A stretch of DNA of 64,000 bases from Auanema rhodensis. Its lineage: Eukaryota; Animalia; Nematoda. The notes under the pieces were generated by a model. That model searched no databases, had not been told where the DNA came from, and was given only the letters and a program-made list of their open reading frames with translations. Made by a program: the position numbers and the translations under genes. Position 1 is the first letter of the stretch. Each line of letters opens with the position of its first letter. This document shows positions 1 through 64,000 of the stretch, one piece after another. Location: positions 8,742,001 through 8,806,000 of the forward strand of contig OZ059894.1 in the NCBI GenBank assembly GCA_964057225.1. The letters run 5' to 3'.

Positions 1-434
1 ATATTATGAAAACAAACACACTAATTCGTTTTTTTTGGATATAAACGTCACTATGACAAAAAGCTCAGGTGCTCCAGATGCTTAATCCATGCACACATAC
101 AATTCTACACCATGTATAATACAACTATTTAGTCGTCATAATCTTAATCTCATACTAACGTTACATAAAGAAAACATCTTTTTTGATAATAAATATAATT
201 AAATATATTTATGCTTATATTATATAATTTTATATTTTATTTTTGTTTAATTATTATATAATATGGTATAACTACTTAACCAAAATTCAGCCATGTAATT
301 CACGTGAAAGTATTTTGACGTAATTCACGTGAAACACGTCATTTTCATTTAATATCAATAAAGCCAAATTATCCTGCTGTGTTTCACAAAATATAATAAA
401 TTATGTTTTTGTTTATTAATTTTCTAATTTTCAG

Positions 435-10116
<9,682 letters not shown>

Positions 10117-11746
10117 CTGAACATCAATTATATTATACAATTAATCATAATTCATCTATCTTTTCTATCTATTTCATCATCAAACACAATACTATTTTCA
10201 TTTTCTTTCTAAATTTGAAATCAATTGATGCATACTAGAATCCTTATGGATCTGTTGAAATGTTCATCAATTGTTTTCATGTTTATCTCCTCCTGTAAGT
10301 ATTTTCCTCCATTCGATATGATGTGCCTCTGCACATGACCAGATTAACTCCTTGATAATCATATGGTCATTCAGTTTTTCTCTTTATCATCATCTGAACT
10401 ATCCTGATTTTCTTTGAGGCAGTTTCTCCTTGTAACGAGTACAAGTCATGATATGTACACTGTTTCTTAGATATTTTTCATTATTTCCTTATAATATTTG
10501 CCCTCCCCGCCTCCGATCACTGATCCTGACATCGAGCCCGGTTGACATTCACTAACTAACTTGCTAACACTTTCTCATTTTTTTCCCGTTTTGGTTGATA
10601 CTAATCCAAATTTTTATTTTTCAAGCACTTAATTTGAAAATAATTTTTGATATCAGACCTTATTTCCTTTTTAAAAAAAAATTGAAAATTGTTCCAAACT
10701 ATACCTGCGACTGAAAAAATGTAACCAAACGTTAGTCGAAATATATTATTCTTGAGAATTTTCAAATGAATTTGTTCAAAATGGTAAGAACATGAATAAC
10801 ATAGTCAACTCTTGATGTATCACATTCCAACTGACTGTAAATACGTTAGCATTACCAATCAATGATTGTTTTCAAGCTCTATCTCTTCCCGTCGTCCTCT
10901 TCATCTGAAGTAGAAATATTACATTATCTTCTATCTTCTTATTCATGTATCAATATTATTTTCTAGTTCAAAGTAATTGTACATTCTTCTATGTTCTCTT
11001 CTCTCAAAACTTCTGTGCTGGCTGGAATTACGAAATGATTCTGCTCCCTTGATCATCTGGCACAGTAAGCTTTTTTCTTGCCAATTTGAAAACTGAGCGA
11101 ACAGCCATTTGTGTTTCTCATATCTAATTGTTCAATCGCCAGGCAGTTTTTTAAGGCCTGCATACCTGCTCTTTTAATTAGTTTTTGAGGTTTTCACCAT
11201 TTGATGGTTTCTGAATTCATATAGCTATCTATGTCAATGGCTTTTTCATCAAGTCATTCTTTCTTTCAAGATCATACTATTCATAAATCAAATTATTAAA
11301 GTTTTGTTCTAGTTTATGTTATATATAACATCAAATATATTTGATATAATATATGATATAGTAATACAATTTTACAAACACAAGAAACTGAAAACAAATT
11401 AATTTTGTCGATGACATCGAACATGTAAGCGAGCACAGACGTAAGAACTTTAGGTAAAACATGGTTGCATCGTCTGAGCGTGGATGATTTTCACTCTAGG
11501 TGATTTAAGCACCAAGTCGAATTGACTGTTGGGCACAAGTACTTTAGTTCGGAAACCTCGGAAGCAAATTGCCTGAGGCTTCGAATTGAAAGTTGACCTC
11601 AATGTGAAATATTAGCGTTATTCCAATCTGCTTCATAGCCGCTTAATGCTTCATTGGATGAATTTAATAATTTTATTAATTTGTTTTATTATATATATAG
11701 ATGCATAGGAAATATTAATTTTCGACAAATTTTTATACACTTAATT

Positions 11747-13166
11747 CTACATTTGGTGCTTAGCCAAAGCAAATCCAATCCTAGCGTTCTGAATATCGTA
11801 AACATTGCAATAAGTACGAATGAAAGAATCTCCAAGAATCCAATCAGGTCCTCCAAATGTATTTCCCATTCCGAAGAAGGTAAGAACACACTGAAGTATA
11901 AGAATAAATATTTGATAAGGTATCGTGAATCATCTCACTTTTCCTTTTGGAAGACCCAAGTCCAAAACATACTCCACAGATGGTACATTGTACTTTTGGC
12001 CACCAATGGTGAAGGTGAGATCAGGAAGACTGTTCATCTTTGAGCATGGAACGGTATAAAAATCATTTTCAAAGTCGTAAGAAGCCTTAAGCTGCTTGAC
12101 AATCTGGAAAAATGAGCTTATGTATTGTATCAGTTTTTCTTTCTTACTCCATTCAAAACACCATCGGGGCATCCGATCCAGGAAGTTCCGGTATCAGAGA
12201 TAGCTTGGGTTTTAGTACTGGTAGAGTATGATCCGATGGAGAAAACATCAAGTGTGAATTGCCAGTATGACTTATCCGAAAGAGGTACATAGGTAACATC
12301 CTTTTGACAGTGCTCGAGGTCAAAATCTCCATATGTAATTTGTCCTCCAGCGCCTCCCATGCTGGTATTAAGCTAAATATGGAATGTTCGATTTTATGTT
12401 TCATACTGTCTTCATACCTTTCTATCGAGCCAGACTGTGAAAATTGGCTTGTCCAATTTTCCAACGAGGTTCTGCATTGGTGGTACAACGCTATCAACAG
12501 CCAAAGATGGCCATCCAAGACCCATAATACCGTCAACTGGTTGATAACCGAAAACGTCAGCAATAGTTGTAGCAACACCAAATTCTTGAACGTCAATTGT
12601 TAAACCGGCGAAACTGACAACGTCTTTTCCGAGGTAGCCACTGCAGTCTCCAGATCCGTATTCAATGCTGAATTTGGTGACTTCCTTTTGGAAAGTGCTA
12701 GACTTTGAAGTGTCGAATTTATCCTTTTTGTATTGAGATTGTGCATATCCATTACAAGCGTCTGTATTGCAGTTGTTGTCAATGACCCAGAGGTTAGATG
12801 ATCCGGTATCAGGAACAATAGTGAAGCTTTGAGCTGGAAATCAAATGCTTATACAGAAAATGCTCATTTAAATCTTACGAGGAGTTCCGATTGTAATGTT
12901 TGAAAGATAGAAGTCGTCATAATAATCGAGAATGGGTTGCTTTCCACTAGCCAATACAGAAATTCGTTGTTTATGAAGGAAAGACAAATACTCTTGATAT
13001 TTCTCACTTCCTTGCCTTAATTAAATTTTTAAAATTTGTCTAATTTGAAGCAAAATGTTCACTTCAAAAGCTTGGCTCTAAGGGAACCAGCATTTATGGT
13101 CTTCATCTTGTGAACAGCAGCATGAAGAACCGCAATGCATACGGCTAATAAAATGAGAAACCTCAT
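11747..13166 (-). CDS. Secreted aspartic protease, peptidase A1 (pepsin) family, nematode asp-type
   Basis: Signal peptide MRFLILLAVCIAVLHAA. Two catalytic motifs, VPDTGSSNLWV and AISDTGTSWIG. Also flap IEYGSG, SYWQF and WILGDSFIRTYCNVYD...RIGFA. Six exons with GT-AG introns. Confidence 0.95.
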
Positions 13167-13762
13167 TCTAAAAATATAAACTTCAGAAGAATAATTAAAA
13201 CAAAAAAATTTAATATCTAAAGAAATTTTGATAATTGATGGGGAAAATGCTTCTTGCTGGCCACTTAATTGCTATGAGCAAGGTTTGTGTGACGATCTTC
13301 AATTATTATATAATTTCGTTATCAATCTCGAGTAAGATAATTCTTATCGGTCAATAATCCACATAAACGTAATGGGGCGTTAAGAAAGTAAGTTTTAGAA
13401 GTCTTATCATCCATTAACCTATATGAAACTCAGGACGAACTTTATGTTGACTTAAGCTGAAGATGAGGAACAAATATTCAAATTATTTATAAACGCGTAG
13501 GTGATTCCAATGAGTCACAGTTGCGATTAGAACAGTTCTAATTATAGTCAAAATTAAGTAAAACGTGTTCATCAGTTGCAATGCTGGCACATTTTTTTTT
13601 GGAGAGATTGTAGCGTTTGTGATGTGTTTCCTTATTTTATCAGAATTGAATGGGAAATTAGCTGGCCGGTCATGTGAGAATTAACTGATAATTTTCTTAT
13701 ATCAAATGTTAAAAAGCTTCACGTGTCTCCTGTGCTAAACGTGGAGGCATCACAGATGCGTC

Positions 13763-13834
13763 TGTACGGGCCTGGATATGAACTCGTGACCCCTCGCTTA
13801 AAAAATGGGAAGCATACCACTAGACCAAAGAAAC
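13763..13834 (-). pseudogene. Decayed tRNA-Pro-like pseudogene
   Basis: The reverse complement (...TGGTCTAGTGGTATGCTTCCCATTTTTTAAGCGAGGGGTCACGAGTTCATATCCAGG...) is colinear with the intact tRNA-Pro copies and keeps A-box and B-box remnants. The acceptor stem and anticodon arm are destroyed, and there is an internal T6 run. Confidence 0.75.
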
Positions 13835-14525
13835 ACATATCGAACTCTTGGTGGCTCAGAAACTGTTTTTTCGGTTTGGCCTATCAAAGCTTCGAAGTGA
13901 GTTATTTCTCTGTTTCAAAGAATATAATGGCAGTAATTTTAAAATAAAAAATATTTTAAAATACATTATATGCTACTGAAGGTACGAGAATATTAATAAA
14001 AATCTTGTGATTGTGATTAAGTTCAAATCAGAAAAGATATTTAAATTTTGTTAAAACACATTTTTATCAATGATTCTAATTTTCTAATTGATAAACTGAA
14101 GTACTAACCGGAACAATTGTAATAAAATTATAAATTGATTTGTTTATCATTGTTAAACTAAAATAACTTTTCTTCATGTAGAAGTTCTTAGAGAGAAAAA
14201 CAGTTTGCAGCAAAATTGTTGTTGGAATTATTAATCTCATCGAATGGAAAGTTATGTTTTCCATTTTAAACTAAAAATAACAATTTAGAATTTAATCATT
14301 GTAAAACTAATCATTGATGACGAATAATATAATCGTATTATCTTCAAAAACTTACAGTTCTTTCCAAATTCAAATTATAAATAAAGACTTTTCCGTTTTA
14401 AATATAATGTTCAGTACAATGTAAAATAAAATGAAATGTTATCCAATTATTCACTTAATTTAATTAAAATAAATTATTTTATTTAGTTGGATCACAGTAG
14501 TAAGAAGGAAGTTGGCACTGATATT

Positions 14526-14586
14526 GGCCGATCTACCTCATAGCATCAGTTTCGAGAGGATCCGGGTTCAAACCCCGGCTCGACCC
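14526..14586 (+). pseudogene. Decayed/truncated tRNA-Pro-like pseudogene
   Basis: Starts with GGCCGA. The 3' half, CGAGAGGATCCGGGTTCAAACCCCGGCTCGACCC, matches the tRNA-Pro variable loop and T-arm (B box) and is followed by a T-run. The D-arm and anticodon arm are not recognisable. Confidence 0.65.
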
Positions 14587-14955
14587 ATTTTTTTTTCTCC
14601 TTGGGTATTCAATTAATTTTACCTACGGTGATATACCAAATGATGATTGAATGTGCATAACACTAATTCTTTGTTGTTACATACATCTATCGAAGAAGGA
14701 CAGTTCTTTATAGTCATTCGATAATATTATATTTGTGTTAATTGAGTAACAATTCTATGAGTATCTGAACTCTCTAAGCTCACACGGATTTCTTGTTTTG
14801 TTGAGTTATGTTTTCAATATAAAACTAAATAAACTTTTCTCTAATCTTTTTCCATATCTCACATCTCGGATGGGACGGGGTGATTTGACGATTAATTACG
14901 ACTAAGGGATATATCTAATCTTGTTGACCCAATAGGTATTAGAAGAACATCTTGT

Positions 14956-15027
14956 GGCCGAATGGTCTAGGGGTTTGATTCTCGCTTTGGGTGCGAGAGG
15001 TCCCGGGTTCAAATCCCGGTTCGGCCC
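14956..15027 (+). tRNA. tRNA-Pro(TGG), copy 1 (one substitution in the D-arm: GGGGTTTGA vs GGGGTATGA)
   Basis: 72-nt GGCCGAATGGTCTAGGGGT(T)TGATTCTCGCTTTGGGTGCGAGAGGTCCCGGGTTCAAATCCCGGTTCGGCCC. It folds as a cloverleaf with anticodon TGG and has TTTT downstream. Confidence 0.93.
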
Positions 15028-15414
15028 AAACTTTTGTAAAAATCTGTAAAATTACACGATATCTTAAGAACTTGTGTTTATATAGCAAATGAAAAGTAGT
15101 CGAAGTCTAGTTTCTTATTTTTTAATTAACTAAGATCGGTTGACCGTCTTCTATATAAAGTACGCATGAAACATACCTTGTAGGAAAGTAGTAGTTGGCC
15201 TCAGATATGAGAAACTAAACCTCAAGCGAGAGGGTGACAAAGTGAATAAAAATATTAAAAGTGAAAAATTAGAAATAAAAATTTATCAGTTTTGTTTTTC
15301 TACTGTTTTTTATTCTCAATTCTTCAGTTGTAAATTTGTCCCATTTAAAAGTTGATTGATTCTGGATGGTTCAAGCTCACGTCCGTTTAGAAATTGAAGT
15401 TTTTGTTGCAATCG

Positions 15415-16040
15415 TCGCGCGAAGGCTTACACTATTTCTTATATAAGACGCGCATTCTTGTGAAATAACCTTTTTTGGTCCTATACAAAGTTTTAAAATT
15501 ACAAGATTTTAATATTTTGAAGTTGACTGAGTGGTCCCACCTAGTAAACCCAGCGAAGCAGAAGATACGTTAAAATTGAGCGCGTTCTGTGGATTCACTA
15601 AGGCAAGAGAAGTCTGGGGAAATGAGTGCGAGAAGCCTGGGTATCCAATCTTGTTCATGACTGAAAGGGCAAACTACACAGATCACTGTGTCGTGCCTCA
15701 CGCCTTTTCGAGAGATGAGAACTTGGCCCCAGCCAGGTCACACGTAGGTATAGATTCGTGCATGAACCCGATTGAGCTACTCTTCGACTAGAGACCCGCT
15801 GCATGATGGCCCGCTGATAGTAAATTCTAATCATGTTATAAAATAAAAAATAAAAATAAATCCACAGAAGGCGTTTGATTTTAACGTATCTTCTGCTTCG
15901 CTGAGTTTACTAGGTGGGACCAATCAATCAACTTCAAAATATTACAATCTTGTAATTTTTAAAACTTTGTATAGGACCAAAAAAGGCTATTTCACAAGAA
16001 TGCGCGTCTTATATAAGAAATAGTGTACGCCTCGGCGCGA
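15415..16040. mobile_element. Non-autonomous foldback/MITE-like element with ~180 bp terminal inverted repeats and a ~263 bp GC-richer spacer
   Basis: 15415-15595 is a near-perfect reverse complement of 15859-16040 (e.g. cactatttcttatataagacgcgcattcttgtgaaata / tatttcacaagaatgcgcgtcttatataagaaatagtg). There is no transposase ORF and no unambiguous target-site duplication. Confidence 0.8.
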
Positions 16041-16149
16041 TGTCTCGAGAAAGTCTGGTATTGTTTCTTACGGGCATCTTCATAATTAATTTCGCCTAAG
16101 GGATATATCGAATCTTGTTGACCCAAATGTTATTATACTAACATCTCGT

Positions 16150-16221
16150 GGCCGAATGGTCTAGGGGTATGATTCTCGCTTTGGGTGCGAGAGGTCCCGG
16201 GTTCAAATCCCGGTTCGGCCC
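16150..16221 (+). tRNA. tRNA-Pro(TGG), copy 2
   Basis: Canonical 72-nt tRNA-Pro sequence with A and B boxes, anticodon TGG and a TTTTT terminator. Confidence 0.97.
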
Positions 16222-16350
16222 AAATTTTTGTAAAAATCTGTGTACTTTGAACCGTGGCTGCCGGATCGGACGATGTGATTTTACGATTAATTTCGTCTAA
16301 GGGATATATCTAATCTTGTTGACCCATTAGGTATTAAACTAATATCTTGT

Positions 16351-16422
16351 GGCCGAATGGTCTAGGGGTATGATTCTCGCTTTGGGTGCGAGAGGTCCCG
16401 GGTTCAAATCCCGGTTCGGCCC
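16351..16422 (+). tRNA. tRNA-Pro(TGG), copy 3
   Basis: Identical to copy 2, with a TTTTT terminator. Confidence 0.97.
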
Positions 16423-17074
16423 AAAACTTTTTGAAGTTGTTCGATTAAACCATATATCTAATTTTGTTGATCGAATAAGTATTAAGGAAATTGTTCGTCC
16501 TTCTTGTTTTCAGGTGTGAGAAATCTTTTTCAGTGTTCTGAAGATGCCGTACAAATTAATACGCTATTTTTAACAATATTTTTCAAAAAAAAGGTTTGTC
16601 AATCATAATCTCCAACTGAGATGATTCTACAACGTTAAAGAAGCAGTCTGAGGTTGTAAGGAGTAAAACAATTTTATATCCCTTTTACTCTTGAATACTT
16701 CTTACAATTGTATAGTAAATAAATTTTACTTGCTCTCATTTATTTAGAGTCTTTAAGACACTGTGAACTTTCCTACGAATTTTTTTGATAAATCAATCAC
16801 ATTCTGGAGTAATCACTAAAGAATCTTAAGATAAAATTTCTAAATTTGAATATTTTCAACAAAACATTTTCAAAGAGATGGGCCTGCTCGTTCAACTCTA
16901 CAAAAATAATTAATTTTTGTTAAATACGTAATTTTGCGTTATTATATTTATTCAATACTTTTATTACGTACGCTTTAAAATTTATTTCAGCTTCACTTCA
17001 AAACGTGTGTTATTAATCTTATATTTCTTTTATAGGTTGAAATCAGTGGTTAATTAGGTATTCATATTTTTAAA

Positions 17075-18284
17075 ATGGTAATAAACACTTTTATGTACTT
17101 GGCAATTTTTTACTTCAGACAACTGATGCAGAAAATGAATTAGAAAAACAGTATAAGGAGTATAAAATACAATTCGAACAGTGGAAAGAAAAAAATAAGT
17201 AAGTATTTTGCTTGTTATAATTTAATATTTTTTTTTAGAAACTCTGTAGGTTCTGAAGCATATAATAATTATGTTCATCAATTTGAAAACTGGGAACGTG
17301 ATGTGGAAAAAAGAAGAAAATCTTTACGTGAAAAGGTCTGTTGTATGTACTGTATGATTAAATTTTTATTTGAAGGCCGAAAGAGATGCGCAAGAAGCTC
17401 GACTGCGAGCTGAAGAAGAAGAAAAAGAACAACGAGCTCAGAAGGCAAGGGAAGGTAAGTTGTTACCTTAATGGTTTATCTATAAAAAAATTTAGCCGAA
17501 GCAGCTGAGGCCTATCGTTTGTCCCAGCAGCAGTATTTGGCGCATCATCAAGCAGCGATTGAATCCGAACAGCGTCAAGCTCCTGTTATGTATCAGGTTT
17601 TGATTAGCATTTAGAATTTGATAATTAATATTGCCGTTCAGCCTCCAATACAAACCTATTATCCACATGTAACAGGTACCTTATCTTTGTTTGTTTTGAT
17701 TTTACTTTTGTTTTAGAAATGAAGCAGGAAGTATTTCGAGATGTATCCACAATAAGTGCCGCAGGTAATGCGAGAACAAATGTATCTTTTAACTTTTTGT
17801 TATTTGTTAAGCAATGCCTCAACAGCAACCTCCCTCACATATGCCGGTCACCACCCCTGATTTGTGGGGTAGTAGTAAAATACCATTTGATGCGAAGGTA
17901 CAATGATAATGCTAATAACATGATTTTTTGTTTTCTGTTGTAGGATCCATTATGCTTGAGATGGGGTCTTCGAGCCGCTCCGCCACATGCCAAGCCTGTG
18001 CTGCGACCAAAGGTATAACTTGTTTGAAGTTATTTAATTATCTTATTATTCATTAGATGCCTGTACCATGCTGGATGTTGATCGAACACTTAAAAGATAG
18101 AAAAAAAATTTTAGCGCCACATCCATCGCTCCCACCTCCACCTATGTTTACTGGACCACCACCACCTTTAGGCCATCCTATGGGCCCCCCACCTATTGTT
18201 CAAACGGGTGTTCCTCCTCCTATGGGTCCACCAAACTTATCAGTTCCTCCACCGATGATTCCTCCATCAATTACAGGGAAGTAG
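17075..18284 (+). CDS. Small (~275 aa) protein with an N-terminal helical segment resembling YLPM1/ZAP3, a charged coiled coil and a proline-rich C-terminus
   Basis: About ten short exons splice in frame: M|[54 protein letters not shown]...[27 protein letters not shown]...[21 protein letters not shown]. The gene structure is well supported. The YLPM1 resemblance is from memory of the QFEQWK..N...Y..Y..QFE pattern only. Confidence 0.7.
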
Positions 18285-18865
18285 TCAATCTGCCTGATAT
18301 ATATTTATATATTTTTTCGGCTACTAATTATATATTTTGCTGTTTTTCATCATCGTTGCTCTGAAAAGTATCTCTTATGGCTTTCATATCTCGTTTTAAT
18401 AACTTGACAAGTTTATGCAAGTTTCTTCTTTATTCATGTTGTATGTGTTGAAAATATTGATTTCATACTATTCGAAAATTGTATTTTAGAACCGTTATTC
18501 TAACACTTAAAGCGGGTTATGCTGTAATAAGTTTTCGTTTGAAATCTTGTCCCAAGAGCAACATTGTTCTTTCGTATGTAAATTATAATCTGGAAAATGT
18601 TTGCTTGTTCCTGGGGCTCCAGAATTTTCGGTCGCAGAGAATAGTGACCCAATCACCTCATTTGGCTTCCCTTTTTATTTTAATGTAAGCTGGGACACCA
18701 TTTTCTCGATTGCTTCTTATATTTTTCCCCGCATAAAACACAAAATGGTTGTGATTTAATTAATCCACTGATAATATATAATTTTTTATTACACCTATGT
18801 TTATGGTTAGATATCTTTTATATATTTTATTCATACATATTTTAAATAGATTACTTAAAAGGCTT

Positions 18866-20048
18866 ATGAAAACAATTCGATATGGTACAAAGTATTTTCC
18901 GCAAACCAAGAAATTAACAATCCCTCCTTTTCAAATAGAGAGGAAATTTCCTTTATATGTAATGTTATGCTTCATATAAGGTTTGAACTTCATGGATTTT
19001 AGCCTGAAAGTAATGCAGATCGTGTACCAACATCGGTATCCAAGGAATTTCCTTCTATTAGTTGTATTCAAACTTGTATGAATGATATGAAAGCTTTGCT
19101 GTTGTGGCAGGAGTAGGTAGCTATCTAGTTTCTATATTCGAATTGATTTACAGAAAAATGATAGCTCAATTGGGTTTAGCAGGGTTTAGAAAAATGAATA
19201 CAGGTTTAAATATATTTATTGATGTTGAATTTATTCTTCTTCAGAGAGATTAGCTGAAGGAACTTCTTTTCACTCATCTGCTCAAAAGCTACTTATGAAC
19301 TTTGCTGAAAACAAACCTCAAGCATTATCAGAAATTTTAGAAAAAGTTTATATTGATATAGTATGTAGTACACAGTAGAGTATTCAGACTCCGACCAAAA
19401 TCCATGGCTATATGCAATCCTTATATCCGTTTATGACTTCGTTAAATCTTAACAAAAATACTACCCTGGCGGAAAAGACAGTTATTCATTCTCCTCTTAA
19501 GTTCAAGGGACGTTTTGATGCTCTTTTTCTATATAAGTTTGTGTCAATATCTCGACTTTTTCAAACTATTTGAATCAGAGATCACTTGTGCATGGTAGAT
19601 TGGAAAACAGCGTCAATTCTTTCCCGAGTGTCGAAAAATATTGATGATTCTCATGATATAAATGGTATTTACATCATGTTTTACATTTAACTTCTTCTTT
19701 TTTGCAGGCTTATATTCTTATCCTAAGCAACTTTCGGCATATGCCGGTGCTTTCAATTCCGATCCAACATTCTTTCATATGGGACAGGTAACAACTCTAA
19801 TTCGAATTCAAAATATAATTTTACTTTTGGCAGGTTAAAAGTGCTGCCATAGTACTAGTTTATAATGATGGTAGAGAATGTAAATGCATAGAAATGAATT
19901 CAGCTCAGTTATTGGTATGGTTGCTTTAATCATCAGAAGTTATGACTATTCTGTTTAGGAACATTGGGAACAATTTCATTTACAAGTTGAAAACTTCTGG
20001 AAACGAGTCTATACGGGTGATTCTGTTATAGATTTCGTTTGTAGATAA
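18866..20048 (+). CDS. MGME1: Mitochondrial genome maintenance exonuclease 1 homolog (PD-(D/E)xK, RecB-type nuclease); start codon tentative
   Basis: Spliced protein: FPSISCIQ...LLLWQEKMIAQLGLAGF...EGTSFH...GYMQSL...AEKTVIHSPLKFKGRFDA...LCMVDWKTA...YPKQLSAYAGAFNSDP...AIVLVYNDG...EHWEQF. This is colinear with the motif order of human MGME1 (PSVT, G..FH, G..D, VIDWKT, P.Q..AY). Confidence 0.88.
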
Positions 20049-20388
20049 GAGTAAAGTAGTAAATATAATTTATTAAATGATAAAAATGTACAGTAGCTTT
20101 CTATATATTAATAAGACATGCCAAATACTCGAAAAAAACTATGGTAAACCAGATAAATGTTTGAGCTTATGTTCTAGAACAAATTATTTGATATATGAGA
20201 TATAGTTCGTTTATAAGATGATCAACAAAACATTTAAAATGAAACAATCAGCTTGGAGATACGGAGAATGAGAGGCACTCGGAGTGTAAGTGAAAGAAAA
20301 TGGTTCAATTTGCAAAGACGCGCTCAAACCACCAAACCCAGGCTTGGCAACCGGGTAAGTTGTTCATGAACAAACTCGTAATGTATTT

Positions 20389-23300
20389 TTAGAAATTTGT
20401 ATTCTTTAATTCAAATAGTTTGTTAGCAGCTCTGCTAGGAGTATAGTCATTTACATTAGACTCACCCATAGAAGAACTGAAAATAGAAAGATAATTTAGC
20501 AACTATATAAAGCATGTAATCACCTACCGAAAACCATTCTGAATTTTTTCAATTGAGCGTTCGGATACCTGATTCATAAGGTCATGGATTAATCGTTTTT
20601 GTTCATTTGGTATTGTTGATGTTTCAACCTGAGATTTTAAGTTAAACACGTTTTAACAAATAAGAAGAACATACCATTTTCCGAGCACAAATCAACTTAT
20701 CCACATGGATCTGGAATTGATCGCAACATTCTTCTACATGTTTTACTAATTCTGAAAAGTTCTTAATCAATCTGGAGAACATGGATGTACTATATCTTAC
20801 GTTGGCTATCTGGACCTTCGCCAAATCTTACGGTAGCATCACTGGTATTGCTGTCACTTTCTTCAGATGTTTGTGGTCGATTACGACGTGGATGATATCT
20901 TTCCACTCTCTTCTGTACAGCTCCACGCTTTCTCAGCTTTTCAGGGCTAGGTGTGTTCACATCTTCATACAAGCTATCATTCGTAAGATCAGGATTACTA
21001 TAAACTAACAATTAATAAAACGCAAATTCTGTTTCTCGTTACCTAGCCTTTTTCATTTTAGATATGGTATTCTGGAGACGAGCCGACAATGCATCACCAT
21101 AATTGGTAACATCGTTAACATTTCCCATGCTTCTAGCTAATATTCTTGAATTCATTAATCCCCTCAAAGGTGTCGTCTGCTGATCAGGGTTGAAAGATCC
21201 AGCCATTTCTAGCTGAGCCCCTCTGAAGTTGCTCATTGATCTTATGCGTCCTTCTCCACTCGAACTTTCTTGTGGAGAATTAGCACCAGAAGCTAATAAG
21301 AGATTGTCCGTTGATTTGCGCAAGTTTTCGCTTGATTGGTACATCCTGCAAAAAGGAATTGCACGAAAAAAATTTCTTTGAACATACTTGTTTCGAAGGG
21401 CAGATACTTTGTTCAAGGCATCGGTGCTTTTACGTGTTTCACTGTCACGAAGATTACTTCTGGAACTGGCTGGAGTCATGCGAGATGACATAGCAGTATA
21501 AGACATATCAGAATCCTAAAACAATTTATGATAGAAAAGAAATCGGGTGAAGATAAAGCTTACTCTTCTGGATTTTGCGATTTCACGACTGGCGGGAGTC
21601 ATAGCTTGATTCAGTTTGAATCGGTTTGGACTCTGACTTCGGCTTCTCAAATGCAGCTGAGAAGTTGAGTAGTCTTCAGCTAAAAAAAGGATACAATGTT
21701 TAAGATATAAAAATATTGCTATGCTAAGAAACACTAGATTTGATACCCAGGTTGACTAAACACGATGAAAGCAATCCAAAAATAAAAGAAGAAAAAGGGT
21801 TAGACGAAACTGTTATAAAGAGGTAACTCATTCCAAAGAATCATAATTGAAAGAAAATAAATAAACTAAGGAAGAAACTTATTTCTAATCTAGTATTAAA
21901 CCCAAACTGAAGAAAAAGCTATACTATATAGGATATCATAAAGGGGTTGGGGAGTATTATCACTAATTTTCTAAAAAAAATTGAAACTGAAAAGAGAAAG
22001 ACAGCAAAACCACGCAATTATTGGGAAGCAATTCAAGCAATGTTAAGCACCTGTTCTATTTTTCATAGACGGTTTAGATGGTCCAAAATCTGCAGAACAT
22101 ATAACAACCGTTCGACTACGCAAAGCGCGGCTGTGAGAAGCAGCCTTAGTGGGCTCTTTCCGTATTCCTGCTCGCAATGGATATAGTTCAGATTCTAAAT
22201 GTTAGCGTTTGCTTCAATAATTGAGTTATCGGACTGATTTCAAGTTAAGAAAGCGTTATGAATTGAGCTTGCAACTTCACAGAGATTAGTGATGTAAACT
22301 GAGAACAAAAAAATGACATTGTAAAGCAGTTGAGATTATCTGAATGCTTGCGACACATTGATGGAGTGAGAATTAGGAAACAGACACTACGGTTGTACAG
22401 ATGAACTTACGTCGCCTAGTAATAGCACTAGCTGCTCCTCCACTTGGAGATGTTTGGGCTTGTAAACTGGACATAGTTCTTTTGGGTGTCATGGTAGTCG
22501 ACGTCCACAAAGATTTCGACTAAAACAAGTAAAAATGAACAATAGAACAATTGAAATAGTACTAAAACTGTTTGATTCTTAGGTTACTAACTTCATTAGC
22601 AGCATTCTCTATGTGTTTTCGAGATAGTGACACACGAAGGTTGTCATGTCTTCCAAATGTATCACTGGCTTTATAAGCAGGGGATTGTAATGAAGATGGT
22701 GCATTCAGAATCGACTTGGAATAGCTGAAGACGTATAAATGAAAAAAAGAAAGTATGTTACAATCACTTACGCTGGAGGATTTATATTAGGTGACCTCAG
22801 CACTTCCGTATTTCTTCGTGTATAAGCTGGTAAGACGCGAGGCTGAGCAGGTGAATCTATGCTAGCACGAACATGACCATATTCCATCATAGGTGGTGAA
22901 ACATCTGAAAAGAAATTATACATAATTAAACAAAACATAAGAATAAGCTATGCCAGACTTACGTTCAGGTGATTTGTAGGCAGATAGATTGTTATTGTTT
23001 TCTGAATAGCCCTGACCATATTCTATAAAAGTTCATTTTTAATAAAAAAAAACAACAAAAAAAGTTGAATTATGAATGACTCAACGATGCGAATATACTA
23101 TACAATTTGCTTCAGAAAATAAAAAAAAAACGGAAGTATGAAGCGAAACTATAATTTGTTTTGTAAAAAACGATAAACTGTCAAGTTATTGATGATTCAG
23201 CAAAAAAAAAATTGAGAAGAACATTTTTAGAATTTCAAAGATAAACAACAACGGAATGAATATATCAAAAATTCTTTTCTGTTTTACCAAAAAAAATTTG

Positions 23301-24405
23301 TTTGAATTGCCTATTATTCTAAATGTTCGATATTCACACATAAGAACTACGCTATACACTTAAGTTGAAACGAAAAAAAAACAAAATGTAAATAGAAGGA
23401 ATAGAAGATGGAACTTACTTGGATCGTATGTTGCACCTGCTCCCCATGATGGGCGGATTTTGCGTTGAACTTGACGGTTTACCACGCTTGGTGACAAAGA
23501 GTCCAAGCCTCCATAACCTCCCTGTAAATGAAAAGGATAAAATAAATTAAAAAATTAAAAGAAATTGAGAAAAAAAATGAAAAATGAAATACATACATCT
23601 CGAAGATTCAACATTGATTTACTGGATTGATATAAAGGTATATTTCGCTGTCGTGAGATGAAATCAGATTGAGTATCGTCAATATCTAAATATAAATACA
23701 AATAAATATTGTATATAGTTATATGTATATAGTAAAATAAATCAATAATAACGTGAAATAAAGGATTAAATTTAATAACGATAAGCCAAAAATGCTGGTT
23801 CTAACTTTATATGAATAAAAGATGCTCTCTGATATAAAAATGAGTATTGGGTCAAGTGGAAGATTAATGTTTTTGAAAAAAATTATATGAAAATCATACC
23901 GTTCGACGATAGATCGTTATTGCTGGCCAACAGATTGTTATTGCTTCTTCGGGTGACCTGAGCTTCTTGTACAGATAATGACAGCAATCTAAATGTACCA
24001 ATTTATATGTAAAAATTATAAAAATAAAAGATAAAAGCGTGGGATAGTAATAGTTAATTGAAATGAATTTATGAATCATCGGCACACGTGTATTGAGATA
24101 AGAAGCTTGATGTTTAGGTTTTGGGTTCTAGTCTTTCGACAGGTAATATGGTTTCAGATTGGCTGACACTATTCTTTCATATATGACTGAGAGCTCACAT
24201 GAGAGGAAAAGGAAGGACAAAAGAGAGATTGCAGACTGTTCAATGTGGTTATGGAGAGAGTGTAAGAGAAAAAAAGAAAAAATCAAAAGTGGCTGATGAG
24301 AGTGCCTGAAAACCAGGAGAGTGATGGGTAATAGCGGATGAGAGTAAATGAGAGACACCATAAGCAGCTGCAAGCAATGCAAGAGATGAAGGTGAGGAGG
24401 AGGAT

Positions 24406-24459
<54 letters not shown>

Positions 24460-27400
24460 TGTGAGATGAAATGTGGTCATTCGAGGGAGAGCTGACCGAA
24501 CATTGAACAAACAGACGAGATATGAAGAAAAGGTGTCTAGGTCGCAGGTCGGCTGGTTGCTTGTTTCATCAACTGCATTAAGAACTAACACTTTACTAAG
24601 CTTCCTCACTTTGTAAGTTTGGCTTATGAAAAAACATGAAGAAAAAGAAAAACAACAAGTAGTTATAAGCAGAATTGTATTTGACAATGGTGTACTTATT
24701 AACAGGAAGGTAAGAATGAAAACAAATGGAACGAAATGTGTAAATACTTTCTATGTTGATGGCTTTGAAATTCAATTATACAAGCTATGAATACGTTTGT
24801 GTGATAAAGTTGAAATTAATAGAAAGCTGTGAAATTTAAAGAAATTATAATGAAGATGTTAAAATAAAGATGAAAGAGCGAGTGTATGTGTGTGTGTGTG
24901 GGAAATACTTGGTGGTGCAATAAGCTGCTAAACTGAAGAGAAAAGGGATAAGAAAGAGACTGAAAAAAGAAAAAAAAGGATAGAAAGATAAAAGATATAT
25001 AGGAAATTAGAAGCTTGTTAACTGATCCTTGCTTGAGACACAAAAAACAGTTGTATAAGTTTTGTGAAATTGCCTTTGTTCTGGCAGTTTATTCTGCAAT
25101 TCATTCTTGCTTGTTCATATGGAAACATTAATGATGCTCACAAAAGTTTCGTTGCTTGCAGCTGATCAAAGTTTGAACGAAATGATTGAAAAAATAATCG
25201 TTTGAAATCAGTTTAATTGAAATCATTTGACTATTTATTGAATGAAAGCAATGTTCAGCTGTAATTTCAAGAGAGTTTCAAGAGGCTGTTTATGAGTGAG
25301 AGAATAAATTGAATTGATTAGGCAATATAATAATAATGAAAGAAAGATCATAACTTTATTGCATTATCTTCTTCTCAGAATATTTCGCAGAACTGTCAAA
25401 TATTATGGGCGAAGCTTCTTCAACCTTTCAGTCGTGAAATTAGGCTAACTATACGCATATAGCTTACTGTCTTCTCAATCGTTCAATCTTATTGTCTTTC
25501 AGTTTCTTATATGCAAACGAAAATTGCCAAATATGGGAAAGAACAGTTGATAAGACGAGACGGAAAGTCTCATTGAGTAGTGTGTCGCCATATACGTTTA
25601 CCCTGCCTCAATAATAAATATGCATCTTCACAAGACAAGAAGAAATAAAACGCTCTGAGAGATGAGAGAGAGAGAGAGATAGAGAGAGATAAAGAGAGAG
25701 AGAGAAAGAGAAAAAGAAATAACCGAGTCGTAAGTCCTATAAAGAGTGTTAATATGCATCATCTTTTACATATTTCTACGTGATATGGTGAATGGACTTG
25801 TTATGTATTCTTCTCGAAAATGAATAAAAATTATTGTTTTCGTCATAGTTATATATGGTTAGATAACATGAGCGATGTTGGAAATACCGCCTGTATATCA
25901 TTTGGCCTCTTTCGTCGCTTTACTTTCAAAGACAGGCGTCAGGTAATCTTCTTTTAGCTCTTTATGGTCTTGACGACCTGAATGTCAAAGAGAAAAAGAA
26001 GATGCAGGAAAATGTGAGGCAGAGCCTTGAAATGACAGCCAGTCAGAAATGACGAAATAAAAATCAAGAAAAGAGTGGCCAAAAACAAGTTAAGCAATTC
26101 TGTTTAAACCATAAAGAAAATATAATAAAGGGCTACAGAAAGAATAAAAACGAGAAAAAAAATGAAAAAAGAACCATGTCTCGAGGGAAAAGGTGAATGA
26201 AGCTGAATATAACGATCTTTCATGACATTGCCGATGCCGATTCAGCTGACCCGAAACCCTCAAAACAAACAGAAATCAGAAAGGGAGGTAGAAGAGGGGT
26301 GGGAGGAAGGGGAGCTAGGTAGATGAACTGATGTGTTCCATATAGCGATGCTACAAACATGGAAGAAGCAAATAAATAAATATATTGTGATTGGAAGTGA
26401 TTATGTGAGTAGAAGATAGGCATAAGAGAGAATTATGATTTTTGATTGATTTGAAATATTTGTTATTTAAAAATAAATAAAAAATTATTGTTGAAAGATA
26501 TGAAAAAAGGTTGAGAACAGTTTTTCAACCAGAAGAAAACAATGTTAGTCAAACAGAAGAGATACACAAATGGGGTTGTGTGTATGTATGTATTTCAAAA
26601 AAAGAAGAAAAAAAATCAAAAGATGATGAAGTGAGGTAACAGATGAAATTGCAGAAAAGGAAAAAAAGAAGTGAAAAATTGAAAATGAATTTATTCTTCT
26701 TTCTCTCATCAAATTTACCGCATCATCATAGTTTTTTTTTTTTCGAAAAAAAAGAAGAAAACAATTAGAACTAAAGGTAGAATAGCGGATTATATGAATG
26801 TATACATGTATATGTATGATTGAACTGTTGAATAGATTGTCAAAACATGTTTGCTATTGTATCCGAGATCATTATGCTTCAATATATAGATGTGAAATAT
26901 AAAAAAAAGTTTGATAGAAGCAGTAACATACAGCATACAGCTTGATGAAAATGCTAGTGATGATGAAGTTGGAGATATGTTGAATTTTCTAATAGACTTG
27001 CAAAATGAAAGAAAGAACGAATGGAAGATGAGTTAGTAAGATTATCCAGATCTACTAGTTTCAACAATTGCGGTCATTATATACAAATGACACATGCTAT
27101 GAACGACGACACAATGAGACAAATGTCAAACTTAGGTATGTACGGATTTCTTCAGATTTCACATAACATCCTAATCGTTCTATTTCTCATAATTGTGTGT
27201 ATCGGGAGTAGAATCCAAAATAGCGCGGACCTTAGCCACAAGGTCAAACAAGGCAAAAGACACAAAGTGCTAGAGAGAATGTTGAAAAATCGTATCCTGA
27301 TGTCAAACATTCCACAAGTGGACGTTCATAAGAACATTTTGGAATATATGAAAGATATACAGATACCATAATCTCGGATAATAAATGAAATAGAAACAAG

Positions 27401-30400
27401 ATATCAAAGTTGGTGAATGAAGAAGAAAAAGATAATAAAACATTACTGAAATGAAGACAAAGGATGCTGAATAGATATCGGAAGAGGAAGAAAATAAAAA
27501 GTAATAAGAGATAACTACGTACTTGGAATTTCCGGATGAGAGCACAATTGCTGGTCCTGGTAGTGAATGATCTAATGAGGATGTACTGCCAAAATCAGAT
27601 AACTTGTCTCCTAATCCCTGCAAATTCGGCTAAAAGGTTAGAGAGAAAGTTTTGTTGAAACTTACCAATGAATGCAATTCTTCACTAAGAGCTTCAGATC
27701 CACTTCCTAGCAAACTATCTGGTGTTGGTGTTCTGAAAATGAAAGATCGATCATAAGAAGAGGAGTGAGACAAGTGAGATAATCTGCATTCTTTATCTCA
27801 AATAGTTGAAAACCATTCAATATTCGCTTAATTCTTTCTTTCTTCATACAAGACAGAAAGAGAAAGATTTTAACATGAATGAGGTTTTGAACGTATTTCA
27901 ACCAGCATATTAGAGAAAGGTGTAAAGCCGTGTGGCAAAATTCAAAGATGACTATCAAGCATGAATATCGAGGTCGGATCCTCTATCCTCTTTGACCAGC
28001 TAGATTATTTAGCAAGATAATATGGCGCAGATATTGCAGCCATATCCGTTTGAAACAAGCCGATTCAGAAATGATTTTTACACATTATTGGTTGAAATAA
28101 AGTGAAAAAGGATTTTAGTCGTACCTTGGGGCCATCTCCAACATACTCCGACGTCCGAGCAAGATTTGATTGACAATTGGAGTAGCCAAACGCCAAGCAT
28201 ACATCGTTCCGTTAGATGATGCAATAATAATTCGTCTTAAACATACTCAAATGATGTTTTAAAAATTGTATACGTTATAATACTTGCAATCCTCAGAGAA
28301 ACAAGCTTTAACAGGTTCTTGTGCTGATGGAGCTAGTGATGCTACAATGCTACCAGATCGCAAATCCAACATATAGCACGATCCATTTGTGCCTGTTACA
28401 ACAGCAAATGTATGCGATGGATCCATTCCAATCTACAAATAATTCAGATATTAATCCAGATATATCTGCTAGGCTCACTGTTATCAGCTGATGTTCGGAA
28501 CGAGTGCGATGGTCAACTGGTACATTGAGCGAAACCATCGATTTTCCAGAAGCGTCATAGCCACATATACTCCAGTCAGTACATCCAGCCAAAATTAGAT
28601 TTCGACTTTGCCAATATGAAAGATCATTTACAGGACTTGAGCAGGAGATGACATGTTCTCGACCAAAATCAATCGAATCCTAAAGAGTAGAAGTAAAATA
28701 TGAAGTTAAAGCTTGGATTGTTTGAGTTTTACCTCATGGAATACAATCATCCAAATCAGTATTCGATCTTGGGAACTACTATACAGCCGATATACTCCAT
28801 TATTCTGTGAAAAAATAAGTTTTTAAGAAGTTTAAAGATATGAAAGATACTTCAGAAAATTTTATGCTTGTCAATGTTGCTTCGTGATCTTCAATAACTC
28901 CACAATGCATATAGTTTTGACTTGTTCTTCTGAAGAGATGTACTAAACGATCTGTACCACCGGAAGCAAATAGCGTCGGAAATCCTGTTGAAACAAAATA
29001 TTTCTTTATATAATTCTAGTTTTTTAATTATAAATTACCACGAAATGATGAATAATCCATGCATTTGATTGCACCATCATGAGCCATTATACTCTCAAGA
29101 AGCGGAATATCAGGCTGCGTGAGATCGAAAACACTGCAAATTAGAGAAATTAGATCCAATGATTTGATCTGCATTTGGATAAAAATATTATTTTAGTACT
29201 TACTGTAGATTTCCAACACTTGTTCCTGCTATTAGATTAGATCCATCTGGAGCGATGGCTAAGCTCAAAGCACCATAATCATCTGATGAAGTTGAAGCTT
29301 TCATCTCATCTGGTAATTTGATTAATTTGATTAAGTTGGATGAAATCAAATTGGAGAAAGTTGATGCATCGCTTAAATGGGTATCAAAGCTCCAGATTCG
29401 TACAGCAAAATCAGATGAAGCTGTGACAATAGCATCAGATGGCAAATAAGGATGTTGATTAGCAAATGACTGAAATGACCAAGTACATTATGACAGTTTT
29501 CTGAAGTGCATATTGAACAAACCAATAAAGCATTAACTTGTGATGAATGCGACAATTGACTTTCTAATTTCTGCCAATGTGATCCATGTGGAACATATGC
29601 ATAGAATGATTTATCTTCGTATATACAAACAACTCCTTCACCATTTGGTAAAATCTGTACAGCAGATACAGGCGTATATCTACAAGAAAATTATATAATT
29701 ATAATAAAACTTGATTATGTAGATACTTGGAATCTGTTGGAATGAGCTCGAGATGCTCTGTCTGTGTATAAGCTGCAGGATCCGCATTGTGTGGAACAGG
29801 CAAAGGTAGCTGATTCACAAAGCTCATATCACTTGCTGAGCAACAATGAATGGATCCGTTAGAGCAACCTAGCTAAACAATTCAAAAAGTTTGATTAGCA
29901 CATGAATTATAGAAATAAGACAAACCAAAATTTGTTCTGCTTTTGAAGCAATTGAAACAGGTTTAATGATTTCAAACATATATGCTTTAGCATACTAAAA
30001 TATTATTAATTATATGTAATATAAATATATAAATTAAAACCTTTTTGTTTGAAAATTCTACAATTTCGCCTTGACTTGTAACAGCAAGTGTTCGATGAGA
30101 ATTAACAACTACACAATCGATGAAAGTTGAGCTTCGTTTGTCAGCCAGAATAGCACTTCGAGACTATAAATGGAATTCAAATATGTTTGTTGTTTGTTTG
30201 TTTGTTTATGAAAAACAGTATAATTACCTGAATTGTTTTACTATCATTATCAGATGGTATTGTCCAATATTTCACATGTCTTGCTCCTGTTGTAACAAAA
30301 AATGTTCCGTCCGGTGATATTGCAAGAGCATGAACCTTAATAACCACAAATGTCAAAGCTTTATATTAAAAATAATTGATACCGTAGCTGATAACTTGGA

Positions 30401-33400
30401 TGATGCTACTAAAGATCCTGTTTTCCAGTTCCATAAAACAACATGAGCATCTTGCTCACAGCCAACTGATACAAGATATAATGATTTTGGAACAAATTTC
30501 TTAATTAAACATCAATAATATTATTAGAAAATGAATTATGCTTGACTTACAACAGCTACTATTTCCGATGAATGATGTTTAAGTTCGTGTAATAAGGTTG
30601 ATTGTAAATTATTTTTATTAAAAATAATTTCATATACACGAACAGCCGGATTTGATCCAATCTAAAAGTAGAATGAAAATGAGTTTATTTTAATTTATCA
30701 CGCAAATTTCACGTGAAACACGTGAAGCACGTGAAATAATGAAAAACAATTAAATAGCATTTTAGTTGTTCATTCAGAAGATAAATGGTTGCTTTCAAGA
30801 AGAAAAAAAGAATATTTTACCTCTCCGCTTGCTACATAACGACCACAAGGTGAGATACTAACACAACTTATTTGATGATTCGGCGATCCTAAGATATAAC
30901 CAACTTTTTTGCCGTTAAAATTTCGAACTACTATCGTAGACCTAAATATAGAAAAAATTATTTTGAAACAACTCTTTTCAATAGATTTCAAGTTTGTTTA
31001 AAATTTATTTTGTTTTCTCTCCCTTGCTTCACCTCTTCTTTTTTTTTCTCGCGTCCTTCTTCGACTTTTCTTTACTACCACTATGTAATCTGGAATTTTC
31101 ATTGAATAGAACTGAGCTTCATGCAACCTTTCCCTGTTATTGTGACCAAAGATGGCTTATTCACAGCTGAGCAGAACCGATTCTTTATTTGCTGTAGACA
31201 GGAGAAGCTCTAGGTGTGTGTATGTATGTGTATATGGGTGTCTCTTTGCTGTGTGTTGACGTCGGTCGTCTGTCATTCTTCCAGCATCTCAGTATAGCCT
31301 CGTTGGAGTTTGGCCGTCAGAAAAGCGACAATGTAAGGTAAACACACTATCTTCTTCATACCATAAATGGAATCAATATCGGAGATACTCCTTCTTATCA
31401 TACAAATATAGATTACAGAAGTTATTGCAGTCTAATAGAATATTAAGAAATAATCAATATTGACAAATATTCTTGAATGAGCTATTGAAGCATAATATTT
31501 CTAGATTGTCGGAAAGACAGACAAAAATTTAGGTGCAGCAATAGAGCGGTATGAATGATCTGCTTCAAGTCTAGATAAGCGAACTGTCCGGTAAATCAAT
31601 CAAGGCAACCGGCCTTCAGGTACCATTGTCTCAAATGATGAAGAGAGATAGACGAAGTAACATTGAGATAAAGGTAGAGCAGAGAGTTTCGCTGATGTGA
31701 TGTGCCAAGAGAAGACACTCAATAATGATTCCAAGTAAGTAATTATTCACAAACTAGTTTCGTAAAAGAAACATTATCTTACTGTATACGTCATTTTCCT
31801 CAATAATGCCATCTACCTTGAATAAGGATCGAAGCCATAGTTCATATGATAGAGAAATACGTAATGTAATAGCTTTATATGAGTCTGAGGAGACTGCTGG
31901 GATCCAAGATCGGTATCTGATACTATTCTCCAACAAATAATAAGCTATAAAAGTCGAAACTTTTAACTCTCTCTCTTTCCCTCTTCTCCCTTCTTTCCCT
32001 CTTCACCCTTCTTTTGCTCTTTCTCTCTCTCTCTATCTCTATCTCTATCTCTCTCTCTATACATACCTAGTATTTTCTTGTATTTTTATGTCAAAAAAAT
32101 AATTAAAAAAAGATATTTACCCAGCGACCGTGACGACAGTATTTGTCTGTTCAGCAACGTGTAATCCATTAGGATTCGTACATGTTGTTCCCAGAACCAG
32201 CTGAAGTTTTGCCTGAAATAAACGATGTAAGAAGCAAATACAAGTGTTTAGAATCTTTGAGAGTTAACTAGTTGAAATATCCTTTTTACTAGATTTAGCT
32301 AAAGCTTTTGTTCTTTTGCCATTATTTTTTTGTTTTTAAAGTAATCGTCATTGAGTTAAGTCTTGTGAGAAGATGCCTACTGTTCGTCTAGATGCTCGAC
32401 TTCTTGTTCTTTTTCTTCTCACATTCATTCGAATTTGGCTCTTTTTGCAGTCAGAGTATGAAGATTGAAATGGCACAGTAATGCTGAACGATATGTCCTC
32501 AGATGCCAACTAACGTTGTCAAATCGCGTTTTAAAAAAATGAAATGACGAAGTAAAGATCGAAGAAAGAGTTGAAAATATTAAAAGCTATTAAGATGAAT
32601 GCAGACAAATTGGATATAAGAGATAATGCTTATTGCTCAGAACCATATGTCAATTTTGCTCTTTAAACTGTCAAATATGTCAACAGAATGAATGATAGAA
32701 CCGATTGTTCGTGACGATGAGCATCATAAGTTCCTTCCTTCCGGAGAAGTCAAGCTAGAAACTATTTCTGATCACATTTCAGATGTTTTTTCGTCAGGAA
32801 AATTGGAGAATAGTTAAATTTAATGATCCCAAAGAGTGCAAAACACATCTGAAGTTCTATGTGCAAGTATTGGAGAAAAAGTCATTTTGTATTTCGGGAA
32901 ATCAATCGTTAAACGAATATCTACATCTTCATTCACCTTAACATACAACAGGCTAAAAATACATTAAGATTGAAGGGTATCTAACATCACAATAAGATAG
33001 AATGCCTTGTTCAATTAGCATAACTGCCACATCACAAACGATTTCCTATCATGGGTATTCTTTTGCATTTGACATTGAGACGTCATCAAAAGAAGCGAAA
33101 TGAAAAGCAAAAAATGCCCCGAACTAAGCTGGTTTTACAGCATAAACACATGCTGTAACTGGTATCGTACTTGTGTGCACGAATTACACGAATATCCGAA
33201 ATGCTTATTTCAAATCTGGCTAAGAAGGGGGGGGGGGTGCTTTCAGCCATTCATATCAGCTTGTCGCATAAGCATTTCGGAATGACACAATCTCAAGAAG
33301 AAGTTAGATTAGCTGTATGGAAATGAGATAAACGACGACAAACGAATAAAACCCGAAACTAAAACAAAACATAAAGCAAAAGATGTCATAATAATATGAA

Positions 33401-34442
33401 TCAATATAGATATTTACTTACATATATATTGATTAATTATATTAATTATATGAAATCATAATAAAAACTTCTTTTTCCCCTGAATATTATGACAATTTTC
33501 AAATATTTGCTTATGAATGTCTCAAATTATTCATTCCATTATGATGAATATAAACACCAAATAGCTCCAATAAATGAAATTGAAGTGACATTTGAAATGG
33601 GAATAAAGAGAAAGAATTTCAGATAAATTTGATAATTATTTAATCTGACTGTAGAAATTGCCCGCAGAATATCACAGCAGGTGATTATTTTCATTTTCCA
33701 TTACTTGAAGTCCCTTCTTCCTTACTCTTTTTCTCTCTCTCTTTCTCTCTCTCTCTATCTTCTATTGCCTTCTGATGATGTCGTATATCGAGTCAGATCT
33801 GTAGGTCATCTTTACCGCCAAAACAATAGGCCTATTACTATTAAACAGAAAATTGAACAACATGTGTCGATTAAAAACAGACAGTTAATAAAGGTAGCAG
33901 ATGAAAGGATGTGAAAGATGATGGAAGACAAGAAGAACAAGAGCGATCTGATGTATAACAAGGAAATCTGGGAGAGAAAGAGAGAGAAAGAGGGAGAAAG
34001 AGAGAATAAAGGTATAGGTTACTCGAAGCGAGAGAAGAAAGTCAGGTTCAGTATCCATAGCGGACTAACCCAAAGAACCTAATAAAGAAATTTGATCGGA
34101 CCCTACGACATACTCATCAGCAGATATCTATTACATTGTGTCTGGCTACTAGCCAGTTAGCGTATGAACTATTGAGAAGTACAAAATGCAAAAATCAATA
34201 TACCATATATAATATTATTTATAATATATGCATAGATATGAATAATTAATTGAGAAAATGTAAAAAAATCTGAAAAGTTCAAATAATGAAGTAAAATGAA
34301 GAGAAGAATAACGAAAGAAATTGAATCAAGTTGTTAATCAAGTTGTTATTAACTAAAACGTACTCGAATACCAATAGACACGATACTTATAGTAAAAATA
34401 TATGCTAACCTGATTAATACTTAGTGTGGATCGTCGAAACAT
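20389..34442 (-). CDS. WDR62/MAPKBP1: WDR62/MAPKBP1-family WD40-repeat scaffold protein with a long Ser/Arg-rich C-terminal region
   Basis: Exons give AKLQLVLGTT...TVAG|STIVV...HQISCVSISPCGRYVASGE|IGSNPAVRVY...ELKHH, VSVGCEQDAHVVLWNWK, FVTTGARHVKYW, SRSAILADKRSSTF, SHSSQVNAL, VTASSDFAVRIW, GNLQ, AHDGAIKCMDY, LFASGGTDRLVHL, LFVDWNGSIAYICC and FSEDCKRIIIASSNGTMYAWRL. The motif order matches MAPKBP1/WDR62. Stop at 20389-20391; first exon MFRRSTLSINQ at 34410-34442. Confidence 0.88.
24409..24459. repeat. (GA)n microsatellite
   Basis: Direct observation. Confidence 0.95.
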
Positions 34443-36624
34443 TTATAATCAGATTTGTGTTTCTAGCTGGCTTTAAAGGGAACCACACCCTGGCAATTCC
34501 AGCTTTCTTAGACGTACTGTTCAAAGCTAACAAGAAGTAGATGAAAGAAAATATATGTAGACCGACTATTGCGTTTAGATGAATAGGTTTTGAGGAAATA
34601 AAATCAGAAGTTCAATGTACGATACACAACGAACAAGAAGATTTGCCAGTATATGTGGGCTTGACTTTGGAAAAAGGATAAGACGACAGACTCAAGGAGA
34701 CATAAACCTCTCCCCCCCCCCTAAGGGCGTGTTGCTGTTCTGTTCGAAATATCCGTATGACTGAATTTGACTTATTTCAAGTAATGTATAAAGAATAAAG
34801 TTCAAAGAAACATTATAAATGAATAACACAGAATGTAACTGTTTGAGGAAAATATCGAATGAACCAAACGTTACAACAGCAATGTTGCTGCTGTAAGCAC
34901 TCCTCGTTCAGTCAGCCAAATGAAACATATCAACAACTTCAAACACATATTTCTAATTCTCATGACCTCGAAATTCCATTTTTTTGCCAAATATATTTCC
35001 TTGTTGTTTATTTATTGCAATATAAACAATAACTGTATGAGGATTACAAGGAATATATCTTGAACTATTGAGGAAGTCAGTTCAAATCGTGGCTAGTTTG
35101 ACCATGAATACTAAATGATGAGTTGTATCTTTTACATGTTTCTCGTCATCTATCCCTTGTTGCCTCTCTTGTTCTCTTGGAATATTTTTATTTCTGTTCT
35201 CTATACTGATCTTTCATTCTTCGTAATTCTCTGTGAAATGTTTGACACACAGAACATATCAGATTGAATTGGTTTGTCATCAAAATGTTCCATCTGACTA
35301 ATCTGTTAAAAAGCTTTTCAAGCAAGACTTTCATCTATTTATAATCTTCAAATGAGAATAACTAACTATTGAAAAGCTATTGCATGAATACAAAGTTATT
35401 TCTTATACAACCATATAGTATACATCTTAGAACTTAGAACATAGGTTAAACAACATCTGTACAACTCGTCATACCCTCCGCCCAGCCTCCCCCTTAACCT
35501 TCTTAACTCACGCTCTCCTATATTTATCATCTATACACAAGGCATAAGTTAAGAATAGTTAGTTTTTTCAGTCAAATAATGCAATGCCAAATTTCTTCTT
35601 TTAAAAATTGTTTCGTTAAGAAGCACAACTATGCAAATATCGTATTGTAGGCATAGCTTTTCAGTACACTCGTATTTATAGTTTTCTCAACTATTCGTTT
35701 CGAAATATCTTTTTTTGCTGCCGATAAAGGAGAAAAAAACCTTTTTGGAATTCTATATATCTATAGCAATCGTTCTAACAAACAAACATTATGATTTATA
35801 TGTATCATATAACACTAACAGTTAGCATAAATACAGTACAATTGTTGCTTATACTACTATAGCCAAATAACACAAATGTAAAGCTTTATGATCTCAAAGA
35901 AACATTGTGAATACATTGTTTTCAACTATGAAATTGAAATTTTTTATTCATATTCTCATGAAAACCTTCATGAGCTTGTCAGTTTTTATCGAGAAAAAAG
36001 TTTCACAACCGCCCATTTGCCAATCAAGAAATGAAATGAAATTCCAATTTCACGTGGAAAGGGGGTGGGATGCGTGAAATAGGTGACGTGACGATAAGTT
36101 AGCTAGTAAAGTATCACATATTCGATCATTTTCAAACATTCTTGCCTCATTCAGTTGGAAAAGAAAAAAAACCTTTCCGCTTCCTTATCTAAACAATCCA
36201 GTTTCCAGTTGAAGCAAAGGTAGTGAAAACGCGGCAATTGCTTGCATGTAGCTATTCAAGTCAAAATGCTTTTCGTTTTTAAGCAAAAATGCTGATATCT
36301 TATGAAGCCTTAGCAGTTTTCTCAGTTTTCAACAACAGTTTTACATTCTGGCTATTAGTTAATAGTTGAGAAAAAGAAGATAAATACTGATCTTTAACAT
36401 TACAAATGCTATTTTCAGGCCAATACACGTGTACAGATTCTTATGTATACATGTATATACATATACATACATCTATATATCAGTTTACAGATAAATTCTG
36501 ATATCATATCAGTAGTTCAAATTGATTCAAAAGAAAATTTATCGATTTGTTGATTTTTGGATTGACTTCAATACAGATAATACTTAAAAACAATCATTTT
36601 TTTGCTTGTTTTTTAGCGAAGAAA

Positions 36625-36627
<3 letters not shown>

Positions 36628-36657
<30 letters not shown>
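36628..36657. repeat. (GA)n microsatellite
   Basis: Direct observation. Confidence 0.95.
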
Positions 36658-36659
<2 letters not shown>

Positions 36660-38718
36660 AAGAAACTGACAAGCGAACCAGATAGGCTTTTAGATTGTTC
36701 ATCTGCGGCTTTTTTGTGGGTCGAAAGAGCTCTCAATTATATTTTGATTTGTTTAGAAAAATAAAAAAAAAACATGAAAGCTGGTTAATTGAAATCCATT
36801 AAATAGAACTGCTATCTATCTAGGCTCTCAGTTGATATAAGTCAATTTGGAAGCTTATTCTTCTTCTTAGGTTTTTTTGTAAATAAAAATAATAAACTAA
36901 TTGATTATTTAAGAAGGATTACGACTTTGACTTCGAAACTAGATTCAATGACCTGTGTTGCGATTTCGAACAATCCACAATTCAGCTGAAGAGAACCACT
37001 TTTGACCTTGTTGATCATGGTTCAAGCTTATACATCAAGCCTTACACATGCAAGTTCTACCCCAACACTTCATATTTCAAAAGATAAGGCAATTCCATTT
37101 CGAAGCGTTGAAATTGAAAAAAAAATATTTTTGGTAGCCTTGTTCCGTAGTTTTTGTTAGTTCTTCTGATGAATTGTGTGCATTGACAAAAATAAATAAA
37201 TGACCAGCTGGTATAGATGCTGCTCGACTTCGGCTATGCTCGCCTACATCATCGGTGCTCCTCCGTTTTCATGTGCTAGCTAACGCACTCTCGGTCTTTT
37301 ATTTTCGTTCTCAATCTTCATCTTAACCTCACAAAGATCGTATGAAATAGCCTCGAGGCAAATATTAAAAACTTCAAGTCTCTCTCTCTCTCTCTATCTA
37401 TCTATCTACCCTCTCTCTTTTTCTTTCTCTTAGCTTCGTATTGTTTCAAGCGTAGCATGATCGATTTGTTGTAACCTTTCGATGATTTACCTCTTGAGAG
37501 ACTGCCACAATTCTTGTTTTACAGTTTGAAAAAAGTGTCAATTCTTCAAGCTTTCTCAAGCCATAAAGATTCATGTAGCACAAATTGAGAACAACCAAAC
37601 CAAGCTGATAGGTTACAAAAAAAAGTTGAATTCATAAGTGGTATGTAAGATCAAGGCGATTCAGTAAGCATTATCTATTCACATCAACAAACAATTGTCC
37701 AAAACTTTAATATCATTCATCTATTTCGTTTCTGTCTCATCATTCATTATGCTTCAAGTTTCAAGTTTTTGAGGAAATGGCATGAGAATCAACTTTTGAC
37801 CATAGAACCACATTCAAGAAAGACCTTGAAGCGCCAGAAGCTCGTCTCAAGGCCAAGCTCAAATTTTGATAACTGTGTCCTACAGCCAAGTAAAATAATG
37901 ATTTGAAGTTATTTCTTCATTTTCATTTTGTCTGTTGGAATGGACGAAAAAATCTACGGCTGAGCTTCAAAGATGATGGTGATGATGAACAGGAAATTCA
38001 TTGAAAAGCGTGAAAAAGATTAGACATTTGCACAAAAGACAGGAATTCTTAGTCCATTTCAGGAAACAGGAACCGTTTTTGCTTTTTTACTATATTCCGG
38101 CACAAGACGGGCAGTGGACCGTTTCTATTAAACCGCATAATCTGGGGAAAATACAGAAATGAAAATCGGAAAAAAGCGTTAGAAATAGAAAGAGAACGAA
38201 AACGAAAGAGAGATGATAGCTAATGTATAGAGAATTGGTTGAAAAATGTTAAAAAAGAGCGAGGCCGCTAATTATTTATCTGACCTTGTACTCAATTAAT
38301 GCAAATAGTTTTTAAAGTAGGTGCTGCCGATCAGCAGTTCCTCAGATTATTCACAGGAGCTACAATAGATCAAAAGCTTGTGTGTACATTAACAGCTAAT
38401 GTTCTATATAACAGTCACGTTTCTTTCAAAAAATCTCATCTTCATTGAATTATTGAAAAAATACATTAAATGCCTTGTTTGACAGTTGGTCTGATATCAA
38501 GTGAAGAGAATGGGGTCGAGCCATAATTAGTAAAAAGTAAAAAAAAATTGTTTGATGACCACCTTTTTACTGACGATTAAGTTAAAACGTAGAGATTTAA
38601 AATTTTATAAAAATGAGATAAAAACTGCATAGTTAGTATAAAAAATATCGTAAATAATGGAAATAAAATATATTTTAAAAGAAATAAAAAAAAAAAAGAA
38701 TAAAATTGATCTGCTTAC

Positions 38719-38736
38719 CGTTCTTTCTTCGTTCAT
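38719..38736 (-). CDS. Candidate alternative first coding exon (MNEERT) of the WDR62/MAPKBP1 gene
   Basis: aaaATG AAC GAA GAA AGA ACG|gtaagc has a good start context and a consensus donor in phase 0, compatible with the exon beginning AKLQLVLG at ~32213. Confidence 0.5.
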
Positions 38737-39809
38737 TTTAGGTTTAGAATAATGAATAAATAGCTATTAATCGATGAAATAATAGAAGTTTAGATAGTCA
38801 TTGATAGTGATAGTCTTGAATCCTTTCGTGAAGATTACCAAACACAAAAAAGTAGATTTTGTCGTTGTCGGGAGATTTGTTGAAGACTGACCGCACGGCC
38901 GGAGGGTGAGCTGGAAAAATGGCGGCTGGTTGACTGGGGGTCTCACCTACAGACACCTTGACAGCAAGGCAAGATATCAATACGATTGAAGAGAAACAGA
39001 CAAACAAAGAAATATTCGAATGTGTACAGTAGAATGAGAGAAGATGAGAAGCACAGAACATACAAAGCCACTACACACGTACGGAGTGAAAGAGAGGGTG
39101 AGATGAGAAAGAGCATCAGCGAGAGAAAAATGCTATGAAGCATCTATCTCTCTCTCTCTCTCTCTGTATCTAATTCTTTCAGGGAATTTAGTTTGTATTT
39201 AGCTGTTGTAACCAAAGTTAAGTATATAATGTCTCTATAGTTACATATACAAGAGTACAAGATGTAAAAAAGGAAATTAACAACTATGAATAGTTAGTAA
39301 ACACATTTTTTCAATTTTTTTTGAACATCTGAACCTTGTTGACACGTATTTAGTTTGCTTGCAAGCAATACAATGACATATGTATACATGTTTCAACAAG
39401 GAAAACAATATTTTCATTGAAAAGCCGATAGAGTAGAAGTAGAGAGGTAATGCCAAAGAGAGAGAAAGAAATGCATATATATAAAGAGAGAGAGAGAGAG
39501 AGAAAGAAAGAAAACAAGAGAAAGGCGAACGGGTAAAAAGGAAAGTAGACTGAAACTTTCAACTATAGCCAGTAGTGGTGGTCTAATTATCAAATATAGA
39601 ATTAGGAAACAGAAAAAAAACTGATAACAGTACCTGATAAAAGTGAAAACATAAATAAATAACTGAGAAAACGAGATAGTCCTAAGAATGACCGGAAATT
39701 AAAAAAAAAGGAAAAAGAACCTGGCAGGAAAAAAACTGTTTTTCACTCTCGGGTTTTTACAGTTTAAAAAGATTAAATTGAGACGAGTGAGATTGAGAGA
39801 GAAATGGAA

Positions 39810-39825
39810 AGAGAGAGAGAGGGAA

Positions 39826-39884
<59 letters not shown>
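39810..39884. repeat. Imperfect (GA)n microsatellite
   Basis: Direct observation. Confidence 0.9.
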
Positions 39885-41490
39885 AAAGAGAAGGGTCGAA
39901 GAAATTCAAAAGAAGAAATAAAAAGATAAAATTAAGAAAACCGAGTATGACCAAAAAGTTTCTGACATGCAAAAGATAGAAAACGAAGGATTGAAAGCTT
40001 GTTTCTTTGCACATGATGGCAGAGTGCAAACAGTAGTTAAGATTAATTGATAAAAGAAACTTCTTTATGATAATATGAAAGTTAGATGATAAAGTATTAG
40101 TGATCAACTCTATAAATATTTTTCTTATTGATATGAAGAATACGAATGAATAGTTTGAGTTTAATCAAGCGGATTATAAGGTAAAGACGATTGAGATGGA
40201 GGTAAAACCTGATTAACACACATGAAATTGACAGTCTTTATGGTAAATTTACCGAATTTCATCGACTTAAATTTATCATAAAGCAAATAAATGTTAGATA
40301 TGTTCGGTAAATGATGAAGAGAACACGCTGACAATATATTATTAGAAAAGGGCATCATCTTCTACTTTGTTAGTTTGATGTCATGTACCTCTTCAAAACT
40401 ATTTCAAAATTCTATTCAATTGTCGACAATTAAAAAATGAAAAAAAAAAGTTTTTCTGAGGTCTTACTTTTTGCCAAAATTATACAAAAATCGGGACGAT
40501 TGAGTGAAGTAGTGTATGGAACAATGAACGATTAGCTATCTAACCTTTGCGTCTATAATGACTCAAAGAATATATATTTTTTGTGTGTTGGGGAAGCGAA
40601 AGATGATGGAAAAACACAGGTGAGAAACATCCGATGTAGTCATCTTCATAGCTGACTGAGTGTTGGAACGTCTCTCGTTTGCGCCTTCTAGATTGTATGT
40701 ATATCCCATGACGTCATCAGATGTGCTAGTCTAGTCGATTCACGCCACACATCATTTCGTTATTATTTGAATTGGAGGCAGAAAAATACTGATTTACCGT
40801 TTTTTTCGTATCAGATTTTCATGGAAGTGAATTGAAAACAAAAGCGGATCGCTTGAAACCTGTTCAAGATTTGCGCTCTCAAGACGAGAATGAGCTACAG
40901 CATGAAGCTGAGAATCATCTGCCAATTGTGGGTATTATATGGCTCAATTACATATAAACCTCTTTCACAAAGTATTTATGAATCAAATTCTTTGAATAAG
41001 AAGAGAAAAAAGCAATAAATTGCAACGAAAAAACGAAATCAACAAGAATAATAGGAAAAGAGAACGTGTTCGAATGAATAACAGTCATGATGATGAAGTA
41101 AAATGAAAAAGAAATAGTTGAAGTGTTCATCTAACAAAGATTATAATATTATTCTATTTATTTATATAATTATAAATAAATAAATAAGTTTGAAAATTCA
41201 TTAATCAGTATGGCAATTCTTCAAATTGTTGAATAAAAATTCTGAAGAAGGAACACAGCAATAACGAGCGTCATTTAGAACATAAATGAACAAAAAAAAT
41301 TGGAGTTTAATAGATAGAGATAGACAATATTTATTTAATTTTTGTTTATGTATGATATCAACAAAAGACAAAAGAATTGACTTTTTTTCTTTTTTTCTAT
41401 CATTCATACAATAATATATCGATATAGTATACTCTATCCTGTACTATATCCTCCTCTAATTAATACTCTCTTCCTCTATTCCACCTTTCT

Positions 41491-41494
<4 letters not shown>

Positions 41495-41530
<36 letters not shown>
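41495..41530. repeat. (CT)n microsatellite
   Basis: Direct observation. Confidence 0.95.
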
Positions 41531-41535
<5 letters not shown>

Positions 41536-43228
41536 TCCTTGCATTCCTTCTTCTTCTTCTCCTTCTCCTTCTTCTTCTTCGTCTTCTTTTTCTTTTCCTA
41601 ACCCCTCTCCCCCCCACCCATATTGTTGTCAATTAGCGGCACATACTATCATTTACGAGGTTGACCTTGTTCATCTTTACTATAATAACCAAGTGTCCAT
41701 TTATGGACAGTAGACTGACTTTCTTTTCTTTTTTCGTCGTTCTGAAGACCTTTACCGAATGAGATATATAGAATTGAGAAGACATGCAAATGAAAACACA
41801 TATGATGAGGTAAGTCAGATAATATTTCTCTTAGATAGAACATACAGTGAGAGATTGGTTAGAGTTATACGAGTTAAATGAATATGATAGTAATCTTTGT
41901 GTCATCAGGCGAGAAGAGTCTAGAAGACTCACTGATGCAAGAAGTCAATGTGAGGTGGATAACATTGGCTAGAAAGGTGACAAAATGGATGAGACAGATC
42001 AGTGAGTGAGTGTATGAAGTAAGATACTGTTTTAGTTTCTGTGAGGATATTGTACTAACATACTGAACATCGATGAAACACCTGGTCACAGATGGGTATA
42101 TAGCAGCTCGATCATCCAATTTGTACGCACTAACTATATACTATACATGAATATTATGGATATAGTATGTTAAACTATCCGTAATATCCTGAATATTGCA
42201 TGAGAAAATCAAAGTAGATGAATATAGAACTGACGTCAATCGCCGATAAGCAGTTAAAACGATTTTTTCAACAATATCTTCACATGTAACTAACAATCGC
42301 ATAGTATACTTTTGAATGTTTATACGAACAAAACAAAAAAAAAGAAGAAGAAGAAAGAACTTTAACCTATTTCATATTGAACACCGGATACATGGCCATT
42401 GTTCATTCGTAATGTACAAAATGGATTCGAAATCGTCTTCATTTATTACAGAAAACGTTCCTTTTAGTTGGAAAATTAGTTGAAAATTTTCAAAGACAAA
42501 ATAAAATTAGATTATCTTTTCAAACTATTGAGGTTGGAACAATTTTTCAGTTCCAATGATATCGAGACGAGGTAATGGGACAGGTTTGGCTGCCAGTTAG
42601 GCATGATAAAAAGGAAAAAAAAATTAAAAAAGAAAAATATTATGGACAGAAGCAAAGATGAGAAATTAAAATTTAAAACGTTAGATAGCTTTCAGTTCAA
42701 ACTAGCTAGTTGCATAGTTCTCAAACACTCAGAAGTTCACATGAAAGAAACTCCCTGAGGCCAGAGGGGGATGTGCTGCTAGAAAAAGAGAGAAAGATAG
42801 TTATAGAAAACGTTGAATGATGGACGGCGTGGAGGAGAGGCAGAGTAACAAAACCGGATTTATATGGATATAAGTATAAAAATACATATGTAGATGGAAG
42901 AGGAGGAAGAAGAGAAAACATAGAGAGATTCTGACATTACTACAATCAACCATATATGGTTTTAAGAGGATGATACTAAGCCGCATTTTGAATGAGGGTC
43001 CTTATAGAATATGTGGCTTGTTGCCTTTCATAGGTTATATCAAGTATTATATATATATAATATAATAGTAATAGATAAAGGTAAGTAACATCAGAAAAAG
43101 AGAAATAATGAAAAAGTTTGATGATGAAAGATAAAAACATAAACACATATTTGTTGGTAATCATTGATAGTACAAAAACGATTGGTAATTGATGCACAAT
43201 AGACAGTAACGAGATCAACAAGAAAGAA

Positions 43229-43246
43229 GAGAGAGAGAGAGAAAGT

Positions 43247-43296
<50 letters not shown>
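43229..43296. repeat. Imperfect (GA)n microsatellite
   Basis: Direct observation. Confidence 0.9.
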
Positions 43297-43297
<1 letters not shown>

Positions 43298-43882
43298 GGA
43301 AAGAGTGTATGTGTACTACTGTGTTTGAAAAAATAACGCAAACAGACTCCTTTATTTGATCTAATAACCATTAATTATATAAATTTATTAATTTTTCAAA
43401 GGGAGAGGGACGCTCATGAGACGTCACGTATACATTACACGTAAAATGTTTTATTTTAGTTTTTAAAAATATTAAGTAGGGTTGGTTCCGCTGTTCAATG
43501 CTTGCGAGTAACGTAATTTAATTAATTTCTACAAAAAAAAAGTTTTCATTTGAAGTAAATTTTTCTGAATATGAATAAGAATTTTAAAATAAAAATAGAA
43601 TAATGATGAATACTTGATATGATAATTGAAATTCGTTATGATGATTCAGATAAGCAACTTTCTTAATGTATGAATTTTTAATTGAATCATCAGGAAGAAA
43701 AATACAGAGTGTATGTTTCACTAATTCTTCTTATTCGTTTTCACTTACTAAATTCGATTTTGTCCATGTCGAGAAAAAATATAATCAGTTGATCTAAAAC
43801 ATTGTACAATTTCACTTAAGAACTGTTTCTTTCTTGAATTTGTAAAATATTGAATGTTACTTCCAATCTCAGCACTTTTAGG

Positions 43883-43886
<4 letters not shown>

Positions 43887-43935
<49 letters not shown>
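43887..43935. repeat. (GA)n microsatellite
   Basis: Direct observation. Confidence 0.95.
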
Positions 43936-43939
<4 letters not shown>

Positions 43940-45685
43940 AAGGTGGGGGGAGGGGGAAGAGGAGTAAAGGGAAGTTGAATATAATAAATAAAAATTAAAT
44001 TGAATATCCATTAATTCACAACAATGATGATGTTGAATATCATTTTCAACAAAAATTCAATATCAACATGTCAAAATCAGCTTTTTTTTTTATTTTAAAG
44101 CATATGAAGCTATCTATACATATATTACAATCAGGTATATACATACATGTAAATCTATAATATTTATTCAAAAACAAATAAATAAATAAAAATATTTAAA
44201 TATATTTGTTTCAAATATGTTTTGTTTGTTTCCTCAAAAAAATTCCAAGAAAAAAGATTTTTGTTTTCAAAAAAAAAAAAAAATTTACTTAATTAATTGA
44301 TTGAAATAATATTATTATCTATATCTAATATTTATTTATATAAATATAATATATAATATATATTGGTCATTTGCACTGTTTGAGGACAATATTTGTATGT
44401 GACTGGTGCATATGATGTGTGTATATGTGTGCATTTACAATACATAATCGATCCGTTATCATCCAATACCATCCATTATAAAGCATTTTGAGAAGAATAT
44501 TTGTTTCTACATAAGCTTAACAAGCTACATCATCTTTAATTTTTATTTTTTTTTTCAAATAATAATAAATTGAATCATAGAATGAATGAAATATATTAAG
44601 ATGTAAATCTTTCAATTAGTTAAATCTACATGTATTTATATATTTAAATTTAAATAATTTATAAGATTATACTAAACAATAATCAATAAATTAATTTTTT
44701 TTTACAGAAAATCACAAAAATTCATTCTTACATGTACGTTGTTAATTATGAAACTTTTTTTTTTGATTAAAATAGTTATATGAATCATTTTAATTTGGTT
44801 CTCTTATCTACTTATTATGATATGACATTAGCTTATGAGTTAGTAATACATAATATTGACTTAATTATAATTTTATTTTATATTTTTCTTCTTTTTTTTT
44901 ATAATTTATATTAAATTACATATATTATAATAATAATTATATTATTCTTTTAAACAAACTTTCTTCATGTAAGACATTGTGACTAAAATACAAATCTACT
45001 TTGAATGATCTAGTTGTTCACTCATCTTTCCTATACATCTATGCCTCTTCAATCATTTCTTTAACTTCTGAATATATAATTTCTTCTTTAACTTATCTAA
45101 ATAGTTTTCGTTTATCATACAACAATCCGGTTATTTATGTGGTGAAACTATTCAATGTTTACCGTCATTACCATTGATTTTCATAACAATCTTGATTAGA
45201 ACATGAAGCTAAATGTTGTATTTGATGATTGAACTGAGTAGAGAGATGTGTCGATGTGTAAACGACACACACACACAACAACATCAGCAGTAATTCTTTT
45301 AGAACATGCTGGATTTACATTCAAAAATCCTTTCCAGTTCACTATCCTCAGGTCAAACGAAGATTTTCAACCCCATCATCATTCGATCCACATATTTTTT
45401 TTTATTCTGATCGTTATATACATCTATGCATGTATCTTGAATACTATCACATACGCACTTCTCTCTTCTCAAAATGATTCATTCATGCTTTGTGTTCTCT
45501 TTTTGCCCCATGATTTTTCGTTTTCTCCTTAAGGTTACAAATTTCTAACCATCTTCGTCTATTGTTTGATATTTCAATGTGATATTTGAGTCCATAGGTC
45601 GTAATTCAAATTGTTTCTTTCATATCTCTATTCTGAAAGATATTCCTTTTTCTCCTCAATCTCTCTTTATTTCTCCCTCTTCCTG

Positions 45686-45691
<6 letters not shown>

Positions 45692-45724
<33 letters not shown>
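45692..45724. repeat. (CT)n microsatellite
   Basis: Direct observation. Confidence 0.95.
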
Positions 45725-45728
<4 letters not shown>

Positions 45729-46050
45729 CCTCTTTATCACTCATTTTTCAAAACAATTGAATGAATGAAAAAGAAAAAACATATGAAGACTAATTGAGGA
45801 TGAATTTTTTTCTAAATACTTAGATGAACCCTTTCCTTCTTCTTCATCATTTTCTATATATACTATTTACAGTTGAAAATTGCTCTCATAATAACTTCAT
45901 TTTACAGTTATCACATGGATAATATGTTCTGATAATATTTCTTTTATACTAAACTCTTTATTATTCCATTTTATTATTTCAGTCGTACATCAGCATTTTC
46001 TCAGCACTTCTCTTTCCTTTTGTGATATCACACTTCATGCTTGTGTCTCA

Positions 46051-46063
46051 TCTCTCTCTCTCT

Positions 46064-46098
<35 letters not shown>
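46051..46098. repeat. Interrupted (CT)n microsatellite
   Basis: Direct observation. Confidence 0.9.
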
Positions 46099-46102
<4 letters not shown>

Positions 46103-46603
46103 CCATGTATGTGCACAAAATCAATCATTGACTAGACTATTCAGTTATACCAAAATCCATATAATTTATATTTTGATTAATCCACTATTATATATTTTCT
46201 ATTTACTATCGTTTATTCGTCATTACTTTTTTTATATTTTTATATTTTTAAATATTAATTTCCTATAGATCATGAGTGTAAAATTCAAATTCAACTATGT
46301 TTTCTGTTCAAACATGTTTCAAACTATGTTTGAGATCTTGAACAGATTATAAGAATTACTTTACTATAAGATATTTTTTTATTTCAAACTTACCAAGGTC
46401 CAGCTGTCTGGTAACCTTCATCCTTCATAATTACTCTTTTTTTTATAAAAATTTTTGATTCTACTGAAATGATTTCAAGGACCGTTTGCACTATTTGGGA
46501 TTTACTTTGTTTCATCTGCTATTAGCTTACTTGTTTTTCCTTCATTTGAAACTAAAAAACAGCCAAATCTCTTGATTATATTTTCTCTGTTAAGTTACAA
46601 ATC

Positions 46604-49600
46604 ATGATTGATGATGAAGAAGATGATAAAGACCATATTCCTCGAGGATTAGTTAGTCAACGAAGAGCTTTGTTTGGTACTGGTGATTGTCTGGTAATTA
46701 ACCTTATATGGTTTAACTATGCATTTATATTTTGATATTCAGGCACGATCTCGTACTGTTCCACCTCCATCTCCAACATCTTCATCATCTTCCTCTTGTG
46801 GAAGACGCTCAAGGTAAACTCAATATGGTTATTGATTAAAAATTGAATTAATATATCAGAAGTACTTCAAGACCAACACAAGTTAACATAATTAGATATG
46901 GTGTTACTGGACCTGCTCAACTTCTCAGTTATCCTGATGAGAATATATCTCCTGAAAGTCGGAGAATTACAGTAACTCGTCATGTTACAACTCATATTGA
47001 TTCAGGTACTCATCAATCTTCTTTTAGTTTCTAATTTGAACCATATTTGTATTTGAAATACCGTAGTGTTTAAGTATTGTTTTGAGAATTTTCAGATCCT
47101 CATCTTGTAATTGAAAAAAGTTCTCATACAGCATCAACGATAGAAAGACGAAGTACAACCAAAAGATCAACTACGAGGTAATATTTCTCTTTTCTTTTTA
47201 ATTTGAAAAGAAAACTATTTTTATATTCAGAACATATCCAACAGTAACTGTAAATGTATCTGATATGCCAACATTTGAAAAAGCTACAACTTTAAATTCA
47301 GAAAGAGTAACGAAAAGCTACTTAAGACGAAATTCAAATGAATTATTTAGATTAATGATCCGCCAAAAGACTATCTTTTTCGTCCAATTGAAATACCTGT
47401 AAGATTTTTTTCCAATGAAATACTAATTATGTGTATATTCTATATAATTAAGATTCAACGAAGTTATACAAATAGTCCTGTCAAACCTCAGACTAATCGG
47501 ACTATGCAACTTGAAAGGATTGATTTCTGTTCTACAACAGCAAGTCCTCGAAAATCATCAGTAGATTATCAGAATCCATCACAATGTGCTCCGGGAGCAA
47601 GGATATTGTTTCCTGTTGCTCGTCCAGCTCAATCTGATTATGCTCCTGTGTTTGAGACTCGGCCAACCAAAATTCATATTAAGGATAGGCAGCAAGAGCC
47701 TGACTATAAAACTGCTTATCCTCGATTGACATTTAACTATAACACGTAAGTTAAATACATTAAAAACTGGAAAGAAGTATAATTAAGCTTAATTTTATAA
47801 TAATTATTATGAAATAAGCTATATGTAATAGTAAAGCTTATAGTCGTTTTTCATAATCTTATGAAAACTAGACAGCGATAGATCGCTTTGATAAACCGAA
47901 AATGTTGTAATAAGCTGTTACAGACTGGAACAAGTTAAACAAGAGCTGGAATCCGAAAAGCATTCATCTGATGAGGACGAGGTTAGTTTGACACTTTTCT
48001 TCCCTTTTGAATAACACATGAGATTTGAAGTGAAAATAGTAAGTTTTAGCTAATATAACTATGTACATATAATTTATTTTTCTTTATTTATATTTTTCCA
48101 GAGAGCAGTATCGCGTAAACAAATAACTGAAGAATGTAATCGAATGTTCAATGAATTACAGCAAAATGAACAAAAAGAAAATCGCATTGTAAGTGATAAA
48201 GGCCATGGAGACGTAGATGAAGAAATCCTCAGCTTAAAGCGTCAGGTAAATTTTTGTTTTTGAAAGTTCATGCTTATTTGATTTAAAAAACTATTTATTG
48301 CGTTCTGTATCAACATAACTATGTTTACATGAAACTTGACGTAAACAGAGTTATGTAGCCATAGCAAACATAAACTTTCACGGAAAGTGAGGAAAGTCGA
48401 CTTACCATACGTGAACTTTCACGGAAAGTCGACTTACCATACGTGAACTTTCACGGAAAGTGAGGAAAGTCGACTTACCATACGTGAACTTTCACGGAAA
48501 GTCGACTTACCATACGTGAACTTTCACGGAAAGTGAGGAAAGTCGACTTACCATACGTGAACTTTCACGGAAAGTCGACTTACCATACGTGAACTTTCAC
48601 GGAAAGTGAGGAAAGTCGACTTACCATACGTGAACTTTCACGGAAAGGAAGGGAAAGTCGACATGCCATACGTGAACATTCTCGTTAAATGCACTAAAGC
48701 TTGTATATCTGGCTTTTACCGTGCTTTTGACGTCATTTTGATTTGAAACATTAGATGTATTCGATTCAATTTTAAGTTTTTGTTACCTTGTTAAGCTTTT
48801 CAAAACACCTCAAGCTGACTGTAATGACAGATTTGTCATAGATAAAATCTTTAGCTAGTTCTTGTTCCTATATCTTCTCTTCATATACGTGGTCAAGATT
48901 TGCTTTCTCTTCCGATTTTGAATTCACTCTTCGTACTTTATCTCTATTTCCTTCAACACAGAATCTATTTTTCACCGGTTGTCCGTTTCAAATTATCGTT
49001 TCTTCTTTCCATTCCACTTGATCATTCTGCCGATTTTTCATTTCTCTGTTGCAAACATAGTGATTGCCAAATTCTATTGCAATTCATTCCAAGCTAAGAC
49101 CTGCAGAAGATTCAACGATCTAAACTAAAACTATAATCAGTCAATGAAATATTTATTTATTTTTTGGTTATTATAACCAAAATATTATATTATATTAACT
49201 ATATACTATGAATTCTTCATTACATTACTTTCTTAACAAACATTTTGAACAAAAAATACAATTTCTCTTCTACTTTTTTTGTATTTTTTTTCTTTCATCT
49301 TACCATATGCTATATTCTGAATCATCCAACAGAAAATCGGTGACAATCTTATTATAATGAAAATGATGATTCAGCATATCATCATCCATAGATTATCTCA
49401 GTCTATAACTATTGATTGGATTCAATTACGAATATCATGATTTGCATGATTGATGTCTATATCTGTAAAATATGTTTTCATCAATGTACATTCATCTCAT
49501 CCTAATCAAACGAAAATCATTTCAAGCCGTCGTCAAACTGTTGATGATCATACAAGCATTTGGTCTCATTCACATCGTTTTCTTATTATATATCTTCTAA

Positions 49601-52600
49601 TATATAAAGTTTATGAATTGCTTATATTCATATCATATAATAGCTGGATAAGACTCGTGAAAAGAACTTTTTTTCGTTGATTCCTCTTTTTTTTAATTTA
49701 ATTAGTGTTCTTAATCTTGTTTGATAATTCATGATGCTTCTGACTATTTTAGATATCATTCTAATCTCTTCTTTCTTTATTTCTTCATCATTATTCTCTT
49801 TTTATCTTCGTCTTCCTCTTTCCTTCGATGCTAGATATCCTTAAAGCTTATCTGCCACTTGTGCATGCTGATGCCTTAATTGGCTTGTGCAGCCGGTTTT
49901 TTAGCATTGAAGCAACTTTAGTTTATCATTTTTATATATTTATATACATATATATCATCTAAACTTTAATTCTGAACATTTCATAACAGCGTTGTTCCTC
50001 TGAGATATGTGTGCTTTGCACGATTTCTTCTCTGTATCGTCTATTTTCTTTAATTGTTTTCCCGAAAATCGTTCAAAGTATTATATCAAATAGAAGATAC
50101 ATGTTAAGCACTGGCATGTTTCTTTGATTTCTTGCTTCATAAAAAAATTCTTTTTGTTCCTATCATCAAATTGAACAAACATCTAGCTGAAATTCGTGTT
50201 CTTCAGGTGGCCAGTGATATGGGGGTAGAGATGCCGCCCCCAGCGACTGTCCTGAATAACAAACAGGTATCATGTTCATAAAAATCAATTTATATTGTGG
50301 AAAACAATTGATTTTCTTATTCTTAATTCAAAAATTAAAATTTTTTCAAGTTGAACCCAATAATTTCAGGAGATATCAACGCGAGCTTCAGAGATTCCTG
50401 CTGCCGACACATCACATGTAAGCCCAAAGTCGTCTTTTTCTCTTATCCTCTCCTTCCATTCAAATATTATAGCTTTTTGGATTTGTTTCAATATTTTTGT
50501 TGAGAATTATGGATGTTTTTCTTATTTTCCCTTTCAGATAATATCGTTGAAAGACCAATCAGTTATGTATACTACGGGCGCTGTAGCCCGACAAGAAGCT
50601 TTGATAGGTCGTCTTCAAAAAGAACTAACAGATGTTCAAAGTTGTGTAAGTTATATAATAATTTATTTAAATAATAATAATAAATAATCATAATTAAGAA
50701 TCATTTTTTGAACAGTCAGTTGACAGCTCTAAGATCATCTGATGGCGGACAATTCAAAAAAGAACTAAATGAGACCAAGGTTAGTTTATTTATATATATA
50801 TAATTCTATTTAAATAATTATTAAAAAAAAAAACTTTTTGCTTATTTTCTTTTATGTTCCATATATTATAATTATCTTTTTCTTACTGCTTCAAATCTAA
50901 TAGTTGACAATATTTGCAATTACAGCCTGAAACTTGTAAACATGAGCTTTTAACTAAGCTAACTTATCAATTTTAATATAAAAATATTTTATTTTTTTAT
51001 ATTTATAAAATAAAATTATACCTGTTCTAATACACGATATATTTTACTCCATGTTTGGACATGTACTTCTGTCATTTCGTCCTCCCCTAATACTTTTGAT
51101 AGCATGCCAATTAATCCTGAAAAATTCGTTTCCGTTTAAAATATATTTTTTACTCAAATTTCGTTTCAAGAATATTTTTAAAATTAAGTTTTTAGAATTT
51201 TTATATTTTTTTAAATATTAAAAAAAATAATTTGAATACGACGCATACCTTGCATAAACGATTTTCGTACTAACGGAGGACACACATCTAAGACTAAGCA
51301 AGCAGTAACATAATCCTTCATCTGACTTGTTAATTGACTGAATCCTGTATCAGGTGCATGTGATTTAATTGTTATATCTAGTGCCTTAATTATATTATTA
51401 TAATCTAATTTAATTTTTAATTTCTATCTTCATACAGTCACAGTTAATTCAGCAAAATCATTGAAGTTTTCATGTGTTCTAGAAATTTCGGGAAGCGGCA
51501 TTTTGATGTTATGCTTGTGAAGTAGATCAGCATATGTCTGAATTAAAATTTGAACGTGTGTCTGATGAAAAGAGAGAGAAAGAGGGAGAGAGTAAGGTCT
51601 AATGATAAAAGAGAAAAAACTGTTATTTTCTTTTGATATTGACTTGCTTTCTGTATTTTTTGTAGCAAAAACCCAAAAAAATAGTCATCAAGCTGGACAA
51701 AGCTAATAAGTTTGCGTCTGTCTATCATGAATTACTTTCTCTTATTATTTATTTATATTAATAATAATAATAATAATATATATTGTGATATTGAATTTAC
51801 CCTGAGTGCAGTATCACACAACAAACGTCCAGCTTCAAGCATACCATATTCCAATACATTCATCCATTTAACTCTATAATAATTATTCTAATTATTCTAA
51901 TTATTATTAAATATTTTTTTATTGTGAAATAGTTATAATGATTGTTATCATCATTATTTCATGTCTCATATCTGTTGGCTAATATAATTCCATGATAACC
52001 AACATTGCTTTCATGACTGGGCCCTATTCATACCTGATATAATCGATTTCTTGAGGCGTCATGCATTGCTTCATATATGAATTTCTTTGTATTGTTATTC
52101 CTTCACTTATATAAGTTTTGATCTCACTCAACAGCTAAATGAATTATCTATTAGTTCTTTCATTTCTTGAAATCTTCTCAATCACTTACTGATTTCCATG
52201 ATAATTCCGTTTGTTCGTCTAATGCATGAACTCCATGTAACATCTTTTTCATGGATTCTATGATTCCTTCTTCGAAAATCTGTAAAAATCATATTTATAA
52301 CTGGAATATGAACTGAATAGAAGTGCAGATTACTTCCAAATGTGGTTCACACGCATCATAGAAGAAGTGATGAGCTCCAATCTCGTTCAACAGTTTCCTC
52401 ATTCCAGCTGTATCGTCTTTGTTTTCCATAACCATTGTCAAACCAGCTTGAATTGAAGCACAATGATGTCTAAAAATCTATTTTATGTTTACAAATATTT
52501 TAATTTTAATTATTATTTTAACCTAAAATAGAAATCATCATAGAGCACTGATTTCCATTCATCATTAGAGTCTTCAATCTTTTTACCAAAATGCCAAATT

Positions 52601-55600
52601 GGACGAATATGCTTGTAATGGCTCAACATATGAATGAAAGCATTTTGGACTATTATTCCCTCAAAAGAAACACTTTTTTTTTCTTTTTCTCGTTCAACAT
52701 ATTAGTCACCTGCTTGTTAGTTTTATGTAATTGAATCCAGTGTGCTCGAGCTAGATCACTTTCCCTTAACTGGCTTTCATCAAACGGTTCCTCTTCCTGA
52801 ATTTACGTTTTTTCACAATGAAATTCTTACAAATCTTTTAAGTTTGCGTTTCATTCAATTATATTTGAAAACAAAAAAATGATTGATAAATCTAATGACT
52901 AACTAAAATCGTCAAACTATTCATATGAAAAGAATAAATATGTTATTGAAGGACACGTTAAAAATTAAATTTTTCTTCTTTTCATACATTAGCTTTGAGA
53001 TTTTTCTTTTTTTTTTTAAATTAAAATCAAAGAAGCAAACCTGTAAATCATATATCTCATAGGAATCATCATTATGTTCAATATCTTCATCTAGTGAATC
53101 ACTCAATGTCTTTTGATCTATAAGTTTGTAATTTAAGTTTTAAACTGTTCCAACTTTCTTTATATTAAGAAATTTTGCCAGAAAAATAAATTTCTTCAAG
53201 TATTATTGCTAAGTAACTTACATCTATTCACTGAATTAGAGCTTTTGCTATTCTGCATTTGAGCTGCGTGGCAAACTTTTATAATAGTTTCGTGTACAAG
53301 CTTAATATCTTTTTTCAATTTTTTTTTATAAAAAAGATGAACTTTGAAACTACCTCGTGAAGACGATAATCCTGGTACATACACTAAGTTCCGAATATGT
53401 TGATTGTTCAAACTCAAACTGATTTTATAGCATAATATATAATGACAAATAATTAGTTTTAGTGAGATTCTAGCTAATCGTTTTCTGAAATAATTTTAAT
53501 TATTTTGTTTAATCTTGTCAGAATTATGTATAATGATAAGTTTAAAAAACAATTTTCCTTTTCAAAAAATGATTTTTAAATTTAAAAATTAGGTGAGATT
53601 CAAATCCGAAAAGTTAAGTAGTTATCTCAACATTTTGATTGAAAGAGGGAGAAAAACAAGAGAAGAGAGGGTTCGTTACTCTGCGAATATACAGATTCAT
53701 TTGAAAATAGTATGGTAAAGTAATAGAAATATGAAAGAAGAGAAGAAGAGATTGAACATCTAATAGAATATTGAAGAGAATTGTTCGTTTTCTTATTCGA
53801 ACGATGTCAGACAAGTTGAGATAATATTGACTTTCTGTAGGAGAATACTAACCAACAAACAATAAGCACACGACAATACATCTACGACTCTTTATATGGA
53901 GATATCACAAAAGTACAATGATATTTAGATATTATTTATATGAATATAGTTAAGAATATATGTATATAACTATATAATTATTGATTAAGATTAGTTATTA
54001 CTTTACCTATATGAGATTTTTTCTCTTTTTTTTTTCATCTTTATTCACGAATTGCCACTCATTCATCGCCACCTTTTTTTACTCCGAACTTCAAATAAAT
54101 CGCTGAATTGTCTAGCACTAGGATGACGAACTTTTAGATAATCGACAGTCAGCTTTTCACAAAAAGTAGCTCAATTCCACATTCCATTGTTCCGGTTTTT
54201 TTTTCAATATATGTTACCATTTTTAATATAGTTATCTAACTATTATATATGTTTATTTTGAGTTATATCTCTACGATTTTTCAAATTTTAAACATATTTT
54301 CTCATTTTCTTCAAAAGTTGTGTTCTTTTCTCACATATACATCTCTAGTTATCATCCATTTTCGGCTCGATTACCAATAGTTTTCAGAAAAACTTGAAAG
54401 AGTGCAAACGTGAATAGAGAAAATGAGGTTGCATAAGCAAATAAACGATGAACTTATGAATGAGCTGTAGTTAGTCTGTCCGAATCTAGCAGCACATTTG
54501 GTAGAACGGTGAATTGATGTGACAACATCTACATACGTCTACATCCGCTGCACATCCTTGAGCTGTGTGCCGCCGCATTTGATTGTCTTAACATATCCAT
54601 CAGTGACGGTTCCATCTTTTGCTTCATCTTTTCATCGTCTTCTTATGTCTTTTATTTGTCCTTCGGTCCTTCTGCTGTTTACTTGTGCCCTCCGAACCAG
54701 CCGGCCTCACCTCTGTGCTGGCTTGGTTCCACCCGGCGAGCATCGATTCGGACGATAGAGCCGGACCCTGTCACGCTGATCAGCGTGCATTTTCTGTGTG
54801 TCCGGTGAATATTGTCCAAATCTTAAAATAACATTCATTGATTTTTTTCTTCAATATATCAATTAATGACAGCTGATTGTCGTATATTCGCTATAAGCGC
54901 ACACATACGTTTGTATAATTATGGTCGCGAACTGTCAAAATGTTTGAAATTCAAACTCACTTCATATTCAGCATTAAAGCTTTGATCTGGCTTATTCTCA
55001 ATGATTATAATCATGTTTCTTTACATTTTTTTTCTAAAAATAGTATTAGAATAAGCTATAGATTCTAGCTTTTCACTGTACAGTTAGTGAAACATGTATA
55101 TGTATATTTGTCACAAATTTGGTTGTGAACTGATAACATAAACTGAATTTCCTCTCTCACCCGAACCAGTTGGGTTTCAAATTTCTAAACACCTCTATCC
55201 ATCTGTGTGCATCACTTCTTCTACATCCAACATCATCATCTCACCTGTCAATCCAACGTTACAATAAATTTACATAAAACATGAATCTTCAATTGAATAT
55301 GTTTGAATATTATGAAAAATATTTCTAGAAATATCTTTTCTATTCTCGTTTTCATTCCAAAATCATTATTTGTATTTCCTTTTTGTTTTTTTTTTTAATT
55401 TTATTGTTTTAATTTCTGATATTCTTATCAATATGAGATCGAAACATGATGTTGGCCATCTATAATCAATCGGCTTCCTATTGCTTATCATCTCTAGGCT
55501 TTACAGTTGTATCTCAGAACATTCAATGTAATACATAACCTTCATGCTTATTCACAACTCTAAATACAACAGAATTTCTCTTTTTTTTCTCTTTTTTTCT

Positions 55601-58600
55601 CTTTTTTTTGTTGTTTTTCTTTTAAAAAATTTACTTACTCACATCTAAATGCGCTTAGCATTCCAGCATTTCTCTTTCTTTCTCTAGTTTTAGACTCTCT
55701 TTTTCTATTTTCTATCTTTCATTGTTTTTTTCTTTCGCATACTTTTCTAATCTCTCCCGTTCTCTTTCAATATTTTCCATACAAAGTTCAAACTAAACTT
55801 CTATATTGGGTACTAGTTTGCAAATTGTTGAAATCAATGTTTCGCTCCTTTTTCTCAAACAATTATAAGAACATCTATTTTAAACTAAACGATTCAATAT
55901 TGTACAATTTCACATTACTTCCATAGAAATACGTCATTTTTTACATTTTCTGCTCAAATTATTTGTCAAAAATTGTCAAAAATGAATGAAATTTGATAGT
56001 TTAATGTTGATCCTATGCTAAATGGGTTGTGATGAAAACGATAGAAACAACCATCTGACTAACTATATATATAAATATATATATATAACTCATATAATGA
56101 TGAAATCTACTTTTTTATAGTTTGTGTTCGGTTTTTGAAACTAAAAATTCATCAAAATCTTTCTATCTTATTCAATAACAATCATTCTGCTTAATTCACT
56201 TTATCTTCATTTCATATTCAAAATATTCTCTTTTGTCAATCATTCACTCTCATACATTTCTCAGTATAATAGTAAAAGGGGGAATGAACTCCCAACGATT
56301 CGACCTCATTCTACCACTTCAATCTCACTACCTCTATATTCCAACCTAGGCTGTCTCCTACCTTCTCTACCCTTTTGTTCCAAATCGCCCTCGTTCAATA
56401 TTGATTTGCACGATGACGATTATTGATTTCAAGGAAAATATATTCATCCAACATGATATTCAGATGTATCTTTCGATGAGAACAATCTGATTTGAGTGTT
56501 CTTTCTGCTATTCAATTTTCATTTCGAATTCACTTTACCATGTTCGTTTCTTAAGATCTATCTTTCTCTCTTCTGATTTCTTTCTCTCTCTCTCATTTCT
56601 TTCCGTCACCCCAGTCAAGTCACAATGTTATTTCAATTTTAAAGAAGTCAAGTACAATTTGTGAAGTATTTCTTTTTCCATTTATTTATCTAAAACTATG
56701 TTGTTTTCAATAATAACTACTAATTAACTATTTCAAATATGTTTATTCTTTGCCTTTTTCGGGAAAAATGCTAGGTTACCATAGAAACAGGAAAAGTATA
56801 ACATACTAAAGGCCATATGGCCCTTTTCCTTAAGGCAATAATTTCAACTATTTTTGGTTTCTCAAAATTTTTTTTTTTTCAAAAACTATCAGATGTTATA
56901 TCTTTTCTCATCATTTAAAAAAAAAAGAAAGAAGATATATGAATCATCTATACAAATATATTAATAAATAGAATATATATTTAGTATATAAACTATTTGA
57001 AGCAATTGATTGTTTGAAAAATAAAGTTACTACTTCATAATCTGCTTATTTCTTTTATTTTTTATTATTTTATGAATAATAAAAACAATTAAAATCAGTC
57101 AAAACTGCAATTTATTGAAGTACAAAAGCCAATTTTCTTGGTTTTGCAATTGTAATTTCACATGCAATTTGCTGGATTTTATGAGCTATGTCTTGACATT
57201 GAAAATCAAATCCAAAAAGTCTTATTTGAAATTTTTTTATGTAATTTCTATGTAATAGCTATTTGTATAATTTATTTTTCTTTATTATATTTATATTGAT
57301 TCAAGTTTCATTTTTCTTCTAGAATCAAAAGCGATGTTCATGTAATTGATTTTACCAAATTTGGTTAAAAAATTAAAAAATGTCGTATGAGGTGGAGGCA
57401 TTGAAGGTAAAATTTGATATTTGGAACATAAAAATAAAATTAAAATAATGATATTATAATTAATATTAGATATATATTTATAATTTTAGAGAGAGTTAAA
57501 AGAACGGCAAAATGAATGTGATACGTTGCGAAAGAAAAATCAAAAGTTTGAACGAGATAGGTAAGCATTTTCATAGCATTTTATAGTTTATTTTATTATT
57601 TTTAAACCTTTTTTTCTTTTTTGTTCTGGTTTTCTAAATATATATCTTGATGATTCCCTGGCGAAAAGTTTTGGCTAAACTTAAAGAAACCTGTATGACC
57701 GTTAAGTTCTAATCCATAAAGCAAACAATGAGAGGAATGAGGATGATGATTACGAGGAAAGAGAGTACTAGTATGATGAAGATATCTTACGCCACAAGAA
57801 ATCTTTAGACTTATAATGAGCTAATGAGAGAGAAATATAATGAAAAGAAAAGAGAGAAAAGAGAAAAAGCAGAGCATGAAGCTTGAGGGTGATATGAGTA
57901 ACAGCTGAGCGGATTGACCTTGCTAATCCTGATTATAGAAGATATAGTTTAGAAAAACATACATTTTGATAGAAAAGTATTGTAATATAAGAGAATGAAG
58001 TAATAGATATTATGAAATAAGACATTGGAATTATGATGTAATATTAAAAAAATATATAATATACTATATATATATAGTTAGTTTATATAAGTTAAGCAAT
58101 TATTAATTTTACATAGTAGTAGTAGTAGTTGCAGTAATAGAAGTTGTTAGTCAGTTTTGGACATGTGTATAGTTACATGAATATGGAATATAACTAGCTT
58201 CTCAAAGATACTAGCACGATATTAAGAGAATACGAAGAAAACTTCAAAGAGAGTGAGAGAGAGAGAAAAGAAAAATATTGGCGCAGTGATGTTAGAGCAA
58301 AAATTTAAGTTTAAGAGAGAAAGAAAGAGAGACAGAGAGAGAAAGACAAAGTTTTTGAAAGCAGATCCATTAAAAAATCCATTTAATATTCTTGCCGGAC
58401 GTTATTATCGTCACGCTATCTATTTATCTTTAGAGGGAAATGAATAGAAAAGCTCTCCGCCGGATATAGAGTTATGTTGACTGGCTGATAACGTAGAATA
58501 TGAAGTGAAGAGAGTGAGGGAGGTGAATATGTAAGAAGATTTGGATGATAACACGAAAAGGTTAGGGGAAAAGGAAGCATCATAGACCTGAAATTGAAGT

Positions 58601-61600
58601 GAAATATGCATGGATGTATCTGCTACATCATCTGGTATCTCTAGCTCATTCTCAAGTTCTACCTGCGTTACTATCATTTCTTAATATTTGGCGTGCAATC
58701 TTCCCATTTTTAATATCCAAATGGATCATTTGCGTGAATGCTGATGAACTGGCAAGACTATCTATTTAACTCATTTACTAAGCATCATGATCAAAAAAGT
58801 TGTTCAAACAGCTTAAAAGCTAAAAATGAGCAAAGGTATGAAACTAAAAGAATTTAAATTGATTATTATTAGTTAAATATATTCAAATTATAAATAAAAA
58901 TTATCATAATATAATATTTGATGAGTAGCTCTTGTTCAAGTTACAACTTGAAAAAATAGATTTTATTTTTAATATTCTATTTAAATTACTATTAAATATT
59001 ATTATTCAGTAAAAGATTTTTATTATCGAAATGTTTTAGGCAACAATGGGAACAGCAGAAAAAAATGCTGGAATCCAAGCAGCCTGTTGATGTTCAACTT
59101 CTGATGTCACAAAAACGAGAATTAACTTCGCAACTGAATCGTGAACAACATGAAAAGGAAGACCTGTTCGTTCAGGTAAAAAAAATTAAATTATAATAAT
59201 GAAATATAGAAAAAATATTTTAGATGAATTCATTGATAGCTCAATTAGCTGAAAAAACTGATGGTGATGTAGTTCGAGAAGAAAATAAGATTTTAAAACG
59301 AAAATTGGAAGATCAAGAGGTATGAGATATGAGAATCATGCTTCATATAAAATATGTTTTAAGGCTCTGTCTACAGCAGAAACAATCAGATTATCTGGAG
59401 AACTGCAAAAAGCTAGAGAAAAGCTGGATATCGAAACGCAAACTTTACGTTTGGAAAAGAAGAAGCTCCAAGCAGATGTCGATGAAACTCGAAAAGAATT
59501 GAGCATGAAATCTGCTGCTTTACAGTCTTTAATGCTGGCAAAACAAGTTAGAAAACCAAATAATTCTCAATATAATTTATATATTTCTTCATAGGATACA
59601 TCGAAAGAAGAAGAATCAAAGCGGTTGACAGCCGAACTTGCATCAGTTCGTGAAGACTTCCGGAATATAGAGAATCAAAATGATGCCTTATCTCGCGAGA
59701 TTCAAGAGAAAACGAAGTATGTTTTTAGATAAATTTTTAATAATTAATATTAGTATGTCCCTCAAATCTAATTTAACTATATATTATTTGTTTTCCCTTA
59801 AACTTCACACGAATGAGATACTCCCTAACCTCATTGAAATGCTTCAAGCATCAAACTAATTTTTACACTTATTCAACTAAGTACTATATGTATATATACA
59901 TATATTAGTAATATTATTTCAATATACTATATGTATAGTATATTGAGTGTAAGTTTCCCTTCCCAACAGCTAATATTCTCAGGTCATGACCATGAAGGTG
60001 TCATGAAAAGTACTGAGAATTGACCTGTGAACAAACTGTTTACAGATTGTTTACCTATTAGCATTTAAAATTAAAAATTTGCAAAAAGCATGTGAAATTC
60101 TTAAAAATATTTGATCTATAACTTATATGATATAGTTAAGATCAAATAATCATAATGATTTATCGAAATGTGAATACACACAATGAAACAATCGTTCACG
60201 TGAACTTTACGTGGAAATTAGCATTTGAAATATTTTTATTTTTATTTTCAAAATTATACAAATTGGTTGCTCACAATGAAAAACAAAATAATATTTAAGT
60301 AAGGAAAATGAATTAAAATATAAAATTTCAGGTATGAAGGAGAATTACAATCGCTTAATGAATCTTTGGAAAGTCAACTTAAAGCTATGGAACATAAAAT
60401 TCAAAAAGAAGAAGAACATATTGTAGGCTTTTCATTCTAAGATTCTTGATTATCATCTGAACATTTAAAATTAAATTTCGATAATTTATAGAAACGTTTG
60501 GAGGAGAATAAAGCTCAACTAGAGATGAAACTTGCCCAGACTTCTCAAGAATACGAGAAAGTTCAGGTTCGGTTAGAAAAAACTGAAAATGATGTTAAAG
60601 CTGCAGAACATGGAAAAGATAATTTGCTCAAGGTTTCAATGATTTAGGAAGTAGTGAGCATGAATTTTGAATTTTCAGAGACAATCGGATGAACTTACTA
60701 CTCTACGCGAAGCTAATATTCAACTTAAAGAAGAGCGTGACGAATTATCTGAAAGGGTTACGATACTAGAAGCAACTCTTCAAGAAAAAGATTCCAAGAT
60801 TGATGTAAGATTTGAATTTTGTCCCTAAATATTTTCTGGTAATAATCATTCCAGTCAACGAAGGTAGCTCTGTTAGCTGCTGAATCTCGTGCTAGTCAAG
60901 CTGAAGAGGACAAGAGAATATCTGAAAACCAATTTAAGAACAGTGAGAGAAAAGTAACACAGTTACAAGCACAATTAGATGCTGCAGGAAACGAAGAACA
61001 GGAAGTAAGCATAGATTAACAATAAATTTTATTTATTATTCATCTATAGATTGAAGTATTGAGAGAAGAGTTAAAGAAATCTGAAGAACGTTATAACTTA
61101 GCTCAAAATAGATTACAAAAATCTGAAAGTGCTTCACAGGTTATTGAAAATATATTAAATTAAATTATTTAAATTATATAAATTATAGTTAGTATCTGAC
61201 AATCATCGCCATGAAATTGAAGTATTCCAAACTAAAGTTCACGACTTGGAGAAGGAAAAGGAACAACTTGCTACATCACAAGCTAAGATGTAAGTTGAAA
61301 TACAACGAAATGAAAATTATATCATAATTCGTTAAAGAACACATCTACAAGAAGAAATACATAAGTTGACAGCCGAAAAACATGCTGCTACTGATGCTGT
61401 TAGAAAGTTGGAAAGTGATCTGGAAGATTCAAAGAATACAAAGCTTTCTGTAGCGAATGAAATAACAACACTAGTAGATTCGATTTCATTATTACGATCG
61501 GAAAATGGGTAAGGATTATCTTTACAAAGAAATAATTTTAATGTTATTGTATTTTCAGTCAATATCAAGAAGAGATTCAATCTCTTGAACAAGAGTTAGG

Positions 61601-63683
61601 AGAATTACGTGAAGAAATTGAAGAATTAACGGAAGAACGAAATGAATGGAGAGAATGTGCTGAAACAGCTCAAAAGGAGAAAGAAGCTTTAGAAAATGAA
61701 ATGGAAAGAGAGAAAGAGAAGTATAATTTATCTTCAATTAACTTCATAATTTTATTTAATATATAGGATCGTTCTATTAAATTCATCAAGCTCTTCAATG
61801 AAAAATGAAACTGAACAACTTGTTTTGAAAAATGTTGAACTTACAACTCAACTTTCAAATCTTCAGCAAGAACATGATGAATTGAACAAGAATCACCAAA
61901 AACAAATGAAAGCTGAAGTTGAACAACTTGCTCAAAAGAATAGTGCTGAATATGAGAAATTACAATCAACTTTGGATAGGCTCAATGAAGAAAAGAAGGA
62001 GTCAGTAGCTCAATGGGAATCTCAATTGAAAATCGCTCAACAAGAATTGGAACATTCTAAAGAACGAGTTCGTGAACTTGAAGGTTGCATTTCCCATTTC
62101 GATCATGAATATCAACTTGATATCATTTTAGAAGAACGTAGTAGAGTTATTGGTTCATCAGATGTTGAGAAGAAGCGTTTGCTTGATGAAGCCCATGAGC
62201 AAAGAGATAAGGTAACTTATTCAAAAACCTAAGTGTTATCATGTTCATAATAATACTTTAGGCTGAAGCTGCTAATTCTGAACTTGTTCAATTGACGGAG
62301 AAACTTACATTAATATCGTCTTCCTTAGCATCAGAAAAATCAAAGTCTCACGAGTTGGAAGATAAATTGACTAAGCTGGCAAAGGTAGAAACTTCCGACA
62401 AACTTAGATTATTGTTCATACTACTTGATATAGGAACTAGAAGAAGCTAAGGCTACTGCTAATACATCATCCGAAGCCAAAACTCTCATATCTGAAATTG
62501 AAGCTCAGAATGTACAACTAAAGAAACAGCTAGAAGCTTTAGAAGAAGATTCAAAGACTAAATTATCCGAAAGTGTAGTAAAAGGCGAATTGCTTGAAAA
62601 GCAAATTAGTGATATGAAAGCAGCTCGAGTAGCTTCTGATAATCAACGACGAGAGATGGAAGAACGCATAGAGGCAGTAGAGAAATTAGAGAAGAAGGTA
62701 CTTTGAATTAAATAAAATTATAATTTATATCTTATGATATGATGTTGTAGGTAGCAGATCTTGATGCAAAGTTATTAGCAAGCAGTAAAGCACAGCAAGA
62801 ACATTTATTAAATTTGAAAAACATGACAGAATTACTAGAGTCTGAATCTAAACGGGTAGAAGAAGCAGCTCAAGAAAAACGAAGGTAACACATATAATAT
62901 GAAAAATTATATTTTCTAATTTATTAAATGTTTTAAGATTAAAAGATAAATTAGAAGAAGTTGAACGTAATTTTGCTGAAGCTCAACAAAATCCACAAGA
63001 AAATGTATGTGAATCATTCATTTCATTTTGATTTATCAAGTAAATTATATATTTTTAGGACGGTGCTTTAATTGCTGAAAATGCTCGATTAGCCAGTGAA
63101 TTATTGAAAGCTCGATCTCATACAGAACAAGCTATAGAGAATGAGCGTGAGCAAATGGAAAAACAGTTCGAAATTAGGATGACTTCGTGAGTTTTTCATA
63201 TATTCAGAATACAATTTCTATAGTTTAATATTTCTAATTTATTATTTCATTTTTAGACTTAATAATCAATTAGCTGCTTCAACTTCTCGAATTGAGGAAT
63301 TGAATAGAACAATTGTGCAAACAGAAAAGAAGTAAGTAGTTATTTTAAATATATTTTAATTATGCTAACTATATGTAATATATTTGTAAATTATTACTTA
63401 TTTCACATTTTTTTAGGAGAAAAGATGAAGTAGCTGCTGTTTATAATGAAATGGATATGGTGAAGAATGAAAGAGCACGTCTTCAGACCAAAATAGATGA
63501 GTATGTTTCACATATTATTCTTATAAACTAAAACATAAAACAAATCGTTTATAGAATGTATAATAATTCATCTTCAATGAATCCGAATAGAAGAATATCG
63601 AATATGAGTGCCATAACTAACTTTAGTACAGCTGATTTTTCGGAAATTGAAGATGTTGAAATATTGAGACGAGAAATTGACAA
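46604..63683 (+). CDS. Large multi-exon protein with a low-complexity Ser/Thr/Pro-rich N-terminus and a very long coiled coil; family not recognised; 3' end uncertain; may be two transcription units
   Basis: More than 30 phase-compatible GT-AG exons, starting MIDDEEDDKDHIPRGLVSQRRALFG and continuing through EEILSLKRQ, ARQEALIGRLQKEL and RELKERQNECDTLRKK. E/K/Q/L heptad-rich exons run from 59.0 to 63.5 kb, ending at ...EIEDVEILRREIDK. Confidence 0.8.
48373..48674. repeat. Higher-order minisatellite: alternating 41-bp and 32-bp units (73-bp period)
   Basis: A = aactttcacggaaagtgaggaaagtcgacttaccatacgtg; B = aactttcacggaaagtcgacttaccatacgtg. The order is A-B-A-B-A-B-A plus one degenerate unit, and the array is intronic. 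Confidence 0.97.
50897..53117 (-). CDS. Divergent nematode globin with two tandem globin-like domains, nested antisense in an intron of the coiled-coil gene; 5' exons uncertain (possibly extending to ~53420 or beyond)
   Basis: Spliced exons: ...SDLARAHWIQL...VQNAFIHMLSHYKHIRPIWHFG...DFYFRHHCASIQAGLTMVMENKDD...LLNEIGAHHFFYDACEPHLEIFEEGIIESM...LDEQTELSWKSLL. This has the globin A-H helix pattern with E7 and F8 His. A second repeat follows and ends VQTWSKIYRVLEQAVIANIVNY*. Confidence 0.85.
57380..57406 (+). CDS. Candidate internal alternative first exon (MSYEVEALK) of the coiled-coil gene
   Basis: aaaaATG TCG TAT GAG GTG GAG GCA TTG AAG|gtaaaa is in phase 0 and lies 83 nt upstream of the phase-0 exon RELKERQNEC at 57490. 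Confidence 0.6.
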
Positions 63684-64000
63684 GTAAGTAACATCTATAT
63701 ATTCTTTCTTTTATATTTTGTCCTCAGAAAAAAATTTATTTGATTGCTGATCAAATTTTAAGAGAAAAAACCCTTTGTATAGTATTCAACTAAGAATTTA
63801 TATATAATTTTATATAAATTATATGCTTTTATTATATTAGATAGGTAGTCCTTATTCTCTCTACAGGTGGTTAAACAATCAGAAATTCGTTTTATGAAGT
63901 TATAGCTGACTAACACTTCATGAATAGTCCTTAACCAATTGGTTATATAGCCACTTAACCAATTAGATCATGATGCCGACATGATAAGTGCTTGGGAATA

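Follow-up and report, generated by a model that had tools for sequence, protein, structure and literature searches.

The glb-5 Orthologue and Its Exons

The window, the whole 64-kb stretch of DNA analyzed here, carries on its minus strand a gene whose sequence marks it as orthologous to glb-5 and as coming from an Auanema-like rhabditid nematode.

50897..53258, minus strand: complete CDS of the glb-5 orthologue, with 12 exons coding 366 aa and a stop
53258-53222, 53117-53041, 52796-52710, 52659-52523, 52469-52334, 52279-52190, minus strand: exons 1-6
52134-52034, 51873-51801, 51537-51436, 51384-51249, 51116-51022, 50926-50897, minus strand: exons 7-12

Every intron has GT-AG borders and the reading frame is open throughout. 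Ten in-frame exons span 52796 to 50897, and two further 5' exons extend the model to an ATG at 53258. An earlier note on this DNA had read five exons beyond the one in which the first domain ends, and the in-frame GT-AG model bears this out; that note did not identify the gene as the well-studied glb-5. Splicing in Auanema rhodensis is predicted from collinearity with orthologues. The 366-aa model is 75% identical to protein P0035 of Auanema sp. JU1783, collinear over residues 1-366, and aligns over its entire length with about 25 full-length orthologues. The top full-length matches carry the name GLB-5 (C. briggsae, Aphelenchus, and Pristionchus; 45-50% identity over about 320 residues); among them, CBR-GLB-5 (P0039) shares 50% identity across 317 residues (E 1e-124), and the P0036 cluster includes P. 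pacificus glb-5. The layout is also that of GLB-5, with a globin domain followed by a conserved stretch of ∼160 aa past the H helix that is collinear with orthologues.

In C. elegans, glb-6 is a close neighbor of glb-5, 4 kb apart (PMC2228317). When 32 GLB-5-family proteins, a query set without GLB-6, were compared with the 64-kb window using tblastn, matches were confined to 50800-53300. An Rfam search of 53300-56500 returned no match.

C. elegans GLB-5 (C18C4.1), a globin of neurons, adjusts O2 sensing by AQR, PQR, and URX, and glb-5 provides one of the best-studied cases of natural or laboratory-derived alleles that alter behavior. Its expression in oxygen-sensing neurons and its genetic role in O2 responses come from C. 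elegans only (PMC7839455), and its mechanism of regulation is stated as unknown (PMC3106018).

A Haem-Type First Domain

52087..52778, minus strand: domain 1 (D1), aa 45-204, haem-type globin with W58, F91, His115 (E7), His147 (F8), and W186
52463..52465, minus strand: codon CAT of His115, distal His E7 of D1, aligned to His58 of haemoglobin alpha
52367..52369, minus strand: codon CAC of His147, proximal His F8 of D1, invariant in 32 sequences

Judged from its sequence, D1 is a haem globin, with His at F8 and E7, Trp at A12, and a match to Pfam Globin. Across an alignment of 32 sequences, His115 is kept in 97% and, like His147, both W58 (A12) and W186 (H helix) are invariant. Pfam Globin covers D1 of the orthologues with E values of 3e-8 to 4e-14 (for example, residues 88-208 of P0035, E 3e-8), and exon C by itself aligns weakly with Pfam Globin (E 0.079) and with residues 58-94 of haemoglobin alpha. 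Conservation in D1 is highest in the E, EF, F, and FG regions (0.65-0.83). The haem domain of C. elegans GLB-5 is hexacoordinate.

A Predicted Second Globin Fold

52034..52134, minus strand: junction exon, running from the last part of the D1 H helix through an invariant Q-R-x-x-Y-L linker into the first part of the D2 A helix
50900..52086, minus strand: domain 2 (D2), aa 205-366, predicted second 3-on-3 globin fold with no haem-ligand His, from the model of an orthologue

The region past the H helix of D1 is predicted to form a complete A-H globin fold, as the earlier note had proposed from an apparent internal repeat. The structure was modeled with residues 219-380 of P0035, which are 71% identical to the window protein in D2, rather than with the window's own sequence. 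AlphaFold2 folds this segment with a pLDDT of 92.2 and a pTM of 0.87 and orders helices A, B/C, E, F, G, and H as in globins; the model is silent on whether the pocket is empty or filled. Foldseek and VIA-align return only globins for it, with Z of at least 8 for 700 of the best 1000 Foldseek chains, and the best 50 folds in an unbiased scan of 48,161 PDB representatives are all chains of the globin superfamily. Neuroglobin 7ohd_B aligns with the D2 model over 134/134 residues (VIA-align Z 15.3, rmsd 2.5 Å). Searches with sequence point the same way: the seven best matches of a D2 profile among PDB sequences are globins (top E 0.008), and a language-model search leads to nematode globin clusters. 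W225 in the A helix of D2 is invariant and W348 in its H helix is kept in 94% of sequences, so that the Trp pair noted earlier for both domains is retained in each.

D2 is wholly missed by standard domain annotation. Pfam Globin (PF00042) has no match at E up to 1 in 22 D2 sequences, full-length proteins have one Pfam Globin stretch each, over D1, and the D2 exons scanned singly match nothing in Pfam, NCBIfam, or PDB sequences. The suggestion that annotation would treat the region as a plain extension was therefore apt: C18C4.1 was entered with a 162-aa "post H helix" part (Hoogewijs 2007; PMC2228317), and in the literature searched we found this region treated as a post-H extension and no account that describes it as a globin. 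With this fold, ∼160 residues, roughly 45% of GLB-5, that had been an unexplained "extension" become a defined domain whose surfaces can be tested.

D2 is present in three nematode clades, in clade V (Caenorhabditis, strongylids, and Pristionchus), clade IV (Bursaphelenchus, Panagrellus, Steinernema, and Heterodera), and clade III (Toxocara and Gnathostoma). No stand-alone relative was found in a word search with D2 alone, a search that also missed known C-terminal fragments.

In a model of both domains, the D1 H helix is 32 residues long and is followed by a 3-residue break and then the D2 A helix. The pLDDT of 90.4 and pTM of 0.85 of this model mean that the mutual arrangement is predicted with confidence, and the contacts that it implies between D1 and D2 can be taken as a putative interface. 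Its best PDB matches, spanning both domains, are engineered di-alpha haemoglobin chains.

Ligand Positions and Conservation in D2

51454..51456, minus strand: codon TTT of Phe274, E7 position of D2, aligned to the distal His of Drosophila globin 2bk9
51298..51300, minus strand: codon TGC of Cys309, F8 of D2 or one residue off, paired with His147 by hhalign
51277..51282, minus strand: codons of Cys315-Pro316, FG corner before the G helix of D2, with the best-conserved Cys of D2

Across the 32-sequence alignment, D2 has no proximal His at F8, no His or Gln at E7, and no conserved Phe at CD1, and in no column of D2 does His exceed 52%. Phe274 is residue 7 of the predicted E helix, and its column is Phe in 21/32 sequences and L, V, M, Y, I, or A in the rest. 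Position 309 is occupied by Cys in 21 sequences, by Phe in 6/6 Caenorhabditis, and by Tyr in two sequences, those of Necator and Parastrongyloides; Toxocara (Ser), Gnathostoma (Arg), and Heterodera (Ala) each have a residue of their own there. In the alignment, the position behaves as a buried hydrophobic site and not as a metal ligand.

The codons of His147 and Cys309 lie where the earlier note had placed them, and its substitutions in D2 stand for Phe274 at E7 and for the lack of a His at either ligand position, while Cys309 is best described as at F8 or one residue off. The D.C.P motif shared by the two domains, which had been taken to fix the register, does not serve as proof: the Cys of D1 is Tyr, Phe, or Trp in clade IV, and Pro317, the aligned Pro of D2, is mostly Thr. 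The F8 register nevertheless survives the loss of this anchor because it is backed by the profile alignment of D1 and D2, by the spacing to Pro316, and by the pattern of hydrophobic and polar residues. Cys309 closes the predicted F helix, seven residues ahead of Pro316, the first residue of the G helix; a backward count from the F-helix end gives F9 instead, and two sequence-only alignments to other globins put F8 at V306 and D313.

Conservation in D2 is distributed differently from that in D1. It is highest in the linker (0.65), the G helix (0.63), and the H helix (0.66), and falls to 0.47 in the E helix and to its lowest, 0.36, in the CD region. Mean identity to the window protein is 42% for D2 versus 52% for D1. 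That constraint peaks in the linker, G, and H rather than in the pocket fits a haem-free partner or docking module.

Origin of D2

The earlier note had attributed D2 to an internal duplication, and this is unproven; D2 could have arisen by duplication of D1 or by fusion with another globin gene. The raw local alignment score of D1 and D2 is 40, which is marginal, being reached by 47/2000 shuffles. Profile alignment of the D2 and D1 orthologue alignments with hhalign pairs Cys309 with His147 over 135 columns, with an E of 5e-4 and a probability of 32%. D2 is at least as near to insect haemoglobins or neuroglobin as to D1 (14% identity), and intron positions do not coincide, at about E6.2 and G5.0 in D1 versus about E13.0 and G11.1 in D2.

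A Proposed Haem-Free Pseudo-Subunit and Its Alternatives

From the observed gene identity, exon structure, predicted fold of D2, lack of conserved ligands, and pattern of conservation, we suggest that the product has three parts: a short and poorly conserved N-terminus, a D1 that would bind haem, and a D2 without haem ligands, joined to D1 by an H helix that runs on unbroken past the first domain. To judge from its residues at the ligand positions, D2 is most likely haem-free, and it may act as a built-in pseudo-subunit packed in a fixed way on D1. Its conserved surface, to which linker, FG corner, and helices G and H all contribute, would stabilize or tune the haem domain. Alternatively, GLB-5 could use the same surface to dock onto partners, for instance soluble guanylate cyclases in the oxygen-sensing neurons. 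We regard this explanation as a whole, a glb-5 orthologue with a haem domain and a haem-free pseudo-subunit used for packing or docking, as the probable one, held with moderate confidence. Candidate residues of the D2 and linker surface are the invariant Arg320, Lys350, Arg353, Glu356, and Gln357, the linker residues Arg205 and Tyr208, and Cys315-Pro316.

The nonfunctional N2 allele is relevant to this proposal. Its 258-aa product (P0050) tracks CBR-GLB-5 to residue 220 and then continues into 40 unrelated residues, and thus lacks D2 entirely and retains little of the D1 H helix. Loss of both may help explain the null-like behavior of the allele. Because the truncation also cuts the D1 H helix, N2 does not isolate the role of D2.

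Three semi-conserved cysteines lie on the walls of the former pocket and could mean that D2 has a ligand after all. Cys241, Cys309, and Cys315, kept in 68%, 66%, and 91% of sequences, respectively, map to B9/B10, F8, and the FG corner, positions that line the pocket in canonical globins. A pocket in D2 might therefore hold something other than His-ligated haem, whether transient haem at Cys315-Pro316, a metal or NO on the cysteines, or, in the manner of bacterial sensors built on haem-less globins, a lipid. Cys315 and Pro316 are present in 29/32 and 31/32 (97%) sequences and form a Cys-Pro dipeptide of the haem-regulatory kind, and globin folds without haem that bind other ligands are known (PMC7475203). 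Nonetheless, we think such a pocket unlikely, since Cys is frequent in the buried cores of cytosolic proteins and the strongest conservation falls outside the pocket. Haem-regulatory motifs are usually found in flexible segments, whereas here the Cys-Pro caps the G helix at the FG corner of a folded domain in the model. A specific form, in which thiolates of the pocket reversibly bind haem, a metal, or NO and make GLB-5 a two-site sensor, is quite unlikely too. If true, the haem domain, which is hexacoordinate and tunes O2 sensing in neurons, would be gated by a redox- or haem-responsive pseudo-globin. A site that responds to haem would be of note in nematodes, which are unable to make it.

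It is very improbable that D2 is a second haem domain with its iron ligated by the thiolate of Cys309, as in P450-type sites. This ligation had been offered in the earlier note, whose observation is confirmed and whose interpretation is supported in part. The residue is at or beside F8 and Cys is the majority there, but a ligand is difficult to reconcile with the Phe of six Caenorhabditis and the Tyr, Ser, Arg, or Ala found elsewhere, with E, F, and CD regions that are among the less conserved parts of D2, and with the lack of a conserved CD1 Phe.

We give hardly any credence to D1 and D2 being separate proteins, through a distinct downstream transcript or an artefact of the gene model, since the last part of D1 and the first part of D2 helix A are coded in one exon (52134-52034) and the same collinear layout recurs in about 25 proteins of three nematode clades; four runs of one study also hold 0.39 of sampled words, against an expected share of 0.37 for ten spliced exons and 0.21 for the D1 exons alone, a weak point given that ∼3% diverged DNA yields a similar share. 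Likewise, there is next to no chance that D2 is a helical extension made globin-like by convergence: pairwise similarity to D1 is marginal, the hhalign probability is low, and helical models may reach Z near 14 by chance (VIA-align note), but the structural matches run through every helix from A to H in the right order and extend over 134-144 residues, and the fold searches, the independent sequence profiles, and the language-model search each arrive at globins.

Comparison with Known Globins

The window protein resembles C. elegans GLB-5 in its orthologous sequence, in the collinear arrangement of D1 and D2, and in the His-His pairs of D1 at E6/E7 and F7/F8. It differs from Caenorhabditis GLB-5 at position 309, which is Cys in the window and Phe in the six retrieved orthologues, a set without full-length C. 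elegans GLB-5.

Two globin folds in one chain are also found in Ascaris perienteric haemoglobin and other tandem-domain invertebrate haemoglobins. In those proteins, each domain keeps His F8 and binds haem, unlike D2, which has no ligand and is unseen by Pfam. Background on tandem-domain haemoglobins is also given in PMC2228317. The best structural match of D2 is vertebrate neuroglobin (7ohd_B; 22-25% identity in structural alignments), a single-domain, bis-His hexacoordinate protein, whereas D2 has neither His.

The haem-ligand positions of D2 resemble those of globin folds that have lost their E7 and F8 ligands while keeping the fold, such as the N-domain of RsbR and the sensor domains of Bacillus anthracis sporulation inhibitors, as well as the degenerate globin domain of arthropod androglobin (PMC7475203; PMC7457136). 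Relative to RsbR (Z 9.5), D2 is nearer to animal 3/3 globins (Z 14.4), and unlike these haem-less folds, it has a working globin domain as its direct fusion partner. GLB-5 would then be a case, from an animal, of a working globin and a pseudo-globin in one chain, with constraint on the latter shifted away from the pocket and onto helices G and H.

Gene model and identity

The gene in question occupies 53258-50897 on the minus strand, and joining its exons by script from the sequence read over 53300-50500 gives 12 exons with GT-AG at every border and 366 open codons, from an ATG at 53258 to a TAG at 50897-50899. The G+C content of the window is 32%. The earlier note had proposed a two-domain globin here; it covered the last ten exons of this gene but lacked two short 5' exons (53258-53222 and 53117-53041) that encode an extra polar N-terminus. 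About 25 independent proteins align collinearly with the model, in support of every splice junction. In four runs of a single study, 0.39 of the sampled words of the stretch are present (expected: 0.37 for exactly the ten spliced exons and 0.21 for the exons of domain 1 alone), a share only suggestive of a spliced ten-exon transcript, because DNA that has diverged slightly would yield a comparable one. A single exon (52134-52034) codes for the end of the H helix of domain 1 (D1; residues 45-204, a haem-type globin) and the start of the A helix of domain 2 (D2; residues 205-366), and the two are thus not easily separate genes.

Family searches used single exons of the gene or orthologues with database identifiers, and the joined protein was compared only locally with fetched proteins. 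A lone exon offers too little sequence for a family scan; exon C, which encodes the E-F helices of D1, was the sole one with a Pfam Globin match (E 0.079), and it also matched haemoglobin alpha 58-94. A search of representatives with this exon gave 30 matches, many of 340-420 residues, which align with the whole gene model in local BLAST. A word search seeded with the database protein P0003 yielded CBR-GLB-5, 'Protein GLB-5 a' of Aphelenchus, and P0035 of Auanema sp. JU1783, the last collinear with model residues 1-366 (75% identical, two small gaps); the Pristionchus 'glb-5' is a member of the P0036 cluster. Full-length collinear matches named GLB-5 (CBR, Aphelenchus, and Pristionchus) identify the gene, as judged by sequence, as the glb-5 orthologue.

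The D1+D2 layout is present in three nematode clades, which makes the fusion an old one:

Clade V: Caenorhabditis, Auanema, strongylids, Pristionchus, Mesorhabditis
Clade IV: Bursaphelenchus, Aphelenchus, Ditylenchus, Heterodera, Panagrellus, Panagrolaimus, Halicephalobus, Acrobeloides, Steinernema, Parastrongyloides
Clade III: Toxocara, Gnathostoma

Cyst-nematode relatives of GLB-5 (P0022 of Heterodera trifolii and P0055 of H. schachtii) are longer, at 500-579 residues, and P0022 has Phe at E7 of D1 and has lost the Cys-Pro of D2.

Evidence for a second globin fold

Compared pairwise, D1 and D2 give a marginal result (score 40, attained in 47 of 2000 shuffles), and none of 22 D2 sequences matches Pfam Globin; full-length proteins each have one Pfam Globin stretch, over D1. 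The evidence turns strong with orthologue alignments. Aligned by hhalign, the D2 and D1 profiles match over 135 columns (E 5e-4, probability 32%) and place Cys309 opposite His147. When the D2 profile was compared to all PDB sequences, the best seven matches were all globins, among them Gasterophilus haemoglobin (E 0.008), chironomid Hb V, Hell's Gate globin, and Drosophila globin. Statements on fold rest on P0035, an orthologue with 75% identity to the window's protein as a whole and 71% over D2. Its D2, modelled with AlphaFold2 from the orthologue alignment, has a globin-like helix order (pLDDT 92.2, pTM 0.87), and Foldseek with this model returned globins only. VIA-align superposed the model on a neuroglobin at Z 15.3 and rmsd 2.5 A, with 134 of 134 neuroglobin residues matched, and Z was at least 8 for 700 of 1000 chains. 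In a scan independent of Foldseek, covering 48,161 PDB representatives, the best 50 were all globin-superfamily chains; Z was 14.4 against animal globins but 9.5 against the haem-less RsbR domain. A language-model search led to nematode globin clusters, at the level of leads only. The observation made in the earlier note, a second globin repeat without His at E7 and F8, is borne out.

The model of both domains together (pLDDT 90.4, pTM 0.85) has a D1 H helix of 32 residues, a break of three residues, and then the D2 A helix. Among PDB entries it most resembles engineered di-alpha haemoglobin chains, which cover both domains but differ in orientation (TM 0.41-0.50).

Former haem pocket of the second domain

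Codons of key residues, at exactly the positions first read for His147 and Cys309, are:

52367-52369, minus strand: CAC, His147 of D1
52063-52065, minus strand: Cys212 of D2
51816-51818, minus strand: Cys241 of D2
51298-51300, minus strand: TGC, Cys309 of D2
51280-51282, minus strand: Cys315 of D2

In the E helix predicted for D2, Phe274 is residue seven, and it aligns with the distal His of Drosophila globin. Cys309 is placed at F8 by the D1-D2 profile alignment, by the F4-F9 buried/polar pattern Y-V-T-A-C-L, and by a spacing of seven residues to Pro316, the first of the G helix; His93 and Pro100 of myoglobin have the same spacing. Counted backwards from where the F helix ends, Cys309 is instead F9, and in two alignments based on sequence only, F8 falls on V306 or on D313. 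If Cys309 is F9, F8 is the Ala308 column, which is polar and variable. Of 32 sequences, 21 have C at position 309, six have F (every Caenorhabditis), two have Y, and S, R, and A occur once each. Whether Cys309 or Ala308 is taken, D2 is predicted to have no conserved ligand at F8, and in no D2 column does His exceed 52% of sequences. The earlier note had offered either a thiolate-ligated or a haem-free second domain, a reading that is supported in part: given the residues found at 309, the thiolate option is unlikely, and D2 is most likely a haem-free pseudo-globin.

The best-kept Cys of D2 is Cys315 (29 of 32), followed by Pro316 (31 of 32). Four D2 cysteines are semi-conserved in the GLB-5 family (Cys309, 66%; Cys315, 91%; Cys212 and Cys241, 68% and 81%), and three of the four map to walls of the former haem pocket.

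Constraint, function, and origin

Mean identity to the window's protein is 52% for D1 and 42% for D2.

Conservation by region of the two domains
D1, most conserved: A 0.71, E 0.72, EF 0.75, F 0.65, FG 0.83
D1, less conserved: B 0.47, D 0.43
D2, most conserved: linker 0.65, G 0.63, H 0.66, FG 0.59
D2, less conserved: E 0.47, CD 0.36

Arg205, Tyr208, Trp225, Gly294, Leu298, Arg320, Leu331, Arg353, Glu356, and Gln357 are invariant in D2. The D2 pattern is one that an interface-bearing, haem-independent domain would show.

GLB-5 is hexacoordinate and, with GCY-35/36 in AQR, PQR, and URX, sharpens responses near 21% O2, and the product of the N2 allele is truncated and apparently nonfunctional (PMC7839455, PMC3106018, PMC6224195). 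The C. elegans N2 protein (P0050, 258 residues) departs from CBR-GLB-5 after residue 220, a point within the D1 H helix that closely follows the Trp of that helix, and from there has 40 unrelated residues; N2 is therefore without most of that helix and all of D2. This truncation fits a need for D2, yet part of the haem domain is also gone, so the effect of D2 is not isolated. The region after the H helix has been listed as a 162-residue post-H part (Hoogewijs 2007, PMC2228317). In the limited set of literature searched, we found no report tying glb-5 to a second globin fold, although public structure predictions may show it; the gene is well known, and its tail appears undescribed as a globin fold.

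Internal duplication of D1 is a possible, not a demonstrated, source of D2. D1 is no nearer to D2 than other globins are, and the intron positions of the two domains do not coincide. When D2 by itself served as the query of a word search, no stand-alone relatives came up, a weak negative.

Neighboring DNA and other proteins

Upstream of glb-5, a G+C-rich patch lies in AT-rich intergenic DNA (~54500-54800); Rfam gave no match over 53300-56500 at E up to 0.1. Just 3' of the stop are two open, coiled-coil-like pieces:

50547-50687, plus strand: open piece
50708-50803, plus strand: open piece

Neither matches Pfam, and both probably belong to a convergent neighboring gene. Among the fetched proteins, P0026 is a giant multidomain globin of 2093 residues with at least 15 repeats, each matching the globin E-F exon.
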